Shown in pieces: positions 1 to 64,000 of a DNA stretch of 64,000 nucleotides. The position numbers and the translations under genes are program-made. Under the pieces are notes generated by a model. The model did no database searches. It was not told where the DNA came from and was given only the letters and a program-made list of their open reading frames with translations. How positions within the stretch are numbered: the first letter of the stretch is position 1; each line of letters starts with the position of its first letter. The stretch is from the sequence record MZ622713.1. The stretch is one strand, 5' to 3'.

Positions 1-2
1 AA

Positions 3-1319
3 CCAGACCTACTTTACGATGTGAAGTTCTATGCCCCACCTAACTCTATCGTTAAGAACATTGAGGTGCGCTCAGAGCGTCTTAAAGACCGTTCTAACAA
101 CCGTCGTGTAGAGAAACCTAGTTATGCTCATACTAAGCTCCTAGAGCGTTATGAGGCCGAAGATAACAACATGTGGTATTCCTTGAAGATGTGGTACTTC
201 CAACAAATCAAGAAATACAACTCTGAAGATAAACTTCCGTTCACTCGTGAGCTGTTGGCGTTCATCTATCAGTCATTCGGCAACGTGACCAAAGACTACG
301 CGGTAAACAAACCTAACTTCACCAAACGTACTCACCGTAACAAGTCTTTGTTAGACTGGAACGTAAAAGTGACGTTGAAAGAAGATGTAGCGGGTAAAGT
401 GCGCTTTAAGTTGTCTGACCTTAACGGTGGTAAATCTGTTATTGTGAAGACCTTTAAGTACGAAGACGCTCCTGTAGATGACTACGGTCGTCGTGCAGAA
501 ATCATCGTGAACAATACACCTGCGTTCCGTCGTCAGATCTATGCGTCTTTGATGGAAGCTTCTATGAACTTCATTAACCTTAATGTCTTTGACGAGGTGA
601 TGAAACTAAGAGAAGAAGGTAAGTACCGAGAAGCGTTTAAGGCCTTGCTGAAGTTCTACGAAACAACCTCACCAGAGTTCTTTGAAATCGTTGACCGTGT
701 TGCTAGGACCGATGACCAATTCATGTTCGAACACGTTGACCACATTAAGAAGGAAGGAATGATTTCCATCCAGCGTCGTAGTGACTCTTGTGTGGTTGGT
801 GTAGAAGTGATTCGTCGTCTTTCAGAACAATACGGGCATTGGAAACCAACTCCGGTAACGTACACCAACGAATTAGGTGAACGTGAGCGGACACTGGAAC
901 CAGTAATCATCAGCAGCATGTACTATCTATTGCTTGATAAGTTTGGTACAGAGATGTCGTCGGAGTCATTCCCGAAACGTAACCTCTATGGCTTACCGGC
1001 TAAGCTTAATGCGAACGACAAATACAACAAATACTACCGTAGTAAGGTTGACCGTAACACTGGTGAAACCGAAGGTCGTATTGCTGTATCACATGAGGGT
1101 GGTGAAGAAACCGCTCGTATGTTGACGTTGGCTAACTCTCCGGAAGCTGCACGCATGGCAATCAAACGTATCGTCCGTAGTGATAACCCATTCTCCGTAC
1201 CGGAAGTGGTTAAGCGAGACGAGTACAAAACAAACCGTGCTCTTCAATTAAGCATGAATATGTTAACTGACGCTGGTTATGAATTAAGGACTGAAAATGA
1301 AAACGATCTCTCTTCGTGA
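3..1319 (+). CDS. rpoB: Non-virion RNA polymerase beta subunit, C-terminal part (phiKZ gp71-73-like); 5' end lies outside the window
   Basis: SSMYYLLLDK resembles the RpoB YxLKL motif and RNTGETEGR resembles RxGEME. The frame is open from base 3 (PDLLYDV...), so the GTG at 21 is not the true start. It sits directly before a beta'-C gene and a helicase, as in phiKZ. Confidence 0.88.
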   Translation, partial: PDLLYDVKFYAPPNSIVKNIEVRSERLKDRSNNRRVEKPSYAHTKLLERYEAEDNNMWYSLKMWYFQQIKKYNSEDKLPFTRELLAFIYQSFGNVTKDYAVNKPNFTKRTHRNKSLLDWNVKVTLKEDVAGKVRFKLSDLNGGKSVIVKTFKYEDAPVDDYGRRAEIIVNNTPAFRRQIYASLMEASMNFINLNVFDEVMKLREEGKYREAFKALLKFYETTSPEFFEIVDRVARTDDQFMFEHVDHIKKEGMISIQRRSDSCVVGVEVIRRLSEQYGHWKPTPVTYTNELGERERTLEPVIISSMYYLLLDKFGTEMSSESFPKRNLYGLPAKLNANDKYNKYYRSKVDRNTGETEGRIAVSHEGGEETARMLTLANSPEAARMAIKRIVRSDNPFSVPEVVKRDEYKTNRALQLSMNMLTDAGYELRTENENDLSS

Positions 1320-3282
1320 ATTCGCTAATTTATCGGAACACCAAGTTATCGGATGGCGTAAAGATCTAATCAAGGTCAAGGTGATCGACGATGAAGGTGA
1401 ATCTTTAGTCAGTACCACCTACGACCTCATTATGACGTGGTACGGTCTGGAACTCCATCGTCGCTATGAACATTTAGGTTTTCCATATTCAGTTAAGGAG
1501 ATCATTAACTGTAAAGTCTATAACGACGCTACGTTACAACGACCACTACAGTACATGTTAGACATCTTAATGGAACACGTTGGTGACCCAGTCGAAGCGG
1601 ATTTGATTAAACAAATCGTTTACGTTTGGCACTTTAAGATGAATAACATCTTGGTTTACCTCGGGTCTCCCGGGGTAATCTCAGCGACCGCTGAAGACGT
1701 AATGGAGGTTTTCAATCATCCTAAGATTGCAGACATCCGTGCGCGTTTAAGACGTGGCGAAATAACCTATGATGAAGCCGAGGAAGAATTCAAGCAAACT
1801 GTAATGCGTGAACCTACTCTGGACTTTTCTACTTTCATCATGCAGGCCCGTACTGGTGCGGTATCCATCAACCAAGGTTTCCAAACCTTTATCTCACGTG
1901 GTGCGTGTTTCGACTTGAACAACCGCATCATGCCGAACCCTATCGAACCGTCATTTGCTGAAGGTATTACTAACTTAGCAGATATCCTAGCTGAATCACG
2001 TTCAGCTGGTAAGGCACTGGTTTCGAATGGTAAGGCTTTGGAAGACTCGGAGTGGTTCCACCGTAAATTGCACTTAACCACATCTCCGGTGAAGGACATT
2101 GATCATTATCATGATTGTGCGACTAACACCACGATGCCGGTTGTACTGAAATCTAAGGAGTTAATCAACTCACTTCAAGGTAAGTACTTCCATGATGAAG
2201 AAGGACATCTTCGTCTAATTACCAGAAACGAAGTTAAGCGACTCAAAGTAGGGGAAACTATTAACATCCGTACTATGCAGTTCTGTCGTAACGAGAAAGC
2301 GCCTTGTGCGGTGTGTTATGGTCAGATGCGAATGTCGGTTCCTTACAACGTTATCATGCGTAAGTCGGCTAACCCGGGTATGTTGAGTGGCACTGCTGTA
2401 GCCGAACCTATCGGTCAAGGTATGTTGTCAACGAAACACTTCATGCGTCACGTTCAGGCGGTTCCGTTTACGGTAATGACTGGTGACCATGAATACATCA
2501 CTACCAATGGGGATGACATCTTCTTAAAACACGAGATGACGAAATGTGCTACTCGTATCCAACTTCCAGTGGCGATGGTTAATGAACTAACTGACCTACG
2601 TTCTATGGAAAACTTGGATGAAGTGCAAGATGACCAATTGACTTGTTTCCCTACGTTAACTTTAACGTACGAAATGGAAGACCCTATGTTGCCGGGAACT
2701 AAGACGGAAACTACGGTCCACTTGGATACTCAAGTCAGTTCTCGACAAGCTCGTATGTCGAAAGAGTTCATCGAGTACACCATGCGTAAAGGTTGGGAGA
2801 AAACCAAGAAATACATCGAGATCGACGTATCTGATTTTGATGCTGACTACCCACTGCTTACCCTACCTTATGTATATGAGGATTTGGATAAGTACCGTAG
2901 TGAGATTGAATCTTTCTTGGCATTATCTCGTCGTAATAAAGCATGGCGTGACACAGTCGTGACTCCTGAGTTCTTCGGTCAAGTCATGGTGGACTTCTGG
3001 TTGTTAATCAACCGTAAGTTCAAGAACATCAACATGGTTCATATCGAAACCTTATTACACAGTACTACTGCTGTGGCACCTAGTGAGGGATTGTATAGGT
3101 TGCCGGTGGGGGATGAACCTCGCTATTTCATTCCGTTTAAGAATGCGATAGAAAACCGAGGGTTTGGTTCTTTGTTGATCTACCAAGGTCAAAACAAAGT
3201 AATTGAATCTCCGTCTACGTTCTACATTAAAGAACGTCAGGCAACGGCAATGGAGTGTTTCTTTACTAACGCTGTTAACTAG
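1297..3282 (+). CDS. rpoC: Non-virion RNA polymerase beta' subunit, C-terminal part (phiKZ gp74-like)
   Basis: Bridge-helix-like ESRSAGKAL...SEWFHRKL, then DCAT, the Zn motif IRTMQFC...CAVCYG, and trigger-loop-like GTAVAEPIGQGMLSTKH. Confidence 0.9.
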   Translation: MKTISLREFANLSEHQVIGWRKDLIKVKVIDDEGESLVSTTYDLIMTWYGLELHRRYEHLGFPYSVKEIINCKVYNDATLQRPLQYMLDILMEHVGDPVEADLIKQIVYVWHFKMNNILVYLGSPGVISATAEDVMEVFNHPKIADIRARLRRGEITYDEAEEEFKQTVMREPTLDFSTFIMQARTGAVSINQGFQTFISRGACFDLNNRIMPNPIEPSFAEGITNLADILAESRSAGKALVSNGKALEDSEWFHRKLHLTTSPVKDIDHYHDCATNTTMPVVLKSKELINSLQGKYFHDEEGHLRLITRNEVKRLKVGETINIRTMQFCRNEKAPCAVCYGQMRMSVPYNVIMRKSANPGMLSGTAVAEPIGQGMLSTKHFMRHVQAVPFTVMTGDHEYITTNGDDIFLKHEMTKCATRIQLPVAMVNELTDLRSMENLDEVQDDQLTCFPTLTLTYEMEDPMLPGTKTETTVHLDTQVSSRQARMSKEFIEYTMRKGWEKTKKYIEIDVSDFDADYPLLTLPYVYEDLDKYRSEIESFLALSRRNKAWRDTVVTPEFFGQVMVDFWLLINRKFKNINMVHIETLLHSTTAVAPSEGLYRLPVGDEPRYFIPFKNAIENRGFGSLLIYQGQNKVIESPSTFYIKERQATAMECFFTNAVN

Positions 3283-3290
3283 GAGGTAAC

Positions 3291-4823
3291 ATGCGCTCTA
3301 CTGTAACTGTGTGGAAGGGCGGGACTTACCTAAGAATAACAGACTACAAAGCGCCGTTCGTGCAAGATGTCATTATGCCATTTTGTCGTCGGCGTTTATA
3401 TCGTTTAGGTCAGGTACCTATCCCGGGTACTCGACAGAAACGAACTGTAGTCACGCATTCTTTTGCTCGCATGAATAATGACCGAAGTGAATTCCGTATC
3501 TCAGCGGGCTTGTTAGACGACTTCATCCAGTTTATGGAAGGGGTGGGCTATAAAGAAGCGCGCGTGAAGATTAAAGATGAACCGGTCATTAAAGGGAAAG
3601 ACGTTGAGTTCAAATGGAAAGAGGGTTGGGGTGAGCCTAGAGAGCATCAGGTAGATTGGTGTGAGTACCAATTGCAGGATGGTCCAGTTAAGGTGAACAA
3701 CGCCCAGACAGGCGACGGTAAGTCGTTCATGGCGACGCATACCATGGTGAATACCGGTAAGCGTACCTTGATCACTTGTTTGCCTCGTTATGTGTCCATT
3801 TGGCTTGAGTCTCTTGGGAATTCTGTTGAGCTATTTCCTGAAGACATTATGTTGGTGGGGAACGGAAAGATCGAAGAAGCGGCTGAGACTATTAAGTCCG
3901 GTCGAGCTGACCCTAAGATCGTTATCCTTCCCCTTACTCGCTATGATACTTATCTTAAGCGGGAACGTGAAGAAGACATCCCTTGTTTGGATGAAGTCTT
4001 TACCGACATGGAAATTGGTCTAAGGATTATGGATGAAGCGCACGAGGATATCTATCGTGTGTACATGTCTATGTTGTTCGGCAACTTTGAGAAAACCATC
4101 GCGTTGTCCGCTACCTTAAAAGCAGATGACCCGTTCGTGAATGACATCTATCGTTATGTCTATCCGTTCAAGATGCGTCTCAAAGAGCCAGAGTACAAGA
4201 AGTACATTGACGTTATTGCATATCACCATTACATCGATATGCAGAAATACCGTATCAACACCAAAGGATTTGGTGGGTATTCTCACGTTAAGTACGAACA
4301 GGCCATTATGAAGACCCCTAAACTCTATGAGCAATACTTAGAGTTATGTAAGCAAGCCTTTGAAGAATTCTACGTGAACGATCACAAAGAAGGACAGAAG
4401 TGTTTGTGGTTCTTTAGCACGGTAGAGATGGCGACTCGAATGAAGAACGATTTCGAAGAAGCCTACCCAGACATGGACATCTGGAAATTTACCAACGCTG
4501 AGTCTAAGAACAAAGAAACGGAAATGTCCTACATGGAACACCAAGTGGTCTTCACTACGCCGCAGTCCTGTGGTACTGGTAAAGATATCCCAGACTTGGC
4601 TGTGTCGTTCAGTCCGTATGCTTGTTCATCTAGACAACGTAATGACCAAATGTTAGGTCGTACCCGTCCGTTGAAAAACTACCCGGGTGATGATCCTAAG
4701 TTCGTCTACTTCGTGTGTAACTCTATTCCTAAGCAAAAAGAGTACCACCAAAAACGAAAAGAATTGTTTGCGGTTAAATCCAAAACCCACCGTAACATCA
4801 ATTCATTCCACCACATTGTTTAG
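3291..4823 (+). CDS. Superfamily 2 DExH helicase (phiKZ gp75-like)
   Basis: Walker A AQTGDGKS, motif II DEAH, motif III ALSAT, motif VI QMLGRTR; GGAGG RBS upstream. Confidence 0.92.
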   Translation: MRSTVTVWKGGTYLRITDYKAPFVQDVIMPFCRRRLYRLGQVPIPGTRQKRTVVTHSFARMNNDRSEFRISAGLLDDFIQFMEGVGYKEARVKIKDEPVIKGKDVEFKWKEGWGEPREHQVDWCEYQLQDGPVKVNNAQTGDGKSFMATHTMVNTGKRTLITCLPRYVSIWLESLGNSVELFPEDIMLVGNGKIEEAAETIKSGRADPKIVILPLTRYDTYLKREREEDIPCLDEVFTDMEIGLRIMDEAHEDIYRVYMSMLFGNFEKTIALSATLKADDPFVNDIYRYVYPFKMRLKEPEYKKYIDVIAYHHYIDMQKYRINTKGFGGYSHVKYEQAIMKTPKLYEQYLELCKQAFEEFYVNDHKEGQKCLWFFSTVEMATRMKNDFEEAYPDMDIWKFTNAESKNKETEMSYMEHQVVFTTPQSCGTGKDIPDLAVSFSPYACSSRQRNDQMLGRTRPLKNYPGDDPKFVYFVCNSIPKQKEYHQKRKELFAVKSKTHRNINSFHHIV

Positions 4824-4831
4824 AACTAAAA

Positions 4832-4864
4832 AATATCGACCTGAATTTATTTCAGGTCGATATT
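4832..4864. terminator. 14-bp inverted repeat after the helicase; terminator-like, overlapping a promoter-like motif
   Basis: AATATCGACCTGAA-tttat-TTCAGGTCGATATT; A-run on the left but no clear U-tract on the right. Confidence 0.55.
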
Positions 4865-4874
4865 ATCTAAGTGT
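4846..4874 (+). promoter_or_regulatory. Putative early (virion RNAP) promoter
   Basis: TTCAGGTCGATATTATCTAAGTGT matches the motif at 12442 (TTCAAGTCTATATAGTCTAGGTGT) at 19 of 24 positions. Confidence 0.5.
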
Positions 4875-4888
4875 TACAGGAGACCATC

Positions 4889-5242
4889 ATGAAAGAAACA
4901 AATCGCGTCGTTAAACTAAACCTATCAATCAACCAAACTTATTTTAGTCTTTTTAAGGAGCAAGAATCATTAAAGTTTCTGGCTAATATGTTCCTTAAAG
5001 ATTATCCTAACCAAACAAACCCGACAATTGCTCACGGCGAAATCCCAGAGTGGAAAGAAGAGTTGTTGGAATCACTGCATAGTTTGCTTAAAACTGAAGA
5101 CGAAGGTCGTTTGTTTGGAAACCAACTTATTGTTAACTTCTCAGAAGGTTATGCTTTAGAAGAAACGCAAACCGCGAAAAACTTCGTAAGTATGACGTTC
5201 AGTCTTAAACAGGAAGCCGAACATGACGAGCAGGGTAGCTAA
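4889..5242 (+). CDS. Hypothetical protein
   Basis: ORF; ATG at 4889 follows a GGAG RBS and is preferred over the GTG at 4871. Confidence 0.75.
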   Translation: MKETNRVVKLNLSINQTYFSLFKEQESLKFLANMFLKDYPNQTNPTIAHGEIPEWKEELLESLHSLLKTEDEGRLFGNQLIVNFSEGYALEETQTAKNFVSMTFSLKQEAEHDEQGS

Positions 5243-5669
5243 ACCTGTAAACGTATACGCCAACATTAAGAATGATTGGGGATACCCAGATGAAGTATTT
5301 GAAATAGTGGTTGATCATCTCTGTTCATTATTGACCTCGACCAAAATGAACCCGGAGGAGATCTATGAAGATTTACACATCACAGTCCACCAAATGCTTG
5401 ATGTGAGTTACAACCCGAAAATCCACGATAAGCCTTTAGACTATATCGTTATGACTAACATAGAAAACACTTTCTTAGAAACCGTTGATCTAAGTAAAGA
5501 TTTGTTAGACTTAACACTGGAAGATCATGATGACCTTAAAGGGGTCTACATGGCTAATATATCGGATGTCGAATACGTCATGATGTCTCCCAATCGAGCG
5601 TTGTTGTGTGTTACCATTATTCCACCCGGAGATTGGTTATGGAAACAAACACCGACTCAAAATACCTAA
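5223..5669 (+). CDS. Hypothetical acidic protein
   Basis: 148-aa ORF overlapping both neighbours in operon fashion. Confidence 0.75.
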   Translation: MTSRVAKPVNVYANIKNDWGYPDEVFEIVVDHLCSLLTSTKMNPEEIYEDLHITVHQMLDVSYNPKIHDKPLDYIVMTNIENTFLETVDLSKDLLDLTLEDHDDLKGVYMANISDVEYVMMSPNRALLCVTIIPPGDWLWKQTPTQNT

Positions 5670-6049
5670 CGGTTCCGTTTATCCACGTAATCCCTAATAA
5701 CGAGCACATCTCTCAAGAGTGTTACTATCGTATCATCGAATGCGGGCTTACGGATATTTACACCTTTGGGTCTTATCAACCAACCATACTTGCCAAGGTA
5801 GTGGAAAATGTTATGGATGAAATGCAAGGTCTACATACCAACCTTGCTTTCTCAGGTGCCTTTGATGAAGTCTATGGGGATTTATACTCATTCCTTGAAG
5901 ACTTCCTCATGGACCCGATAAACCATGATTCACTATCAGCTTTAACAACTCTTTCAGGAGCAGGAAGTATCTGGGGTGTTCAAAATTCCCCAACACTGTC
6001 TAACATTATATTGTTAGTAAAATTTCCTGCAACTCTCGTAAATCCATAA
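5639..6049 (+). CDS. Hypothetical acidic protein
   Basis: ATG at 5639 has GGAG 7 nt upstream and is preferred over the GTG at 5606. Confidence 0.75.
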   Translation: METNTDSKYLTVPFIHVIPNNEHISQECYYRIIECGLTDIYTFGSYQPTILAKVVENVMDEMQGLHTNLAFSGAFDEVYGDLYSFLEDFLMDPINHDSLSALTTLSGAGSIWGVQNSPTLSNIILLVKFPATLVNP

Positions 6050-6067
6050 TTAAAAAGGACACATCCC

Positions 6068-6508
6068 ATGCAATACAACCTAATGGGCGAACCATCAGTA
6101 TTAAACAAAGTTAACGAAGTTCTTGTTCACTCAGTTCAAACTATTTTCTTCAACTTGGTCTTGGAAGATCTGGCCGATAAACGTCGTCTAGCTCTTGGTG
6201 GTGAACCACCTATTGGTGAAGATGAAGACTACGACCCAGAACAAGAACGCGCTGAGCGTATTGAAAACTTCGTGGAAGGTGTGTTGGGTGATCGTCCTGA
6301 CGACCGTACTGAAGAAGAACATCAATCTATGCTGGACTCGCTAACGGAAGATGTTACTGAACTGTTTGACTCAGTTACAGAAACCTTCCTTAACAACCCA
6401 GACAACACTGACCAGCTGGACATCCTTGCAAACCAAGACCTAAGCATCGCTCGAGACCTTACATGGACTACGGGTGGCAATGGTGGTTTCGTGTTCATCT
6501 TTAAATAG
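6068..6508 (+). CDS. Hypothetical, very acidic protein
   Basis: AAGGA RBS; D/E-rich central region; followed by a terminator. Confidence 0.8.
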   Translation: MQYNLMGEPSVLNKVNEVLVHSVQTIFFNLVLEDLADKRRLALGGEPPIGEDEDYDPEQERAERIENFVEGVLGDRPDDRTEEEHQSMLDSLTEDVTELFDSVTETFLNNPDNTDQLDILANQDLSIARDLTWTTGGNGGFVFIFK

Positions 6509-6518
6509 TAGATGCGAA

Positions 6519-6573
6519 TATAACTCCGTACTCCCTAGGGAGTACGGAGTTATAACTATTCTTTATTTTTTTT
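6519..6573 (+). terminator. Rho-independent terminator built on a perfect 36-bp palindrome
   Basis: TATAACTCCGTACTCCCT|AGGGAGTACGGAGTTATA followed by a T-rich tract. Confidence 0.8.
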
Positions 6574-6579
6574 AGGTGT

Positions 6580-6608
6580 AAAAAATAGGGGGTGGCTGCA
6601 CACCCCCA
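6580..6608 (-). terminator. Rho-independent terminator for the virion RNAP gene
   Basis: GGGGGTG-gctgca-CACCCCC stem, with an A-run on the plus strand giving a U-tract on the minus strand. Confidence 0.7.
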
Positions 6609-6679
6609 ATCAGGCTAAGTCCAAGTTGGAACGAAGCAACACCATCAGAAAGACATAACAATGTCATGTCATATAATGG

Positions 6680-7978
6680 TTACTCGAACAATTCAGCGAG
6701 CGTGTAGGACTTAACCGACATAGAGCTCACGTGCATGCCCTTCATACGTTGAAGCATGAAACCGGTAGCAATATCGGAACATTCCATTGAAAGTGCGTCA
6801 GCGGCTTCTGAGAGCGCGTCACCCACACATACTTTACAGTAGTTACCTTCGGAAGTACCACAAACGTTAGGCGTACGGAATTTAAGATCACTACCCACTA
6901 GGTTGTTCTCGACACCCATCCAACGTTTCAACTCACCAGAAGCACTCACGTAATAAGAACCAACCCAAAGCTTCATTTGGTCTTCGGTCATATGTACGTC
7001 TTCGTACACTGCGGTCTTACAGTCTTCTTCCGGAATAGTGATACGAGAAGTCAAACGTTGAATATCTTTAACCGCTGCACCACCTTCACCTGTCGCTTTA
7101 CCACGGTCATAAGAACCAGCAATCGAGGTGTTGATGTACATCTCAAGACGGTCGACATCCCAACCATCATCCAGAGATTTACTCAAGAAGGTGTATTCAC
7201 CCGTATTCCAGTCTTGCTCAGCACCGAATGCGATGAACATACGTTTACGGGCGTTATCAATAAACTTCTTGTTAATGAAGAAGTCTTTCGAATCACCGTT
7301 AAGCTGAATCTCCATGTCCTTGGCTACCAACTGGTCGATAATCCAAGAAGCTTTAATTGGGTCGTGTAAGGAATCAGGGTGCTCTTCCAACAGCTTAGCT
7401 TTGAACTTCAATAGTTCAGGGTCTACCGTTAGAGCTTGAACAGAAGCAGCCTTACAGAAAACGTTATTCAATCCCATCAGGTAGTTGAACTGTTTCGTGA
7501 CCTTATGACAATCGTCAACACTACACTTGCCCGGAGGAACGACTTCACCTTCTTCTGGGTTATCCACCATCACGGTACTGATGATTTTCTTTACATCACC
7601 ACCGTTCATGGATTTGTTGTGATAAGGAGTGTTGTCCTTTAAAGCTTCATAGAACACAACGCGGTTGACTAACAAAATCCCAAGGGTGGTTTCTAGGGGC
7701 TCTTTGACACGTGGGTCGAAGTCTGCATCGATAGTAATGCGTTCGTCCTTATAACAAAAAGGACCGCTTAAATCGCCTTCTACGCGCTCTGTGGAGCCAT
7801 CTTCTTTAAAGAAGTAATAACCCTCTTCATCGCGATGAAGTGCAAACTTGATCTTACTTAAAATACGTTTTGTATCTTCACCATCAGAGAGCTTGGTAAA
7901 CACACTCAGCAACCAAGCCTTCTTTTGATAGCAACGCATTTTGAAACAGAGTTTGAGATACTCATGCTTCGTTATCAT
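6680..7978 (-). CDS. rpoC: Virion RNA polymerase beta' subunit, middle fragment (phiKZ gp80-like)
   Basis: TTLGILLVN, GSYDRGKATGEGG (bridge-helix region), EEDCKT, and the Zn motif FRTPNVC...YCKVCVG; AAGGAG RBS 6 nt before the ATG at 7978. Confidence 0.88.
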   Translation of the reverse strand: MITKHEYLKLCFKMRCYQKKAWLLSVFTKLSDGEDTKRILSKIKFALHRDEEGYYFFKEDGSTERVEGDLSGPFCYKDERITIDADFDPRVKEPLETTLGILLVNRVVFYEALKDNTPYHNKSMNGGDVKKIISTVMVDNPEEGEVVPPGKCSVDDCHKVTKQFNYLMGLNNVFCKAASVQALTVDPELLKFKAKLLEEHPDSLHDPIKASWIIDQLVAKDMEIQLNGDSKDFFINKKFIDNARKRMFIAFGAEQDWNTGEYTFLSKSLDDGWDVDRLEMYINTSIAGSYDRGKATGEGGAAVKDIQRLTSRITIPEEDCKTAVYEDVHMTEDQMKLWVGSYYVSASGELKRWMGVENNLVGSDLKFRTPNVCGTSEGNYCKVCVGDALSEAADALSMECSDIATGFMLQRMKGMHVSSMSVKSYTLAELFE

Positions 7979-8879
7979 CACTCACTCCTTTAGGTAAATT
8001 AATTTGGTCAGCAAGTTTCTCTGCGCGGTACAACAAAGTCACTTCCTCCACGTTCTCTTCGATCACTTGTTTAATTTGATCCCAGAAACGATCGTTAGGG
8101 GTTTCACTGATTAAAGAGAAACCGAAGAGTTCTTTGATGTAGTGCTCAGGGGATGTCTTCATTGCCGCATCAAGTTCAAGCGCATAGAAACCTAGTAAGG
8201 TTAAGAACCCCATACCAATCTGACCATTGTTGCGTACGTGCTTAGCAGCCACCGTGCCGTCCAAGAAGCCCACGTTAGTTTTAATACGCAACTTAACAAA
8301 CTCAGGAACTTCAGGAGTGCCGTCAGATACAATCAGACTGATACGCAGAGTTTCCATTAAGTACTCAGAACACTCAAGGATAAGATACTCAAGATCTTCG
8401 ATTACTTTCTCAGTTGGATGGTAGTCGTAAATCTTGCGGAACAATTCAATGAATCGATCTTTAGGAGCTAAATCGGATTGTTCAAGAATAAGGCTGAGAC
8501 CTTGCAAATCTTCGTAACCATTGAGCAAATAAATCACATCAGTAATTTGATACAGCACATCCAACTTATTAGGTTCAACGTACTCTAAATCGATAGTGAT
8601 ACCAAATTTTACTAATTGCTCAATTATATTGTTTAGTAAGAGCTCTAGTATTACTGCTTTTTGTTCAACGACTGCCGAGTCTTCATCTGTAAGTATGTTA
8701 GCGATGGTTTGTGCTAAAACACCTTCTTCATCAGCCAACGCTAGTAAAGTATAGACTCGTTGAATTAACTCCGCGTTTTCTGGAGTAATGTTGCGAGAGT
8801 AAGTCTCCCAAATACCGCCTAGATCTTTAGTTAATAAATCCACGTTGGTTAAATCCATCGCAGGAATCATATCGTTCAT
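7962..8879 (-). CDS. Hypothetical protein, co-oriented with the vRNAP gene
   Basis: 305-aa ORF with AAGAGG RBS; overlaps the start of the vRNAP gene. Confidence 0.8.
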   Translation of the reverse strand: MNDMIPAMDLTNVDLLTKDLGGIWETYSRNITPENAELIQRVYTLLALADEEGVLAQTIANILTDEDSAVVEQKAVILELLLNNIIEQLVKFGITIDLEYVEPNKLDVLYQITDVIYLLNGYEDLQGLSLILEQSDLAPKDRFIELFRKIYDYHPTEKVIEDLEYLILECSEYLMETLRISLIVSDGTPEVPEFVKLRIKTNVGFLDGTVAAKHVRNNGQIGMGFLTLLGFYALELDAAMKTSPEHYIKELFGFSLISETPNDRFWDQIKQVIEENVEEVTLLYRAEKLADQINLPKGVSDDNEA

Positions 8880-8908
8880 AATAACCTCTTAATCAGAAGG
8901 AACATAAA

Positions 8909-9658
8909 ATGTCAAATGTTAACAAACGTAAACAAGCTAAACGTAAGGCTCGTCAACGTAACGTACAAGCTAATAAAGTAAAAAACCGTTTGAAAGAAGT
9001 ACAAGAGCGTAAAGATCACGCCCAAGCTGTTTTTGATGAAAACTTCGGTGGACACGAGATGTCTGACGGAATGAAAGTCGATGCCAAGAAAAAGTTCTGG
9101 GAAGTGTTCAGTAAATTACCGGTGCAGTTACAGAAAGAAGCCATCGAGTCATTCGAGAAAAACGGTAACAAAGTAACACCGCTAGACGTGGAAGGCATCA
9201 CCAACTTATTGTGTGAAGGTTTGAATTACTACATTCGTCCTCACGCTTTGGTAGCGACACTACACTCACTAGTTGAGCAAGAAAAGTTAGTGCTTACTCC
9301 TGAGCTACTCCAGAAAATGGATGAGATGGACGCAGCGACTTTGAACTACATCTCTAAAGCGACTGCTGTTCTTTCTCGCTTTGAACTATTGACCGGCATG
9401 ACGGAAGAACAAAAAGCTAAGTTCATGTTGGAAGATGAAGTGCTAAGTGAAGAACTGATTCCTACCATGTCTCTTTACCAACAAGACAAAGATGAGATCA
9501 TTGACGAACTTATCGAACTAGCTAGCCCACATACCGACTTAGTGGATGAAGATGTGAAGTTCGTTGGTGAGGTTCTTGGTCTCGCTAACTTGTACGACGT
9601 TTCTCGTCAAATCCATTTAGAACGCGTTGAAGACCTATTGAAAGTTAAGGGTAAATAA
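8909..9658 (+). CDS. Hypothetical protein with basic N-terminus and acidic helical body
   Basis: AAGGA RBS; begins MSNVNKRKQAKRKARQR. Confidence 0.8.
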   Translation: MSNVNKRKQAKRKARQRNVQANKVKNRLKEVQERKDHAQAVFDENFGGHEMSDGMKVDAKKKFWEVFSKLPVQLQKEAIESFEKNGNKVTPLDVEGITNLLCEGLNYYIRPHALVATLHSLVEQEKLVLTPELLQKMDEMDAATLNYISKATAVLSRFELLTGMTEEQKAKFMLEDEVLSEELIPTMSLYQQDKDEIIDELIELASPHTDLVDEDVKFVGEVLGLANLYDVSRQIHLERVEDLLKVKGK

Positions 9659-9659
9659 G

Positions 9660-11276
9660 ATGACTGAAGAGTCAAAAGAAATCAAACGCCCTGTGTTGCG
9701 TGAAACACACACAGAAGAAAACACCACCATGAAAGAATCGACTCAACCGGTTCTTCCTAAGAAAGTTGAAGATAAAGGTGTTGAAGCATCACTCAACATT
9801 TTGCTAGGGACTAAGAAAAACAACTTCGTTCCTACCATGACCATGGCGATGGCTTGGGCTCGTTACCAGACCGCCCTAGTGGAAGGTAAAGCAACCAAAG
9901 CAGAGATCACTCGTTACAAGAAACAATACGAAGATCAAGCTAAAGAGCTACACCCTGATAAGACGGACGAAGAACTAGAGACTATGTTGTCTCACTTCTT
10001 AAGCTTCCATCACAACCTAGTGGAGCTGCCGTACTTCCGTAACCCGGCTATGCAATCCCGTAATTGGGAGAACACTTGCACCATCGCTGATAATCATTGT
10101 GAAAGTGATATCGTTGCTCGTTTCCCGGGTGCTAAGAATGAAGCAGTAGCGTTAAGTGAGCGCATGCAACGTTCGTCACAACGTAAGAGTCGCACACCTA
10201 ACGGTTACGACGTATTAATGCGTGACTCGTTTATTCAGGTTCGTGTTGAACCTAGTAACATGATCGAACTCGGTAACTTGATCGACAAAATCAACAAACA
10301 CATTCATGGTTATGTGACTACCTTTAACGGTAACTCTATGACCTTGATTCGTGCTTCGATTTATCGTGAGTTTTGGAACTACATCTCTGAAAAGATCATC
10401 TCGCATTCAGTTACTGATATCGACGAACCTCGTGACCTGACTCGTTTGGTTAAGCTGTCCGACATCCGTGCTTTGTTCATTGAGATGATGACCGAGCTAG
10501 CTGAAGATGGTGTTCCTGTTCAACTTTACTGTAACCAGAACGGTTGTAACTGGGTTGAGTTAGTCAAAGCTGACCCGATGCACATGTTGTGGCATGACAA
10601 GTCTTTGTTGACAGGTGAACAAGCGGCGGCTCTAGGTAACCTTAAGAACTTTGCTCAGCGTTACACAGCGGAACAAGTTCTAGAGTTGCAAGATCAGTCT
10701 AAGTTCGTAGAAGACGATTTCGTGATGTTCCATAACGACACACACCGTCTTCGCTTTAGCCAGCCAACGTTGTCTGAGTACTTCTGTGCATTCGATGTTT
10801 TCACTAGCTATGTGGAACCGTCTATCCGTGAAATCCGCACAGAGACTCTAAACGACAAAGACTACGATCAAAAACTGTCCGTGCTTATTGACACAGTTCG
10901 TGGTCTTGAATACATGCACTGGTGTTCTGAACTTACCATCTTCCCAGAAGCAGGTTCTGATGATGAACCAGAAGTGTTTACTCGTCGTGAGGACCCAATC
11001 GGTTTCTTCAATGGCATCTTACCTATCATTGATAACTCGAATGAAGCAACCAGCAAAATCATTCACTGGTGTGTGGAAAATGGCCCGGGTATGAGCTTCA
11101 CGGTAGTTGGTATGAGTAACGCGGCATGTCCTCAATGTGGTAAAGAAACACACGGTGGTCATACTGCACACGGCATTACTCCAATCGACCCGTTCATGAG
11201 TTTTTTCATCCTGACCCGCCAAACGATTTCCGATCGCGCGGTGAAACGAGGAATTCTTGTTCCGAACACCCTTTAA
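9660..11276 (+). CDS. Putative tail/baseplate assembly chaperone with Cys pairs (G-like product)
   Basis: YCNQNGC and ACPQCG motifs, then PIDPFMSFF near the C-terminus. This pattern recalls myophage baseplate-hub/tail chaperones; the function is inferred. Confidence 0.55.
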   Translation: MTEESKEIKRPVLRETHTEENTTMKESTQPVLPKKVEDKGVEASLNILLGTKKNNFVPTMTMAMAWARYQTALVEGKATKAEITRYKKQYEDQAKELHPDKTDEELETMLSHFLSFHHNLVELPYFRNPAMQSRNWENTCTIADNHCESDIVARFPGAKNEAVALSERMQRSSQRKSRTPNGYDVLMRDSFIQVRVEPSNMIELGNLIDKINKHIHGYVTTFNGNSMTLIRASIYREFWNYISEKIISHSVTDIDEPRDLTRLVKLSDIRALFIEMMTELAEDGVPVQLYCNQNGCNWVELVKADPMHMLWHDKSLLTGEQAAALGNLKNFAQRYTAEQVLELQDQSKFVEDDFVMFHNDTHRLRFSQPTLSEYFCAFDVFTSYVEPSIREIRTETLNDKDYDQKLSVLIDTVRGLEYMHWCSELTIFPEAGSDDEPEVFTRREDPIGFFNGILPIIDNSNEATSKIIHWCVENGPGMSFTVVGMSNAACPQCGKETHGGHTAHGITPIDPFMSFFILTRQTISDRAVKRGILVPNTL

Positions 11277-11728
11277 GTCCCGGGACCTTAACTGGCAACT
11301 TATACCACAAGTATCGAGAGAAAATTCAAGCTCTTGATGCCGACGGTGTTACCGATGTACAACATCAAACTATCGCGTTGATGTTGTACCGTGCTGGTTA
11401 TGGTCAACTCGGGTATTCCCCTAACCCGGGGGATGACATTAAAATGCATGACGACACCTATGAGTATGAACATCACTGGTCTATTCAAAACAGGGCAAAG
11501 ACTTATGCGTTTTATGAATTAAAGGAAATCTTCGGAGACATTAATAACTATCTTAAGCTTTCACCTAAGGTGGCTTCTGAGATAGTTAAAGGTGTCCGTA
11601 AAGGTGCTGAACAGCTCCATGAGCTGCGTAAGCGTCAAGACTCTAATCGTCCTAAGTCTTCAGAGCAACACGACTTAGAACGTCAACTAGAAGAACTCAG
11701 CCGCCTAAATCCATCCAGCGGGTCATAA
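11201..11728 (+). CDS. Downstream ORF probably reached by -1 frameshift (GT/E'-like extension)
   Basis: The -1 frame is open from 11144 to 11728. There is no Shine-Dalgarno before the first TTG/ATG (11378/11381). Slippery T TTT TTC at 11201-11207 is in the correct register. Confidence 0.6.
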   Translation, partial: FFHPDPPNDFRSRGETRNSCSEHPLSPGTLTGNLYHKYREKIQALDADGVTDVQHQTIALMLYRAGYGQLGYSPNPGDDIKMHDDTYEYEHHWSIQNRAKTYAFYELKEIFGDINNYLKLSPKVASEIVKGVRKGAEQLHELRKRQDSNRPKSSEQHDLERQLEELSRLNPSSGS

Positions 11729-11732
11729 CGAT

Positions 11733-11764
11733 AATACCTGCCCGTTGAGGGTAGGTATTATTTT
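11733..11764 (+). terminator. Rho-independent terminator
   Basis: AATACCTGCCC-gttga-GGGTAGGTATT followed by ATTTT. Confidence 0.75.
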
Positions 11765-11804
11765 CACAATTCTATGCTAATCGAAACCAATGTAAGGAAT
11801 AGTC

Positions 11805-12365
11805 ATGGCAAGCAAATACGTACCGCCTGCGGAAGAACCAATCTTTGAGCAAGTGGAAACCAAAGAACCGGTAGCTGAACCGGAAGAAGTGAAAGCAACT
11901 GAATCTGAAAAGTTCGGTTCGGTAGAAGAACCTGCGGCTAAAATCTTGCTGGAGAAAGTGGACAAGTTCATTAACCTCCTAGCTGGTCGTCGTAACGTCG
12001 CTTCTGAGAAATACGGTGAAGAACAACTTCACTTCATGCAAGCTCTAGACGAAACACTGAAGCAAGACTACGGTGTGTTCACGACCGTTATGGATTACAT
12101 GGTTAACTCTGTACGTCGTGAAACTAAAGCTTTCTCAATGGACCGTCTATTCGTTCATATCCATCACGCAGAAGTGAAACGTGCTAAGAACGAACAGTAC
12201 CTACAAAAACATGTTGCGTTACTTTCAGCGATTGTAACCCTAGGTCGCAATCTAAAAGACCGTCAACGTGTTGGTCGTCAGGTTGACATCGTAATGTTAA
12301 CTAAAGGCTACCACCCTAAAGTGGCTATGAACCTTCAGAACTACTTTAACCGTACGTATTCATAA
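11805..12365 (+). CDS. Hypothetical protein with acidic Pro-rich N-terminus; possibly late/virion
   Basis: AAGGA RBS; a TATG-containing motif (ACAATTCTATGC, 11766-11777) lies upstream. Confidence 0.75.
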   Translation: MASKYVPPAEEPIFEQVETKEPVAEPEEVKATESEKFGSVEEPAAKILLEKVDKFINLLAGRRNVASEKYGEEQLHFMQALDETLKQDYGVFTTVMDYMVNSVRRETKAFSMDRLFVHIHHAEVKRAKNEQYLQKHVALLSAIVTLGRNLKDRQRVGRQVDIVMLTKGYHPKVAMNLQNYFNRTYS

Positions 12366-12380
12366 TAACGTCGCTAGGCT

Positions 12381-12414
12381 AAACTCTACCACCCGTTTGG
12401 GTGGTAGAGTTTTA
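12381..12414 (+). terminator. Rho-independent terminator
   Basis: AAACTCTACCACCC-gttt-GGGTGGTAGAGTTT. Confidence 0.75.
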
Positions 12415-12428
12415 TAGTGCAAAATTTA

Positions 12429-12484
12429 ACATACAGATTATTTCAAGTCTATATAGTCTAGGTGTATAAACATAGGTATATACA
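12429..12484 (+). promoter_or_regulatory. Early promoter cassette, copy 1
   Basis: 52 of 56 bases identical to 60932-60987; core TTTCAAGTCTATATAG resembles the phiKZ early TATATTAC element. Confidence 0.75.
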
Positions 12485-12524
12485 AAACCATTTAATTTAA
12501 TTAACCTTTACTAAGGACACTATC

Positions 12525-12869
12525 ATGGAAATTTCAAAAACTAACAAAGCACGCATCGCATCTGGTCTAGCAACAGTAGCAAACGTAGCAATCGCTGAGA
12601 AACTATTTGAATCTCACGGCATTGCAGGTTACCACTTGATCTCAGGTGGTCTACATACAGCTACAGTGAAAGTTAGAGAAGAAGATGAGTTCACTACTAA
12701 AGATGCTGTTGTCTACGGTCTATGTCAAGTAGCTGGCGGTACAGCTGCCTCTGCACTATTCAAAGGCATCGGTAGCTTGTTCAGCAAATCTGAAGAAGAT
12801 GAAGTTGACACTGACGAGATCAACCAAGTGATCACAGAAGTTACTGGATTAGAAAATCCAAACGCATAA
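12525..12869 (+). CDS. Small early protein with Gly/Ala-rich hydrophobic segments and acidic tail
   Basis: Stand-alone gene with its own promoter, AAGGA RBS and terminator; KDAVVYGLCQVAGGTAASALF resembles the 61019 product. Confidence 0.8.
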   Translation: MEISKTNKARIASGLATVANVAIAEKLFESHGIAGYHLISGGLHTATVKVREEDEFTTKDAVVYGLCQVAGGTAASALFKGIGSLFSKSEEDEVDTDEINQVITEVTGLENPNA

Positions 12870-12874
12870 TAATA

Positions 12875-12925
12875 AGTACCTGCATCCCATTGGGATGCAG
12901 GTACTAACTTCTCTTTATTTTTTTG
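12875..12925. terminator. Terminator between convergent genes
   Basis: AGTACCTGCATCCCA-t-TGGGATGCAGGTACT followed by a T-tract. Confidence 0.8.
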
Positions 12926-12926
12926 T

Positions 12927-14684
12927 TTAAGCTGCTTTCGGTAGTGGGATACCAAACTCTTCTTCAAACATATCAGGGAATACTTCGTCCATCTCCTCGT
13001 AACCCGGGAACTGGTGCAGAGTTGCACATAGTGATACCGCGTTAGCTTTAGGTGATGAAGCGTAGTTAACACCAACCTCACGGAATTGAAGTGGAGTCAA
13101 TCCTTGAATAGCACATGCTTCAATGCGAGTGGTTTTATTGGAGATGTTCAAAGCCACGGTTGCCGTTGGGTAAGCACCCTCTACGTCGATGTCATCGGTT
13201 AGACCACGACCACGGGAACGAATGCCCGGCATACCCACAAACACTGCTTTACCATTGTCGGCGTTTTTCTCGGTCTCTAACAGAGCAATCCAATCACCCA
13301 ACGTTGGTTTGTGTTTATCCAATTCGTCTTTCTTACCACCACGACCTTTAGTGCCCCAGATGTAACCATGTTCCTCAGCGATAAAGGATAGTTCGTTAGA
13401 GATACATTTAGGTTGAGATGGGTAATCAAAGAACTCAGTAGACTTCAATAGCAATGGTAGGTTCAGAGCGATATCGTTGGTTTTCTCATCCATCTCTTCA
13501 ATAACTAAGTTATCTGAGATGTTGTACATGCAGTATTCAAACTTAGCGTGTTTCTGCATCCAACGGTGCCAAGCACCTTTACCCTGAGTTAAGTGTGCGC
13601 CTTTGTCCGTGTAGAGCTTACCCTCGATGCCGTTATCTTGAGCAGTGAATTCCAGTGAGTAAGATTCTTTCTTACCTTTAGGAGCGTTCTTAATTGCATA
13701 GAAACTTGCACCGTCCAACCACTGCCATTTAGCTGCTGCTCGAACCGTCGGGTATTGTTCTTGCCATTCTAGCGGTTGAGAGTCACCATTCTCTTTACGT
13801 TTATGAGTACGACCTTTGTCATACTTGTAGTAACGGAATTCACGAGGAATGGATGGGTCCGTGTACACTTCTTCTAAGTCACGACCGCCTGTAATCAAAG
13901 CGTGTTCATTACGCTGCATATCGTACGAGGCGTTCCACGATGAGATGAAGTCAGGTTCCCACATGTGCCAAACTTTAATGTTGTTCTCAACACATTCGGT
14001 TTGACTATCCACCAAGTTATAGTGAACGGTTGCGTTACGGCGTCTTAAACGCTCACCTATTAGTTCTTGTTCAGCTTTATGAAGACCATCTAATATTTCT
14101 TCGTCACTAAGTCCGTCAAAGAAACTACGAACCACAGAGAAGAATATTTTCTCTTTCATGGTAGTAGAAGCCATGATTACGTCTTCACCATCGCCGTTGA
14201 CCATATCGGTCTCAACGTCGTATGCTGCCAACGTAGCTGGTTCGGTTTCTTGGTAGTCAGGGTAGCGTTCGAAATACTTACGTTTAATCAAAACTGGAAC
14301 TGAAGTTTCACACCCAAATACATAAGGGTTGGCTTTTACAGCCATTAAGTCGGCATTGCGGTCATTGATACCAAAAAGGACACGCTTAATGCTCATCGCC
14401 AAACGTGATTGAGTTGAACGATATTTCTTCACTAAGCGTTTGTCGATATAATCTTTCTTCTGTTCAAACTTACGATACTTTTCTTTTACGATGTAGAAGT
14501 CCCTAACGTAGTCAGCAACTTTAAGAAATTGGTTGGTTCGCTCACCACTCTCATGTATGGTCGTTTGTTTGATAAACGTCATATCCTTAAGCGGGTCCCT
14601 TTTAGACGGAACATAAACCGCGTGCTTACACACTTTCCCTTTAACAGGGGATTCGCTTGAAGGCGAGGTGTAACTATAATTCAT
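12927..14684 (-). CDS. Split family-B DNA polymerase, exonuclease/motif-A subunit (phiKZ gp82-like)
   Basis: ExoI AYDVETD, ExoII SWNASYD, ExoIII-like YNISD and motif A DIDVEGAYP; motifs B and C are absent. GAGGA RBS favours the ATG at 14684 over 14699. Confidence 0.85.
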   Translation of the reverse strand: MNYSYTSPSSESPVKGKVCKHAVYVPSKRDPLKDMTFIKQTTIHESGERTNQFLKVADYVRDFYIVKEKYRKFEQKKDYIDKRLVKKYRSTQSRLAMSIKRVLFGINDRNADLMAVKANPYVFGCETSVPVLIKRKYFERYPDYQETEPATLAAYDVETDMVNGDGEDVIMASTTMKEKIFFSVVRSFFDGLSDEEILDGLHKAEQELIGERLRRRNATVHYNLVDSQTECVENNIKVWHMWEPDFISSWNASYDMQRNEHALITGGRDLEEVYTDPSIPREFRYYKYDKGRTHKRKENGDSQPLEWQEQYPTVRAAAKWQWLDGASFYAIKNAPKGKKESYSLEFTAQDNGIEGKLYTDKGAHLTQGKGAWHRWMQKHAKFEYCMYNISDNLVIEEMDEKTNDIALNLPLLLKSTEFFDYPSQPKCISNELSFIAEEHGYIWGTKGRGGKKDELDKHKPTLGDWIALLETEKNADNGKAVFVGMPGIRSRGRGLTDDIDVEGAYPTATVALNISNKTTRIEACAIQGLTPLQFREVGVNYASSPKANAVSLCATLHQFPGYEEMDEVFPDMFEEEFGIPLPKAA

Positions 14685-14766
14685 TTCAGCCTTCCTCATT
14701 TTATGACTGGATTGTATTTAGGTCTAGTATAATGCGCATTGTAGTAAATTTAAAAAGGTAATCCAA

Positions 14767-16095
14767 ATGATCAACAACAAATTCTTAGAGCCGCCACTTC
14801 AAATTGCGGGGTTAGAGTTTATGGATTTCCAATCCCGTGATTTCTTTAATGAAATGGTAGCTTTGTTTGAACCTATGGTGGTAGACGCTCAGTTGAGTGA
14901 GATTCCAATGGGTATTCATGAAGTGATCAAAAAATACACGGGGTTTGAAAACTTCAACTTCAACCTGATTGATTACGGTAACTTAGCAATCGATGCTGGT
15001 TACGTATCACCGGGTAACATCCTTAACTCAAAGGATATCGAGTACTTCCTGCCTAAGTCGCAAACGAACCTGTATCGTTGGTTCACGCAAAACCAAGCTA
15101 GTTTTATGCGTGGTACCATTGATTTTAAAACAGGTAAAGTTGGTGGTGCTTATGCAACCATGCCGTTCGAGATCTACATCAACTACGATCTAACGAGTTT
15201 CATGGCTAAGAAAGATGACCTTAAAATGGTTGAACAGCTTATTGCTTTCATCACCCATGAAATTGGTCACGCTTTCTCTGGCATTTTCTCTATCCACCGT
15301 TTCTTGATGGATTCATATGCCATCACTTCAGCAGTTCATTTCATGAGCGGTGCTGAACACGGTGAAGCAGAAGTTGCGATCTATAAAGATGCTTTGCGTC
15401 TTATGGAGATCGACGAGCGTCAAGTTAAAGACCTCAAGAAAATTGCTGAGTCAGGTGATACGGAATTAATCGTAACTAGCTTGAACAAACTCGCTCAACA
15501 ACGTACTCAGATGAACTCACGTTCATTAGGTGTGGACTTGATGAACTCCGAAGTTCTAGCTGACGTTTACGCTATCCGTATGGGTTGTGATAAGTCGTTG
15601 ATCGAAGGCACCAAAGGTCTTAATGATTCTTTCCTAATGGAATCATTGTTTGGCATCTTGGCGTCAAGTGTTATCATGGCAGTGATGACTGCGTCTGTAA
15701 TCCCAGTTATTGGTGTAGTTGCAGGTGTGTTCTTTTTGTCAACAGCACTATTCTCATTGATGACTTTCAACATCACCATGACCGCAGATATCTACGATAC
15801 TCCGTACCGTCGTATTCTGAACATGCACCAAGAGCAAATTCAACGTCTTAAACAGATGAAGAACCTATCTGACCGTGACCGTCGTCAAATGTTGAAAGAC
15901 CTAGATAACAACTTGAAGATCGTTAAATCAGAAAAACCGTTCTTCGAGGACACTGGTGTTCAACGTATGCTAAACTGGATGTTCAGTGAAGGCACGCCAC
16001 GTTACGATGCTTTGGAACATTACACCAAAATCATGTTGAACAATGAGATGACCATTGTAAGCAACAAAGTACAACTTTTAGGTAAGGGAGTTTAA
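14767..16095 (+). CDS. Putative virion head protein with zincin metallopeptidase motif and transmembrane segments
   Basis: THEIGHA (HExxH) plus EVLAD (ExxxD), a long hydrophobic stretch, and an N-terminal AGLE site; first gene of the head cluster. Confidence 0.65.
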   Translation: MINNKFLEPPLQIAGLEFMDFQSRDFFNEMVALFEPMVVDAQLSEIPMGIHEVIKKYTGFENFNFNLIDYGNLAIDAGYVSPGNILNSKDIEYFLPKSQTNLYRWFTQNQASFMRGTIDFKTGKVGGAYATMPFEIYINYDLTSFMAKKDDLKMVEQLIAFITHEIGHAFSGIFSIHRFLMDSYAITSAVHFMSGAEHGEAEVAIYKDALRLMEIDERQVKDLKKIAESGDTELIVTSLNKLAQQRTQMNSRSLGVDLMNSEVLADVYAIRMGCDKSLIEGTKGLNDSFLMESLFGILASSVIMAVMTASVIPVIGVVAGVFFLSTALFSLMTFNITMTADIYDTPYRRILNMHQEQIQRLKQMKNLSDRDRRQMLKDLDNNLKIVKSEKPFFEDTGVQRMLNWMFSEGTPRYDALEHYTKIMLNNEMTIVSNKVQLLGKGV

Positions 16096-16096
16096 A

Positions 16097-16507
16097 ATGT
16101 CACACCTAAACCATATTCTTGCGCTGAACACAAAGCTTGTAGAGGATGACATCACTGCATGTCCTATCCATCATGCTAAGATTGTTGATTCAGCTGTAAC
16201 CCGTGCAATCATCGCTTACGCTTACATCACTGGCGGTATCGAAGGTCCTGCGCTTACAGAACCTACTCGTGAAGCAATGCACAAAGCAGTTGAAGCGTGG
16301 AATGAAGTTTCCCCTCTCAACTACCGTAAGATTTTCGATGACGTGACCATCATCCTGCAACGTCTTTACAACCAAGCAGCATTCGGTGGTAACTTCCAAC
16401 CAATCAAAGTTGACATTGAAGATCTGGATATCGATCTACTTGACATCCCTGAATTCAAAACTCTGTTCCACGCTCTGTTGACAGAGATCATTGAGTGTAA
16501 CAAATAA
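16097..16507 (+). CDS. Putative virion protein
   Basis: 136-aa ORF with GGAG RBS inside the structural operon. Confidence 0.7.
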   Translation: MSHLNHILALNTKLVEDDITACPIHHAKIVDSAVTRAIIAYAYITGGIEGPALTEPTREAMHKAVEAWNEVSPLNYRKIFDDVTIILQRLYNQAAFGGNFQPIKVDIEDLDIDLLDIPEFKTLFHALLTEIIECNK

Positions 16508-16517
16508 GGAGTGAGTC

Positions 16518-17981
16518 ATGAGCAAAGCTCCTAATTTTGTACCAATGGGAACAGCGACTGGTTCAGGCGTTAAACTTTCTGACGGTGAACAACTTATCGA
16601 CATGGATGAAGTCTATGACGACAAGCACACTGAAGAAGAAACCAAAGCTCTGTCAGAATACCTGCGTACAGGTAAACTAAGCAAGAAAGCTCTGGTACAA
16701 CAAAAAGTTGCAGGCACTGAACGCTTCGAACCAGCATGTACTGAATTAAACGGTATCCTAGGTGGTGAGTCGTTCTTAAAGAACATCGCTAAATCAGCTG
16801 CTGAGTTTATCATTAAAATCATCAGAATGATTGCTGATTCCATCACATGGTTGGTTAACAAGGTACGTAGCATCGCATCGTACTTCAGTGACAACCGTGA
16901 AGTTCAGAAGTCTGAAGAATTGCTTCGCGATATCGAAGACAAACTCATGCAACTGGGTGGTCCTTCCTTTAACCTAGTTAACGTGAAAGAGTTGTTCGAA
17001 GATCGTCCTGCGGTAGCACGTCGCCTTCAAATCGTACGTCTTCTTAAAGCTCGTAACGAAAAGGTTATCGATGCGGTATCACGTCTCAACGACAATGTTC
17101 CTAAGATCAAGAACTTGATCAATGAACTTGGACGTCATGAAGCGGGCGTCAACAAAACCAAGTCTACTTTCCTTAACGGTGTTAAGTACCTTCGTAAACG
17201 TGTTAAAGAAGGTTCGTTGACAATGGAAGATGTGGGTCGTTGGGAAGCTCAGGTTAATGACCTAGTGTCTAATCATCTACAAACCCATAACTTGAAAGCA
17301 GTCTACGTTAAGCTGGCCGCAGCCACCGCCTTAGATAAAGAAGATCAAGAGATTCTTAATGCCGAGCAACAGTTCTCTGATTTCTCCAAGATGATGGCTA
17401 AGACCCAAGAACTTACTAAAGACACCGTAGCGGTAGAAGACTTTGTTCAGATGCAGCAATACGGTGCAAGTCTACGTAAGGTTATCGCAGATGACCCGGG
17501 TGCTTGGGATGTGGTGATTGACTTAGGTGATGCTAAGGAACTACAAGACTTAGTTAACAAGAAAGACTTGGAGTTCTTCCAAGAGATCTCTGACAAACTA
17601 GGTATTGATCGTCCTATCGCCATCTACCGTGAATTCGCGTCTCGTTGTGCTAACTACGTATCGACTATCCGTCAATGTGTGGACACCGCTGTACGTTACG
17701 GTAATGAAGTTCGTTACTTAGCTGAGTGGTCTCAACGCTACGATCTGATCTTAGGTGTTTACTCACTTGAGACAACCAAGCAGCGTAAAAATGCTCGTCA
17801 AGAATACTACGACAAGACTGGTATTCAGCTAGACACAGCTAATCTTAAAGATGTGCCTGAAGACGGCTTGGATGGTAAAGAACGCGCTTGGCGTAATCTG
17901 TACGCACGTTTGTTCCCGGGTCTAAAGAACGACATGAACACGTTGTCTCGTAAACTAAATGCTGGGGTGACCGTAAAATGA
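16518..17981 (+). CDS. Putative internal head protein (phiKZ gp86/SPN3US gp47-like position)
   Basis: Propeptide-like N-terminus with AGTE and GGE|SFLK, followed by an amphipathic helix. Confidence 0.6.
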   Translation: MSKAPNFVPMGTATGSGVKLSDGEQLIDMDEVYDDKHTEEETKALSEYLRTGKLSKKALVQQKVAGTERFEPACTELNGILGGESFLKNIAKSAAEFIIKIIRMIADSITWLVNKVRSIASYFSDNREVQKSEELLRDIEDKLMQLGGPSFNLVNVKELFEDRPAVARRLQIVRLLKARNEKVIDAVSRLNDNVPKIKNLINELGRHEAGVNKTKSTFLNGVKYLRKRVKEGSLTMEDVGRWEAQVNDLVSNHLQTHNLKAVYVKLAAATALDKEDQEILNAEQQFSDFSKMMAKTQELTKDTVAVEDFVQMQQYGASLRKVIADDPGAWDVVIDLGDAKELQDLVNKKDLEFFQEISDKLGIDRPIAIYREFASRCANYVSTIRQCVDTAVRYGNEVRYLAEWSQRYDLILGVYSLETTKQRKNARQEYYDKTGIQLDTANLKDVPEDGLDGKERAWRNLYARLFPGLKNDMNTLSRKLNAGVTVK

Positions 17982-18700
17982 TTCGTGACATCAATAGCAA
18001 GTACAAAAACGTTCGTAAACGTGCTCGTGATTGGGAAGTCATGGTGGTTGAGTTTAATGAGAAATCTGAAGCTCTAAAAACTGTCCTGCTAGAACCAATC
18101 ACTCAACAAACCTTGTTAGAAATGGGTAAGTTCGCTGAAGCACTTCCTAGTGAAATGCGTATGTTGAAAATTGAATCTACAAAAGAAGCTTCTCACGTTA
18201 ACTGTGAAGTATTCCGTACCAATGTGCGCTTGCGCTCTAATAACGGCTTTGTTGATTTATCTGCCTTATCTAACGGTCGCGACATCGTTAACGCTTATCT
18301 TGATCTAGTTTCCAACATGATCGAATACACGCTAAAAGAGTTGAACGCAAACCGTACAGAAACGAATGCCCATAAAGCAATTTGTTTAAGTCGTGATGTA
18401 GCGCGTTTCACGTCGTATGTTGAAGATGGTGTTTGGGAACCTATTTACTGGGAGAAACTCAAGCCGTCTGGTGACTACCTATCGGACATGTTCTCTTTAG
18501 ATCAAGTGAAAGAACGTTTGATTCGCATTACTTCTCGTAATAGCGTAAAGGGTGTGAACTACTGGAACTTGAACTGGGAAGTGGAACGTTTAGGGTTTGC
18601 TATTAACGCTTTACAATCCTTAGTAGAACGTATTACTGAGTTCGGTATCGCTCGCTTAGAGCTAACACCAGAACAACTGGATGCGATTGAAAACAAATAA
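17978..18700 (+). CDS. Hypothetical protein, possibly virion
   Basis: ATGA overlap with the upstream gene; 240 aa. Confidence 0.75.
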   Translation: MIRDINSKYKNVRKRARDWEVMVVEFNEKSEALKTVLLEPITQQTLLEMGKFAEALPSEMRMLKIESTKEASHVNCEVFRTNVRLRSNNGFVDLSALSNGRDIVNAYLDLVSNMIEYTLKELNANRTETNAHKAICLSRDVARFTSYVEDGVWEPIYWEKLKPSGDYLSDMFSLDQVKERLIRITSRNSVKGVNYWNLNWEVERLGFAINALQSLVERITEFGIARLELTPEQLDAIENK

Positions 18701-18706
18701 GTAAAT

Positions 18707-18745
18707 ATAACCCCTACCCCAAACGGGGTAGGGGTTATTTATGGT
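18707..18745. terminator. Terminator between convergent genes
   Basis: ATAACCCCTACCCC-aaac-GGGGTAGGGGTTAT with flanking A/T runs. Confidence 0.8.
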
Positions 18746-18746
18746 T

Positions 18747-21671
18747 TTATTTATTTTTGAAGTGAGGTAGGAAAGCGAACGAGATAGACTCTTTCACACT
18801 CGCTACACCATCGCCTGTGTTCTCTAAACGCTTACGAACAGAGAAACTGGTAGTGGAGTCCATGTTAGACACAACATCGATCTCTTGATCGTCTGCAAGA
18901 GCATTTAAGCGAACATCCACAACATCTGTTGGTAGAGCATCTTTCAAAGCTCTCAGGATGTCGTTGTTAGATACCGTAGAGTTCTTCAGCATCTGGTTGA
19001 TCACATTGGATGTTAGAGACTTCAATGCCGGACGAATAGTATCACTACGAATACCCGCAGGTGTTAGGTAGTAAACTACGTTGAACGACAGATCAGCACG
19101 TACCTTAGTTTCAAACTGAGAGTTGATCACAACATCGATCATGCCAAGCTTGATCTTAGGAGAGAACATCAATTCAGTCTTATCACGCATTTGACTAGAG
19201 AAGTTCGCCAAATCCTGCATAACCACATCGGTAATGTAATCCTTGGTACGTTGTGCAAAGTCCAAGTCGTATTGGTCATTCGAGAAACGGAAGTTACCAT
19301 CGAAAGTAACGAAGTCCATGTAGTACTTCAATTGACTTTCTTTTAGTTTGATCGGCGCACCAGTTTCATCACGAACCAAGGAACCCTTATAATGAAGGAT
19401 AATAGGCTTACCATCTTCGTTTAACATCGGGTCACCTGCACGATGCTCCAACACCATACGTCCGTCTTCAAAGATGTACTGGTTGTCAGGGCCACGCTTA
19501 AAGGTGTCTTCCGGCCATACTTCTGGAACGTCCTCTGGGTAATGCTGGTATTGCTCATCCCCTAACACAGGGTGTGCTCGGTGGTATAAGTTCTTTAGAG
19601 CTTTACCAAATATCACGTCGTAACCTACTTCAATCAAACACGTCTTGTTTGGACCAAACAGTACTGCGTCGATACGAAGGTCTTGTTCTGTTGGTTTCTC
19701 ACCTTCAGACGCTTCCACTAAGAACATGACTTTAATGTCAGTCTTCAGTTCAGCGTGAACTGACTTAGCAGGACGACCAAACATATACAAGTTGGTGAAA
19801 CTCAACATATCACGAACGTCAACGTCGAAGTTACTTTCTAACATGAAAGACCAAATACGGTTGTTGTCTTGGTCTCGACCTAACACTTCACCTTTGAGCG
19901 TAGCGATCTCACTAGAGTCAGCCGGAGTAAAGTACAGTTGAGCTGCAACTTTATCGTCAGGCATTTTCTTGTACGTATCATCACCACGAGTTCGCATTAC
20001 GATGCGGTAACCGTTCTCTAGGTGCTCCACCAAGATAGACGACACACTGAGTTCCACACCCAACGTTTCTTTCTCATACAAGAAGTTCTGGTTGTCGTAC
20101 TTAGGGTTGTCCAGCATATAAGGTCTGATCTTAACCGTACCGCTGGTTGTGTCTAAGACGTTGTGGAAAGGCGTGTAAACCAACATGTGAGAGTTAACGT
20201 AGTCCAATAACTCATCTGTGTTCATCAAAGCGATTTCGAGCATCTGAGCTTTAGGAAGAATACGTGTGTTGGTTCCAGTCACATCAAACACCGTACCCGG
20301 TGGCACAGTAACACGTCGGTCGTTATCATAAACCACACCAGAGTCACGCAGTTCGTCTAACGAGTACATCACACTTGCGATGTAAGCGTTTACCGATACC
20401 GACTTTTTCTCAGCGTCAGTATAAGTAGGTAACTCTCGTGTTAACTGGTACAAACGACCAATGTACATGTCAATCAGTTTAGTTGCCGAATAACCGTAAG
20501 CACCAAGATAGTTGCTTAATTGGTTTTCAGAAATAGGTACAGACTGACGTCGACTGTTGTTGATCGCTTCTTGTTTCATTTGCAAGAAGTTACGAGGATT
20601 ACTACCACCACTCACTGCTGTTTGAATTTCCCAAGCTGAGTTGTTTACTTCTCGCATCGGAGCTTCATAGCGACCTAATTGATCAGTACCGTAATCAAAG
20701 TCTAAGAAGGTTGCAGTGTGAGTCTGAGTACGTAAAGTCTTAAGGTCTTGTTCGTAAGCACCTTTGGTCGTATAAACCACTAAGGTCAACGTACCAACTC
20801 CTCGACGGTTGTTAATGTAGACTTCCGGGATAGAGTACGTGAACTCTTGGTTGTCTTGATCAACATCGATGGTCAAGGTGACTTCGTTATGGTTGAAGAC
20901 TTGGTTGTTGTAAGCGATACGGATTTCTCGTGTTGGTTCATTACCAACTGGAGTCAAGAAAGCACGAACACCAAACAACTTATCTTTGTACGTGTAAACC
21001 TCACGCAAACCCGCAGTAGGAGTGATAGCGATCTTACGCTTGATTTCACCCTTTAACTGTTTCACTGGGATGTCAACGTACAAATACTCTTCATCGAGCA
21101 TAGTCACGGTACGACGGTCTAGAGAGTTAGTTGTGATGTTGTAGAACGGATGGTTACTCTTGGAATCGTATACCACCTGAACGTGTCCGGCTTCCATTAA
21201 ACGGAATTCGATAGCGTGGACGATGCTAAACGGAACACCGTAAACTTCAACGATAGTGTCCTTCGGCATAACCAGTTTACGATAACGGTTAATCACGGTA
21301 CCGGATTGTTCTTCGTAAGGGATAGCTAAACGACGAATCTCGTTCATAGGTAACGAGAAACGCATGGTCGCTTCACTAGGGTAACCATAGAGTCCATAGA
21401 ACTCGTAGTCACTCATATGACGAAATAGGTCAGCAGGCTTACGAGCGTGCTCACGGTACAAACGTGATTCAACGTCACCTACACGGTTAATCAAACCAGC
21501 CGACTCAGAACAGATTGTGTCTAGTGCTCTTACAAAAGGATGACTGGAACTTTCAAAGGCAACACGTTTACCTGCAAAAGCTTCAGCGGTTCGGTCTAGG
21601 ACTAAGGAGATAGCACGACCGGGGTTATTGGCGATGCGGTTTAGTTCATCAAAGGTTAGTTCACCACTCAT
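18747..21671 (-). CDS. Baseplate wedge-like virion protein (phiKZ gp87-like, T4 gp6-like fold inferred)
   Basis: 974 aa; N-terminal HARKPADLFRHM...YGYPSEA pattern typical of wedge proteins; position in the structural cluster. Confidence 0.6.
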   Translation of the reverse strand: MSGELTFDELNRIANNPGRAISLVLDRTAEAFAGKRVAFESSSHPFVRALDTICSESAGLINRVGDVESRLYREHARKPADLFRHMSDYEFYGLYGYPSEATMRFSLPMNEIRRLAIPYEEQSGTVINRYRKLVMPKDTIVEVYGVPFSIVHAIEFRLMEAGHVQVVYDSKSNHPFYNITTNSLDRRTVTMLDEEYLYVDIPVKQLKGEIKRKIAITPTAGLREVYTYKDKLFGVRAFLTPVGNEPTREIRIAYNNQVFNHNEVTLTIDVDQDNQEFTYSIPEVYINNRRGVGTLTLVVYTTKGAYEQDLKTLRTQTHTATFLDFDYGTDQLGRYEAPMREVNNSAWEIQTAVSGGSNPRNFLQMKQEAINNSRRQSVPISENQLSNYLGAYGYSATKLIDMYIGRLYQLTRELPTYTDAEKKSVSVNAYIASVMYSLDELRDSGVVYDNDRRVTVPPGTVFDVTGTNTRILPKAQMLEIALMNTDELLDYVNSHMLVYTPFHNVLDTTSGTVKIRPYMLDNPKYDNQNFLYEKETLGVELSVSSILVEHLENGYRIVMRTRGDDTYKKMPDDKVAAQLYFTPADSSEIATLKGEVLGRDQDNNRIWSFMLESNFDVDVRDMLSFTNLYMFGRPAKSVHAELKTDIKVMFLVEASEGEKPTEQDLRIDAVLFGPNKTCLIEVGYDVIFGKALKNLYHRAHPVLGDEQYQHYPEDVPEVWPEDTFKRGPDNQYIFEDGRMVLEHRAGDPMLNEDGKPIILHYKGSLVRDETGAPIKLKESQLKYYMDFVTFDGNFRFSNDQYDLDFAQRTKDYITDVVMQDLANFSSQMRDKTELMFSPKIKLGMIDVVINSQFETKVRADLSFNVVYYLTPAGIRSDTIRPALKSLTSNVINQMLKNSTVSNNDILRALKDALPTDVVDVRLNALADDQEIDVVSNMDSTTSFSVRKRLENTGDGVASVKESISFAFLPHFKNK

Positions 21672-22714
21672 TACTTAGCTACCCACCATTCTAGTTCCAT
21701 GGTGTTAATGTTGATCCATGGATATGCTTTAAAGTTATGGTCCAAGAATTCAGACGGGTCCAACTTACGATAGACTTTATCACGACGACCGTCTTTCATA
21801 TCGTCGTTGAAGTATACCGTAGAACCATTAAAGGCATCGACACACTCAAAGGTGTCAGCACGCGCCCCAATGGATTTAAATTGGATGTCGTATGTGTCTT
21901 GTCCCGGACTGCGACGACCGTTTTGTTCGTAGTCTATTCCCGCCAAGCTACCCTGAGGGTGTGTGGAAGGTACTGACTGGATGGTCATGTAAATCGATTC
22001 AACGTTGACCATGTTCGGGTTCATGATCAAATGGTAAATGCGTGTATCGAAATCCCAGTAGTTTTGATACTGTGCTTCGAAGTAAGGTTCCATCCCGTGG
22101 TCACCCAAACGTACTTCAGGAATGTAGTGTTCCCACATAGAGAACAAATAAGGTAGGATGCCACCCTTAACATTCTTATAGGTCTGGTTGATTGTTAGAA
22201 GCCCGTTAGTTTCTAAGATACCTTCTATCCATTGGTACGTTTCTTGACGGATACCCGGTTGTCCTGCTACCGACTCCAGCTCTAAATCAGGGAAGCCGTC
22301 GGACTTACGTAACAAGTTAGTCAACAAAGGTAACCAAGCGTTTTTGTTATCTAACGCTGGGTGACTGTAGACACGAGCTGTACGATGATCTAATAAACCA
22401 CGGATATAACCACCTAGAGAGTTTCCATCAGCTTTGTACAATTTAGCAAAGCGTGGTGATTTAGAAACGTTCTCATCGCTTAGATTTAGTGTAGGTCTAG
22501 GGATAAACATTAATCCTATGGTGTCATCGGCCAAAGGTGCGAGTTGTATGCCGTTGCCTAATATTTTTATGCCATGAAGAATATTGCCTAACGGACTTAA
22601 ATAACTACCACCGCCATTTTCCTTGAAGATGTCATTTAACCAAACCTTCAAGTTTGGATCGACCTCTCCTGTAAAAGGATTAAGCGGCTTTAGTTGTTTG
22701 TCAATTTCATCCAT
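21671..22714 (-). CDS. Virion structural protein (phiKZ gp88-like; tail/baseplate inferred)
   Basis: 347-aa ORF with AGGA RBS, translationally coupled to the wedge-like gene. Confidence 0.55.
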   Translation of the reverse strand: MDEIDKQLKPLNPFTGEVDPNLKVWLNDIFKENGGGSYLSPLGNILHGIKILGNGIQLAPLADDTIGLMFIPRPTLNLSDENVSKSPRFAKLYKADGNSLGGYIRGLLDHRTARVYSHPALDNKNAWLPLLTNLLRKSDGFPDLELESVAGQPGIRQETYQWIEGILETNGLLTINQTYKNVKGGILPYLFSMWEHYIPEVRLGDHGMEPYFEAQYQNYWDFDTRIYHLIMNPNMVNVESIYMTIQSVPSTHPQGSLAGIDYEQNGRRSPGQDTYDIQFKSIGARADTFECVDAFNGSTVYFNDDMKDGRRDKVYRKLDPSEFLDHNFKAYPWININTMELEWWVAK

Positions 22715-22752
22715 TCATTTTTCCTAATAACTTAATTTGAAGAGAATCTATT

Positions 22753-23901
22753 ATGAGTTCTATAATCGGTATTGGTACTACTTTACTGAAAACTTTAGGG
22801 GGTGCTAACTCCGAAGCAGTAAGTAGCGCGGTGGATAGTGCTTCCAAACACGGTAAAGCCGCGTATGACACGTCTAAAGGTAACAGCATCGTTGCGGCTA
22901 GACAAAAGACGATGATTCGTCCTTTGGTTGTTGTAGAACAGTCTGTGGTACATCAGGACTACGCAACTGACCTGATGACGATCATACAATTGCGTGATAT
23001 TCAGGCTACCCTGACCCATCTTCGCATGCAAGGTACTATCGCTGGCGTACAGATTGATAAGTACATTGACCCTATCCGTCCTACCCGAAATATGGGTCGT
23101 CGTCTAGGTAGCTTTGGTGGTCTAGAGTCTTTCGGCGGCACTGATATCATGAAGCCTGTTGAAGGTGACGTAGACGGTCAAGAAGCACTGAACAATAAAG
23201 ACGACAAGCAAACACCAGACGGTGTAGCTATCGACTCTAAAGCTGTTCAAACAGTGTTGAGTGAATACACTCCACTAGCGCTAGGTCGCACGGTAGACGC
23301 TCAGATTACCGTTGATAACAAAACCATTACCTTCCCTCTTACTTTCCGTCAAATCCCGGTCCCTATGTCTCCTAAAGACTTAGAGCGTGTGTTTGACCAT
23401 GCTAAGGGTGAAGACACATGGCAAACTCGCTTTGATAAGCTGGAAGTTGGTATGATCACTACTCCGGAATTGTTGACCGGTCGTGACATTATCAAAGAGA
23501 AGTTCCGCATCCGTCTGGATGACTTGAAAGCGAACACCAACTACATCAACGATTCGATCGCTAACCAACGTTCTCATGTGAGGAAAGCGCTGGCTACTGG
23601 TGAGATGTCTATGAACAACATGGCGAACACGTTCGTTATGACTGACACCACTGCACGCCAAATTGAGCTGGTTACTGGTAAACGTTTCGATAACGCTTCT
23701 CAACGTGAATCATTGTGGAAAGGTCTAAAGGCTAACACGGTCGTTATCTGTAACGAATCTCGTGGTCTGTTTACTTTCTACACTATGGGTATGAAGCTTC
23801 CTGAACAATACACCCGTAACGACATCAAACAAAAAGCGGCGAAAGAATCGAGCGTTGGTTCTTTAACAGATATTATGAAACTTCTTAACGGCGGTATGTA
23901 A
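22753..23901 (+). CDS. Internal head/inner-body protein (phiKZ gp89-like)
   Basis: Internal GLE|SF and DGQE|A maturation-like sites; gene order. Confidence 0.55.
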   Translation: MSSIIGIGTTLLKTLGGANSEAVSSAVDSASKHGKAAYDTSKGNSIVAARQKTMIRPLVVVEQSVVHQDYATDLMTIIQLRDIQATLTHLRMQGTIAGVQIDKYIDPIRPTRNMGRRLGSFGGLESFGGTDIMKPVEGDVDGQEALNNKDDKQTPDGVAIDSKAVQTVLSEYTPLALGRTVDAQITVDNKTITFPLTFRQIPVPMSPKDLERVFDHAKGEDTWQTRFDKLEVGMITTPELLTGRDIIKEKFRIRLDDLKANTNYINDSIANQRSHVRKALATGEMSMNNMANTFVMTDTTARQIELVTGKRFDNASQRESLWKGLKANTVVICNESRGLFTFYTMGMKLPEQYTRNDIKQKAAKESSVGSLTDIMKLLNGGM

Positions 23902-24782
23902 TGAAAATCTTAGATTTCAAAAATGACCTAAAACCGATGAAGAAAGCCGACCTAGTTAAGTTGGTGAAAGAACATCGTGACTACATCCAAGGTGCCAGCG
24001 ATAACTTACGTTTACTACAAAGTGAAGGCATTCCTTTATCTAAAGCACTGCATGGTTGGAAACTTGCTCCTGCGTTGTTCAAAGAGATTCGTGGTAACGT
24101 ACACCAGTCTATCTCTATCGAGAGTATCTTAGAAGGTGCGGTGCGTAACGCACTAAACATTCTAGATGCACTGGAAAAAGACTTCAGCGCTGGACCTAAC
24201 ATCATCTCTAAAGAGACGGCTACGGTTCGTGAACTGAACGCGCTTCTTCTTAACGGTTACATCTCATTCTGGGTTGACTATTTATCTCGTTTGATGAACA
24301 TGTTCACATCCATGATGATCAAAGGTAAGACCGCTGAACAAGTTGCACAAAAACCTGACCTTAAGTTCTTGACAGAAGGTCTGCCTCGTTTTGGTGAACT
24401 GTCTTACTTGTTCTTTGAACGTGGCGGCATTATCCTTAAACGTTACCGTGCAGCTCCTAAGATCGTTGCTGACGATCAAACGCTTGACGTACTGGAAGCG
24501 ACTAAAGGTGCAGACGCAGTCCTAGTGATCAACACGCGTAACTTCGGCCCTCACTCCTTTAACCCGGGTTACTGGTGGGGTATGTTTGAAATGGAAGTTT
24601 CGTTGAGTCGCTACCAAGCACAACAAAACTCCATCGAGTCGAATGCGCAAAAGATCAGCTACTACCAAGATCTTCAAAACCAAAACCCTTCTCCTGCCAA
24701 CGAGAAAATGATTGAGAAGCTCGAAGAGCGTATCATCAAAGCGCAGGCTGTAATGGAATCGATTGAAGAACGTTACGCTTAA
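23901..24782 (+). CDS. Internal head protein (phiKZ gp90-like)
   Basis: Coupled to the previous gene; C-terminal coiled coil; gene order. Confidence 0.55.
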   Translation: MKILDFKNDLKPMKKADLVKLVKEHRDYIQGASDNLRLLQSEGIPLSKALHGWKLAPALFKEIRGNVHQSISIESILEGAVRNALNILDALEKDFSAGPNIISKETATVRELNALLLNGYISFWVDYLSRLMNMFTSMMIKGKTAEQVAQKPDLKFLTEGLPRFGELSYLFFERGGIILKRYRAAPKIVADDQTLDVLEATKGADAVLVINTRNFGPHSFNPGYWWGMFEMEVSLSRYQAQQNSIESNAQKISYYQDLQNQNPSPANEKMIEKLEERIIKAQAVMESIEERYA

Positions 24783-24792
24783 GGGGAACAAC

Positions 24793-25302
24793 ATGAGTGA
24801 CTTTCGTAAAGTTGCGTACGGTTATGTAGATAGCCGTTTAATGGACCCGACCCTTACTGTCATCAACGGTATCTTGCGTGCTTACGTTCAAAGTTCGCAA
24901 GACATGGAGATGATGATAGACCCTGCGTCGATCCAAGAAGTCATTGAAATGGGCAACAAGGTTACCGGCAATGATTTCAAACATTGGGTGATGGCTAACT
25001 ATGAACGCGGTGCTGGTCGCCGTGCTCGTTTGATGCGTGCCATTACCTTCTTCCTAAAAGGCAAGATCTCTGCTCGTACTTTAGAGCAGTCTATCACAGC
25101 CGATGAACAACTAGTCACCACTACTGAACTCAAGAAAATCAAACAAGCGATTCCTCGAGTTGAACGTCGTGATCTAGATCAAGTGGAAGAAGTCATCCGT
25201 TCATTACAACACAAAGACATCTACCGTCTGATTGAGGGTATTGGTCCTCAAATGTTCGCTCGTATGATGATCACCTTTAACGGGGAATCAGCATATGCCT
25301 AG
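24793..25302 (+). CDS. Virion head-associated protein (phiKZ gp91-like position)
   Basis: ATG at 24793 follows an AAGGGG RBS and is preferred over 24763. Confidence 0.55.
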   Translation: MSDFRKVAYGYVDSRLMDPTLTVINGILRAYVQSSQDMEMMIDPASIQEVIEMGNKVTGNDFKHWVMANYERGAGRRARLMRAITFFLKGKISARTLEQSITADEQLVTTTELKKIKQAIPRVERRDLDQVEEVIRSLQHKDIYRLIEGIGPQMFARMMITFNGESAYA

Positions 25303-26566
25303 TGATGACGTTAGTAATGAATTAGCGGCACTAAGCGTGGTGAGCTCGTCTGAGCTCACCGAACAAGCCAAAGAAGGTCGAGACCTAGTGAAGCTCCAAG
25401 ATGAGATCACTAATTCCATCGACCGTGTTCAGGCTGTTAAGACAGTTCTAGGTGAAACTGAACCTAAAGACGTGACTCAGTTATTCGGCAATCTCATGGA
25501 CCGTCAGTTAGCACGCGTTGGTGTGCGTAGCTTTGGTGATGCAGATGAAGTAGCTGGCGTTGAATCTCTAGGTTTAGGGTTAACTCCTAAACGTTACCTA
25601 GAGACGCGTATTGCTGCTTGTGAGTCGTTCTTGACCGAGTTCATGGATTGGAGCCGTACCATCACTAAACGTTTCTATAACGAAGTGTTGGAGCAACTAG
25701 TCCTAATGAAGGATGGTCACGAGACTTTGTCTAAGCGTGCTAAGTTGTTGCAGACAATGATGAAGGATTCAAACACTTCATTCGTTACTGGTGAGATCAC
25801 CTTGGGTGGTGCTAACCGTGTGCTGCTGCTCAACAACAAAGTACCCGAAGACTTGCAAACACAAATCACACGTTTCGTTGCAACCACTCGTGCGATTACT
25901 TCTAACTTCTATCGTGCTAACCAAGCTAACACCAATGAGATGATTTCTTACTTTGGTGGTTTTGCTGGTTTGGATGAAGCGGCAGCGATTGATCGTTTGT
26001 TGCGTCTTCCTCGTGCTTTGTCTAAGTACCAGTTCAAAGAAGCGATGTTTAACATCCGTGAGCAGTCTAACGACATCTATCAAACCCGAGGTAGTGTGAA
26101 ACTACTGGGTGACCGTCAATACATCAATACGTTCCTAGTAGACCGTAGTGAGCGTAAAGATCTAGATGGTGTTAAGAATTGGATTGAACTGTACCGCAAA
26201 CACGAACGCATCAAGTTGGAGATCGAACATCGACAAAATGGTGAGATTACCCTTAAAGCATTTGATGCCCAACAAATCGACAAAGCTATCCGTAGTGTGT
26301 TCTCCACATTGCAAGACGTTGAAGGTTTGTTTAAAGAAGGTGATCGTTACTTGATCGATGGTGCTGAGTACAAGAAAATGCTGGCTATGCTTTCTGACGT
26401 GGATTGGTCTAACAATACCAAGGCACAGGTCGGTGATGCGTTCATTGCGTTAATCTTAGCTCGTAACAACGAACAAGTCATTATGCGTTCTGATGTGGTG
26501 AAGTACACGACTCTAGTGATGAATGCCATCTTGAACGTGTGTGAATCCTCAATGGAGCGTGGATAA
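25295..26566 (+). CDS. Internal head protein with propeptide
   Basis: AGVE|SL and AACE|SF sites precede an amphipathic helix. Confidence 0.6.
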   Translation: MPSDDVSNELAALSVVSSSELTEQAKEGRDLVKLQDEITNSIDRVQAVKTVLGETEPKDVTQLFGNLMDRQLARVGVRSFGDADEVAGVESLGLGLTPKRYLETRIAACESFLTEFMDWSRTITKRFYNEVLEQLVLMKDGHETLSKRAKLLQTMMKDSNTSFVTGEITLGGANRVLLLNNKVPEDLQTQITRFVATTRAITSNFYRANQANTNEMISYFGGFAGLDEAAAIDRLLRLPRALSKYQFKEAMFNIREQSNDIYQTRGSVKLLGDRQYINTFLVDRSERKDLDGVKNWIELYRKHERIKLEIEHRQNGEITLKAFDAQQIDKAIRSVFSTLQDVEGLFKEGDRYLIDGAEYKKMLAMLSDVDWSNNTKAQVGDAFIALILARNNEQVIMRSDVVKYTTLVMNAILNVCESSMERG

Positions 26567-27522
26567 TGGATGAAGAATCTGAATACACTCAAGAACAACT
26601 TCGATTAGCATTTCGTGGCTTAGCTGGGGAAGAGTCATTGTTTAGTGACATCAAGGCCGCTATCGGTCTAGATGGTTCTAAAGCTTCTCAAGTAGATAGC
26701 CTCAGTGACGGTAAGCTTGCAAACCGTTTCATGTTAGGTGCTAACACCGTAAGTCGTTTAACCGCGAAAGCTCTTGGTTCTAACGATGGAGTGATCTCTT
26801 CTTTACTGAGTCGTTCTAAGTCAGTAGACGTACACCCGGTTAAATGCTCGGGTAAACTAATCGCTGATCTTACTATTGATCATGACCTGCAACACCTACT
26901 GAGTGATCAGAAAGTGTTGTCTGAAACGATCAGTAAAGTGATGAAGTATCAAAGTGAACTGGAATCCTTTGGTAGTGAAATGCAAACCTTGATGAAGGCT
27001 GCTAAGACTGCCAAAGACAATTCTAAGTTAACTGAAGTGACTACCAAACTAGGATTGGTTGAATTCCCTGTTCTTAAACTCGATAAGAAAGACGGTGAAG
27101 AACATCTTTCTGAAGAGCTACCGGGCGGTAAACAAATCCGTTGTACTGTCGACCCAGTCAAGTTTATTCTTGAAGGGACCAGTGAACCAAAGGGTGAACA
27201 AGAGTACGAATTCCGTAAGGACGAACTTATTACTTTCTTGAACAAAATGCGTTGGGTGAATACTCAGCAAAAAGCTTTGAGCGAAATGATTAATCGTTAC
27301 GCTAAGTTCCTGAAAGAATGGAGTTCTACGGTCAAAGACGTTCAAACACATTTGGATAAAACCGAAGGTGTGAGTAAGTCAGCGTACAACCAGTTAGTGT
27401 CCAACATGGCACTGAATTCATCCCAAGTGGAATTTTATACGACGTTCCTTCCTCGTCTCATTGCTTACCTGAACTATTACGTGAATCAGGGTAATGACTT
27501 GGTAACCGTTGTTCTGAAATAA
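26566..27522 (+). CDS. Internal head protein
   Basis: LAGEE|SLF site near the N-terminus; lies in the head paralog array. Confidence 0.6.
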   Translation: MDEESEYTQEQLRLAFRGLAGEESLFSDIKAAIGLDGSKASQVDSLSDGKLANRFMLGANTVSRLTAKALGSNDGVISSLLSRSKSVDVHPVKCSGKLIADLTIDHDLQHLLSDQKVLSETISKVMKYQSELESFGSEMQTLMKAAKTAKDNSKLTEVTTKLGLVEFPVLKLDKKDGEEHLSEELPGGKQIRCTVDPVKFILEGTSEPKGEQEYEFRKDELITFLNKMRWVNTQQKALSEMINRYAKFLKEWSSTVKDVQTHLDKTEGVSKSAYNQLVSNMALNSSQVEFYTTFLPRLIAYLNYYVNQGNDLVTVVLK

Positions 27523-27579
27523 ATACACTCAGGGGAATCTCTCCCCTGTTTCAATTCTTAAATAAAGGAACCCCTTAAC

Positions 27580-28854
27580 ATGTCTCTTAAAATTAAAGAA
27601 CTATTGGCAACTCACGCTGGTGTTGAATCTCTTGGTGGTACAGTGGTTATGCCTGTTGAAGAACAAGCAGAACTAGCTAACGAAGTTGAACACCAAAAAA
27701 TGCGTGTTGAGATCAAAGAGAACTCTAAAGAGATCGACAAAATCGCAGAAACGGTTGAAGACATCGAAGACGAAGTAGAAGAACTTGAAGAAGTTGTTGA
27801 AGGTCTGGAAGCTCTAGCAGCAATGCCTGAACTAAACCGTCCGACTATCAACGTTCTTTACCGTCGTGCGCAAAAGATCAACGACCGTCTTGGCGGTGCT
27901 GACCAAACTAACGTAGCTGGTAACGAAAGTCTAGAAACAGACGACGCTTACCGTGCGGCAGTTATCTCTGGTTGCGAAGCGTTCTCTGACACACTTAAGA
28001 AAATGTACATCGCGTCAAGCTCTTTCATCAAGAACCTTTACTACGCGCTAGTAGATGGCATCACTCGCCTATTTGGTTACGTTCGTGACGTAGCTAAGAA
28101 AGCTGAGAAAGTGAAAGCTGAAGTGAAAGGCAAAGAGATCAAAACTAAGATCAAACTTGGTGGTTGGAACCGTTTCTTCGGTGGTAACCTAAATGGTCCT
28201 GATCGTGTGATGACTGACATCGCGGCGGTACTACCTTCATTCGGTGCGCTTATCAAGAAGATGTGTGAGATCGAGAGAGCGAGCGCAGATGGTAACAAAG
28301 CTATCCTGCAAGACATCGGTTCTCTAGCAAGCAAATTCGAAAGTGCGGTTAAGAACAGTACAACCTTCGTTAAGATCATTGCTGACCCGATGATGCACAA
28401 AAACCCACGTGCTACCAGCTCTAAAGCTCTGATCACTTTTGCTGCACCTGATGTTGCTAAGACCACTGATCTAGACAAAGCAATGGCTCAGTTCCACTTC
28501 AACCTAACTCCAATGAACGAATGGAACGTTGCTGAATCTAACCCTCTAACTGGTGAACACGCGGCGATGATCTCTCAAAGTCAAGTAGACACTGTTCTTA
28601 ACAGCGTTGTTAAAGACTCTGAAACTATCAAGAAAGTGAAAGCTGACGTTGATGGTCTTAAGTCTACAGTAGACGGCGTGATCAGCAAACTTAAATCTGG
28701 TCCTAAAGAAGGCAAAGACGAAGAAGCAACTAAAGCTCTGATCAAAGCGCTTAAGCGTGCTATGGGTAAATACTCTCAGTTGACTAACAACTACTGTCGT
28801 ATCCTATCGTCTATCGCTGACGCTAAAGTAAGTGCGGTAAAAGCTCACTTCTAA
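27580..28854 (+). CDS. Internal head protein, phiKZ gp93-97-like paralog family
   Basis: Acidic coiled-coil propeptide with AGVE, EGLE, AGNE and SGCE sites; similar to the 28986 and 30413 products. Confidence 0.75.
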   Translation: MSLKIKELLATHAGVESLGGTVVMPVEEQAELANEVEHQKMRVEIKENSKEIDKIAETVEDIEDEVEELEEVVEGLEALAAMPELNRPTINVLYRRAQKINDRLGGADQTNVAGNESLETDDAYRAAVISGCEAFSDTLKKMYIASSSFIKNLYYALVDGITRLFGYVRDVAKKAEKVKAEVKGKEIKTKIKLGGWNRFFGGNLNGPDRVMTDIAAVLPSFGALIKKMCEIERASADGNKAILQDIGSLASKFESAVKNSTTFVKIIADPMMHKNPRATSSKALITFAAPDVAKTTDLDKAMAQFHFNLTPMNEWNVAESNPLTGEHAAMISQSQVDTVLNSVVKDSETIKKVKADVDGLKSTVDGVISKLKSGPKEGKDEEATKALIKALKRAMGKYSQLTNNYCRILSSIADAKVSAVKAHF

Positions 28855-28864
28855 ACACTCATTT

Positions 28865-28900
28865 AAAACTGTGGTTCCTAGAACCACAGTTTTATTTTTT
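28865..28900 (+). terminator. Rho-independent terminator
   Basis: AAAACTGTGGTT-cctag-AACCACAGTTTT followed by ATTTTTT. Confidence 0.75.
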
Positions 28901-28985
28901 ATTTGTTTTTATCTTAGGGCGTTTCATAAATGTTCTAAGATAAGGTCAGACGTGATCTTAGTAAACTTCATGAAGGAAACTATTA

Positions 28986-30245
28986 ATGAAAACACGTACC
29001 AAATTGGCGGCCATCGCTGGACTCGAAGGTATGACCAGAGATGAGACGGTGGAGTCTCTACAAAGTACCATCATCACTAATGTATTTGGTGGTGGTCAGG
29101 ATACAGAACTGGAACCGCCTGAAGAGATCAGTGAAATCCAAGTCAACCAAGCACTAGCTGAAGCAACCTCAGATGTTGAAGAGTCTTCTAAACTAGTAGA
29201 AGCGTACATCGAGCAAGAAGAAGAACACGCTGAAGCGGTAGCCGATCTAGAACAGGCTGTGACAGGCATTGAGTCTCTATTCGAAGGTGAGTTCAGTCAA
29301 GTGGCTTACCAACGCTTAATGAACCATGCAGCGCGTTGTGCTAAGCGTGCAGGTGTGGAACTACCGGTTAAACTGGATGGCACGGAATCCATGAGTTCAG
29401 CTAGTGTCTACTTGGAGACTCGTAACGGTTTAGAAGGGTTTATGGATTCGGTTAAAGATACCGGTAAAAAACTTAAAGAACTCGTTATTACAGTCTACAA
29501 CTACTTGATGGATATGATCAAGGGTTGGATAGGTCAGTTCAAAAATTTGTCTGACAAAACCAAGCTGGCTATTGTCAAAGCTGATAAATGTGAAGATGTC
29601 AAAGCCGAGATTCGTTTGGGTCGTTGGAACCGTTGGTTGGATGCAGCGAACACTCCAGTCTTTGAAATCATCAAACTGTTCAAACCTCTAGGTGTTGCAC
29701 TTAACACCAGCACTGTTTCACTTAACGACGTTGTGACGGACCAAGGTTCAAGCCTAGCTAGCGTAAAAGCTATGGTTAAGTCAATCTCCGATCTTCCTAT
29801 GAAAAAGGTAAGTGGTGATTCTTCTAAGCTTACTGAAGGTTACCAGTTCGATATCGGTAACATGTCAGTGACTTACACGGTACCGCATCCTGACAACAGT
29901 ACCAGCGATGCATTCAAAGTCTTTGCTGTTAACCTTAAGCAAAACGCTGAAGCTAAAGAAGCTACTACCAAAGCAGTATATCGTGATCTGCAAGCAGTTA
30001 AGACTGAGCTTCATTCAGTACTTAAGTTCGTTGATGGTACCAAAGATAACTTTGAGAAGATTCACAATGCTTTACGCAACGAGCGTGATAAGCTAGTGGC
30101 TCTGGTTAACGCTACCGATGGTGGTAAGAACAAAACTAAAGTGATGAACGCTATTTCAGCGAAACGTAAAATCATCACTGATACCGAGCGTCTGATTTTC
30201 AACCTAGCAGAAGCTAAATGTGATTTATTGAAAGCACACCTTTAA
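28986..30245 (+). CDS. Internal head protein, gp93-97-like paralog
   Basis: AGLE, TGIE, DGTE and NGLE|GF sites; IRLGRWNR resembles IKLGGWNR of the 27580 product. Confidence 0.75.
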   Translation: MKTRTKLAAIAGLEGMTRDETVESLQSTIITNVFGGGQDTELEPPEEISEIQVNQALAEATSDVEESSKLVEAYIEQEEEHAEAVADLEQAVTGIESLFEGEFSQVAYQRLMNHAARCAKRAGVELPVKLDGTESMSSASVYLETRNGLEGFMDSVKDTGKKLKELVITVYNYLMDMIKGWIGQFKNLSDKTKLAIVKADKCEDVKAEIRLGRWNRWLDAANTPVFEIIKLFKPLGVALNTSTVSLNDVVTDQGSSLASVKAMVKSISDLPMKKVSGDSSKLTEGYQFDIGNMSVTYTVPHPDNSTSDAFKVFAVNLKQNAEAKEATTKAVYRDLQAVKTELHSVLKFVDGTKDNFEKIHNALRNERDKLVALVNATDGGKNKTKVMNAISAKRKIITDTERLIFNLAEAKCDLLKAHL

Positions 30246-30259
30246 ACATTGTATGTGCA
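30245..30259 (+). promoter_or_regulatory. Putative late promoter (TATG type)
   Basis: AACATTGTATGTGCA differs by one base from AACATTCTATGTGCA upstream of the capsid gene. Confidence 0.55.
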
Positions 30260-30412
30260 TTCATATCGCTGGTATGGCATTATAGTAATTATATGTAGGA
30301 TACTATAGTACTGTAGTACCATACTCTCGTCATTGATTTTTTATTAATGACGTTTAGAAAATTTAATTAAATCTTCTAGTCAAACGACTAAAATATCTAA
30401 GGAACATTTGTT

Positions 30413-31651
30413 ATGTCTCAAATTCGTACTATGCTTATGGCACACGCTGGCGTTGAATCTCTTTCTGCTGAAGAAGTTGATCAAGTGGAAGCTGTCGCTG
30501 AAAAGACTGCCGAAGAAGTAGCTGAGCTAGTTGCTGATAAAGCGGCTGAAGAAGTCAAAGAAGAAGTTAACGATCTTGCTGACGAAGTTGAAGAACTTTC
30601 TGAAGAAGTTGAAGACATCGAAGATGATGTTGAAGAACTTGAAGAAACAGTTGAAGGCCTAGAAGCAATGCTAGTTGCTGGTAACTACAACGCAGCAGCA
30701 TTCGGCATCCTTTACAACCGCGCTGAAAAACTAAACCGTCGTCTAGGTGGTAAAGACACTGGCGCTGTAGTTGGTGCTGAATCTCTAGGTGACGCAACTT
30801 CTGCTGGTCTTGCAGCACGTGCTGGTCTAGAAGGTTTCACTGAAACTGTTAAAGGCTACAAAGATGCAGCTGTTAAATTCATCATGGCGATGTATGAATC
30901 TATCAAGAACTACATCAAAGGTCTTCTAGACAAGTCTGTGGCTCTACAAAACCAAGTTAAAGCTACTAAGGCTCGCCTAGATAAAACTGAAGAGCTTAAG
31001 AAAGATGTTAAGCCGGGCAAATGGGCTTCTCTAGCTAAGATCGACCGCGTAAACAAACTACGTGAAGTTATGGTTGCAGCGAACAAAGTTGTTGAGTCAA
31101 CTCCTAAGCTTGCTGAAAACGATCTTTCAAGCTTCAAGTCTGCGATGAGCAACCTAACAGCTAAAGCTAAAGAGCTGGGTTCTCTTGATCAGTCTAAATC
31201 TACTAAGGCTGGCGACAAAGAAACTATCCTAGTGAAAATCGGCGTAGTAGCTCTTACTGTTACTGTGTACACTGGTTCTATCGAAAACCACGACGACATC
31301 AAGAAAGCTTGTAAAGCGACTTCTCTGTCTTACTCTGTTACTAAAGCAGAAGGCGAAGTTCAATTCCCAGCTCTTGACAAACCTAAAGCTAGCAAAATGC
31401 TTGAGCAAGTTGACCGCATGGCTAAAGAAATGGCTGAGTACAAGAACGACCGCGCAGCTAACGACGAAGGCCGTGACAAGCTAATTTCTGCTGTTAAGAA
31501 ACTAGAAGGCGACGCTAAAGAGTGGGCTAAACCTGCTGTTGCATCTATCAAAGCAGCTACTGCGATGACTAACAAAGTTTACACTGTTGGTGCTCGCGTA
31601 CTTGGTAACATTGCTGACGCTAAACTATCAGCAGTTAAAGCTTACCTATAA
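30413..31651 (+). CDS. Internal head protein, gp93-97-like paralog, probably high copy
   Basis: AGVE, EGLE, VGAE and AGLE|GF sites; strongly biased codon usage like the capsid gene. Confidence 0.75.
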   Translation: MSQIRTMLMAHAGVESLSAEEVDQVEAVAEKTAEEVAELVADKAAEEVKEEVNDLADEVEELSEEVEDIEDDVEELEETVEGLEAMLVAGNYNAAAFGILYNRAEKLNRRLGGKDTGAVVGAESLGDATSAGLAARAGLEGFTETVKGYKDAAVKFIMAMYESIKNYIKGLLDKSVALQNQVKATKARLDKTEELKKDVKPGKWASLAKIDRVNKLREVMVAANKVVESTPKLAENDLSSFKSAMSNLTAKAKELGSLDQSKSTKAGDKETILVKIGVVALTVTVYTGSIENHDDIKKACKATSLSYSVTKAEGEVQFPALDKPKASKMLEQVDRMAKEMAEYKNDRAANDEGRDKLISAVKKLEGDAKEWAKPAVASIKAATAMTNKVYTVGARVLGNIADAKLSAVKAYL

Positions 31652-31681
31652 TCCAACTCCCGTGTGGGTTAGATAACAACG

Positions 31682-31714
31682 AATCGGGGAGGGCGTTGGC
31701 CCTCCCCGATTTAT
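31682..31714 (+). terminator. Rho-independent terminator
   Basis: AATCGGGGAGGGC-gttg-GCCCTCCCCGATT. Confidence 0.7.
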
Positions 31715-31745
31715 TCACGTTCTCCTTAATTTAGAGGTTAACATA

Positions 31746-32837
31746 ATGAATAAAACCACTGAAGCACCCGCACAGCTTTCCACGGTTAAGTCTAAATACG
31801 AAGACACCAAGAGTGGAACAGACGCGGCACTGCGGGCAGCGGAAGAGCCTTTGGATGCTAAAGACCAAGGCGAGACTAAGTCTGACCTACCGGTAGATGG
31901 AGATGACTTAGAACGAAACATGAACAAAGTCAAAGCGTTCCATGCACTAGCGGGTATGAAAGCATTTGCTGAACCTATCGACGGCTGTGAGTCATTCATG
32001 AGCACAGTCAAAGAAGGTGTCATTTGGCTTATTCGTCGTGCTTCGGATATCTTGAACTGGATCATCGATTTCATCTTTAACCGTGTTAGTTCACTTCGTC
32101 GTAAAATTACCCGAATGAAGTACTCGTTTAATGATAATGGTATCAGACTCAAAGATACACGTTACCCACGTTCTATCGTCCGCTTAGCCGACCGTCCTAA
32201 TATCCCGAGTTCTCCAGAGTTTGCTCTTAAGTCTATCGACGCTGCTCAGAAACTGTACAACTCAATGATGGGTCAACAAAACCAGATTGCTAGTATGACT
32301 CGCGCTTTCCCAGCCGACGTAACTCGTAAACAGCTGTTGAACTTTGCCGATGCATTATCAACCAGCTACGTGTCAGCACTTGGTGGAAATCGTGTTAAGC
32401 CTAACATCCACGAAATTCATTTCCCTTCTGGTTTCCAAGTCATGAAAGCGGTGATCAACCCAGATCGCGGTTTCAATGGATTCAGCCTGACTGAGTACTT
32501 CCAGCCTAAAGTCAAGCCAATCATCCCTGATTTGTTCACTCCGAACGCGGATGTGGTACACCGTTTGATTCTTAAGATGGACGTTTGTTTGATGGACGTA
32601 GAGAAAGCACACAAGTCTCAACGTAGCTTTGCTAACAACTTCAAGCGAACTGTACAACCTTTGGCGGATGGTGTTAAGAACTATCCTGAGAAGACCAAAG
32701 AGGAAATCTTAAAGTACTACCGTTGGTTGATTAACTATCAACAAAAATCTGTAGCGATTCCTCTTAACTATTACCTGAGCGTGATCTCCGCGGCGATCGA
32801 TTTGGTCGGTGCACAGTTACACTCAAAAAGCAAGTAA
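31746..32837 (+). CDS. Internal head protein, divergent paralog
   Basis: DGCE|SFMSTVK site followed by an amphipathic W/F-rich helix. Confidence 0.65.
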   Translation: MNKTTEAPAQLSTVKSKYEDTKSGTDAALRAAEEPLDAKDQGETKSDLPVDGDDLERNMNKVKAFHALAGMKAFAEPIDGCESFMSTVKEGVIWLIRRASDILNWIIDFIFNRVSSLRRKITRMKYSFNDNGIRLKDTRYPRSIVRLADRPNIPSSPEFALKSIDAAQKLYNSMMGQQNQIASMTRAFPADVTRKQLLNFADALSTSYVSALGGNRVKPNIHEIHFPSGFQVMKAVINPDRGFNGFSLTEYFQPKVKPIIPDLFTPNADVVHRLILKMDVCLMDVEKAHKSQRSFANNFKRTVQPLADGVKNYPEKTKEEILKYYRWLINYQQKSVAIPLNYYLSVISAAIDLVGAQLHSKSK

Positions 32838-32850
32838 ATAAGGAAAGACA

Positions 32851-34266
32851 ATGATCACTCCTTTTAAAAATATGTTCTTCATCATCCGTGCTTATCAAGC
32901 CGTACAACGTGACTCAATGATCAAAGATCATCGTGATGTCATCATGTTGGAGAACCTAGCTAAAGAACTTAGTATCGATGAAAACATCGTTGCTTCGTTC
33001 ACCCTTAATGAACCGTGGGTGTTATTGAACGGCATTCGTGATGAGTTGATCCTCAAGATGCACGAATTGATGTCCTACATGGAAGGTGTTGATACTTACG
33101 TTCCTGCTAAGTTTGAAGACATCCTAAAGGGTTTCAATTACGATGACATGTGTGACTTTTGTCCAGACATGTCTTTCGACCATGCCGGGTTCTTGTACCA
33201 CATTACACCCAAAGAAGATTCTGACGAAGTTGTCGATTCTGGTGAGCTGGCGATGCATCTTGCTAACTTCCGTATCGATCTTGATTCGATGGAAGCGGAA
33301 CTCAAGAAAGAGTACGAAAAGGACCTTGACCTCGTTTACCGTTGTAACCGAGAGATGATGTTCATTTTCGCTATCTTTGAACACGTCCACACTAAAGGTC
33401 TGGATTTGTTCATGTTGGACCAAACCCCATCTGAAATCTGGTACAAGAAATTCAAAGATGGTGTGGAAGCTCTGGACGACATCCTAGAGTCTGGTCTACT
33501 GGAAGCGCCTGAGAACATGACCAAAGAACAACGTGAACGTACTAATGAAAACATGAAGACGTTGGACGTTGACGGCATGGAAGGTTTCTGGAGTGAATTA
33601 GATCAGTCACATTCTTTGCACTTACTGAAGTTAACTGGTAACGAAGATTTTAAAGAAGACATCAAGAACATGGCGAGTAAAGCCGCTGAGATGTTGAACA
33701 CTGCTTTGAAGTCTTTGAAGACCCGTTTCGAAGAGCGTAAGAAAGAAGGTTCTAAAGAAGCGACAGAAATCAAGAAAGCCATCGATGCAGCTATTGACAA
33801 AATCAGTGGTATGGCTGGAGAACCTGACGCAGGGCAGATCAAACAGTTACAACAACGTTTAGAGAAAGCTGGCTTTAAAGCGCAAGCCGATAAACTAAAC
33901 GGTGTGACGACTTACACCCAACTTAGCCAAGCGCTATCTACTATCTCTGGTGAATTCAGTTCAATGATCTCTGAAATGAAAGAAGCCGAAGAGAAACTAC
34001 GTGAAGCGGAAAGCAAAGTAAAAGAAGCGTCCACTCCTCCGTCTGGTGCTAACGAAGGTGCTAACGAAACGACCAAAGGTCAGATCAAGGCACAAATGTC
34101 GGAAGCACAGAAAACAGCGAAAGAGTTGATGAAAGCAGCGTCAGAGTCTATTGGTGAATCCATGAAGTCTTTGTCTATGCTTCGTGGTATCAAAGCCACA
34201 CTAGACCGTATTTCGGAATCTGGTAAAGAGAAGAAAGTAGACGGTCAAGAATCGTGGATGCTTTAA
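32851..34266 (+). CDS. Putative head protein with long N-terminal region and C-terminal coiled coil
   Basis: DGME|GF and TGNE|DF sites mid-protein; DGQE|SWML at the extreme C-terminus. Confidence 0.6.
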   Translation: MITPFKNMFFIIRAYQAVQRDSMIKDHRDVIMLENLAKELSIDENIVASFTLNEPWVLLNGIRDELILKMHELMSYMEGVDTYVPAKFEDILKGFNYDDMCDFCPDMSFDHAGFLYHITPKEDSDEVVDSGELAMHLANFRIDLDSMEAELKKEYEKDLDLVYRCNREMMFIFAIFEHVHTKGLDLFMLDQTPSEIWYKKFKDGVEALDDILESGLLEAPENMTKEQRERTNENMKTLDVDGMEGFWSELDQSHSLHLLKLTGNEDFKEDIKNMASKAAEMLNTALKSLKTRFEERKKEGSKEATEIKKAIDAAIDKISGMAGEPDAGQIKQLQQRLEKAGFKAQADKLNGVTTYTQLSQALSTISGEFSSMISEMKEAEEKLREAESKVKEASTPPSGANEGANETTKGQIKAQMSEAQKTAKELMKAASESIGESMKSLSMLRGIKATLDRISESGKEKKVDGQESWML

Positions 34267-34274
34267 TATAACTT

Positions 34275-34305
34275 GGGTGGGTCCTTCGGGACTCACCCGT
34301 TATTC
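34275..34305 (+). terminator. Rho-independent terminator
   Basis: GGGTGGGTCC-ttcg-GGACTCACCC. Confidence 0.65.
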
Positions 34306-34337
34306 GATTTTATGATTATTCACTGAAGGGGGAGTTT

Positions 34338-35936
34338 ATGCTCACTGCTCTTTTTGATGCAGGTGAGACGTATCGTAATGCGACGCGTCCCGCTATTCTC
34401 GACAGCATCTACTCTGTATTGGAGTACTACCAAGTTCGAGAAAAAGACCTAACAGTATACTTGAATGGGGATGCTCAAGATGCACGCCCTATGTACTCCA
34501 GCCCGGAAGACGGACTACGTTCAGGTCAGTACACCGATTTCATATTTCGTAATAAGTTATTCGCAGTAGCCGAAGTGGTCACCACAGACTTTAACTCTGG
34601 TTACGGTAACATGGGTCGTCAGATCAACAACATCCCGTTGTGGTATAACTCTCATGTTAGAACTAACATGGTGCCTATCTTTGAAGGTCGTAAGATTAAC
34701 GTTGATTGTAATGTCCACTTTAATACACGACAACAAGCAAAAAACTTCCGTAATCGATTACAACGGATTTATGACTTGCAAGGTGCACATCCATGGTTCC
34801 GTGCTCACATTCATTATCCAGTCCCTTATGAGTTCATGTTGCTTTCAGCTCACTTGAAAACATTAAGTGACAATGCTGGTCTCAGCGAAGCCGAAGAAAC
34901 TTACCCAGATTGGTTTATTCGTCACTGTACAGCTCCTACAAGCATTTTAACCAATGCTGCGGGTGAACATCCCATCTTTGGGATTAAACGCCGTATAGAG
35001 AACTCTGAGCTGATTCTAGAGGAACCCACTATTGCTCTGGTGCAGCGCAACCAAGAAGTTCTTGGTAAGTATGAAGTGAGTTTCCGTTACTCTTTCTATT
35101 GGCAAGAACTTACCAACTGGAAAGTGAGCTATCCATTGATGGTGAACCAACTTCCTATCAGTTCGGACTTCGTTAACGCTCCGTTGGTCGAACCCGGTAA
35201 TCCTCATAGCTTATTTAAGTTCTTTGAACTAAAGGCTGGCGATGCGATTAAAGGTTTCGATGGGACCAAGCAATACTACTACGCTCGCTACCCGTTACAT
35301 GACCCGTGGTTCCCGCCACCTAACTATGAACGAGTTGAACCTAAAGTTATCATTAACTTCACGGTGCGGGAAGAAACCGCCAAACAGTTCTTGTTCAACA
35401 TCAAAGAAATCCCGGGGATGCAATGGAACCCGATCATACTGAAGTTCATCCTTCAGTACCATTACTTGGTCACCAAGCGTAGTAATCTGGTATTATGGTT
35501 GCAGCTTTATTCTGACGACACTCCGGTGTTACAAGAAGACATCGAGTTAGATGCCGAAGGTAACCTGTATTTGTTACGTGACCCAGTCATTGAAAATAAC
35601 TACCGCTGTGTTCTGAACATCGACGGGATGTTAGGTTTGTTGTCTGACCAAGGCAAGCGTCTGATTATTGAGGACGACAACTATCGCTTAGTGGTGTTAC
35701 CGGAAGTATTCCCTTGGTGGAACTGGAACACATTAAAACCTAACGAAGGAGCTGGTCCTTGGGGAACCACTGGTAAACCTATCCCGGGGTGGGAACAAGG
35801 TGATTCTAATTATTACGATCACCATAACGTCGCGACTCTGGAAGAGTTAGAAGACGCCATCGATATGATCGGTGCCTTACCTGAATTCCCTGACACTCCA
35901 TCATTCATGTTAGACATGTCTTTAATAGTGAGGTAA
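34338..35936 (+). CDS. Virion structural protein (neck/tail region, phiKZ gp98-like position)
   Basis: 532-aa ORF with GGGGAG RBS; assignment is by gene order only. Confidence 0.45.
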   Translation: MLTALFDAGETYRNATRPAILDSIYSVLEYYQVREKDLTVYLNGDAQDARPMYSSPEDGLRSGQYTDFIFRNKLFAVAEVVTTDFNSGYGNMGRQINNIPLWYNSHVRTNMVPIFEGRKINVDCNVHFNTRQQAKNFRNRLQRIYDLQGAHPWFRAHIHYPVPYEFMLLSAHLKTLSDNAGLSEAEETYPDWFIRHCTAPTSILTNAAGEHPIFGIKRRIENSELILEEPTIALVQRNQEVLGKYEVSFRYSFYWQELTNWKVSYPLMVNQLPISSDFVNAPLVEPGNPHSLFKFFELKAGDAIKGFDGTKQYYYARYPLHDPWFPPPNYERVEPKVIINFTVREETAKQFLFNIKEIPGMQWNPIILKFILQYHYLVTKRSNLVLWLQLYSDDTPVLQEDIELDAEGNLYLLRDPVIENNYRCVLNIDGMLGLLSDQGKRLIIEDDNYRLVVLPEVFPWWNWNTLKPNEGAGPWGTTGKPIPGWEQGDSNYYDHHNVATLEELEDAIDMIGALPEFPDTPSFMLDMSLIVR

Positions 35937-35939
35937 CCC

Positions 35940-37229
35940 ATGTCCTTTTTAGAACAAGCTCCGGGGATTAACGACAAACCGGATTTAAATAAACCAACGG
36001 TGTACGCAAAAGAATACCGTCACGCTATTGTTGATTCCGAGTACGTCCCTCACACCAGTTTGTTACACAACGTAAGCGGTCAACCAATACGTTGTGATTA
36101 CTACCGTCAGTTCTTAGGACAAGACGAAGAAGTCGTCGGGTTACAACTCAATGACATCTCCACATACCAGTCCTACACTGAAATCCGTAATCTGGTGTAC
36201 AAGCGTGATGGTGACCCTTCTCGTAACTGGAACGAAGAACGTTACGAAGTTAACCAGACATGGGTGGGTCATTTCTTATTCGACTTAACTCCACTTAAAG
36301 CTGACATCTTTGTACAAGATATCGGTGACGGTCGAGCTGGTTTGGTTCAGTTAACTAAAACACCTGAACCAATGAACATCTACAAAGACAAAGTCTACAT
36401 GTGTGAATGTACTTTGTTGGCGGAGATGAATCAAGAAATAGAAGACAACATCCGTAGTAAGGTAGTAGAAACGTCTTGGTTCTCGGCAGAGTCTGCTCTA
36501 AACGGTGGACAAGCGATCATTACTGAAAATGACCGTACACTGAATAAGAAGTTAGACCGTTGGGCGTACATGATCTCTCAACATCTTCTAACCACACATT
36601 ACTGGAACCCAGAGCGCACGATTGCGATTGTGGAAGACGATAAGCTGTATTACTATGACGCGTTCTTAGTTCGTTACCTACAGCGTGTCATCCCACATAA
36701 GTACATCCCGGGAGCTAACCCGATTGAGTCATTAAACTTTAACGTAGGTCGTAACTTTAACTACGATAAAGAGTTGACTATCTGGGATTGTTTCATCCAA
36801 GGTTCGTTTGACTTCTTACCGATGGTCAGTAAGAAGCTTTACAAATACAACCGAACTTCGTTGATGTCCAGCCGTGGGTATACTGGTTTCTTGGCAACTA
36901 AGTTTGATTACATCTTACTGCCGAGTGAGTTGAAGTTCAATGAACTTAATTCTTTGTACATTTCTCGTGATAACGGTCTAGGTTACCGACCACCAATGGA
37001 AGAAGGTGTGGAAGTCCCTAACTATTTCTCAGAGGCTTTCTACGCCGGTTCCTACGCCGACGACTTTGAACAATGGTGTCAAGAGTTCTTTGGCAAGCGT
37101 ACTGTTGATCGAGAGAAATTATTAAAACTGTGTGAGGCGTATAGTACTTGGGGAGCTAAAGATCAGATCTACCGAGCTGGTTTATTGGTGTCCGCCATCA
37201 TGACGTCAAAACGCGTATTTGGAGGTTAA
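35940..37229 (+). CDS. Virion structural protein (neck/tail region, phiKZ gp99-like position)
   Basis: 429-aa ORF with GAGG RBS; assignment is by gene order. Confidence 0.45.
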   Translation: MSFLEQAPGINDKPDLNKPTVYAKEYRHAIVDSEYVPHTSLLHNVSGQPIRCDYYRQFLGQDEEVVGLQLNDISTYQSYTEIRNLVYKRDGDPSRNWNEERYEVNQTWVGHFLFDLTPLKADIFVQDIGDGRAGLVQLTKTPEPMNIYKDKVYMCECTLLAEMNQEIEDNIRSKVVETSWFSAESALNGGQAIITENDRTLNKKLDRWAYMISQHLLTTHYWNPERTIAIVEDDKLYYYDAFLVRYLQRVIPHKYIPGANPIESLNFNVGRNFNYDKELTIWDCFIQGSFDFLPMVSKKLYKYNRTSLMSSRGYTGFLATKFDYILLPSELKFNELNSLYISRDNGLGYRPPMEEGVEVPNYFSEAFYAGSYADDFEQWCQEFFGKRTVDREKLLKLCEAYSTWGAKDQIYRAGLLVSAIMTSKRVFGG

Positions 37230-37230
37230 T

Positions 37231-37926
37231 GTGGATATCGTCCGCTACACTTATGTTCGTCAACGTTTGATTGATTTATACCGTGAGCTTTCATATGAAG
37301 GGTTCCGTATGTTCGTTCCCGGTCAGATGTTCATGAATAAAAATCAGCTAAGCCAACATGAGTACATTTCGTACCAAGGTTCTTACGGCTGGGGAGATGA
37401 CATTCACTCCCACCGTCCCTACTTGATCACGGTGCCTATGTTAAAGGACCTCATCAAAGGGATAAACAAAGAGTCCACTATCGGGTTCTATGATGCGGAC
37501 GATTCCATACGTTTATTCAAACTCATCACCGAGTACTTAGACTTGTGGATGGACATCGCGAATGACGCCCCTCAGTACTACATCCCTCATGTTCCTGAAC
37601 TCTATGAACTGGAAGAAGTAGCACTGTGGATATTCCATGTTTACAAACCTACGATGATTCATAAAGCCAATATGAAGTTGGCTAAGCGCCGTGAAGAAGA
37701 AAAAGATAATCCAGACGTTAACCCGTTCTTGTTGTTAATTCGCATGGGTGCTTCTGAATCAGTTGATGAGATTCCGGATGAAGTGAGTTTCTCCAGTATA
37801 CTGGATGACCGTCTTCCTTCCCGCCTCAGAGATTACTACACTTCAGTGCGTAAGTCTAAGGTGGCTATCGACGTTGAAGAAGAATGGCGTATCAACATGG
37901 CTGACATCGCCGATCTGATAGATTAG
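37231..37926 (+). CDS. Conserved hypothetical protein in the tail cluster
   Basis: GGAGG RBS 5 nt before the GTG at 37231. Confidence 0.7.
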   Translation: MDIVRYTYVRQRLIDLYRELSYEGFRMFVPGQMFMNKNQLSQHEYISYQGSYGWGDDIHSHRPYLITVPMLKDLIKGINKESTIGFYDADDSIRLFKLITEYLDLWMDIANDAPQYYIPHVPELYELEEVALWIFHVYKPTMIHKANMKLAKRREEEKDNPDVNPFLLLIRMGASESVDEIPDEVSFSSILDDRLPSRLRDYYTSVRKSKVAIDVEEEWRINMADIADLID

Positions 37927-37934
37927 GAGTTGCT

Positions 37935-39266
37935 ATGATTCCTTTAGAGCTCAGTAACTTATTAGAGCAAGCTAAACTTAACGCGACATCTCCTGCACCT
38001 ATTGTCTATGATTTGGAGGGGATGTTCGTTACCCCGGAAAGTTACGTTGAGATAATCGGCATTGAACGTCTAACTGGATTAGGGAACTATGTCTCTAGTC
38101 GGAGTGATGACATACGAGTTCGTGTCCGTATCCAACCCGGGGTTTACCAACGTCACGTACTGCCCTTCAAAGACGACTTGCAATTCGAGTTAATCACTAC
38201 CACGGATGCAGGGTCTAAGGTTCAGTACTATCGCTGCATCCCGTTGTCGATAAGTGACACGGAATCCTTGGGTAACACAACCAAAGAAATGGACCTCGGT
38301 ATTTATGATGACCTGAACTTCATCAGTCTGGATTTCCAGCTGCTCGACCTAGGGTTCTCTAAGCTGAGAACTATTCCTTATTCGGATGCTTTCCTATCGG
38401 CTAACGTTAAGGACGTATTGCATTACGCTTTAAGTACCGAGACCGCCGCTTTGGAACTTACGGGACAAGACCAGTTCCGAGGAGTGTTCATCGAAGAACC
38501 CGTGGACAACACCGTGGTGTATCGTCAGATTGTGTTCGCTCAAGGCAAGACGAACTTAATCAACGTCGCTCAGTATTTACAAGAAAACGATTATGGTGTG
38601 TACAGTCGAGGGATTGGTTCGTATTATAAACGAGGTGAGTGGCGCGTCTACACTTTATGGGATTCTGTAAAGTATGACTACAGTGACTATACGTTGGATA
38701 TAATCCGTGTGCCTGAGGATGTCATGCCGACCATCGAAGCTTCTTACTATTTGAACGACACTAACCTAAGTATCGTTTCAAGTGGACGAGGTGAACTTCG
38801 TAACTCAGTAGACATCCAGCTACAGAACAAAGGCACAGGTCAACAAATCATCTCTAGTAAAGCGGCTAACGGTATGACGGGCAGTCATTATGAGAAAGGT
38901 CAGGTGTTACTCACTCGACAAGACTCTTTGACTCAGTTCCGTACCGTGGAGCGTAAATCTGGAGAAGAACGTGTTAGCGTCAATCCTGTTCCTACCAATA
39001 ACACCGCCAGAGAGATCTCTAAGTTCAGAGCCAATAATGGTGAGATACTCACGGTCCCTTGGAAGAATGCAGATCATCGATTGATACGCCCGGGGATGCC
39101 TTTCCGTTACTACTACTTAACCTCAGAAGGTTACGTGAAGCAACGTACGGGTACAGTCATTGGTATGGCGTTTGACTACGCACCAAAAGACTCGTCTCCG
39201 CAATACTCGTTTTATTGTAATGTGAACCTGACCTTGTTTATGGGTTTGGAAGAACAATATGTTTAA
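37935..39266 (+). CDS. Baseplate hub-like protein (phiKZ gp101-like; T4 gp27/Mu gp44-type fold inferred)
   Basis: C-terminal LIRPGMPF...RTGTVIG barrel pattern typical of hub proteins; gene order. Confidence 0.55.
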   Translation: MIPLELSNLLEQAKLNATSPAPIVYDLEGMFVTPESYVEIIGIERLTGLGNYVSSRSDDIRVRVRIQPGVYQRHVLPFKDDLQFELITTTDAGSKVQYYRCIPLSISDTESLGNTTKEMDLGIYDDLNFISLDFQLLDLGFSKLRTIPYSDAFLSANVKDVLHYALSTETAALELTGQDQFRGVFIEEPVDNTVVYRQIVFAQGKTNLINVAQYLQENDYGVYSRGIGSYYKRGEWRVYTLWDSVKYDYSDYTLDIIRVPEDVMPTIEASYYLNDTNLSIVSSGRGELRNSVDIQLQNKGTGQQIISSKAANGMTGSHYEKGQVLLTRQDSLTQFRTVERKSGEERVSVNPVPTNNTAREISKFRANNGEILTVPWKNADHRLIRPGMPFRYYYLTSEGYVKQRTGTVIGMAFDYAPKDSSPQYSFYCNVNLTLFMGLEEQYV

Positions 39267-39267
39267 A

Positions 39268-39299
39268 AAGTACGGTGGGTAACCACCGTACTTATCTTT
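39268..39299 (+). terminator. Rho-independent terminator ending the structural operon
   Basis: AAGTACGGTGG-gtaa-CCACCGTACTT. Confidence 0.7.
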
Positions 39300-39311
39300 G
39301 CATTTAGATTT

Positions 39312-39328
39312 TTTCAAACCTATATAAC
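39312..39328 (+). promoter_or_regulatory. Putative early promoter
   Basis: TTTCAAACCTATATAAC, followed by the shared leader TTAACCTTAATAAGGAACACC. Confidence 0.7.
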
Positions 39329-39382
39329 TTACATGAAACTAATCCCAGTTTCTAATCATTAACCTTAATAAGGAACACCACC

Positions 39383-40909
39383 ATGTCTAAGAAAACCGAA
39401 AAGCCTACTTTGGACGCTGGCGAATACTTTGACCGTAAAGCGAGATTGATAGACAACACAATGAGCTTACAAGAAGGTCAGCATGAAAACATGAAACTCT
39501 TGGTTGGCACGGTTAATCGCCCTCGTACGGAAGGTCAAGCTGAAATCCGTTTAACTGAACCACTTAACATCGAATCATACATCAAGAACCATAAACCTGA
39601 GTCGGTTCACTGTTTGATCGATGGTCGTCCAGTGACCCCAGAAATGCTAGCAGAATTTGCAAAACCGGGGGACTTATTCCGCGTCATCATAGATGAGGAT
39701 TTTGCCAAACTGGAATTGATTAAACGGATGGGTTGTTGTGTTTACGCATTGGTCGGTAACCCAATGGAACTAGCGGACACGTTAGCGGAACAACTAAAGG
39801 CCAAGGAAGTGCATTTCTACCATGGTAACCAAGAGATTAGCTCGACAGTTATGTGCATGCATGTAAGGTCCGAAGATTCTTACATGGTGGAAGCGTTCGG
39901 TGGACGTATTAACATCACGCTATTGAACGGGGAAAAGAAACCTAAAGTGTTTCGAGTAGATGGGTCTGACTTTTTGGTCATCATGCGTTCTTTGTGGGTT
40001 GAGCATCTTAAAAGGGTGGAAGTTAAGAACCCGCTGACCGGATTAAAGAAACGTTCATTAACCACGGAATGCCGAAGCGGAAGACTGCTAGGGAATAGTA
40101 GTCGTTACTCTATCTACGGGCCACATATTGAGTTCTCCACTCGTATCGTGGAAGGGTTCATGACTGAGGAACGAACCGATCAACTTCGTGAGTTGGCTGA
40201 GGACCTAGAGTGTTACGTGGGGAACACTAAGTGTGATCTGGAAGAGTTTCTTCACATACTGGACGTTGATGACGTTTTGTTGTTACAGATCTTCACCAGT
40301 TCCGCTCGTTTGGTGATCAATCAAGCGGTGGGGGTTTTCCAGCACCCAGTCAAAGACATCACAGAAGAAACCAAAAAGATGACTCTGAGAAGAGCGAGTT
40401 CCATGCTCACTAACTCGACCTTTGGTGCTTTTGGAACTCCGTATACCCTAACTACTCCTAAGACCTACCTCGGTCCTAAAGCGGTGTCGGCTCAGGGGTT
40501 CATTAACTACCTAGACAAAGGTGATGTTTTGGTTTCTCATTCGTTGGGTGTTTCTTCAGCGATTAGTTGCACACGTGCGGATGAAGAAGATTATTCAGAG
40601 TCTAAGTTGTTAGTGAACTGCGATATCTATCCAACCAGCGAAGATGGAGTTTACACCGACTTACTCAAGAATGACTTCATTAGAGACATCTTGGATGGTT
40701 TGGTGCATCATGATGTGATCTTACCTAACTGGGAAGACCGAGCTAACCACAACATTCTTAAGCGGTCATCACCGTTTACTGACTATAAGCTTTCTGACCC
40801 TGTTTACGGACTGGATACGAAACACGCCCGTGCACGAGCAGAAGCGGAAGCTAAACAACCACGTCGAGAACTTTCACCATTAATGGCGCGCATGCTGAAG
40901 CGTCTTTAA
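39383..40909 (+). CDS. Hypothetical early protein
   Basis: 508-aa ORF with AAGGA RBS; no family recognised. Confidence 0.8.
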   Translation: MSKKTEKPTLDAGEYFDRKARLIDNTMSLQEGQHENMKLLVGTVNRPRTEGQAEIRLTEPLNIESYIKNHKPESVHCLIDGRPVTPEMLAEFAKPGDLFRVIIDEDFAKLELIKRMGCCVYALVGNPMELADTLAEQLKAKEVHFYHGNQEISSTVMCMHVRSEDSYMVEAFGGRINITLLNGEKKPKVFRVDGSDFLVIMRSLWVEHLKRVEVKNPLTGLKKRSLTTECRSGRLLGNSSRYSIYGPHIEFSTRIVEGFMTEERTDQLRELAEDLECYVGNTKCDLEEFLHILDVDDVLLLQIFTSSARLVINQAVGVFQHPVKDITEETKKMTLRRASSMLTNSTFGAFGTPYTLTTPKTYLGPKAVSAQGFINYLDKGDVLVSHSLGVSSAISCTRADEEDYSESKLLVNCDIYPTSEDGVYTDLLKNDFIRDILDGLVHHDVILPNWEDRANHNILKRSSPFTDYKLSDPVYGLDTKHARARAEAEAKQPRRELSPLMARMLKRL

Positions 40910-40959
40910 TTCAGCAAACTGATAACAACTGATCTTACAATTAATTTAAGGATATTTCC

Positions 40960-41364
40960 ATGACTATCAAGAAAGAAGGCACACTAAACCAAGTTCGCAT
41001 CTACGCTCTAGTTCAATTAAGCAGCTGGTTGTACCGCCACCATAAACAAAAGAGTATCAAAGCCATGGCATTAGACGCCAAGGTTTCTCCGACTACTCTC
41101 AGTGGGATTAAGAACGGTTCTATTAAGAGTATTTCTCTAAACCGTATCTTGACCATTATGGATAATTTGAACATCAACTATGCGGTTCAAATCGTTCGTC
41201 GCAAAGGCATCACACATTACTCATTCCAAATGGATGTTTATAACGTTCGTAAGTCTGATTCGAGAGAGCCAGAACGTGAATACGTAAACGAGTACAATGA
41301 GATGCACGGTCATTACCAACGCAATGAACTTAAAGGTAAAGCCAACAACGTCGCTTACATTTAA
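40960..41364 (+). CDS. XRE/Cro-type helix-turn-helix DNA-binding protein
   Basis: SIKAMALDAKVSPTTLSGIKNG...ISLNRILTIMDNL fits the HTH_3 pattern. Confidence 0.75.
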   Translation: MTIKKEGTLNQVRIYALVQLSSWLYRHHKQKSIKAMALDAKVSPTTLSGIKNGSIKSISLNRILTIMDNLNINYAVQIVRRKGITHYSFQMDVYNVRKSDSREPEREYVNEYNEMHGHYQRNELKGKANNVAYI

Positions 41365-41370
41365 ACTAAA

Positions 41371-41415
41371 ACACTCAGGGGTCCTTCGGGGCTCCTGAGT
41401 GTGGAGTTATTTTTT
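41371..41415 (+). terminator. Rho-independent terminator
   Basis: ACACTCAGGGGTCC-ttcg-GGGCTCCTGAGTGT followed by a T-tract. Confidence 0.75.
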
Positions 41416-41571
41416 ATGCTTTTAAGAGTAGAACCCATCCCTGAACTAACACACCGTCGTCCTAATCCAGCTTTGCCTAATAAACGCCCTAAGCGCAACG
41501 TAGAGCAACAGAAAGACTTCCAGAGTGTGTTAGCTCAAGTTATGAAAGATAAAGCTATTAAAGGAGCTTAG
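41416..41571 (+). CDS. Small basic 51-aa protein, missing from the ORF track
   Basis: MLLRVEPIPELTHRRPNPALPNKRPKRNVEQQKDFQSVLAQVMKDKAIKGA; GGAG 9 nt upstream; fills the gap up to the next gene. Confidence 0.55.
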   Translation: MLLRVEPIPELTHRRPNPALPNKRPKRNVEQQKDFQSVLAQVMKDKAIKGA

Positions 41572-41574
41572 ATC

Positions 41575-41880
41575 ATGTTTAATTGGTTTAAAAAGAAAAA
41601 GCCGGCTTTCTGTTATGAGAATGTCGCACGACTATCCCATTACCTTAGTCCAGAAGACGAGGTACATCTTCGTATTACTCGTATCAAAGATTTGTATTAC
41701 GTCCACGCTTACGACTGGTTCCAATGGTCGGATGGTTCTTGGTACAACGAGTATCTCACTTTGGTTGAAGATCAACTAATGATTGATATTCTAAAGCAAC
41801 ACAATTGTGAGTTTAAGATCTCTAAACTAAACTCACTCATAGGCGGCGTCCTTCTACTGGACGAATTCAAACAAAATTAA
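41575..41880 (+). CDS. Hypothetical protein
   Basis: AAGGAG RBS; 101 aa, aromatic-rich. Confidence 0.75.
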   Translation: MFNWFKKKKPAFCYENVARLSHYLSPEDEVHLRITRIKDLYYVHAYDWFQWSDGSWYNEYLTLVEDQLMIDILKQHNCEFKISKLNSLIGGVLLLDEFKQN

Positions 41881-42085
41881 ATTATTTTCTTACTGTAAAA
41901 GTTATCCTAATGGGGGAGGGGGAAAGAGTTAAAAAAATCGAAGATAATTTAATTAATATATTAAGTTAAATATACCTTAGAGTATGTATGACATTACGAA
42001 GTGATGGAGTACATACGGTGAGTATTACGGAGTAATACGGATAAAGGTTATTTAACATATACTCCCATCTAAAGGTCTTTAGACC

Positions 42086-42958
42086 ATGACAACAACTGAC
42101 AACAAAGAGAACATTACCATGACTAAACTAACATATGTACAACGCTTTGCTACTCGTTTCGAAAAGAAGATCATGAAACAAACGCCAGAGCTAATCAAAC
42201 TATACCAACGCGTTGCTAATCACGATTATTATTACGATTACTGTGATGCCATTTCTGGGTGGCGAGCTGGTTTAGAGAGCGAACAAGATATCCTGAGCCA
42301 ACTGGATAAAATTAAAGAACACGAACATTATCCTATTCTTCAAACCTTGTGGTCAAATAAAGGTGATAAGGAAACTATCAAAGATAATAATCCTTTCGAA
42401 GCATGGTTGGAGAAATACCACGATGCTTCTATGGAAATGTATCGTTTCTTAGAGCAACTTGATCGTTTGGAAATGACTGATGAGAAACTCGCTCGTGCTA
42501 TTCGAGCAATGCGTTACGTCGCTAAGTTCTTAGTGGAAGAAAGCAAAGTTGAGTATCGTGTTCATAACTACTACCCTAAACTCGTCTACACTAAACCTCT
42601 GGGTGATAAATCCGTTGGTAAGAAGTTCGTCGATAAAACTTCCCTACCTAACAAGCTTCAATGTATTTTGAACTTGTTGGCTACACAAGTCGAGATGTAT
42701 GACTTCGACTGTCTTGGTGAGCTAAGTCCTTTCTTGGGTACGTTTGATACGGTTAGATTTGATCCGGAAGTGGAAACTGAAGAACACTTGGCTTACATTA
42801 AGGGTTACCACTTTAAAACCGCTTATACGGTTAAAGGCAAACTAACGAGTGACATTCGTCGTATCCACTTGAGAGACCTTAACACTTTAACCAGAGTTAT
42901 CACTAACAAACAACCGGTTAAAGATCTTTACATTGCCAGCCCACAGGAGTTAGCATGA
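42086..42958 (+). CDS. Hypothetical protein with an HDYYYDY motif
   Basis: 290-aa ORF; start may instead be the ATG at 42119. Confidence 0.75.
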   Translation: MTTTDNKENITMTKLTYVQRFATRFEKKIMKQTPELIKLYQRVANHDYYYDYCDAISGWRAGLESEQDILSQLDKIKEHEHYPILQTLWSNKGDKETIKDNNPFEAWLEKYHDASMEMYRFLEQLDRLEMTDEKLARAIRAMRYVAKFLVEESKVEYRVHNYYPKLVYTKPLGDKSVGKKFVDKTSLPNKLQCILNLLATQVEMYDFDCLGELSPFLGTFDTVRFDPEVETEEHLAYIKGYHFKTAYTVKGKLTSDIRRIHLRDLNTLTRVITNKQPVKDLYIASPQELA

Positions 42959-43470
42959 GCGATACAACCACTCATTATGTCCGAGATTGGTTGACTAACG
43001 ACGAAGGCGCATTAAGTTGCGCCGAGTTCTTTATCAGACCATCTTACAATGGAAGGTTTTTCAATGTAGGATACAACATAAAGAACCGTCGAGTTGCGGG
43101 TGTTTTTAATATGTTGGATGCGGAGAACGGTCGTATTGTTGAAATTAAAGCACTCAACAATCACGTTCTACATATCAGCCAGCTTATTCAGACACTGGAC
43201 AAAGTGCATGACTTCTTAACCAAGTCTAGTAACGAGGTCTCCCGTCAACGTTCTTGGGTGATCGGTCATACAGACATTCATGATCAAGCTACTATCTCGG
43301 TTCAGCATCACTTTAAAGATTCATTTAAGATGATGTTCGTTGTTGGTTTGCAGAGTGCTTACTTTAATCTTGATGTTCAGGAAATGATTGACGTAGTGCT
43401 GACGATAAAAGATTTAGCGAAACAACACAATCGTGAATTATGTAAATTGGTGGCCTTATGCGCAAAATAG
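42955..43470 (+). CDS. Hypothetical protein
   Basis: GGAG RBS; ATGA overlap with the upstream gene. Confidence 0.75.
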   Translation: MSDTTTHYVRDWLTNDEGALSCAEFFIRPSYNGRFFNVGYNIKNRRVAGVFNMLDAENGRIVEIKALNNHVLHISQLIQTLDKVHDFLTKSSNEVSRQRSWVIGHTDIHDQATISVQHHFKDSFKMMFVVGLQSAYFNLDVQEMIDVVLTIKDLAKQHNRELCKLVALCAK

Positions 43471-43964
43471 CTAGACGTGAATTCTTGGGAGAAGCTGGTC
43501 TTAGCATGGTTGCTTATACTGCCAAGATCAACGACAACGATTTATTGACGATGTACTTTACTTTATTCATCAATAACAAGGACGTAACTTTACATCGGGA
43601 GGTGTCATTAAAGGACTATCCAAACCGTGAGTTAAATCTAGATTCGGCTTACGCTAAGATAGAACGTTTGATCAACGCCTTAAAAGAGTACATCACTTGG
43701 CTCCAAGATGGCCGTGTGGTGAATGATCACAGAGGTATCGGCGTATTGGTCGAACCTGATAACGGAGAGTACGTAGGGGAAACCAGCACTGCTCATTTAT
43801 GGGCACATGGTGATCAGGTAATATTCTCATTAACAAGTTGTGAGAATAAACTTAGAACCACTTACTCTCGTGAAGCAACAATTGAATTACTGACTACAAT
43901 CATCGGACACTTGGTCATCCATTTGAATGATGTTAAAACTTTGGCTGAAGAGTCAATCGATTAA
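43458..43964 (+). CDS. Hypothetical protein, possible paralog of the upstream gene
   Basis: Overlapping operon ORF with a similar strand-then-helix two-repeat layout. Confidence 0.75.
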   Translation: MRKIARREFLGEAGLSMVAYTAKINDNDLLTMYFTLFINNKDVTLHREVSLKDYPNRELNLDSAYAKIERLINALKEYITWLQDGRVVNDHRGIGVLVEPDNGEYVGETSTAHLWAHGDQVIFSLTSCENKLRTTYSREATIELLTTIIGHLVIHLNDVKTLAEESID

Positions 43965-43977
43965 AAAGGATTCCACC

Positions 43978-44382
43978 ATGACGAATTATCGTTCCCTCAT
44001 CGACCATTACCGTGCAGTGCTTGGATTAGGTCAAAAACTTAAACCTGTGGACATCAACCGTGTCTCACTTCATTTAACTCGACTGAACATTTCTGATAAG
44101 GATACCAGAGCGTTGTTCACCGTCGCTTATTACCACCTCAAAGCTCACACCCGTTTCAAAGAAGATAAAGTACAAGTCATCGCTTACACTTTATCTGAAG
44201 GTGTAAGACTGTTAGGTACTGGAGTGAGTAAAGAAAACGTACGTATGGAAATGATACGCATCCCGACCAAGTTTTTCTCTGAAGAATCTGATATTGTTAA
44301 TTCAGCAGATATCGCTTTAGATTACTTAGAGCGTATGATCAGTTCTGTGTCAGAAGCATTAAAAGAGGGGGCAGCGCTATGA
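43978..44382 (+). CDS. Hypothetical helical protein
   Basis: AAGGA RBS before the ATG at 43978, preferred over 43927. Confidence 0.75.
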   Translation: MTNYRSLIDHYRAVLGLGQKLKPVDINRVSLHLTRLNISDKDTRALFTVAYYHLKAHTRFKEDKVQVIAYTLSEGVRLLGTGVSKENVRMEMIRIPTKFFSEESDIVNSADIALDYLERMISSVSEALKEGAAL

Positions 44383-44825
44383 AGCTTTTCGTTAACATCT
44401 ATCAAGAATTCATGGCAGTGTTTTATAATCTGTTTTACCGCATTAACGCTGACCACGAAGTGTTCCGAGGTTACTTAACTCACTATCTGAGTTTACTCGG
44501 ACAAAAAGACGTTCACCAATTCTTACATAACGAACGTTTACAGCGCCAATTGGAGTTCGCTCAGTATCACAATTACGCGCACAATTACAAGGGAGCCGTG
44601 TTCATTGCTGGTTGCTGTTATGCTGAATACGTTTTGAAGTATTCTCATCACCATCAATGTTTGTCTTTTGGTCAGACACTGGCAGACGCTTTTATGCATC
44701 GCCATGAGATCGAGACAAAAACCAAGAGCATGATTGTCGAAGAAGCTATTGGGAGAAACGGATTAGCTAGTACGTCTAAGTTAATGCGTGATCTTAATAA
44801 AGCTCTGACCTTAATCATTACTTAA
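44379..44825 (+). CDS. Hypothetical protein
   Basis: GAGGGG RBS; ATGA overlap. Confidence 0.75.
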   Translation: MKLFVNIYQEFMAVFYNLFYRINADHEVFRGYLTHYLSLLGQKDVHQFLHNERLQRQLEFAQYHNYAHNYKGAVFIAGCCYAEYVLKYSHHHQCLSFGQTLADAFMHRHEIETKTKSMIVEEAIGRNGLASTSKLMRDLNKALTLIIT

Positions 44826-44839
44826 TAGGAATAAGCCAC

Positions 44840-45172
44840 ATGCTTAAAGAAATCATTTCTGCCCTTCGCAGCAAACTAGAAGAAACAGGGACATTGGACG
44901 TAGAACACTTTGACGATGATTCTGTATTGGTCTTAGGGATCCAATCTGTTCTGCCTCATGAGTGTCTGCATCCGGACGGACGTTTCTTAAATCTAATGGC
45001 CTGTGTGTTATCAGGTCAAATGGCTGCCGTAAAGGCCCTGACGTACAACGAGAGCAACATTAGAAACGTAATGTACTATCTGGACTTTCTTTACGAAACA
45101 ACGTTCTATGGCTACGTAGACGCTTCTGAAATAGAAGAACTAAAAGACCAAGTTATTTCTATCACTTTCTAA
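44840..45172 (+). CDS. Hypothetical acidic protein
   Basis: AGGA RBS; 110 aa. Confidence 0.75.
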   Translation: MLKEIISALRSKLEETGTLDVEHFDDDSVLVLGIQSVLPHECLHPDGRFLNLMACVLSGQMAAVKALTYNESNIRNVMYYLDFLYETTFYGYVDASEIEELKDQVISITF

Positions 45173-45183
45173 CCACCTAAATA

Positions 45184-45214
45184 TGTTCACACCTATATTA
45201 CTTGGGTGTGAACA
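45184..45214 (+). promoter_or_regulatory. Early promoter with an exact TATATTAC inside a 10-bp inverted repeat
   Basis: TGTTCACACC-TATATTACTTG-GGTGTGAACA, followed by the shared leader CTAACCTTTAATAAGGAACACC. Confidence 0.75.
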
Positions 45215-45249
45215 ATCCATATATCTAACCTTTAATAAGGAACACCATC

Positions 45250-47046
45250 ATGTTATCTAAAGACCTACAAGACCGTATCGTTGAACTAACCAAATCTAAC
45301 CTTAACAACTTCATCGAACAGTGCAACCTAGAAACTTACTTCGCTATCGTTGAACAAAAAGACGAGATCATCAAACAGATTGGTCGCTGGGAAGATTCAG
45401 TGCTGTTAGAGGTTTTCAACGAGCTGGTACAGCGCATGGAACTTTTCCATGTTTACCTGAGATTCTCCGGGTACCCTCATTTCCCTCAATGCCTAGTCCC
45501 TAATTCACAACAGAGCCTAATGGCCTGTGGCGTTGACATACTTACTAAAATCCACTGCCTGCCACCACACACAGCGGGTGTCATCATGCGTGCATTTTTA
45601 TTCAACCAACCATCGCCTAATCAACTGCCTTTAGAGATGAAGGCGCATCTGGCAAAATTCTACAGCAGTCAAAGCATGGAAGATATGTTCGAGGCTCTGT
45701 TCAATGCTTGTCTTGTTAATAACGAGACTAACACAGACTTCCTTCGTAAACTAACTTCTATTCAATCCCTCACTTATTTAAATGGCACAGGTTCTTTTGA
45801 AGACCAACAACGCGGACTTTTGATAGAAGGCTTTGTTAACAAAGTTCGTGCCGTCGTTTCGTTCGCATACGGCGGTGGTAACGTTGCCTTTGATCTTGGG
45901 AACGATTCTCCGCTGTACAGTCTAGCGTTAAACTCCTTATTCAAGTCTTTAATGGTGGCTGACATAAACGTCGCCACACAAGTTTTAGATTTGTTGTTGT
46001 TTAACAATAAACCAGCCATGGTGATCGAGCTTGACCCTAATCAGTTCTCTCGTTTGAAAACTTTAATTGAGTTCATGTCTTTGTCTGAGTCACATCACAC
46101 AAACATCAAAAACTCGATTAAGTGCTCAAATGCCATGAGTGGACCGATCAGCATTATGGGTCAACCTGTTCGTTACGGCTTCCAAAGTGTCTTATTGCTA
46201 GAGCAAGAGCTAACCGGTCTGTTTAACTCAGTAACTACTGGCATGTGGGTCACGCCGGAAGAACGCCAACATTACCTAAATCTTTATCTGAACTTCCACA
46301 CCAAAGATAAAGAGTACATGGTGATGAACTATTCCCGCAATGACCTGAGCAAACTGGACCGTGTGATTCGTATTTTACTGGAACAAAATCCGGGTAAATA
46401 CAACTCTGTACTAGAAGCGCTCACTTGCTGGCACGGCATTAAAGTTGAACACACCCATCGTTTTGATACCGGTCGTCGTAACGCTACATTAGAAACTTTG
46501 GTTCAGTCTGCAAAATTGGAAGCGTATGCGATATTGGAAAAGCACACCGCTTTCTTATTCGAGAACCGTAAATTGACACATGACGAACTTGAGAAAGTGA
46601 AATCATGTTGTGGTGTTCAAGAGTATCGTTTAGCTCTGAGCATGTTGGAACTTGAGACTCCAGATATTGATCTTTCTTCAGAACCATCAAAAGAACCAGT
46701 TATGTTCACTCCAGTGCAACTCAAGGTCGATAACATCGATGATGCATGTAAAGTGGCAAAATTTGTTTTTGATAGTCTAGAAGACAAAGTACTGTACCAA
46801 GGTGGTGATCTTAACAACGTGTTCCGTCGTTACTTGGAAGCACGTGAAGTGAATTTCTCTACATTGGTTTACGGGCTTTCTTTATTGTTCACCAATAAAG
46901 AGTATCAATTGTTCGCTAATCGTATTACAAAGGTGTACGAAGATATGGTAACGAACAACAGTCCTCAATTCTCAGCAACGGACTTAGATGCTAAGATTGC
47001 GGAAGCTTTGTATAAAGCTCTAACCCCAACTAACGCAGGACATTAA
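45250..47046 (+). CDS. Hypothetical early helical protein
   Basis: 598-aa ORF with AAGGA RBS; no family recognised. Confidence 0.8.
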   Translation: MLSKDLQDRIVELTKSNLNNFIEQCNLETYFAIVEQKDEIIKQIGRWEDSVLLEVFNELVQRMELFHVYLRFSGYPHFPQCLVPNSQQSLMACGVDILTKIHCLPPHTAGVIMRAFLFNQPSPNQLPLEMKAHLAKFYSSQSMEDMFEALFNACLVNNETNTDFLRKLTSIQSLTYLNGTGSFEDQQRGLLIEGFVNKVRAVVSFAYGGGNVAFDLGNDSPLYSLALNSLFKSLMVADINVATQVLDLLLFNNKPAMVIELDPNQFSRLKTLIEFMSLSESHHTNIKNSIKCSNAMSGPISIMGQPVRYGFQSVLLLEQELTGLFNSVTTGMWVTPEERQHYLNLYLNFHTKDKEYMVMNYSRNDLSKLDRVIRILLEQNPGKYNSVLEALTCWHGIKVEHTHRFDTGRRNATLETLVQSAKLEAYAILEKHTAFLFENRKLTHDELEKVKSCCGVQEYRLALSMLELETPDIDLSSEPSKEPVMFTPVQLKVDNIDDACKVAKFVFDSLEDKVLYQGGDLNNVFRRYLEAREVNFSTLVYGLSLLFTNKEYQLFANRITKVYEDMVTNNSPQFSATDLDAKIAEALYKALTPTNAGH

Positions 47047-47057
47047 ATCTACTAAAC

Positions 47058-47405
47058 ATGTCGATTGTCAGTGAACTACAAACTCCGTTCTTTAAGGAGT
47101 TGTATCAACACTTAAATAAACAAAACTATACGTTGGAGGATTTTGATGACCCTTATTTGTATCAGAACCTCCAACAGGAGTTAACGCGTGATCTATTCAA
47201 CATACTTAGACCATACGTTATGCCCCGTCCAGACATTCGGGCTAAGTATCAACATGCTGACCTAAGGGTTCATATCTTTATTACGCCACACGAAGTCCGC
47301 TACTGCGTTAAACCAGTGGTGTTAGACCTAGCGTGGGACTTAATGACTGAAACCTTGCCACAGCCTGAAGAGAACCCGATACCGTCGGACCAACTACCAT
47401 TTTAA
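47058..47405 (+). CDS. Hypothetical protein
   Basis: 115-aa ORF; weak RBS. Confidence 0.65.
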   Translation: MSIVSELQTPFFKELYQHLNKQNYTLEDFDDPYLYQNLQQELTRDLFNILRPYVMPRPDIRAKYQHADLRVHIFITPHEVRYCVKPVVLDLAWDLMTETLPQPEENPIPSDQLPF

Positions 47406-47416
47406 TAAACTTAAAT

Positions 47417-47448
47417 CTATGCTACGCGGGTAACACCGCGTAGCATAG
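47417..47448. terminator. 13-bp stem-loop (terminator-like or RNA-processing site)
   Basis: CTATGCTACGCGG-gtaaca-CCGCGTAGCATAG without a clear U-tract. Confidence 0.5.
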
Positions 47449-47473
47449 TGATTATAATTGCGAGGAGGGTAAT

Positions 47474-47776
47474 TTGAACGTACCTGCTATCTTAGGTGCT
47501 GCTTTCGGTACTGCTATTACTGGTTTTACTACCGAGGACACCAAGATGACTTTATTAGGTGCGGCCACGGGACTTATTACCGTGGGTATATTGGACTCTG
47601 TGAAAAGTGAGAGTGAAGCTCTTCCAAGTACCAGAGATTTTTGTACGTCAGCATGTGCTTCTATTTGGCCTGTATTGATCTATGAAAAACCTCAGGATTA
47701 CATCCCATATTACTTTGACGATGAAATTCCATTTGAAGGTGAGGATATCTTAGATATGCCTCTGACTTTTGAATAA
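47474..47776 (+). CDS. Small protein with N-terminal Gly-zipper-like segments and acidic tail
   Basis: TTG start with a strong GAGGAGG RBS; ILGAAFGTAITG and LLGAATGLITVG. Confidence 0.7.
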   Translation: MNVPAILGAAFGTAITGFTTEDTKMTLLGAATGLITVGILDSVKSESEALPSTRDFCTSACASIWPVLIYEKPQDYIPYYFDDEIPFEGEDILDMPLTFE

Positions 47777-47784
47777 CAATATTT

Positions 47785-47840
47785 AGTCCCTACCTCCCGT
47801 TAAGGAGGTAGGGACTGTCTTTACTTACTTATTTTTTTTG
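47785..47840. terminator. Terminator between convergent genes
   Basis: AGTCCCTACCTCC-cgttaa-GGAGGTAGGGACT followed by a T-rich tract. Confidence 0.8.
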
Positions 47841-47841
47841 T

Positions 47842-49380
47842 TTATGCATCGAAATCATCAAACTCATCGCCGTTAGCATCTAGCTGAACTTTAAACGAAC
47901 GACGACATTGGTTCTTACCATTAATGTCGTGAACCAAACCTTTGGTCGGGTCTAGGTCATAAATACCAAATCGATCACTCATAGGAGAACCTTCACCTCC
48001 TCGTGCTTTACCTAAGGACCAAGTGAAGTATGCTTTGTCACCGCCCGGTTTAGCAACGTGGAAAGTAAACTCGTAATCCACTTCGTTGGTAATCTTAGTT
48101 GAAGTCTCAGTCATGGACTTACCACCGACTTCACGAGCAAAGTAAAGTTCCGATTCATCATCGGCTTCACGGAGGTGTTTCTTCGCTTCTGGAGATAACT
48201 GGTGAGGTGTTACGAATGCAATACCACGGTTCACCATGAAAGCACGCGTTCGACGATATAAGTCTTGTAACTTATCACCTTTGGTTTCACCTGTCATACC
48301 TTTCAAGTCAGCCATCGCCAAATAGTCATAAGCATAGAAAATGACTTCATGACCTTTCATCTCCAACTTACGGATACGGTCCGTGATGTTGTAGTAGTTA
48401 TCTTCCGTTGGGTTAACACGGTTGATCTTTAACACCCAGCCGTTTTCTGAGAAGGCATCAATAATTACTTGAGCGATTTCAGCTGCTGGTGTAGTAGCGA
48501 AGTCACCTACCTCACCAGTCTTGTTGACCATGATCAGTTTGTAGATACGTTCGATGATAACATCCAAAGCATCTTCTGCTGAGTCTAACAACACCGTAGG
48601 AATGCGACTGCGGTCTCGTAACATTGGTTTGTTGTATAAACCTACCGAGGCAACCACATGCCCTAGACCAAACGATTTACCACGGTTGGTTAGGGCGTTG
48701 ATCAAATAGAACTTACCACGACGTAATCCACAGTCAGGCCATAAGGCACGGTTCATACCTTGTAGACCTAATTTAAGAACACCCTCAGCGGAGGATTCTT
48801 CTTTAGCACGTTCGATGATCTTAGTAAACGAATCAGGGTCGTCAGTATCAACCGACTCAACTAAGGACGGGTCGGTATCACCCATCATTTTCTCAGTGAG
48901 TTTCTCTTCGATCATGTCCGCTAATGCAGCCCACTTATCTTTGGTCATTTTAGATGGGTCACCAAAGAACGGTTCTTTAATGGCTTCTTTAAAGTCCAAT
49001 CCGAACTTTTCATCAGCACGTGCTTTACGGATTTCTTTGATGTGTTGATAGATAACCTGACGAGTGCGTTCTTCTGACGGGTAATCCTCTAGGCCGTATT
49101 CAATGCTGCTTTTAAGTTCTGGAGCTTCTTTAGAGAAATCTAGGACGCGCTGCATAAGGTTTGATTTTATGACCGGTTCGTCTTTTGGCTGGTCCAGAAC
49201 CCAATTAATGGTGTCCCTGATTGAGACCTCTATCTTTTTGTCTTGGGTAAATACATCGCCCTTTGCTTCTGGTATGAGCGCTAAGGTATCGAGTAATTCT
49301 TGAGTCAAGGATTCGTCGGTCAGCTTACTCGCTTGATAGAGTGACGTTAGTATCTTGACTAATTGTAACAGCGGACTCAT
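47842..49380 (-). CDS. dnaB: DnaB-like replicative helicase (phiKZ gp118-like)
   Basis: GLRRGKFYLINALTNRGKS (Walker A), YAYDYL (Walker B), VTPHQL, and KARGG (arginine-finger region); sits divergently upstream of the capsid gene. Confidence 0.88.
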   Translation of the reverse strand: MSPLLQLVKILTSLYQASKLTDESLTQELLDTLALIPEAKGDVFTQDKKIEVSIRDTINWVLDQPKDEPVIKSNLMQRVLDFSKEAPELKSSIEYGLEDYPSEERTRQVIYQHIKEIRKARADEKFGLDFKEAIKEPFFGDPSKMTKDKWAALADMIEEKLTEKMMGDTDPSLVESVDTDDPDSFTKIIERAKEESSAEGVLKLGLQGMNRALWPDCGLRRGKFYLINALTNRGKSFGLGHVVASVGLYNKPMLRDRSRIPTVLLDSAEDALDVIIERIYKLIMVNKTGEVGDFATTPAAEIAQVIIDAFSENGWVLKINRVNPTEDNYYNITDRIRKLEMKGHEVIFYAYDYLAMADLKGMTGETKGDKLQDLYRRTRAFMVNRGIAFVTPHQLSPEAKKHLREADDESELYFAREVGGKSMTETSTKITNEVDYEFTFHVAKPGGDKAYFTWSLGKARGGEGSPMSDRFGIYDLDPTKGLVHDINGKNQCRRSFKVQLDANGDEFDDFDA

Positions 49381-49425
49381 AAATGCTCCAATTTAATGTA
49401 TATCTTTAAAGGTTAAAGGTTGAAT

Positions 49426-49992
49426 ATGAAATTTGTGAATAGTGGTCTGTCCGCACCTCAAAAAGTTTGGGTGTTAACCGACCAACAGTTGTTAAGTTTG
49501 GATGCGTCAGGTATAGGATTTGATCAACTGTCTAAACTTCCTAAGCTGTTAGAGCGTGTACCTGAACAAGACGTAATCGACATTGCACTGACTCAATACC
49601 GAGTAGGCATGAAGTTGGGAGTTAAGGTCGAAAACGTGTTCGAACAATTTAATGATGACTATAAAGATATCCTGCTCAGTAAAATTAAAACTGAACAAGA
49701 CCGTCTTTCTAAGGTGGAACATTTAACAGAATTGAAGAACTACAGTAAATTCTATGTACACAACACTAATGATTTGTTGGTGATGGTCATCACAGGTGCT
49801 GAAGTACCTATTAATTATATTAGTGAACTATGTGCTTCGTTCACTGAGCTACATGTGCATTCATTTACCGAAGCCATGTTGAAAGCGCTGTACCAAACTT
49901 ACGGTTACACTTACCTTCATCATAAAGAGTGTTGTCGTGAATTGGTAGGCGAAGAGTTCAACCTAGCTAAGGTTTATCAGGCATTGGTCTAG
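49426..49992 (+). CDS. Conserved protein upstream of the capsid gene (phiKZ gp119-like position)
   Basis: AAAGGT RBS 5 nt before the ATG at 49426; gene order. Confidence 0.6.
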   Translation: MKFVNSGLSAPQKVWVLTDQQLLSLDASGIGFDQLSKLPKLLERVPEQDVIDIALTQYRVGMKLGVKVENVFEQFNDDYKDILLSKIKTEQDRLSKVEHLTELKNYSKFYVHNTNDLLVMVITGAEVPINYISELCASFTELHVHSFTEAMLKALYQTYGYTYLHHKECCRELVGEEFNLAKVYQALV

Positions 49993-50000
49993 TGTGTTGT

Positions 50001-50015
50001 AACATTCTATGTGCA
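50001..50015 (+). promoter_or_regulatory. Putative late promoter (TATG type) for the capsid gene
   Basis: AACATTCTATGTGCA; near-identical copy at 30245. Confidence 0.55.
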
Positions 50016-50092
50016 ACAGAAAAAGCACAAACAAATATTTGTTTATGTTTATCCTTAAAATTAATACATTTTTTCGATAAAGGAAAAGAGTA

Positions 50093-52288
50093 ATGAAAAG
50101 AAATATCGTAGCTCAGCTGACTCCTAGCGCTGCTGGCATCTACACAGGCATCAAAGCAGGTCTAAACGCTGGCTCGTTCTCAGCTATCGCTGGTGTTGAA
50201 TCTTTCGCTACTGCGGAAAACCACCTAAACAGCATCGCTGGTAATGAATCGCTAATTTCTGGTTCAGCAGGTCAGCGTCTTGCTTCTCTAACTGGCGAAC
50301 AAAAGTTCAGCGTAGTTAGTGCTATCCAACGCGCTCTAGAAGGCGGTTCTGTTTCTGGCATGGAAAGCCTTATCCGTGAAGAAGAACGTGTTGCTGGTCT
50401 AGAAGGTTTCTCTTGGGCACAGTCTCCGGGTAACTCTGTAACTGCTAAAGCGGCATCGATCACTCTTAACGCGCTTGCACACCGTCAAACTGACGCAGCT
50501 GAAGCGATGTTCAAAACTGTATCTGTTGCTTATGAAGCGGAACAACTTGAGTACACAGTACGTACTTCAGGTCTAGGTCGCTACATCTTCGGTGCTTCTG
50601 CATACGACTCAGCGTCTCAACTACAACCTGTTACTAGCTTGCTACGTAAGTCTAAGTACTTCCTAGACGACACGCTAGAGCTAACTCCGGTTTACCCAGC
50701 GGCTTCTGACTCACCAGCGCGTGCTCTATTCGTAGACGCAGCAGATTTCACTCCTTGGGAGAAATCTTACTCAAACGCTGACTCACTACGTCGTACAAGC
50801 CACCTAACTTCTTTCCTAAAGACTGGTAAGTCAATCACTAACCTACTAGGTCTTTCTGAAGTACCGGGACAAACTCCTTTCGATAACTCTACTGACGAGA
50901 TCGAAGCGAACTCTATCACTGTACAGAAAGTTCTGTTCAAAGTAACTATCGGCGGCACTGAGCACGTACTAGTTGTTCCTACTAACAACTTTACTAACTC
51001 TTCTTTCGGTGTTACATCTAACGGCCACAGCTCTGACGACCGTCTACTAAACATGGTAGCACGTGCTCTTCCTGTTACTGTATTCGAAGCTAAAGACGGT
51101 ACTCCAACTACTGCATTCGATCCAGTACAAGCTGGCGGCGCTAAAGCTTACTTCAGCTTCACTCTTGGTGGTACTTACAACCGTCAAACTAACACTATTT
51201 CGACTAACACGTCTGATCTAAACATCGACTACATCGAGCTAGATGGTGTTAAGCACAACCAAGCTACGAAGTCTACAGCGGTTAAAGCTCTATTCAGCAA
51301 GTTCGAAGACGGCCAAGTAATCGGCTGGCTACCAACTTACAACCACAACAACGTTAACCGTACTAACTTCGGTTACCGCGTTGAAGTGTTCGATGCACAC
51401 AAAGTGATGAACGTTCGTCGCGAAACTCCTATCTCTGTGAAATACCCAGTTGATAAGAACGACGTGAACGAAGAGTCTCTAAGCTTCGCTATCGAAGAGA
51501 TGAATACAATCCTACAAGCGCAAACTACAGCTAAAGCTTACCAAGCTGCTGAAGGTCACATTGCACGCGTAGCATCTCTACACGGTCACGCGATCGTTGG
51601 TAACGAACAGTCTGCTTCTGTAATGGCTGGTATGCACTTCGTTAACGCTTCTTACCTAAACCGTAAGATGAAGCTAGCGGACGCTGTATCTGCTCTTGAC
51701 TCGATCACTGTTCTAGAAGCAGTAGAGAAGACACTAACTATGAACATCACAGAACTTTGTGCTGCTCTAAGTACTGTGTCTGGTCTAGCGGCTATCTCTG
51801 AATACCGTCGCATCGAGAAGAAATGGGTAATCGTTGGTCACCAAAACTTGGCTCGTTACATGATCCGTCAAGGTGACGCTCGCACTATCGGTGCTGGTAT
51901 CTCGTTCCAAGCGATCGAGTCTAACCTAGACGAAATGATCGGCAAGTTCTACATCTTCCCAGAGTCTGACACTAACGGCGAAAACATCGACGTTATCGGT
52001 GGTATGGGTGTAATGGTTTCTAAAGAGCACCAAGTTGTTCAAGCGAACCTAACTCGTAACAACGCGGACTTCGGTATCGTGATCACTCAACCAGCGTACA
52101 AACACCACTCTGTGTGTCCAATCGTTGGCGTGCTTGAAATCGAAGATGCTGCACAAGCAGTGAGCGAAGAAGGCCTAATCCGTTACCTAACTCAACAACG
52201 TGTTAAGATCGTTAACGCAGATGAGTTCCCAGCAGGTGGCGGTGAAACTGTAACAACATCTGATGCTGATGCAGGTAAGTTGCCATAG
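50093..52288 (+). CDS. Major capsid protein precursor (phiKZ gp120-like)
   Basis: 731 aa with extreme high-expression codon bias; propeptide with AGVE, AGNE, SGME and AGLE|GFS; lies between DnaB and the nvRNAP beta-N gene. Confidence 0.88.
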   Translation: MKRNIVAQLTPSAAGIYTGIKAGLNAGSFSAIAGVESFATAENHLNSIAGNESLISGSAGQRLASLTGEQKFSVVSAIQRALEGGSVSGMESLIREEERVAGLEGFSWAQSPGNSVTAKAASITLNALAHRQTDAAEAMFKTVSVAYEAEQLEYTVRTSGLGRYIFGASAYDSASQLQPVTSLLRKSKYFLDDTLELTPVYPAASDSPARALFVDAADFTPWEKSYSNADSLRRTSHLTSFLKTGKSITNLLGLSEVPGQTPFDNSTDEIEANSITVQKVLFKVTIGGTEHVLVVPTNNFTNSSFGVTSNGHSSDDRLLNMVARALPVTVFEAKDGTPTTAFDPVQAGGAKAYFSFTLGGTYNRQTNTISTNTSDLNIDYIELDGVKHNQATKSTAVKALFSKFEDGQVIGWLPTYNHNNVNRTNFGYRVEVFDAHKVMNVRRETPISVKYPVDKNDVNEESLSFAIEEMNTILQAQTTAKAYQAAEGHIARVASLHGHAIVGNEQSASVMAGMHFVNASYLNRKMKLADAVSALDSITVLEAVEKTLTMNITELCAALSTVSGLAAISEYRRIEKKWVIVGHQNLARYMIRQGDARTIGAGISFQAIESNLDEMIGKFYIFPESDTNGENIDVIGGMGVMVSKEHQVVQANLTRNNADFGIVITQPAYKHHSVCPIVGVLEIEDAAQAVSEEGLIRYLTQQRVKIVNADEFPAGGGETVTTSDADAGKLP

Positions 52289-52319
52289 AGCGATCTAGTT
52301 AACTAGACCGTTAACAAAC

Positions 52320-52364
52320 TAAACTCCCTCCTACCCGAAGGTAGGAGGGAGTTTACTGCTTTTT
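52320..52364 (+). terminator. Strong Rho-independent terminator after the capsid gene
   Basis: TAAACTCCCTCCTACC-cgaa-GGTAGGAGGGAGTTTA followed by a T-tract. Confidence 0.85.
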
Positions 52365-52376
52365 ACTTAAAACTGA

Positions 52377-52401
52377 TTTGAAACCTATATAGCCCACAGG
52401 T
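52377..52401 (+). promoter_or_regulatory. Putative early promoter
   Basis: TTTGAAACCTATATAGCCCACAGGT. Confidence 0.65.
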
Positions 52402-52423
52402 ATCTTAATAAAAGGATTATTCC

Positions 52424-53035
52424 ATGAAAGAGTTAATTGAAAAATACCAACGTTTAGTGATTTATAGACAATCATTGATTATGTTAATAGCGGCTCCTGT
52501 TCCAGCAGCGATGATTAAGTTGCAAGGGGAGTTGTTGAATGAACAAACTATCGCATTGATAATAATACTGGGTAATTTGTTTTCGATGTGTGGAACTCAG
52601 TTAAATAAACTAAGTACTAAATTGTTGTTCATAGGTGGTAATGTGATTAGTGTGATTGCTGTACTAGGGATAGTGATGATGTATTTAGGGGAAATAGGGA
52701 ATAGTGTTATAGTGGTCTATTTTCCGATAGTGTCTTGTATGGGTTTCTTATTAGTTGGATTAGCATCAGGTCAAGTGAATGATGCAATGAAAAATAAGTA
52801 TAAAGAAGAATTTGATATAAGTCACTATAATGCTAAGAAAGCGTCATTTGCAAGTGCAGCTATGGTGATGGGTCAAGGAATTGCTTTGGTGTTTTATAAC
52901 TTAGTGGATGTGGATCCAATTATGGTTTTGTTGTTTTTAGAAACTGTGAATTGTGTTTTGTATCTGATTGCTGAGATAAACAGGTGGGGTTTAATTAAAG
53001 AGATGGAATTAGAATTAAAAGAAAGTAGAATATAA
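52424..53035 (+). CDS. Multi-pass membrane protein, about 6 TM helices, resembling half of an MFS transporter
   Basis: Six hydrophobic segments by eye; very C-poor atypical composition; own promoter and terminator. Confidence 0.7.
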   Translation: MKELIEKYQRLVIYRQSLIMLIAAPVPAAMIKLQGELLNEQTIALIIILGNLFSMCGTQLNKLSTKLLFIGGNVISVIAVLGIVMMYLGEIGNSVIVVYFPIVSCMGFLLVGLASGQVNDAMKNKYKEEFDISHYNAKKASFASAAMVMGQGIALVFYNLVDVDPIMVLLFLETVNCVLYLIAEINRWGLIKEMELELKESRI

Positions 53036-53072
53036 GTGAGGGACTTCGGTCCCTTATTTTTTTTATTTTTTT
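53036..53072 (+). terminator. Rho-independent terminator
   Basis: GTGAGGGAC-ttcg-GTCCCTTAT followed by a long T-tract. Confidence 0.8.
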
Positions 53073-53095
53073 TATCGGTTAAAGACATTAAAATA

Positions 53096-53113
53096 TTTGA
53101 AATCTATATTATC
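53096..53113 (+). promoter_or_regulatory. Putative early promoter for the operon containing nvRNAP beta-N
   Basis: TTTGAAATCTATATTATC. Confidence 0.65.
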
Positions 53114-53190
53114 TTCATGATGCATGACGATGTGTCGTTTTAATTACTTAATTAAGTTTGTTGTAAATTAACCTCATGAGGAATTATATT

Positions 53191-54261
53191 ATGTCTGTAA
53201 AGATACCTTCTAACTTTCTTGAACGTCCGCATTTTTATAATACGGACCGTCCACCGCATAGAGAGTTTTTAAACGTTGAGGTGCTCAACTACACAACCGA
53301 AGACCTACATGTCAAGCGTGGTGCGTATAACACAATTATGCAACCACTATCGATCATGGACGAGCCTCGTTGTTGTGTGGTGTTAGTACTGAACTATTCA
53401 TTCAACTTTGAAAACACACCTGCTTTCCTTGAACCGGAGACGCCATTGGATTTGTACATGATGTACAAAATCAGGGAATCATACCGTAACAAGACGGAAG
53501 AGGAACTCATTGCATACGGTGGGCAAATCAATGGGCGATTGGAGATCGGGATTTCCCGTTCTAACTTAGGTGAATATATTGGAAACGATGGTGGTGTCCA
53601 CTCTCGGCTTTTAGGTATATCCATGTATCCATTCCAAGAACATGAAAAGGCGTTTGTTAAGGAACCTTGTCCGTTTTACTCTAAGGTCTCATTTGACCCA
53701 ACAGGAAAACGGTTAAGTCGCAGTTCTCCGACACAAATCCTTTACGAGTATGTAAATAACACTAACCCGGATACGGCGCTCTACGCACCTGTAAATGGGC
53801 AGGTGATCAAGCTCGTACCTAAGCAAGACCCAACTCAAGAAGATGGTTTAAAAATCACAGTAACGTCTATATTAGGCAAGAAAGAGACTTTCTCTCCATT
53901 ACCTAATCCGGCGGAAGACCGTGATAAATTCTTTAAAGCCCTCGAAGACTGTAATCTACATTTAACATCTTCAGAAGCTTTAGAATCCATCAATAGTAAA
54001 TCTTTACAGCATGCCACATCTATGGTGTCCTCACTGCAAAAAGAAGTGAAGGCGCTACAGAAGGAAACCCTTACACTGAGGGAAGCACATGGTAAGCTTA
54101 AAGAAACTAATAGCAAGCAGCAACTCAAAAGCGAGCAAAACTCAATTTGGAGTAAAATGTTTGAGTCGGTCATCAAAGTACCGTTCAATCTAATTGCCCA
54201 CTTGCTAGAAGCTAAGTTAACTCAGGTTCTTTTGCCTAAGTTGATGTCAGCTGTTTTGTAA
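53191..54261 (+). CDS. Conserved hypothetical protein with C-terminal coiled coil (phiKZ gp122-like position)
   Basis: GAGGA RBS favours the ATG at 53191 over 53176. Confidence 0.7.
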   Translation: MSVKIPSNFLERPHFYNTDRPPHREFLNVEVLNYTTEDLHVKRGAYNTIMQPLSIMDEPRCCVVLVLNYSFNFENTPAFLEPETPLDLYMMYKIRESYRNKTEEELIAYGGQINGRLEIGISRSNLGEYIGNDGGVHSRLLGISMYPFQEHEKAFVKEPCPFYSKVSFDPTGKRLSRSSPTQILYEYVNNTNPDTALYAPVNGQVIKLVPKQDPTQEDGLKITVTSILGKKETFSPLPNPAEDRDKFFKALEDCNLHLTSSEALESINSKSLQHATSMVSSLQKEVKALQKETLTLREAHGKLKETNSKQQLKSEQNSIWSKMFESVIKVPFNLIAHLLEAKLTQVLLPKLMSAVL

Positions 54262-54305
54262 TCTTATCCGTGTGTTACCTCGTACAATAATAAGAGGAAA
54301 CACAA

Positions 54306-55979
54306 ATGGACCCGAGGTTACTAGATGCTATCGACGCAACGATGCCCCGTATGAATACGGAGCTAACCAAAGGATTCCATGCACGTCAGTTCGAAGATAT
54401 CGAAAAGTGGTACGAACGGCAACTACGCATGATCCTTAAGTCGTTAGAATCAAAAGGGGTGAAATTTCACGGGCTAAAACCCGTACGCCCTGATGAGATG
54501 TTCAAACACATCAGCGAGACAACTCAAAATAAAACCTTTGAGACCAATAGAGAATCTCTTTACCCAACGCGGTTAGATATTACCTACACCGATAATCAAG
54601 GTGTGGAACGTACCTTTCCTAACATCTACGTCATGCTCCCTTTTACAGACGAGTATGGCGATATGTATTTGCGTGATTCTTTATATTCTTTACAAATTGT
54701 TCTCGCCGACCGAGGTCTAAGTGTTACTAAGGATGAACAAATCTTTGTTAGAATTCTTGGTTACAAGTTCAAGATAGGCACGGAAAACATCGGTTTCGAC
54801 CGACTGTACCCGAGCTTAAATGGCAACCGTACTGCACGCATGCAGCTTAACTTACCAGCTAACCGCTTCTATACGCCAAAAGAAGCATGGAGAGTTAACC
54901 CGAAGAAAGTACCTGAGCCTTTATTAGCTTGGTATATGTTCGCGGAATACGGTGTAACCAAAACGATGGAAAAATATGGTGAATGCGAAATTGCCGTAGG
55001 GGATAGTGAGGTCATTAGTGGCACCTACCCTGAAAGTGAAGGTTGGGAGATCTACGCAAATAGTGGTCGACGTTCAGAAAGACAGTTGACGAAGACTTCT
55101 ATTTTCAACTCCTTTGCGATTGCGGTTCGTCCGTTGAATCGTAAACGGGGAGAGATTCCAACAGTGGCATTACAATACGTAGCAAGTTTAATATTCTTGT
55201 TTGATTGCGGTTCCACGCTAGTCGATCTCGATCGATTAGATGACCGAATGTTCTGGCGTTTGATTATTGGTATGTCGTCTATGTCATCACGTGGTGGTGC
55301 AGACAACATTCTACGTCAAATGAAAGACCATTTTCAAAGCATCTATGAATACATGGATGAGAGTTCAATCAAGCGCTTTGCAGCGCAACGGATTGTCGTG
55401 AATGATATGTTCGATTTGTTCAACTACATCATCGCGAACCGCACTGAAATCGTTAAAACTGTCGACCGAGCTGATATGCTTCACAAAGAAGTTTGTTCAT
55501 TAGAATACACGATGGATCGTCTCATCGTTCGAGCTAATCGTTTTAAACACGATATTAAGAATATCACTGATCTGAACACGAGCAAGGTAGGTCACACTAT
55601 CGTACGTTGGTTTGGTCTAAGAGATATAGAACCCGCAGCCCGAGAATCAAACCTGATACAAGAATCAACACCAACAGACTGCCCATTAGCAGATTATGTT
55701 CTAGGTGTCATGACTCAAGCTAAGGTCTGTTCCACTCGTGGTAGCAAACGTGCTGGCTTTAACGTCGGCGACCCGGCTAATGGTATCCACGCATCATTGC
55801 CGTTCACTATGTCTCCTGAGCGCATTACTAAACCGGATCCAGATGGACGGGGCTATTTAAGCCCTACTGTACATTTGAACCTGTCTAACTGTATTGTGCT
55901 TGATCCAAAACTCCGCGATTTGTATAACGCCACAGCCGCTCGTTTGACGACACGTCAGCCGAGAGACAACCAAAAATGA
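54306..55979 (+). CDS. rpoB: Non-virion RNA polymerase beta subunit, N-terminal part (phiKZ gp123-like)
   Basis: IYVMLPF...GDMYLRDSLYSLQIVL resembles RpoB beta-a1 (P...G.F.I.G.....Q); size and position downstream of the capsid gene agree. Confidence 0.75.
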   Translation: MDPRLLDAIDATMPRMNTELTKGFHARQFEDIEKWYERQLRMILKSLESKGVKFHGLKPVRPDEMFKHISETTQNKTFETNRESLYPTRLDITYTDNQGVERTFPNIYVMLPFTDEYGDMYLRDSLYSLQIVLADRGLSVTKDEQIFVRILGYKFKIGTENIGFDRLYPSLNGNRTARMQLNLPANRFYTPKEAWRVNPKKVPEPLLAWYMFAEYGVTKTMEKYGECEIAVGDSEVISGTYPESEGWEIYANSGRRSERQLTKTSIFNSFAIAVRPLNRKRGEIPTVALQYVASLIFLFDCGSTLVDLDRLDDRMFWRLIIGMSSMSSRGGADNILRQMKDHFQSIYEYMDESSIKRFAAQRIVVNDMFDLFNYIIANRTEIVKTVDRADMLHKEVCSLEYTMDRLIVRANRFKHDIKNITDLNTSKVGHTIVRWFGLRDIEPAARESNLIQESTPTDCPLADYVLGVMTQAKVCSTRGSKRAGFNVGDPANGIHASLPFTMSPERITKPDPDGRGYLSPTVHLNLSNCIVLDPKLRDLYNATAARLTTRQPRDNQK

Positions 55980-58468
55980 GTCACCAAAACCCAAACTTCC
56001 CTAGCCGCCCGGGTACTCCACCGGGCCGAGAAATCGGTACTGGACCTACATGGTCAGGTACTCCACCAAACAATCCAGCGATGATGCCGGGTGTCAATAC
56101 TAATACCGCCGGCATGCCTATGGCTGGTGCACCGGGTCAGCGTCAAATGAGTCCTTTGGATCAACTCCAAGCGATGATGCGCGCAGGCCAACTTAATAAC
56201 AATGTTTCTTATGAAGAACGCAAAAGTCCTACTAACATGGATTATGCTTCTGTCGAAGACTTCATTAACGGCGGTGGTGATGGTCAATCACAATCCGACA
56301 TCATAGCGTTACGCCGTGAAGAAGCTAAGAACACTGTTGCACCACTCATCATGCATATTACCAATGAATTTGTTATGCGTTCTACACGTTTCAAATCATT
56401 GGAGATTGTAGTGAAGAACTTCTCCGTGAAGTTTACTCAAGGCAACCAAGTTAAGGCGGTTAAGAAATACTGGGAGATGTTGTCTAACAACTCTACCATC
56501 CGACAAACCATCGGTATGAACGCCGGTACGTTATTTGCTCACCAAATGGCTACTGGTATCATGGCGGACGCTCCACCAGATGCTCGTCAATCTGAGTTAT
56601 TGTTTCAAGGCTGTATTGATAACACCATCGCGATGGAATTATGTCGCTGGTTAACGTCATCACCGTCTGCACGTAACTTGTTGATTGAAGATGGTCCGGT
56701 AGGTGCACACTTCCGTAAACGTTTGATGGACCAGTACCGAGAACGCGCTCCCGCTATTTCAGAGTCGTTTGCTTTCATGGGTATCCCTTCTCCTTACGAT
56801 GGTTTTGAACCTAAAATCGAACAGCAGTTGGACCATGTTAGTAACCCGATGAACTATGCGGTAGAAAACCCTAGTCTCTATGGTCGCGCACCAGAGCCTT
56901 ACCACACAGCCGCTGGTATTATGAGCTATGACGTAAACCCAGAATCGTCAACACCTGTTACTGATCTATTGTTTGAGCTTAACCGTCGCACAGAAGCGAA
57001 CAAAGCCAAAGAACTGGAAAAGGAACTGAAAGAAGCTGGTAGCGTACATAGTTATTACCGTGAAGAACTTAAACCAACAGAACCTGAGCCATGGGGATTC
57101 GATGATGATGATGAACCTATCAACTTCGGTGAACAAACTGGTGGGTTCAACAACTACGATGCCATGACTCGTGATAACCACGAACGTTATGACTGGAAAG
57201 AACGCTTGGTTGCTATCCCGCACACAAACTTATTCACAACGGATGCAGAAATGCTAAACATCATTCGCGTTGCATTCCACCGCAATGATTTCCGTTGTAT
57301 TCGTTCAGTGCCGGGCTTCGTAACTGTGTTCACACTAGACGCTGATGGTATCCCTAATCCGGACGACCGTCTGATTCCTACAAGAGGGAGAAAAGTGGAA
57401 ACTTTCCTAACTAACCCTGAATTGCTGTTACCGGAATTGAAAGAGACCGAGGACGGTATCGTAGAAGTTCGTGAAGTTGAGCTCACTGTCGACGAAAACG
57501 AACAATACGACTTGGAAGCAGTGCGCGAAGCTGCTTTAGAAGACAAAGAAATTCGCAACACTTTGATCGAAGAAATCGCTGTTAGCGATCTAGATCAGCA
57601 TGATCGTGAAGCTTCACACGTCCACACTATGGGTCGCGTTGAAGGTGTCATGCATGCAACAAGCAACATCGAAGTTCATTACGAAACAATGTTGATGAAC
57701 TCTCCTTCGGCAGTATCTGAGGTTTATCGCTGTCTACCGATGCTAATCAAAGATCGTGCGGTTAACACATCGTACTTTGATTTCATCCGTCAAGTGTACA
57801 GTGTACTAAGCCGTCAGTTCATTGAAGAAGGCGAATTAATCCAAAAGGTGGACACATACCTTAAGACTGAATTAGAACGTCACTTAATTGAACGTTATGG
57901 TTTTGATAACACACCGGGCAGTAACTTCTACTTCGAAGTTCATACACTGACTGACTGTGTTGATGAACTACCTGAAATCATTCGTGACATGTGTCCTGAG
58001 GCCTACGACGAACTATGTAAGTCAACTACAGCTCAAACGCTTATTACGAAGTCACAGTGCTTCCTAGAGCGTGTAGAGTCGTTACGTTTACTAACAGCTA
58101 ACATTCGTCCTAAGTCTCGAACTCGAGCAGTTGAAGAATACGATGCATCAATGCGCGTACTCTTTGCTCGTGAAGTAATCGTTACTCGTATTTCTAACAT
58201 GTCTCCACCAGTCAATAGCGCTGGGGAAGCCATTGCCATCGTGAAACGTAGCGAAGTACCAAACCTATTTAAATTGATTAGTGCAGCCTACGGGTCAGCA
58301 GCTAAACATCTTAATGCCGGTGCGGAACAAGTTATCGTGTTCTCGGATGCGAGTGATCAACGCTGGTCTTTCCAAACTAACCGTTATGATCGCAGCAACG
58401 TAGGTACACTACGTAAGCTGAAAGACGGTGAGCATCTTGCTCTGATTGATTTGATGAAGACCTACTAA
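55976..58468 (+). CDS. Large conserved hypothetical protein (phiKZ gp124-like position) with low-complexity N-terminus
   Basis: 830-aa ORF coupled to the beta-N gene; Pro/Gly/Met-rich first 75 aa or so. Confidence 0.75.
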   Translation: MSHQNPNFPSRPGTPPGREIGTGPTWSGTPPNNPAMMPGVNTNTAGMPMAGAPGQRQMSPLDQLQAMMRAGQLNNNVSYEERKSPTNMDYASVEDFINGGGDGQSQSDIIALRREEAKNTVAPLIMHITNEFVMRSTRFKSLEIVVKNFSVKFTQGNQVKAVKKYWEMLSNNSTIRQTIGMNAGTLFAHQMATGIMADAPPDARQSELLFQGCIDNTIAMELCRWLTSSPSARNLLIEDGPVGAHFRKRLMDQYRERAPAISESFAFMGIPSPYDGFEPKIEQQLDHVSNPMNYAVENPSLYGRAPEPYHTAAGIMSYDVNPESSTPVTDLLFELNRRTEANKAKELEKELKEAGSVHSYYREELKPTEPEPWGFDDDDEPINFGEQTGGFNNYDAMTRDNHERYDWKERLVAIPHTNLFTTDAEMLNIIRVAFHRNDFRCIRSVPGFVTVFTLDADGIPNPDDRLIPTRGRKVETFLTNPELLLPELKETEDGIVEVREVELTVDENEQYDLEAVREAALEDKEIRNTLIEEIAVSDLDQHDREASHVHTMGRVEGVMHATSNIEVHYETMLMNSPSAVSEVYRCLPMLIKDRAVNTSYFDFIRQVYSVLSRQFIEEGELIQKVDTYLKTELERHLIERYGFDNTPGSNFYFEVHTLTDCVDELPEIIRDMCPEAYDELCKSTTAQTLITKSQCFLERVESLRLLTANIRPKSRTRAVEEYDASMRVLFAREVIVTRISNMSPPVNSAGEAIAIVKRSEVPNLFKLISAAYGSAAKHLNAGAEQVIVFSDASDQRWSFQTNRYDRSNVGTLRKLKDGEHLALIDLMKTY

Positions 58469-58485
58469 CTAACTTAACTTTCTAG

Positions 58486-58510
58486 GAGGGGTCCTTAGGG
58501 CCCCCCTCTT
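58486..58510 (+). terminator. Probable terminator
   Basis: GC-rich imperfect stem GAGGGGTCC-ttag-GGCCCCCCTC. Confidence 0.5.
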
Positions 58511-58531
58511 ATACCACGGAATTTTTTTAAT

Positions 58532-59095
58532 ATGTTCATAAAGAAACTTTTATACCCGCGTACTATCGATAGCTTCCTAGATCAACTGGAAGAGAAAATC
58601 ATTGCTCTTAATAACAGCAAGCCAACGTCTTACTATGACTCTATGTTCGCAGTCGTTCGAGATGAATACGAGAACTGGGTTCAACTAAGAGTAATCCCGA
58701 AGATCGGTGAGCGTCGTCAAACGATTCGTTTTGTTAACGTTAGCATTAAGACTAACAACCGTAACCGTGAGCGTTTGTTCTTCCGATTACCTGTGGTGTG
58801 TAATACCAAGCTGGATAAAGCCCAGACTAAAATTCGTAACCAATATTGTCGTGGGTTCGATGAGACCGACCTTTCTAACCTAAGAAAGAACTCACCACTG
58901 CAAGTTGGTCATGAAGATACACCTTTCCACTTTAACCGTTTGCTACGCCCTCACATGTTCTACGATACCGCAGGCTTTGCTCTTATCCGTCGTAACACAG
59001 GGTTGCAACGTAAGATCGATCGTCTGCGTATGTGGGGTCCTGACGTTCCTTGGCGTACACAACGTAACTTAATGAAACTACCGAGAGGTAATTAA
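58532..59095 (+). CDS. Hypothetical basic (Arg-rich) protein
   Basis: 187-aa ORF. Confidence 0.7.
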   Translation: MFIKKLLYPRTIDSFLDQLEEKIIALNNSKPTSYYDSMFAVVRDEYENWVQLRVIPKIGERRQTIRFVNVSIKTNNRNRERLFFRLPVVCNTKLDKAQTKIRNQYCRGFDETDLSNLRKNSPLQVGHEDTPFHFNRLLRPHMFYDTAGFALIRRNTGLQRKIDRLRMWGPDVPWRTQRNLMKLPRGN

Positions 59096-59096
59096 C

Positions 59097-60092
59097 ATGA
59101 TTGAGTTTAAACACTTTGATCAAGCTGAACTAATAAACGCGATTATTTATCGTACTCAAAAATCAATTAAAGACTTGAGTTACATGGGTAATAGCGGACG
59201 CATCAAAGAACTAATTTGGGATTTGTATCCGTTTACCAGTGATCTTTATCGTATCCCTCAAACGGTGTATGAAGTTAAAGGTGGTTACATCACAGTGACC
59301 TACCCTCAAACGGAAGACGAACTCTTTAAGTTCAATAAAGAGCCTTCTATCTATTTTTATGCATCCGCTGAACCTAAGATCGTTTATTCGGAAACAATCC
59401 CACTTGGTTATATACCGTGTACACTAAATTCAGGTTACTTTAAACTATTGACCCGAATTTATCTAGGCGAAGAAAACATCGGTTACCCAACCATGGCGGA
59501 AAGTGATATTGACTTCCCTATCATGGGTCCGTTACGTTTAGTGACTAAAGATTCAGAAGAAGTGTTCTACGCACTGTACACTTATGGTTTTTGTGGGAGT
59601 AAATTAGAACACAAAAATCAAGGTACCGTGTGTTCTATGGTTAAGCGTGACCCGGGTAAACCTGATTACCAAATCATGGCTTATCTGGAATCAGCACGAC
59701 TAGCTACCATACTGGCTCAAAATCCAGTGGCTAACGTAGCCAGAGAAATACTAGCCAAGTGGTTTGCTAAACCTCGTTTCCCTGCCTATGGTCGTACTAT
59801 CACCACAGTCAAGGGTATCTCACTTAATTACCCATTCGATCAAAGAGCGCTTATCGCACTCTACAACCATGAGGTGGATTATTTATCCGAGCTTGACGTT
59901 AAGCTTAACGGTTATCCGTTATCAGAAAATACGCCAACTGTAAGTGGTTCGAATAACATCCCTGCGGTGAAAAACATCAGTCAGAATTTGTTAGTCGAAC
60001 AAATTAATGTCTTGCGTAAACGTTTGGATTTACCACCTGTTGAACCAATTTGGTCACCAAATGGTGATCTCTCTGCCTTAGAGGAAATGTGA
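59097..60092 (+). CDS. Hypothetical protein
   Basis: GAGG RBS; 331 aa. Confidence 0.75.
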   Translation: MIEFKHFDQAELINAIIYRTQKSIKDLSYMGNSGRIKELIWDLYPFTSDLYRIPQTVYEVKGGYITVTYPQTEDELFKFNKEPSIYFYASAEPKIVYSETIPLGYIPCTLNSGYFKLLTRIYLGEENIGYPTMAESDIDFPIMGPLRLVTKDSEEVFYALYTYGFCGSKLEHKNQGTVCSMVKRDPGKPDYQIMAYLESARLATILAQNPVANVAREILAKWFAKPRFPAYGRTITTVKGISLNYPFDQRALIALYNHEVDYLSELDVKLNGYPLSENTPTVSGSNNIPAVKNISQNLLVEQINVLRKRLDLPPVEPIWSPNGDLSALEEM

Positions 60093-60868
60093 TGACTGAC
60101 CAATCAGTTAAAACATCTAAAACGATCGACCTTGCTAAAAAGCTAATGGACGTAAAAGATTTCTCGAATCACATCCGTGAATACGGTATCGAGAGTGAAC
60201 TGGTAAACCAGTGGTTGAAACAAAAATGCCTTAATAATGAACTAGGGTCTTTACCACCGGTTCTCGCTATCCAAAATAACGGCGTCCACATTAACTTGTT
60301 GTTGGCGAACACCAAAGAACAACTTGATGCCTTCGCTGGACTACTAACACCCCCGGTTGTTTATTGTAAAGATAAGCTGGACCCCGCTCAGCTAATTGAC
60401 AACCTAATTATTTCTCAGTATAAGAAATATAATTTGGTGGGTACCGAACTTCGTAAATTGTTAAAGGCTTACATTTATCCAAGTGCTGAGTGTCCGATAC
60501 TGCGTGAGATCTCACACGATGATCATTGGGTAAAAATGTCGTTCGTTGATGAAGAATGTTTTACCATGCCTGATGTGCATTACGCGGCACAGTACCTCAA
60601 TTCTTCTTATGAAGATAATGGTGGGGAATGTTACGACCGTAAGTCTCTCAATGAACGAATGGAAGGTCCTAGCCATTCATCCGATGAGATGTTCCAAGAA
60701 GTCGGTAAATCTTTACAGGAAGCCATACAGGAAGTTAAAGAGCCTGTTCTGGGTGAATTCATCGAAGGTGGTTTAAATGAAGACGGTCTTTACACCGTTC
60801 GAACCATGCGACAATTCAAAACCCGTGAGGAGTACTTAGATTACATGCGTAAAGTAATGGAAATCTAA
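60092..60868 (+). CDS. Hypothetical protein
   Basis: GAGGA RBS 6 nt before the ATG at 60092. Confidence 0.75.
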   Translation: MTDQSVKTSKTIDLAKKLMDVKDFSNHIREYGIESELVNQWLKQKCLNNELGSLPPVLAIQNNGVHINLLLANTKEQLDAFAGLLTPPVVYCKDKLDPAQLIDNLIISQYKKYNLVGTELRKLLKAYIYPSAECPILREISHDDHWVKMSFVDEECFTMPDVHYAAQYLNSSYEDNGGECYDRKSLNERMEGPSHSSDEMFQEVGKSLQEAIQEVKEPVLGEFIEGGLNEDGLYTVRTMRQFKTREEYLDYMRKVMEI

Positions 60869-60879
60869 CTTGCAAATAA

Positions 60880-60930
60880 ATAACCCTACCTCCTTGACGG
60901 GGGTAGGGTTATGTTTGTTCTTTATTTTTT
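60880..60930 (+). terminator. Rho-independent terminator
   Basis: ATAACCCTACCTCC-ttgac-GGGGGTAGGGTTAT followed by a T-rich tract. Confidence 0.8.
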
Positions 60931-60931
60931 T

Positions 60932-60987
60932 ACATACAGTTTATTTCAAACCTATATAGTCTAGGTGTATAAACATACGTATATACA
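60932..60987 (+). promoter_or_regulatory. Early promoter cassette, copy 2
   Basis: 52 of 56 bases identical to 12429-12484; core TTTCAAACCTATATAG. Confidence 0.75.
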
Positions 60988-61018
60988 TAATTCATTAACC
61001 TTAATAAGGAATACTATC

Positions 61019-61510
61019 ATGTCTAACAAATCAAACAACAAAGCTGTAAACAACAACGATCAAGCTACTTACACAGAAGAGTTTGAAACACCGGTAACTT
61101 CTAAAGCAGAAGAAGTCGCTGCACAGTTGCTAAGCCAAGCTAAAGAGATGATCGACTCAGGTGAACTTCCAGCGGAAGAAACCGAAGAAGAGGGTCGTAA
61201 AGAACTACCTCTTAACTTTTATGCTCTAGCTGGCGGTCTATTAGGCGCTGGTGTTGGTGCGGTTCCAAACCGCTCAGTATCTGGCCTATGTGCTGGTGCG
61301 ACTGCGGCTACGGTAACATCGTACTGCATGAAAGATAAAGAACGTGAACCTGTTAAAGATGCCGCTCTAGGCTTCCTAGCAGGATTTGGTGCGAGTGCTA
61401 CAGTGAACGTAGCAGTTGCTATGTTAACGGGCGAATCAGAAGTTGAAGACGATTCTGATGATGTAGTCCAAACAATCACAGTTATCCAAACTGAAACAGT
61501 AAGTGAGTAA
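61019..61510 (+). CDS. Glycine-zipper small protein with acidic termini
   Basis: ATG at 61019 with AAGGA RBS; LAGGLLGAGVGA and ALGFLAGFGAS. Confidence 0.8.
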   Translation: MSNKSNNKAVNNNDQATYTEEFETPVTSKAEEVAAQLLSQAKEMIDSGELPAEETEEEGRKELPLNFYALAGGLLGAGVGAVPNRSVSGLCAGATAATVTSYCMKDKEREPVKDAALGFLAGFGASATVNVAVAMLTGESEVEDDSDDVVQTITVIQTETVSE

Positions 61511-61513
61511 GTT

Positions 61514-61816
61514 ATGAGTGAATCAAAAAATAATGTCATCTACATCGATGGCGCATCTCTAGGTGGTGGTTTCATCGGTTCAGCAGTTGGCGGTTTGCTA
61601 ACTAATTCTAGCGCTGGTACAATTGCAGGTCTTACTGCATCTGTACTAGTGAGCGTGTCTGACGAACCTATCACATCAGAAGAAGACAATACGTACATGC
61701 GTACTGCTCGTGGTTTCTTTGCTGGTCTTGCAACATCAAGTGCAACTGGTGCGATCATCAACAAACTGATGAGCAAAGACGAAGAAGATGACTCCGACCA
61801 AGTAGTCCAAGCTTAA
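61514..61816 (+). CDS. Glycine-zipper small protein, paralog of 61019
   Basis: LGGGFIGSAVGG and ARGFFAGLATS; shares an EDDSDxVVQ tail. Confidence 0.8.
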   Translation: MSESKNNVIYIDGASLGGGFIGSAVGGLLTNSSAGTIAGLTASVLVSVSDEPITSEEDNTYMRTARGFFAGLATSSATGAIINKLMSKDEEDDSDQVVQA

Positions 61817-61821
61817 TAATG

Positions 61822-61877
61822 AAGATGAGGATGTTATGGGTGAAAGCCTGTAACATCCTTGTCATCTTTATTTTTTT
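61822..61877 (+). terminator. Rho-independent terminator
   Basis: AAGATGA/GGATGTTATGGG...CCTGTAACATCC/TCATCTT stem followed by a T-tract. Confidence 0.75.
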
Positions 61878-61902
61878 GTCTATTCTTAAAAGGTCGAATC
61901 TA

Positions 61903-62268
61903 ATGAGCATTGAAGTCGTACCTCACCCGATTCCGTTTCTTAAGGAAGCGTTGACTCTGGGTGATCTAGAAGACTTTAAACCACGACTGAAAAAGTTATT
62001 GGTTAAAGAAAACATCCCTAATGATTTCGAGCACTCGGAGTTAGAGATGTGTAAAACTGTGCTTTACGATAAAGGCTGGTACCGCGGAGACGCGGAACTT
62101 ACACATGATGTCAGTGTCGTTTTCTTGTGGTGGTATGAACTAAGTGGTGGTCGTGAGTTATTCATGAAACGCGCTTATGATCACTTCCATTTGCTAGGTG
62201 ACTATAATTTCAAATTCTTCGGACATCTGGACGCTTTATACCAAACCTACGAAATCATGAAAAAGTAA
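61903..62268 (+). CDS. Hypothetical protein
   Basis: AAAGGT RBS before the ATG at 61903; the upstream ATGs fall inside the terminator. Confidence 0.7.
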   Translation: MSIEVVPHPIPFLKEALTLGDLEDFKPRLKKLLVKENIPNDFEHSELEMCKTVLYDKGWYRGDAELTHDVSVVFLWWYELSGGRELFMKRAYDHFHLLGDYNFKFFGHLDALYQTYEIMKK

Positions 62269-62270
62269 TT

Positions 62271-62322
62271 ATATCCTCCATCCCTTAAAGGGATGGAGGA
62301 TATTAACGTAGTTTATTTTTTT
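62271..62322. terminator. Terminator between convergent genes
   Basis: ATATCCTCCATCCC-ttaaa-GGGATGGAGGATAT. Confidence 0.8.
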
Positions 62323-64000
62323 ACTCTTTTGGTTCTTCTAAACCTTCATCGTCAGCTTGTTCTTCCTCTGACTCTTCCAGTTCTTCACCATCGATAGTCT
62401 CATCAGGTTCTTCGAGTTCTTCAGTTTCTTCTTCCGGTGTTTCATCCAGTTCAGAATCTTCCAATTCTTCCTCTTCTTCTGAATCACCATCAAAGTCCTC
62501 AAGCTCGTCTGAACCAGTATCAACTGTTTCATCAGGTTCTTCAACACCTAATGGGTCGTCGCCAGCTCCATCTGCATCAAACTCAGATTCAGGCTTAGGC
62601 ATCGCCTTCATAATGCGGTCGATACGATCACCGAATTGTTTCATGTATTCTACCATGAAGTGACCCAAGTTCTCGTTAAAGTAATCGAGGTCATTAAGTA
62701 GTGAATACATACCACCCTCTTTACCTTTGTTCATGACGTCATCGAACGGGGTAGGGATGTTAAACAACTTAAACGCACGGTAACGGATAACAGCAGCGAA
62801 TTGAGCTTCCAGTTCATCCGGAGCGAGTTTATCTTCGGAGATACCAAGACGAGACAACAGAGGACCCATCAAACCTTTAGCCGCAGACATCTCAACCACT
62901 TTCTGTGACCAATCTTCCGCTAGCTCCATCTTCTCTTTGATCTTAGTTACCGACTCCATAGTAGTAGGACGAGGAAGTTCAACGTAGAAGTTCTGAATAA
63001 AGTCATTCAGAATAATCATTACCTTTTCTTTCTCATTCCCTTCAATGGCTTCCTTGCTATCAGGAACCCATAGTTTCTTAGGAGTTTCCAAGATGGTATC
63101 CACCAGACGGTTCATGACTTGTTCGTTAACCATTAGGTTCTTACGAATCACGTCACTTAACATCTCAGCTAGATCAGATTGATACATGATGGTTTGGTTA
63201 CACAACGTTTCCTGTTCAGCCAGTGCTTCAATCTGGAAGTTGTTACCATTCTCATCACGCTCATCCAGCCAGCTACGTGGAAGACCAAAGGTATTAGCGA
63301 TAGAAGCTAATAGGTATTGACGAGAGTCTTCATCTACTCGTTTAAAACCAGTGCGATCAATCTGGTTAAGTTGCATCTGAGGAGCAGTAACGAATTTGTT
63401 GTCACCAGCTTCCACACGAATCAACAACGACTGTTCCTTTAAGGCATCCACGATCATTGGCATGGACAGAGTACCTGTAGAGATCAGGTTGTGTACCGTC
63501 GGGTTAGATTTAAAGAACTCATAACGAGCCATAGAGATCGTTAGATCAGGGTCCGTGTCTTGAGCTTCCAAAGCAACTACCAACTCATTACGAGTCTGTG
63601 CGTTATCTAACTGAGCTAGTGCATCCGCTACGTCCAAAGCCGCTAGACGTGCGATGAAGTCTTTAGCTTGAGTCGTTAAAGATTCACCGATACCTAAACG
63701 GTTATGCTGGAACGCCATGTAAGTGAAGTAACACTCAGGGATGTACAGTACACGAGTACGTTGTTGTTGGAACGCACGCTCTAGGAACAGTTTAAGTACG
63801 TCTTCTTCTAAATCAATGGAGATGTCCGAACCGTCACCACCAGACCATACCGCTTGGTAAAGTTCTTTCTCAATTTGGTTCTTCGCCATCATAGCGAATT
63901 CACTCATATCGAAATCACATTCACCACCTTGCTGTACTTTACGTAAGTTAGCGATTAAGGTGTTGGTGTCTGTACCAGAAGGTTTGTTATCAATCTTGTT
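62321..64000 (-). CDS. Probable portal protein (phiKZ gp129-like), 5' part outside the window
   Basis: The frame stays open past 63907 to the window edge. It is helical with a very acidic C-terminal tail of about 90 aa, and its position relative to the capsid and beta-N genes matches recalled phiKZ order. Confidence 0.6.
   Translation of the reverse strand, partial: NKIDNKPSGTDTNTLIANLRKVQQGGECDFDMSEFAMMAKNQIEKELYQAVWSGGDGSDISIDLEEDVLKLFLERAFQQQRTRVLYIPECYFTYMAFQHNRLGIGESLTTQAKDFIARLAALDVADALAQLDNAQTRNELVVALEAQDTDPDLTISMARYEFFKSNPTVHNLISTGTLSMPMIVDALKEQSLLIRVEAGDNKFVTAPQMQLNQIDRTGFKRVDEDSRQYLLASIANTFGLPRSWLDERDENGNNFQIEALAEQETLCNQTIMYQSDLAEMLSDVIRKNLMVNEQVMNRLVDTILETPKKLWVPDSKEAIEGNEKEKVMIILNDFIQNFYVELPRPTTMESVTKIKEKMELAEDWSQKVVEMSAAKGLMGPLLSRLGISEDKLAPDELEAQFAAVIRYRAFKLFNIPTPFDDVMNKGKEGGMYSLLNDLDYFNENLGHFMVEYMKQFGDRIDRIMKAMPKPESEFDADGAGDDPLGVEEPDETVDTGSDELEDFDGDSEEEEELEDSELDETPEEETEELEEPDETIDGEELEESEEEQADDEGLEEPKE

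Follow-up and report, generated by a model that had tools for sequence, protein, structure and literature searches.

Does the run of Ts near the end of a 538-aa reading frame in Vibrio phage phiKT1019 merely encode two phenylalanines, or does it cause a fraction of ribosomes to slip back one base and make a second, longer protein? We addressed this in a window of 64,000 nucleotides of the phage sequence (MZ622713.1), in which all features described below lie on the + strand. The ORF at 9660-11276 consists of 538 codons plus TAA, and close to its end the 0-frame codons read AGT TTT TTC, so that the heptamer T TTT TTC occupies 11201-11207 in X XXY YYZ register. The -1 frame is open from 11144 to the TAA at 11726-11728. 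The first canonical start in that frame is a TTG at 11378 and the annotated ATG is at 11381, neither of which is preceded by a GGAGG-like stretch. A shifted product would have 516 + 173 = 689 residues, against 538 for the 0-frame product. The observation made from the sequence in the first-pass annotation, i.e. the heptamer in register followed by an open -1 frame, was thereby confirmed. The arrangement is more than chance, since among 55 in-register XXXYYYZ heptamers inside ORFs of at least 100 aa in the window this one is followed by 175 open -1 codons, whereas the next best has 37.

To identify the gene we searched profile and sequence databases with each part separately. The 538-aa ORF is the homologue of phiKZ gp77, PhiPA3 gp074, 201phi2-1 gp136, EL gp47, Goslar gp081 and SPN3US gp39. 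It matches phrog_4585 end to end, tblastn gave hits in 130-211 phage records and an HMM search found 351 representatives. The homology also includes RAY gp267, and the supplement of PMC10299810 lists Goslar gp081 and phiKZ gp077 as core gene cg18 of the Chimalliviridae, a gene of unknown function shared by all nucleus-forming jumbo phages. Four Cys and the FF pair are invariant. The -1 frame contains a conserved domain at 11324-11725 matching phrog_24181 (E = 1.9e-56, profile positions 2-136 of 137), which is predicted to be all-helical. Both PHROGs families are listed as unknown function, Pfam gave only sub-threshold unrelated hits, and PDB sequence searches with profiles of both parts returned no relatives. 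Structure models were too poor to show that the two parts form one fold (pLDDT 48.6 for the 538-aa protein and 52.3 for the AF2 model of the -1 domain), and Foldseek of the former against the PDB gave nothing below E = 0.6. Attempts to deepen the alignments added little, as a word-indexed search returned only the same 11 close relatives even with a 13-genus profile, and of two IMG/VR scans one had no usable conserved stretch and the other returned only the same isolates.

The gene order around the locus is conserved. The upstream neighbour at 8909-9658 is phiKZ gp78-like (phrog_26494) and its stop lies 1 nt before the ATG at 9660, so the two genes are probably co-transcribed and translationally coupled; the same order was seen in every relative, and the order with the gp78-, gp79- and gp80-like genes is kept. 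Directly after the -1 ORF, at 11730-11762, a 14-bp hairpin followed by Us (-21.4 kcal/mol, z = -5.9, 0 of 200 shuffles fold as well) looks like a terminator that closes the transcription unit.

If the T run is a recoding site, it should be kept in relatives together with an open -1 frame, and we therefore compared 31 related genomes from about 21 genera, reaching down to about 20% protein identity. In 30 of the 31, including phiKZ-type KTN4, PhiPA3, 201phi2-1, EL, OBP, SPN3US, Goslar, PCH45 and RSF1, the small downstream ORF is in the -1 frame and continuous with an A-site U UUY motif, and 27 have a perfect T TTT TTY in register. Three lineages have an imperfect P-site part (G TTT TTT, A TTT TTC and G GTT TTT), and one record, RTH11, departs from the frame pattern. 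The frameshift is not annotated in any of these genomes. The -1 frame carries stops at about 10% of codons in the gene body but none in the 9-45 codons between the heptamer and the 0-frame stop (open in 30 of 30 genomes; summed log10 P about -21 over 21 lineages). In about half of the genomes the last upstream -1 stop is only 6-12 nt before the heptamer, so the shift point is bracketed to about -6 to +27 nt. Codon usage does not explain the run, as TTC is the preferred Phe codon in most of the genes compared, and even so the first Phe is TTT and the preceding codon ends in T although its amino acid varies (S, G, A, N, V, T and others); this holds in 19 of 21 lineages (summed log10 P about -20.5). 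In E. coli the most efficient -1 motifs allow cognate A-site re-pairing from ZZN to ZZZ (PMC4066793), a rule that U UUY fits.

Selection at the site was examined next. Synonymous variation is suppressed at 11181-11231 and reaches its gene-wide minimum there, with a rate of 0.023 in the 13-codon window starting at 11193 against 0.449 overall, and a run of about 40 nt is identical in three phages that are about 74% identical overall. The suppression 3' of the heptamer can, however, be explained by dual coding alone. In the overlap at 11208-11276, where both frames are open, the 0 frame encoding the 22-residue tail of the short form is the constrained one (pN/pS 0.51) and the -1 frame (1.11) serves as a variable linker until an [H/S/N]-P-L motif that straddles the 0-frame stop. 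The HPL motif is kept through CCT/CCA/CCG changes that alter the 0-frame residue (L, H or R) just before that stop. Beyond the 0-frame stop only the -1 frame is open, and at 11280-11354, upstream of most start codons, its pN/pS is 0.40. The first ATG, GTG or TTG lies 8-85 codons after the shift point, and in KTN4 (85 codons), Ea35-70, EL, RisingSun and phiKT1019 it lies at or after the conserved AYxxDxGI / LYRAGYG motif, which argues that independent initiation cannot make the conserved domain there. In a few genomes (2 TSL-2019, pTD1, 201phi2-1) a GTG or TTG lies just after the 0-frame stop and the domain could also be made alone. No single-ORF fusion was found among the 95 best representatives whose match reaches the C-terminal end of the profile (at most 42 residues follow the match), and the two-frame arrangement itself is therefore what is maintained.

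The first-pass annotation also proposed a stimulatory hairpin downstream of the heptamer (CCGC/GCGG enclosing CGAT/ATCG). It can be drawn, but the 90 nt from the heptamer fold no better than shuffles (z = -0.02), RNAalifold found no consensus pairs in 8 relatives, and six of its 9 pairs are broken in some relatives with none covarying. RNAalifold over 196 nt gave a GGUGG/CCGCC pairing and a mini-hairpin over the run itself, which were not adopted as no covariation was seen. Across 21 lineages there was no family-wide excess of 3' stability (median percentile about 0.4-0.5), with only Goslar, PCH45 and BONAISHI standing out, and an Rfam scan found nothing. There is also no SD-like stretch 10-14 nt upstream. 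Hence no stimulatory element, which is common but not obligatory at such sites, was found by these searches, although they did not cover pseudoknots and long-range pairings exhaustively.

Taken together, our results are best explained by a family-wide -1 programmed ribosomal frameshift, to which we assign a probability of roughly 0.76. In this model most ribosomes read the 0 frame to the TAA at 11274-11276 and make the 538-aa protein, whereas a fraction, with the two Phe codons in the P and A sites, slip one base back by tandem tRNA-Phe re-pairing on U UUU UUC and continue in the -1 frame (11207-11728, 173 codons plus TAA). The resulting 689-aa protein would share the first 516 residues, but its last 22 residues would be replaced by a linker and the conserved, predicted helical domain of about 135 aa. 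The small downstream gene annotated in these phages, for which GenBank gives only 11381-11728 in phiKT1019, would then be mainly, perhaps only, the C-terminal part of the long isoform. The signal, the open frame, its conservation across the family and the frame-specific selection are established by the sequence comparison, while the long product itself, the slipping of ribosomes rather than of RNA polymerase, the ratio of the two products and their role are inferred. The genomic context suggests the replication, transcription or virion-RNAP module of nucleus-forming phages. As no conserved 3' structure was found, the site may work through the slippery run itself, helped by flanking nucleotides or, more speculatively, by the conserved nascent peptide (G-x-T-P-x-D...FF).

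The interpretation in the first-pass annotation was thus only partly supported: the frameshift joining the two ORFs is strongly supported by the 31 genomes, but neither the hairpin nor the label of a G/GT-type chaperone pair is. Lambda G/GT and P2 E/E' likewise use a -1 slip near the end of the first ORF to yield a minor longer protein sharing the N-terminus, are conserved by position across very divergent phages, and P2, according to the first-pass annotation, uses a T-rich heptamer. This two-product logic, here inferred from the conserved signal, is the only feature shared. Our locus is not between the tail tube and tape measure genes but in the replication and transcription block, between a virion-RNAP subunit with a gp79-like gene and the DNA polymerase; the neighbours are an RNAP beta-type subunit, gp79-like and gp78-like genes, two small ORFs and the DNA polymerase, and in PhiPA3 and 201phi2-1 a DNA helicase is nearby. 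The short form has 538 aa with a four-Cys site rather than about 140 aa, whereas tail assembly chaperone pairs have a short form of about 100-150 aa and a long form that adds a domain binding the tail tube. No tail-chaperone Pfam or PHROG family matches either part. The likeness to myophage hub or tail chaperones is only a suggestion, without support from these data. The annotation was right that no tape measure gene is adjacent, and apparently right that the event is undescribed in phiKZ-like phages, as our literature search, which included two jumbo-phage reviews, the core-genome paper, the Goslar virion structure, a PCH45 Tn-seq preprint, the Atkins recoding review and the PRFect paper, found no mention of a frameshift in this gene.

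Other recoding systems offer partial parallels. In phage T7 gene 10A/10B a -1 slip on a U-rich site near the end of the ORF also replaces a short C-terminus with a longer one, without a classical adjacent stimulatory hairpin, and the X_XX part can be G_GU (PMC5009743), as in the G GTT TTT of the Logan P0011 lineage. The T7 product is a capsid protein, whereas cg18 is a non-structural-looking core protein with an extension of about 173 residues including a conserved domain and a signal conserved across a whole virus family. E. coli dnaX tau/gamma likewise gives two isoforms sharing the N-terminal part by a -1 shift on a homopolymeric heptamer in a gene of the replication apparatus, but there shifting truncates the protein and depends on an upstream SD-like element and a 3' hairpin, whereas here it would extend the protein and neither stimulator was found. 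The IS3-family orfA-orfB transposases are also made from overlapping 0 and -1 frames by a slip on a homopolymeric heptamer, and the downstream ORF often lacks its own start; those sites are usually A AAA AAG with a defined downstream structure, and no relation in sequence or function was found.

Of the alternatives, transcriptional slippage survives best, although we consider it unlikely. If the phage or host RNA polymerase added one extra U while copying the run, ordinary translation would give exactly the same long protein. Many relatives have T7 or T8 runs, longer than the heptamer rule needs, no 3' RNA stimulator was found, and these phages use unusual multisubunit RNAPs whose slippage behaviour is unknown, in particular on short runs. 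On the other hand, the window and 13 other genomes have only T6, and PA1C and the Logan P0011 lineage only T5, which is shorter than the runs of about 8-9 or more typical of bacterial RNAP slippage (reviewed in PMC5009743). Moreover, the run keeps a fixed register, covering X XXY YY in 27 of 31 genomes, which polymerase slippage does not need, and what is retained in the degenerate cases is the A-site U UUY motif. Less likely still are two ordinary genes, with the downstream ORF translated on its own, by reinitiation after the upstream stop or from a non-canonical start codon, and the T run merely encoding a conserved Phe-Phe. All database records annotate two genes, FF is invariant at the protein level, a few genomes have a GTG or TTG just after the upstream stop and PHROGs holds the small ORF as its own family. 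This reading does not explain why the -1 frame is the one used in 30 of 31 genomes, why it is never closed between the run and the 0-frame stop in these, why codon choice builds the run against preference, why the -1 frame is constrained before the 0-frame stop and upstream of most start codons, or why KTN4 has no start for 85 codons into the conserved part. A homopolymer sequencing error or pseudogenisation of one long ORF, although such runs are error-prone and RTH11 shows a frame departure of this sort, can be dismissed since the same frame relation appears in 30 independently sequenced genomes and metagenomic contigs, the 0-frame tail after the run is conserved and under purifying selection and matches the end of the phrog_4585 profile, and none of the 95 representatives is a single long ORF.

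A further possibility, which we regard as unlikely but cannot exclude, is that the recoding is a structure-independent event that defines the family, either ribosomal slippage driven by the run together with the conserved nascent peptide or stuttering by the phages' multisubunit RNA polymerases. It would set a fixed ratio of two isoforms of an essential core protein of the phage-nucleus lifestyle, with the added domain switching partner, localisation (for example inside or outside the phage nucleus) or packaging. This would be a new regulatory layer in chimallivirus biology and a new type of stimulator-less or polymerase-based recoding signal.

Programmed -1 frameshifting on such heptamers is already known in phages, and what is apparently new is its very probable presence in this core gene. 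It would add a family-wide phage frameshift outside the tail-chaperone and capsid cases, apparently without a classical downstream structure. The small downstream gene in more than 200 deposited genomes would be mis-annotated, as in phiKZ-type phages, where the annotated ORF covers only the last part of the conserved domain. If cg18 makes two isoforms, experiments on it, such as tagging, localisation, pull-downs, essentiality screens and structure work, have to account for both forms.

Vibrio phage phiKT1019 (MZ622713.1), of which the window is the first 64 kb, is a 239-kb nucleus-forming jumbo phage related to Aphrodite1, PDCC-1, pTD1 and VP4B (Gorgonvirinae). The ORF at 9660-11276 encodes 538 residues, and its codons AGT TTT TTC place the heptamer T TTT TTC at 11201-11207 in X XXY YYZ register. 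The -1 frame is open from 11144 to the stop at 11726-11728, and its first canonical start is a TTG at 11378 (the annotated ATG is at 11381), with no Shine-Dalgarno-like stretch before it. A shifted product would have 516 + 173 = 689 residues. To see whether such an arrangement could arise by chance, we examined all 55 in-register XXXYYYZ heptamers inside ORFs in the window. The heptamer at 11201-11207 is followed by 175 open -1 codons, whereas the runner-up has 37. At least 9 of the 55 are C CCG GGT or C CCG GGG (e.g. at 2373, 3422, 11084, 13008 on the minus strand, 17495, 17915, 35411, 39089 and 56008), which is probably just Pro-Gly in the preferred codons, since the -1 frames after them are short (at most 37 codons). 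The only other in-register T TTT TTN heptamer in the window is T TTT TTG at 61872 (ORF 61819-62268), where the -1 frame closes after 5 codons, so that a slip would only truncate the protein. The observation made in the first-pass annotation is therefore correct and is not a chance feature.

The 538-aa protein matches phrog_4585 end to end, including its own 0-frame C-terminus, while the -1 ORF matches phrog_24181, a 137-residue family, with the match beginning at about 11324, upstream of any start codon. A Pfam search gave nothing significant. The large protein was found by tblastn in 130-211 phage records, all jumbo phages of the phiKZ type, and an HMM search of 1.84 billion representatives returned 351 family members. 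Record notes equate it with phiKZ gp77, 201phi2-1 gp136, PhiPA3 gp074 and EL gp47, and the supplement of the Chimalliviridae core-genome paper lists it as core gene cg18 (Goslar gp081 = phiKZ gp077 = RAY gp267, 'hypothetical protein'; PMC10299810). Four cysteines (C291, C296, C490 and C493) and the Phe-Phe pair encoded by the slippery site are invariant across 13 genera. The neighbours are an RNAP beta-type subunit and a gp79-like gene on the other strand, a tightly coupled gp78-like gene upstream, two small ORFs and the DNA polymerase. At 9656-9662 the stop of the gp78-like gene (TAA, 9656-9658) is 1 nt from the ATG of the cg18 gene, which suggests translational coupling, and the same tight spacing or overlap is seen in the relatives. 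Immediately after the -1 ORF stop, at 11730-11762, a very stable 14-bp hairpin (-21.4 kcal/mol, z = -5.9) followed by Us closes the unit. It was missed by a simple terminator scan, but is probably the terminator of the gp78-gp77 unit.

To test whether the arrangement is conserved, the locus was retrieved from 30 further genomes and contigs covering about 21 genera, with protein identity to the window down to about 20%. The set comprised the Gorgonvirinae; three metagenomic relatives; Klebsiella phage Miami, EL, RisingSun, OBP, pEt-SU and Aeromonas PS1; KTN4 (species phiKZ), PhiPA3, PA1C and 201phi2-1; and SPN3US, Goslar, PCH45, RSF1, RP31, Ea35-70, FBKp24, Moabite, BONAISHI and RTH11. In 30 of the 31 loci (the window included) the small downstream ORF is in the -1 frame relative to cg18, that frame runs without a stop from a T run into the downstream ORF, and the run provides at least the A-site motif U UUY. 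A perfect T TTT TTC or T TTT TTT is present in 27 genomes, with runs of T6 to T8 that always cover positions X XXY YY. PhiPA3 has G TTT TTT, PA1C has A TTT TTC and one metagenomic lineage has G GTT TTT, the G_GU type that the Atkins review (PMC5009743) lists for T7 gene 10. Across the loci the shared part is 487-635 aa, the 0-frame product 507-656 aa, the -1 part 154-180 aa and the predicted shifted product 656-795 aa. The one exception is Xanthomonas phage RTH11 (OQ790161.1), whose record has a single frame departure (a frameshift) from the family pattern, giving an unusually long 627-aa ORF with a tail that does not look like protein. The likely cause, and the simplest explanation, is a homopolymer length call in that record, although it may also be real length variation of the run.

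Several controls were made on the conserved arrangement. In the body of each gene the -1 frame has stops at about 10% of codons (62 in 513 codons in the window), but there is none in the 9-45 codons between the heptamer and the 0-frame stop in any of the 30 genomes. The summed chance probability is about 10^-21 over 21 genus-level lineages treated as independent, which is an approximation. In about half of the genomes the last upstream -1 stop is only 6-12 nt before the heptamer, and in 201phi2-1 the 0-frame stop follows after 27 nt, and the shift point is thus bracketed to the T run. TTC is the preferred Phe codon in most of these genes (18 TTC against 7 TTT in the window), yet in 19 of 21 lineages the first Phe is TTT and the preceding codon ends in T, although its amino acid varies, which by codon usage has a probability of about 10^-20.5. 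Among eight Gorgonvirinae genes the synonymous-difference rate is 0.449 overall and has its gene-wide minimum, 0.023, in the 13 codons starting at 11193. A second, weaker dip (0.18-0.23) lies at 11109-11150, over the codons of the second Cys pair (CPxCG).

We next asked which frame is under constraint along the locus. Between the heptamer and the 0-frame stop the 0 frame is the constrained one (pN/pS 0.51), whereas the -1 frame is not (1.11). After the 0-frame stop only the -1 frame is open, and it is constrained (0.40) in 11280-11354, upstream of the first start codon in most of the eight genomes. A short -1 motif (HPL in the Vibrio phages; SPL, NPL or SFL elsewhere) straddles the 0-frame stop and is kept through CCT, CCA and CCG changes that turn the 0-frame Leu into His or Arg, so -1 decoding is under selection before the 0-frame stop. 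The first ATG, GTG or TTG in the -1 frame lies 8-85 codons after the shift point, and in KTN4 (phiKZ), Ea35-70, EL, RisingSun and phiKT1019 itself it lies at or beyond the most conserved motif of the domain. Independent initiation therefore cannot produce the conserved domain in these phages. None of the 95 best family representatives whose match reaches the C-terminal end of the profile has more than 42 residues after the match, and thus no lineage among them has fused the two parts into one frame.

The first-pass annotation also proposed a hairpin just downstream of the slippery site, and this was not supported. The 90 nt from the site fold no better than shuffled sequences, RNAalifold finds no consensus pairs, and the proposed pairs are broken in most relatives with no compensatory change. 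When 196 nt were analyzed only invariant, non-covarying pairs appeared, among them GGUGG (about 11154-11158) with CCGCC (about 11216-11220) across the slippery site, where both arms are invariant. Across 21 lineages the 40-60 nt after the site are no more stable than the rest of the gene, with the exception of Goslar, PCH45 and BONAISHI, where this sequence is among the most stable 1% of windows of the gene, unlike in the other 18 lineages. Possibly, these are lineage-specific stimulatory structures. A search of Rfam gave no match. The strict nucleotide conservation 3' of the run can be explained by dual coding, but we have no explanation for the conservation of about 8 nt on the 5' side.

Taken together, the best reading of these results, to which we assign a probability of roughly 0.76, is a -1 programmed ribosomal frameshift by tandem tRNA-Phe slippage that gives a short and a long isoform. 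The frame relation, the openness of the -1 frame and the codon choice are seen directly in the sequences, whereas slippage by the ribosome and the two products are inferred from them. This reading is in line with the E. coli rule that the most efficient motifs allow cognate A-site re-pairing (PMC4066793). Transcriptional slippage would give the same protein and, although unlikely, we cannot exclude it for the T7-T8 lineages, but the T6 and T5 runs and the fixed register argue against it as the general mechanism. That the locus holds two ordinary genes is more doubtful still, as this does not explain the frame relation, the openness of the -1 frame or the codon choice. An artefact fails on the same three points and is very improbable.

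The logic is that of lambda G/GT and P2 E/E', of T7 10A/10B and of IS3 orfAB, in which a minor, longer product shares the N-terminus. The interpretation in the first-pass annotation is thus only partly supported, since the frameshift is upheld but the proposed G/GT-type chaperone pair fails as a member of the tail-chaperone family on gene order, size and sequence family, and that part of the designation should be dropped. Attempts to find a function for either inferred isoform gave nothing, as the AlphaFold models of the 538-aa protein and of the -1 domain were both of low confidence, the fold search with the first of these was empty and no PDB relative was found by sequence.

No record among the 31 loci annotates a joined CDS, and our literature searches found no mention of a frameshift in this gene, although an earlier description cannot be ruled out as subscription-only papers were not covered. 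What is known is the logic of a -1 shift yielding a longer product, and what appears to be new is its probable occurrence in cg18. The annotated start positions of the downstream ORF differ from genome to genome. In phiKZ-type phages the annotated ORF (81 aa in KTN4) covers only the last part of the conserved -1 domain, and about 85 conserved codons upstream of it have no start codon. The region concerned is 3103-3563 in the retrieved KTN4 locus and 3168-3563 in that of PA1C, where the ORF is annotated as 'similar to PHIKZ076.4'. We regard the inferred frameshift in this core gene as being of fairly high interest for the biology and the annotation of jumbo phages.

Follow-up and report, generated by a model that had tools for sequence, protein, structure and literature searches.

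The closest described systems are virion proteins of the phiKZ-type jumbo phages. Iyer et al. (2021) described a conserved, uncharacterised zincin-like metallopeptidase that group 1 (phiKZ-like) jumbo phages have among their structural proteins (PMC7824862); the example given (AMR59696.1) may belong to the phiKZ gp84 family. One member of that family, gp45 of phage SPN3US, is listed as "Head. Processed at ASE-20", with gp245 as the responsible prohead protease (PMC5694885 Table 1; PMC10052503). The ASE-20 site was mapped by mass spectrometry, and the short, 20-residue propeptide that is lost has been likened to the capsid-targeting sequences of T4 (PMC5694885). The protein is classed as "Head", not as "Head ejection", and is of mid abundance: its spectral count per mass is about 3, whereas the portal (12 copies) has a value of 1.3 and the tail sheath (~264 copies) one of 8.8 (PMC5694885 Table 1).

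In GenBank, phiKZ gp84 is annotated as a structural head protein and PhiPA3 gp086 as a "virion structural protein". The record for phage Moabite designates the ortholog an "M48 family lipoprotein protease" on the basis of an HHpred match of 98% to HtpX (3CQB) and a BLAST match to phiKZ084, and the labels "beta-barrel assembly-enhancing protease" or "peptidase" appear in other records. Public annotation and one comparative paper thus already cover the family and its zincin nature, and the protein of Vibrio phage phiKT1019 analysed here is a further member. In the literature searched, no report of injection, membrane binding, activity or substrate was found for any ortholog, phiKZ gp84 was nowhere named with a function, and papers and reviews on the early infection vesicle did not mention it. 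The words metalloprotease, peptidase and transmembrane are absent from two recent reviews of nucleus-forming jumbo phages, and a 2026 preprint on the virion of Goslar notes that the co-injected proteins are not fully known.

Locus and family

The DNA analysed (the window) comprises the first 64 kb of phiKT1019, a phage of V. parahaemolyticus (GenBank MZ622713.1). The open reading frame under study (Table 1) is labelled "hypothetical protein" in GenBank (UPT53849.1) and is present as a single copy in the phage genome. Its 442-residue product matches PHROG 2767 (function unknown) from end to end (E 1.3e-108, residues 3-438). A tblastn search with the protein retrieved 103 phage records and reached EL, OBP and PCH45 directly, and a search via the PCH45 ortholog retrieved 265 phage records which added phiKZ, SPN3US, PhiPA3 and Goslar. 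The hosts in these matches, where named, were all Gram-negative, and the named phages were all jumbo phages of the phiKZ type.

The orthologs include phiKZ gp84, PhiPA3 gp086, EL gp52 and SPN3US gp45. Strict synteny was observed in EL, PCH45, SPN3US, phiKZ and Proteus phage 10, in which a DNA polymerase gene on the opposite strand is followed by the M48-like gene, a gene for a virion protein of ~140 residues and a gene for a protein of ~500 residues. The genes kept downstream in the relatives resemble those for gp85, gp86 and gp87. As judged by homology and gene order, phiKT1019 is a member of the phiKZ-like jumbo phages. An M48-like head protein was found in every relative examined, which included phages of Vibrio, Pseudomonas, Salmonella, Erwinia, Ralstonia and E. 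coli.

The phiKT1019 protein shares with phiKZ gp84, SPN3US gp45, PhiPA3 gp086 and EL gp52 full-length homology, gene order, all of the motifs described below, a hydrophobic segment and an N-terminal small-x-Glu sequence. Compared with the named phrog_2767 members such as phiKZ and SPN3US, the protein differs in sequence only, at 15-33% identity. The uncharged hairpin in the hydrophobic segment spans 42 residues in the Vibrio/Photobacterium clade versus 17-30 residues in phiKZ or SPN3US.

Table 1. Features of the M48-like gene and its neighbors in the window (nucleotide positions; residues refer to the 442-residue product).
Feature	Position	Strand	Basis
DNA polymerase, phrog_3011, divergently transcribed; neighbor in every relative examined	12927..14699	-	phrog match, synteny
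CDS, 442 aa, ortholog of phiKZ gp84 / SPN3US gp45, M48-like zinc metallopeptidase of virion head (phrog_2767)	14767..16095	+	homology, synteny
Predicted 17-residue N-terminal propeptide ending A-G-L-E17 (AGLE, residues 14-17, 14806-14817); predicted prohead-protease cut E17/F18	14767..14817	+	conservation; aligned SPN3US site
HEIGH (H164, E165, H168), residues 164-168: two zinc ligands and general base	15256..15270	+	conservation; hhalign to HExxH of E. coli HtpX/BepA/YcaL/LoiP
Family-specific helical insert, about residues 177-257, between HExxH helix and glutamate helix	15295..15537	+	AF2 helices
S-E-V-L-A-D-V-Y-A-I-R-M-G: third zinc ligand E262, ExxxAD-type motif (EVLAD, residues 262-266, 15550-15564); D266, R271, G273 invariant	15547..15585	+	alignments; top-confidence hhalign segment
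Hydrophobic hairpin, residues 293-334, central Pro-x-x-Gly kink: predicted membrane anchor	15643..15768	+	hydropathy; AF2
Y-D-T-P-Y-R-R (Y343, R349 invariant): probable counterpart of M48 C-terminal HPxxxxR	15793..15813	+	conservation; low-confidence hhalign
phiKZ gp85-like virion structural protein, 136 aa, downstream	16097..16507	+	phrog_14520; synteny with phiKZ, EL, SPN3US, PCH45
Positional ortholog of phiKZ gp86 / SPN3US gp47, 487 aa, downstream	16518..17981	+	phrog_14541; synteny

Catalytic motifs and kinship to M48 peptidases

The first-pass annotation had drawn attention to a HEIGH sequence and a downstream EVLAD sequence as the ligand arrangement of M48/M56-type zincins. Both sequences are present, and the protein has a single match to each of the patterns HE..H and E...D. 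Conservation was assessed among the relatives, 43 of which were recovered in a word-based protein search. A first alignment comprised 32 sequences and a second comprised 39 with the addition of phiKZ, SPN3US, PCH45, EL, Goslar, Moabite and Proteus phage 10 (15-33% identity). Residues E17, G116, G123, V125, G127, H164, E165, G167, H168, E262, D266, Y268, R271, G273, Y343 and R349 are invariant in the first alignment. Across the 39 sequences and down to 15-20% identity, H164, E165, H168, E262, D266, R271, G273, Y343 and R349 remain invariant or nearly so. The two histidines and two glutamates of the proposed site are therefore kept throughout, including in the orthologs with 15-33% identity, and on sequence grounds the HEIGH and EVLAD motifs are far more than chance occurrences. 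The invariance of the ligands and the general base at 15-20% identity is the pattern that is expected of an active enzyme. The spacing between H168 and E262 is long (94 residues) because a helical insert lies between the two; in fold searches this insert matched generic helical bundles only.

Searches of the single protein against family models were negative. Scans of Pfam and NCBIfam with the 442-residue protein produced no match, with PF01435 (Peptidase M48) absent even at E 1, and searches of PDB sequences with phmmer and with the family profile returned nothing below E 0.1, Ste24p appearing only at E 3.6. Among the distant orthologs, PF01435, which has a gathering threshold of 20.3 bits, scored 20.4 bits with Moabite (just above the cut-off), 20.0 with Proteus phage 10, 17.7 with SPN3US gp45 and 11.0 with Goslar. 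It was the best Pfam family for four of the seven, with matches that cover the interval from HExxH to the glutamate, and weak matches to it also were detected in three of the 32 members of the first alignment. When the profile of 39 sequences was compared by hhalign with an alignment of HtpX, BepA, YcaL and LoiP of E. coli, the probability was 82.6% (E 9.6e-6). The extended alignment is collinear and places HExxH on HExxH and ExxxAD on ExxxAD, with the EVLAD segment aligned at the highest confidence. In a greedy alignment, a segment of low confidence sets Y343 on the histidine and R349 on the arginine of the HtpX sequence THPPLDKR, with the proline shifted. The comparison was informative only with the four paralogs and the 39-sequence profile, as HtpX as a single sequence gave a probability of 6%. 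In the protein Atlas, one neighboring cluster contains PF01435 in 15% of its members.

Structural comparisons pointed in the same direction. Foldseek searches of the PDB with the full and catalytic-domain models gave no significant match, and Ste24/ZMPSTE24 appeared only at rank 32. As generic hits on the helical hairpin dominated the VIA-wide search with the full model, residues 18-280 were folded alone, which yielded a catalytic-domain model with a pLDDT of 84. Zincins alone matched this model over the whole span that starts with the N-terminal sheet and ends with the glutamate helix, with all Z values below the noise guide of ~8: ZMPSTE24 (Z 6.2, 144 residues aligned, 19% identity, rmsd 9.2), Ste24p (Z 5.0-5.3), proabylysin (4JIU; Z 4.9), selecase (4QHF; Z 4.7), the zincin-like protein 3e11 (Z 4.2), BlaR1 (Z 3.9) and the M48 structure 3c37 (Z 3.7, rmsd 3.3 over 95 residues). 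The remaining VIA matches involved only the inserted helical bundle at residues 160-240 of the domain model. As the Z values lie within the noise range of the tool, the fold matches are corroboration instead of proof. The ends of the fold-alignment ranges set E262 opposite the residues that we take to be E415 of ZMPSTE24 and E390 of Ste24p. Relatives among the predicted structures in BFVD include proteins named "Zincin protease" from phage AR9 and "Peptidase M48 domain-containing". The two AR9 paralogs (A0A172JHV9 and A0A172JI27; E 3e-4 and 2e-3, probability 1.00) are very distant at 12-13% identity, and one is only 323 residues in length. AR9, like phiKZ, is a jumbo phage with multisubunit RNA polymerases.

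The likeness to M48 enzymes (HtpX, Ste24/ZMPSTE24, BepA, LoiP and YcaL) consists of HExxH, the glutamate helix of ExxxAD type and, with low confidence, a C-terminal aromatic or histidine residue followed by arginine, in the same order, together with a modeled core of a zincin beta-sheet plus two helices and membrane association, which is predicted for the phage protein. In contrast to M48 enzymes, the phage protein has a helical insert of ~80 residues between HExxH and the glutamate helix and a tyrosine at the probable counterpart of the HPxxxxR histidine. Moreover, its hairpin follows the glutamate helix, whereas the hydrophobic segments of HtpX are located at the N-terminus and between the motifs. 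The phage protein also differs, as judged from its orthologs, in packaging in the virus particle and in possession of a propeptide of capsid type. The minimal catalytic core of the minigluzincins proabylysin and selecase, and of the M56 protein BlaR1, aligns over the whole domain, but at low Z and 6-15% identity. The minigluzincins are small (about 100 residues) and soluble, and BlaR1 is a multi-pass sensor whose penicillin-binding domain is extracellular. The layout of Peptidase M56 (BlaR1/MecR1), in which HExxH belongs to a multi-pass membrane domain at the N-terminus and a sensor domain lies at the C-terminus, was not recovered: the phage protein has no N-terminal hydrophobic segment and no Pfam M56 match, and BlaR1 reached only the Z value given above.

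Overall, the relationship to M48 peptidases is distant, but the separate lines of evidence agree. The zincin chemistry that the first-pass annotation proposed as M48/M56-type was supported by the conserved set of ligands, by M48 as the best Pfam family in orthologs, by the collinear hhalign alignment and by whole-domain fold matches to zincins only. As the 442-residue protein falls below the PF01435 threshold, it is best called M48-like, that is, a remote relative and not a Pfam-defined M48 member.

Propeptide and packaging in the head

An AGLE sequence resembling a maturation site had been noted close to the N-terminus, and this observation gained weight from the alignments. E17 is invariant and G15 nearly so among the 32 sequences. 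The residue two positions before the aligned glutamate is Gly, Ser, Ala or Thr in all 39 sequences, and Glu-20 of SPN3US gp45, which is the mapped cleavage position, aligns with E17 of the phiKT1019 protein. Residues 1-15 have pLDDT values <50 in the AF2 model. The pattern [SAG]xE is common by itself, with four copies in the 442-residue protein and ~5 per homolog, and the N-terminal site therefore counts only because its position is conserved and data exist for an ortholog.

A homolog of the phiKZ head protease gp175 also is encoded by phiKT1019 (35% identity, E 1.5e-20). The description of the protein as packaged and matured by a protease accordingly stands on evidence from orthologs, namely the annotation of phiKZ gp84 and the processing of SPN3US gp45. 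By analogy with these proteins, packaging and maturation of the phiKT1019 protein are well supported because the orthologs are located in the head, the cleavage site is aligned and a gp175-like protease is present in the phage. The further description of the protein as ejected, inserted into a membrane and cleaving a target in early infection is a reasonable hypothesis that is considered in the next section.

The hydrophobic hairpin and candidate roles

A hydrophobic stretch of roughly 50 residues had been reported downstream of the motifs. The stretch is present, but its length was slightly overstated: the quoted sequence has 40 residues and the uncharged run (residues 293-334) has 42. The run has a mean Kyte-Doolittle value of 2.0, 19-residue windows that reach 2.4 and a central I-P-V-I-G sequence, and AF2 predicts two long helices at this location (residues 275-311 and 315-338). 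In each of the 39 sequences there is one strongly hydrophobic segment between the glutamate and Tyr-Arg motifs and none elsewhere. The sequence of the hairpin is poorly conserved among these homologs apart from a central proline or glycine. No positive-inside bias was seen in the charges that flank the hairpin, and no topology is therefore assigned. Taken with the conserved motifs, the hydrophobic segment completes the pattern of an active metalloenzyme with a membrane-seeking hairpin.

The favored reading, to which we assign a probability of about 0.5, is that the protein is a remote M48-type head metallopeptidase with a minigluzincin core which is ejected, becomes lodged in a membrane by the hairpin and cleaves a membrane-proximal target early in infection. 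The 17-residue propeptide would act like a capsid-targeting sequence of T4 type and would be removed in the prohead, and the mature enzyme of 425 residues, probably in tens of copies, would be stored in the capsid. It would then exit with the DNA and the neighboring ejection protein of gp86/gp47 type. The proline-kinked hairpin would lodge in the membrane from one side, such that both soluble parts, the catalytic and the C-terminal helical domain, end up on the same membrane face, and the enzyme would cut a membrane-proximal host protein or a co-ejected phage protein. One-sided or re-entrant insertion without a translocon would be suited to the hairpin because its uncharged run is only 17-30 residues in phiKZ and SPN3US. 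Indirect indications of a membrane and ejection role are that the conserved hairpin has no second hydrophobic segment of its kind beside it in the protein and that an adjacent gene is the positional ortholog of that for gp47. Points that count against the reading are the classification of SPN3US gp45 as "Head" instead of "Head ejection", the missing positive-inside bias, the negative Pfam, NCBIfam and PDB searches with the Z values in the noise range, and the preference of Iyer et al. (2021) for virion maturation (PMC7824862).

Nucleus-forming jumbo phages begin infection in a membrane vesicle, and a virion-borne zinc protease with a predicted capacity for membrane anchoring is a candidate early-infection factor. 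A bolder version of the favored reading, which we regard as unlikely in this specific form, is that the enzyme is injected with the genome, is tethered by the hairpin to the luminal side of the membrane of the early phage infection vesicle and performs proteolysis that is needed for an early step. That step might be the making or opening of the vesicle, the freeing of the packaged RNA polymerase or inner-body proteins, or the disabling of a host membrane protein. If correct, the enzyme would be a conserved and druggable early-infection factor of all Chimalliviridae.

The protein might instead be a second maturation protease inside the prohead or capsid that has no role after ejection and whose hairpin serves protein-protein packing in the head. 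It could degrade released propeptides or scaffold, or make cuts that the serine prohead protease does not. Iyer et al. (2021) favor such a maturation role for the zincin-like metallopeptidase of group 1 phages (PMC7824862), these heads undergo extensive proteolysis with clearance of propeptides (PMC5694885; PMC10052503), and the ortholog is located in the head where it is itself a substrate of the prohead protease. However, all 14 of the mapped SPN3US sites fit the serine protease gp245 and ~80% of the head proteins are uncut (PMC10052503), which leaves no orphan cleavage to be explained. Moreover, SPN3US gp45 persists at mid abundance in mature virions, and the proline-kinked hydrophobic segment, whose position is conserved in 39 of 39 sequences, has no obvious use inside a capsid. 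As the mapped cleavages all fit the serine protease and the hairpin is left without a role, this explanation is weakened and appears rather doubtful. Were the enzyme to act in head maturation, an assembly pathway that has been studied well would gain a second protease.

The hydropathy of the hairpin bears also on a role in the membrane of the producing cell. The windows of Kyte-Doolittle value up to 2.4 would be sufficient for insertion during synthesis, and the hairpin might thereby enter the inner membrane co-translationally at the place where capsid assembly starts. There, the protein might tether newly forming proheads or set them free, or it might condition the membrane at a late stage of infection, before being carried into the head. 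M48 enzymes such as HtpX are inner-membrane proteases and the capsids of the phage family to which phiKT1019 belongs assemble at the cell membrane, both of which accord with this scenario. Nevertheless, the ortholog is cleaved by the prohead protease and is recovered with CsCl-purified virions, which locates the protein inside the head, and the literature searched gave no evidence that any ortholog passes through a membrane stage. A producer-cell role is decidedly improbable.

That the protein is an inactive zincin-like component whose HExxH fold has been retained for scaffolding or binding, as the weak sequence match to M48 and the absence of an activity report for any member in the literature searched might suggest, is very improbable because the general base E165, both histidine ligands, E262, D266 and Y343/R349 are invariant at 15-20% identity, whereas pseudoenzymes usually lose the catalytic glutamate or a ligand. 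The catalytic residues of the favored metallopeptidase offer a clean test by point mutation, whether it acts in early infection or in head maturation.

The downstream gene for the 487-residue protein also was inspected. Its SPN3US counterpart, gp47, is an essential head ejection protein in which a transmembrane helix follows the propeptide (PMC5694885). The phiKT1019 protein has the same layout, with G-G-E84 followed by an amphipathic or hydrophobic helix.

Probable head ejection protein downstream, and a head-protease homolog

The product of the 487-aa gene downstream of the protease gene belongs to PHROG 14541 ("virion structural protein"). By sequence family and strict synteny, it is assigned as the positional ortholog of phiKZ gp86 and SPN3US gp47, an essential head ejection protein, and the tape-measure name in GenBank thus is probably wrong. 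Two candidate prohead-protease sites, GTE-68 and GGE-84, are followed directly by a hydrophobic or amphipathic helix (AAEFIIKIIRMIADSITWLV), a layout like that of SPN3US gp47. The phiKT1019 homolog of gp175, the head protease of phiKZ, shows 35% identity to the latter (E 1.5e-20), and was not detected with Pfam PF03420 (T4 gp21 family).

Helical insert and possible AR9 relatives of the metallopeptidase

The insert between the zinc-ligand helices (HEIGH and EVLAD) of the M48-like protease resembles generic four-helix bundles (cytochrome b562/BRIL-like, Z 4–6), is moderately conserved within the family, and could be a lid or substrate-binding module. The catalytic-domain model (residues 18–280 folded alone) was matched in Foldseek by two Bacillus phage AR9 proteins, both named "Zincin protease" (BFVD A0A172JHV9 and A0A172JI27; E 3e-4 and 2e-3, respectively), which suggests that the peptidase family extends beyond Gram-negative nucleus-forming phages into the AR9/PBS group and is duplicated there.

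Upstream region of the protease gene

GenBank places the polymerase start at 14582 (551 aa), as opposed to the possible longer form. The divergent intergenic region 5′ of the protease gene is 184 bp with the GenBank start and would shrink to 67 bp with the 590-aa form.

Features of phiKT1019 (window positions unless stated)
Feature	Position	Strand	Remark
DNA polymerase ORF	12927-14699	-	possible ATG start at 14699, 590 aa
TATAAT-like hexamer	about 14728-14733		between DNA polymerase and protease genes
Helical insert, residues 177-257	15295-15537	+	between the two zinc-ligand helices
487-aa protein gene	16518-17981	+	GenBank "tail length tape-measure protein"
gp175 homolog (L017)	genome 152940-153572		outside the window

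Follow-up and report, generated by a model that had tools for sequence, protein, structure and literature searches.

Tandem genes for small glycine-rich, three-helix proteins behind an early-type promoter in the nucleus-forming Vibrio phage phiKT1019: a Gorgonvirinae family of candidate early membrane proteins

The 64,000-nucleotide stretch of DNA analysed here (the window) is 100% identical to Vibrio phage phiKT1019 (MZ622713.1, 238,840 bp) and shares its coordinates. phiKT1019 is a published nucleus-forming phage in which ChmA has been localised experimentally (PMC10587174), and its relatives are the Gorgonvirinae (Aphroditevirus and Tidunavirus). Near the end of the window, two adjacent genes, referred to here as A and B and both annotated in the record as hypothetical proteins, form a compact unit with the following features:

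60880-60930, + strand: terminator of the upstream operon, a hairpin (60880-60912) with a 14-bp stem, and a T-run
60932-60967, + strand: early-type promoter of A and B, consisting of an upstream element ACATACAG and a 24-nt core TTTCAAACCTATATAGTCTAGGTG (core at 60944-60967)
60968-61018, + strand: 5'UTR of A, unstructured and part of a repeated cassette, with the RBS TAAGGAA at 61005-61011
61019-61510, + strand: gene A, 163 aa
61514-61816, + strand: gene B, 100 aa
61824-61877, + strand: terminator of the A/B unit, a hairpin (61824-61863) with 18 pairs, and a T-run

Only 3 nt separate the stop codon of A from the start codon of B, and the two products share 35% identity over 86 aa (BLASTP, E 2e-11). 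Both also match the same PHROGs family, phrog_24719 (A, E 6.5e-10, residues 10-145; B, E 5.3e-8, residues 4-93); the fast divergence of the family keeps these matches modest. Together, the pairwise similarity and the common family identify A and B as true tandem paralogs, as the preliminary description of this DNA had proposed. Two antisense ORFs (61219-61539 and 61540-61776), which are not annotated in the record, were taken as shadows of the Gly/Ala-rich frames, and the flanking genes at 60092 and 61903 have PHROG matches solely to families of unknown function.

The same description had assigned A and B to a promoter-to-terminator unit of their own with a high-expression codon bias, and both points were borne out. 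Besides the promoter motif, the unit is delimited by two strong terminators, in which the upstream hairpin folds at -24.2 kcal/mol (z -5.2; none of 200 shuffles folded equally well) and the downstream hairpin at -29.2 kcal/mol (z -7.8). By the same kind of folding, the 5'UTR of A is without structure (-1.7 kcal/mol, z +0.76), and an Rfam search over the A/B unit gave no match. With the ten most biased genes as the reference set, the codon adaptation index (CAI) of A falls in the 95th percentile and that of B in the 93rd, values that suggest that both are probably translated efficiently; the gene chmA marks the extreme of the main codon-usage axis of this genome. A codon-usage PCA rank for A (120 of 213) was dropped in favour of the CAI, owing to a too-long GTG ORF and to heavy pseudocounts on short genes.

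The core of the A/B promoter is one copy of a genome-wide 24-nt motif, TTTCAaaCCTATATaatCTaGGTG. In phiKT1019, a weight matrix located 25 copies of this motif, each of them on the + strand and shortly before a gene; the A/B copy, with a score of 35.6, ranks third among the 25. Each of four related genomes carries 19 to 22 copies at orthologous places, nearly all of them on one strand, the sole exception being a low-scoring copy in pTD1. The motif stands upstream of chmA, of the gene for an RNA polymerase beta subunit and of a GroEL-like gene; chmA itself, at 222814, is wrongly annotated as a diguanylate cyclase and was recognised by its match to phrog_4795 (E 6e-186). Jumbo phages that encode polymerases of their own have, near -10 of the early promoters read by the virion polymerase, a conserved AT-rich motif (PMC7598289), and the chmA gene of phiKZ is transcribed early and in dependence on the virion RNA polymerase (vRNAP; PMC12571901). 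The 24-nt motif is, against this background, very probably an early, virion-polymerase promoter, and because it is common to chmA and an RNA polymerase subunit gene, A and B are probably early genes, their timing being deduced from the promoter class; the preliminary description, which had called them early, gains support to this extent. The sequencing runs listed as containing this DNA were all metagenomic DNA.

The A/B promoter further belongs to a repeated cassette of about 100 nt that comprises promoter and 5'UTR and occurs in four copies in the genome (12425, 60915, 155218 and 166294; 80-84% identity). One of these copies precedes the gene at 12525, and the proposal that this gene and A/B have a cassette in common holds, as exact copies of the 25-mer TATATAGTCTAGGTGTATAAACATA lie at 12450 and 60953 and nowhere else in the window (expected, 0). 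Across the two genera, promoter and 5'UTR are 75-84% identical in DNA sequence, as against 22-44% identity for the proteins, and the coding parts of A and B are unrecognisable at the DNA level. The upstream element ACATACAG was found at five promoters (12441, 60944, 155244, 166316 and 227738), all of which drive small proteins; three of the five serve helical proteins (the 12525 protein, A/B and the product of a gene at 166386), and the proteins behind the other two have a hydrophobic, membrane-anchor-like segment at their start or end. When the first genes behind all 25 motifs were considered, proteins with uncharged runs showed no enrichment (4 of 25 vs. 19 of 200, P 0.30).

Two further genes in the window had been described as related to A and B, and they are named here by the coordinate at which they start:

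12429-12524, + strand: second copy of the cassette (core 12441-12464), 80% identical to the A/B copy over 91 nt, motif score 33.8
12525-12869, + strand: 12525 protein, 114 aa, phrog_24498, with a layout similar to that of A and B and the acidic tail DTDEINQVIT
47474-47776, + strand: 47474 protein, 100 aa, phrog_30612, without a cassette of its own, encoded by the last gene of an operon behind an early-type motif at 45185

The claim of kinship could be upheld only in part. A hidden Markov model (HMM) of the A/B family recovered the 12525 protein with E 4.5e-4 among about 5,600 ORFs, but the profile-profile alignment, which covers helix 3 and the acidic tail, reached a probability of 23%, and 3 of 100 local shuffles scored as high. 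For the 47474 protein, the profile-profile alignment with A/B reached a probability of 72%, with none of 100 shuffles as high, but it spans the N-cap, helix 1, the turn and helix 2 only, the reversed-sequence control scored 24.8 against 33.5 for the real sequence, and the A/B HMM gave E 0.31. In codon usage, the 12525 gene resembles A (CAI in the 95th percentile), and the 47474 gene is average (54th percentile). Outside the window, a cassette copy precedes a gene at 166386 that encodes a look-alike of A and B; homology of this look-alike to them was rejected, since its hhalign score lies at the shuffle mean. The families of the 12525, 47474 and 166386 proteins are each single-copy and kept in all five genomes (5/5), and in reciprocal HMM searches the families ranked first after self, although without significance. 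Judged by these profiles, the 12525 protein may be a distant paralog of A and B, and a common origin of A/B, the 12525 protein and the 47474 protein is possible. By architecture, there is a clear class: of 225 ORFs scanned genome-wide, A, B, the 47474 protein and the 166386 protein were the only ones with at least two uncharged segments rich in small residues. The idea of an expanded family accordingly retains the weak profile signal in its favour, while the kinship of its proposed members is borderline and that of the 166386 protein fell away.

The distribution of the A/B family itself is sharply bounded. Relatives were located by synteny, since tblastn against phage records gave few of them, because of low-complexity filtering. 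An exhaustive profile search, which replaced a word-indexed search (four proteins) in which low-complexity words had saturated the candidates, scored 1.84 billion cluster representatives and returned 15 matches, all with the same layout, the identifiable ones of which come from these vibriophages; the family HMM found no match in the genomes of phiKZ, OBP and SPN3US. The family is limited to the Gorgonvirinae and is among the fastest-evolving 4-10% of the shared genes. In comparisons with four relatives, A and B either lack a reciprocal hit or rank, by identity, at the 4th to 10th percentile of the reciprocal best hits, and the median identity of the genes that phiKT1019 shares with these relatives is 59-74%. 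At this genomic slot, most phages carry two genes, and Aphrodite1 and USC-1 a single one. A tree of the family has two well-supported clades and places the B-type genes of both genera together, a topology that tentatively suggests, given the long branches, old paralog lineages with differential loss.

That A and B belong to no described family, as had been stated, agrees with all searches conducted. Searches of Pfam, NCBIfam and PDB sequences returned nothing above threshold, the best NCBIfam lead for A being the SdpC toxin family (E 0.022, 14.7 bits vs. a cutoff of 99.2 bits), and the PHROGs family has no function attached. Fold searches with the model of B stayed within the noise of helical bundles (best E 0.67 against AFDB clusters and 2.3 against the PDB; VIA-align, wide, Z 6.1), and the ESM Atlas gave a feature score of 0.79, to be read as a lead only, and listed holin clusters at TM 0.46-0.55.

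The architecture of the proteins was derived from an alignment that began with 13 proteins encoded at the A/B slot of seven phages and grew to 19 sequences, which are 20-40% identical. The family plan opens with an acidic, variable N-terminus; a T-(R/N/K)-S turn then joins helices 1 and 2, and an acidic loop that ends in K/R-D leads to helix 3 and an acidic tail, often with DSD(D/E)(V/I). In A, a disordered acidic N-terminal part precedes helices at residues 67-81, 87-106 and 111-136 and an acidic tail with DSDDVVQ; B has no long N-terminal part, and its helices (13-30, 33-47 and 60-93) are followed by the acidic tail DDSDQVVQ. AlphaFold predicts three helices with disordered tails for both (overall pLDDT of 77.5 for B, 78-90 for the core of A). 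The helix cores consist almost wholly of Gly, Ala, Ser, Thr and aliphatic residues, and the uncharged stretches of the three helices extend over about 13, 16 and 19 columns, nearly every one of which contains zero D, E, K, R, N, Q, H or P across the 19 sequences. The helix columns with the lowest entropy are Gly or another small residue at i, i+4 and i+8 (alignment columns 92/93/96/100, 109/113/117/121 and 145/149/153/157), and the columns with large hydrophobic residues are variable. This pattern of conserved small and variable large positions fits tight packing of helices with lipid-facing aliphatic residues, and would be a poor fit to a water-exposed bundle.

Two of the more specific claims about these helices, i.e., that they carry glycine zippers and that the proteins insert into membranes, were confirmed in some respects and weakened in others. 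B has more strict glycine-zipper motifs than composition-matched shuffles (9 vs. 4.0, P 0.02); in A the excess is weak (6 vs. 3.1, P 0.10), and there is none in the 12525 and 47474 proteins. With regard to membrane insertion, the uncharged helices with conserved i, i+4 glycines speak in favour, whereas marginal hydrophobicity, a positive insertion energy and the acidity of the proteins speak against. The Kyte-Doolittle means over 19 residues are 1.0-1.7 for the A and B helices (up to 1.8 in relatives). Summed roughly on the translocon scale, their insertion free energy amounts to +3 to +7 kcal/mol; by comparison, two predicted membrane proteins of phiKT1019 reach 2.5-2.9 and about -4 to 0 kcal/mol, respectively, in their strongest segments. 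In addition, helix 1 is free of charge over a short stretch only (about 13-16 residues), A is strongly acidic (28 D+E vs. 11 K+R), the net charge of the proteins ranges from -8 to -17, and neither A nor B shows a clear positive-inside pattern. Sub-threshold matches are mostly to membrane proteins. A predicted complex of A (residues 60-152) with B obtained a score of 0.00 and a fold confidence below 50, values that weigh neither for nor against such a complex. The absence of charged residues from the helices makes a host membrane the most likely seat of A and B, a placement that we consider somewhat more probable than not.

In the reading that we prefer, and to which we give about an even chance, A and B are made early and in quantity, lie embedded in a membrane, probably assemble together, and serve as accessory proteins directed at the host or at rival phages. 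According to this model, A and B would be co-transcribed from one of the strongest copies of the early promoter, read by the virion RNA polymerase, and would become embedded in the host inner membrane or in the derived membrane that encloses the injected genome. There, small-xxx-small contacts between helices would mediate their packing or oligomerisation, probably of A with B, and the two would serve an accessory role, e.g., by blocking a second infection or by disarming a membrane-linked defence. An accessory role is likelier than that of a core replication part because the family is confined to one subfamily, is present in one or two copies and diverges fast.

A and B might instead be soluble or peripherally attached acidic mini-bundles, with large hydrophobic residues in the core and an uncharged surface of Gly, Ala, Ser and Thr that would bind to a host protein and so block it. 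They would then be decoys, inhibitors or mimics of nucleic acid, as many acidic early proteins of phages are. We regard this as unlikely, even though it would account for the marginal hydrophobicity, the positive insertion estimate, the net charge and the long disordered acidic tails; moreover, large hydrophobic residues make up about 35-40% of the helix residues, which suffices for a three-helix core, and no significant fold or family match ties A and B to membrane proteins. What weighs against a soluble bundle is that charge is excluded from about 50 helix positions in 19 sequences, which would be hard to explain if these positions were solvent-exposed, that glycine, a residue that destabilises exposed helices of soluble proteins, occupies the most strongly conserved positions of the helices, and that the weak matches lean towards membrane segments. 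If the proteins do sit in a membrane, they could form an ion-conducting pore, similar to a small viral channel or a holin, that depolarises the host early and acts in host shut-down or as a toxic element. Three helices with a charged C-terminal tail are the layout of class I holins, glycine zippers are reportedly over-represented in channel-forming helices, and the ESM Atlas holin clusters, the SdpC lead for A and a holin PHROG hit of the 47474 protein (E 0.044) point in the same direction; however, every one of these matches is below threshold, no lysis-gene context is evident between flanks that match PHROGs of unknown function, and an early collapse of the membrane potential would harm a phage that needs about 1 h of host metabolism, so that we consider a pore quite improbable.

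A more central function, with A and B as core components of the early vesicle or of the hand-over of the genome to the chimallin nucleus, would be in keeping with a promoter of the chmA class that is among the top three matches to the consensus, with the very high codon adaptation, and with the presence of a protein of the same layout in OBP. Confinement to one subfamily and very fast divergence nevertheless argue against a core role in the early vesicle: the exhaustive profile search places the family in this phage group alone, phiKZ, OBP and SPN3US yielded no detectable homolog and phiKZ no protein with the signature, and variable copy number together with fast divergence is unlike what is seen in conserved core genes. 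We therefore hold this possibility to be very improbable. A broader reading, which we put forward as a distinctly improbable speculation, is that small, fast-evolving, three-helix glycine-zipper proteins driven by the strongest early promoters are a recurrent class in nucleus-forming jumbo phages and represent the phages' own membrane components. In that case, they would act on the genome vesicle or close the inner membrane to a second injection; they might do so, for example, by pairing with uncharged, glycine-rich stretches in a giant protein (2335 aa) encoded at 136686-143693.

Nucleus-forming phages spend the first minutes of infection in a lipid vesicle made from host membrane. Host membrane proteins as well as injected phage proteins have been reported from this early vesicle (bioRxiv 10.1101/2024.03.24.586471), and in the literature consulted, no membrane protein synthesised de novo by a phage was ascribed to it. 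As the promoter class of the nuclear shell also drives A and B, and at top strength, the two proteins are candidates for phage-made early membrane factors. They are likewise candidates for superinfection exclusion in phages that are used against shrimp pathogens, or for counter-defence, and if soluble, they would still represent an unusual fold class of charge-free helices between acidic tails. The preliminary description stands for the most part, and the functions that it suggested (vesicle remodelling, a change in membrane potential, a block to superinfection or counter-defence) are guesses. A and B constitute a real, well-delimited feature and a family without an assigned function, rather than a demonstrated system.

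Among catalogued families, phrog_24719 is the A/B family itself, in an entry that carries neither function, structure nor expression. The Pfam Gly-zipper families PF13488, PF13441 and PF13436 did not match A, B or the 12525 protein, and the 47474 protein matched PF13488 with E 0.49 (10.8 bits vs. a cutoff of 25 bits); these families are mostly domains of outer-membrane lipoproteins with signal peptides, which A and B do not have. The small stress membrane proteins GlsB/YeaQ/YmgE resemble A and B in size and in the possession of three glycine-rich helices, but A and B gave no Pfam hit to them and a Foldseek probability of 0.23 (E 5.4); the GlsB/YeaQ/YmgE proteins are much more hydrophobic and have no acidic tails. 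Class I holins, as small proteins with three helices and a charged C-terminal tail, are weak structural look-alikes; A and B differ from them in having an early-type rather than a late promoter, weaker hydrophobicity and no evident lysis-gene neighbourhood, and neither A nor B matched a holin PHROG, the hit of the 47474 protein noted above being to phrog_1299. Among phages, an OBP protein (228041-228496, 151 aa) has the same layout as A and B; it was rejected as a homolog (profile probability 3%), and its likeness may reflect convergence or divergence beyond recognition, while the filter that detected it found no protein with the A/B signature in phiKZ. T4 Imm and Sp are small early superinfection-exclusion proteins that act at the inner membrane; PHROGs shows no sequence relation of A and B to them, and the accessory, fast-evolving character is comparable. 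Finally, the over-representation of glycine zippers in channel-forming helices is said to go back to Kim et al. in PNAS in 2005, and like transmembrane glycine-zipper helices, A and B have a conserved small-xxx-small spacing in all three of their helices.

Twenty-five gene starts in the phiKT1019 record, 25 of 25 on the plus strand, are marked by the 24-nt early-type motif TTTCAaaCCTATATaatCTaGGTG, which is kept at orthologous sites in the four related phages.

4850, 12441, 39312, 45185, 52377, 53096 and 60944, plus strand: 24-nt motif sites in the window
18 further positions, the last at 237870, plus strand: 24-nt motif sites in the rest of the record
222814-224883, outside the window: gene of chimallin, the nuclear shell protein (chmA; phrog_4795, E 6e-186)

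Copies of this motif lie ahead of chmA, an RNA polymerase beta-subunit gene and a gene for a GroEL-like protein, so the motif probably serves as the early promoter in the phiKT1019 phage group. The record labels the chmA gene "diguanylate cyclase/phosphodiesterase"; given its phrog_4795 match, this label is wrong.

A start context, AACCTT(T)A(A/C)TAAGGA with an ATG a few bases on, is common to several early genes and its recurrence suggests a favoured strong ribosome-binding module.

12505-12524, 39356-39378, 45226-45249 and 61000-61018: sites of the start context
52424-53035: 203-aa protein, strongly hydrophobic in several segments, downstream of an early-type motif
61903-62268: 121-aa protein (phrog_26115), the gene after the unit formed by the paralogous genes A and B

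Pfam and PHROG searches returned no match for the 203-aa protein. The phrog_26115 gene begins 26 nt past the T-run of the terminator of the A/B unit and has no early-type motif of its own; its transcription must occur by read-through or from another promoter class.

The promoter cassette, comprising promoter and 5'UTR, also drives genes elsewhere in the record, and the family profile built from A and B gave a weak match to a giant protein.

136686-143693, minus strand, outside the window: 2335-aa protein (A/B profile, E 0.49)
155218-158565, outside the window: third cassette copy and a row of six genes (products of 157-231 aa)
166294-166649, outside the window: fourth cassette copy and its driven gene (87-aa protein, phrog_32693)

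In all six products of the row, a hydrophobic segment resembling a membrane anchor lies at the N-terminus or close to it; the row looks like an early operon for membrane-anchored proteins, which are possibly paralogous. The 87-aa protein, kept in all five genomes, has three uncharged segments rich in small residues, lacks an acidic tail and shows no detectable homology to A and B. The giant protein contains four uncharged Gly/Ala-rich runs of 16-27 residues each, and a 2433-aa ORF of OBP matched the profile comparably weakly.

With regard to known systems, the protein encoded at 47474-47776 ends in DDEIPF...DILDMPLTFE, with DILDMPLxF present in all orthologs. This acidic, then hydrophobic tip is reminiscent of the DDDIPF tail at the C-terminus of bacterial SSB and might be a docking motif. 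In phiKZ, the composition filter used for A/B-like proteins found only one small glycine-zipper protein.

phiKZ 276191-276604, minus strand: 137-aa glycine-zipper protein

This protein has a signal-peptide-like start and is similar to outer-membrane glycine-zipper lipoproteins.
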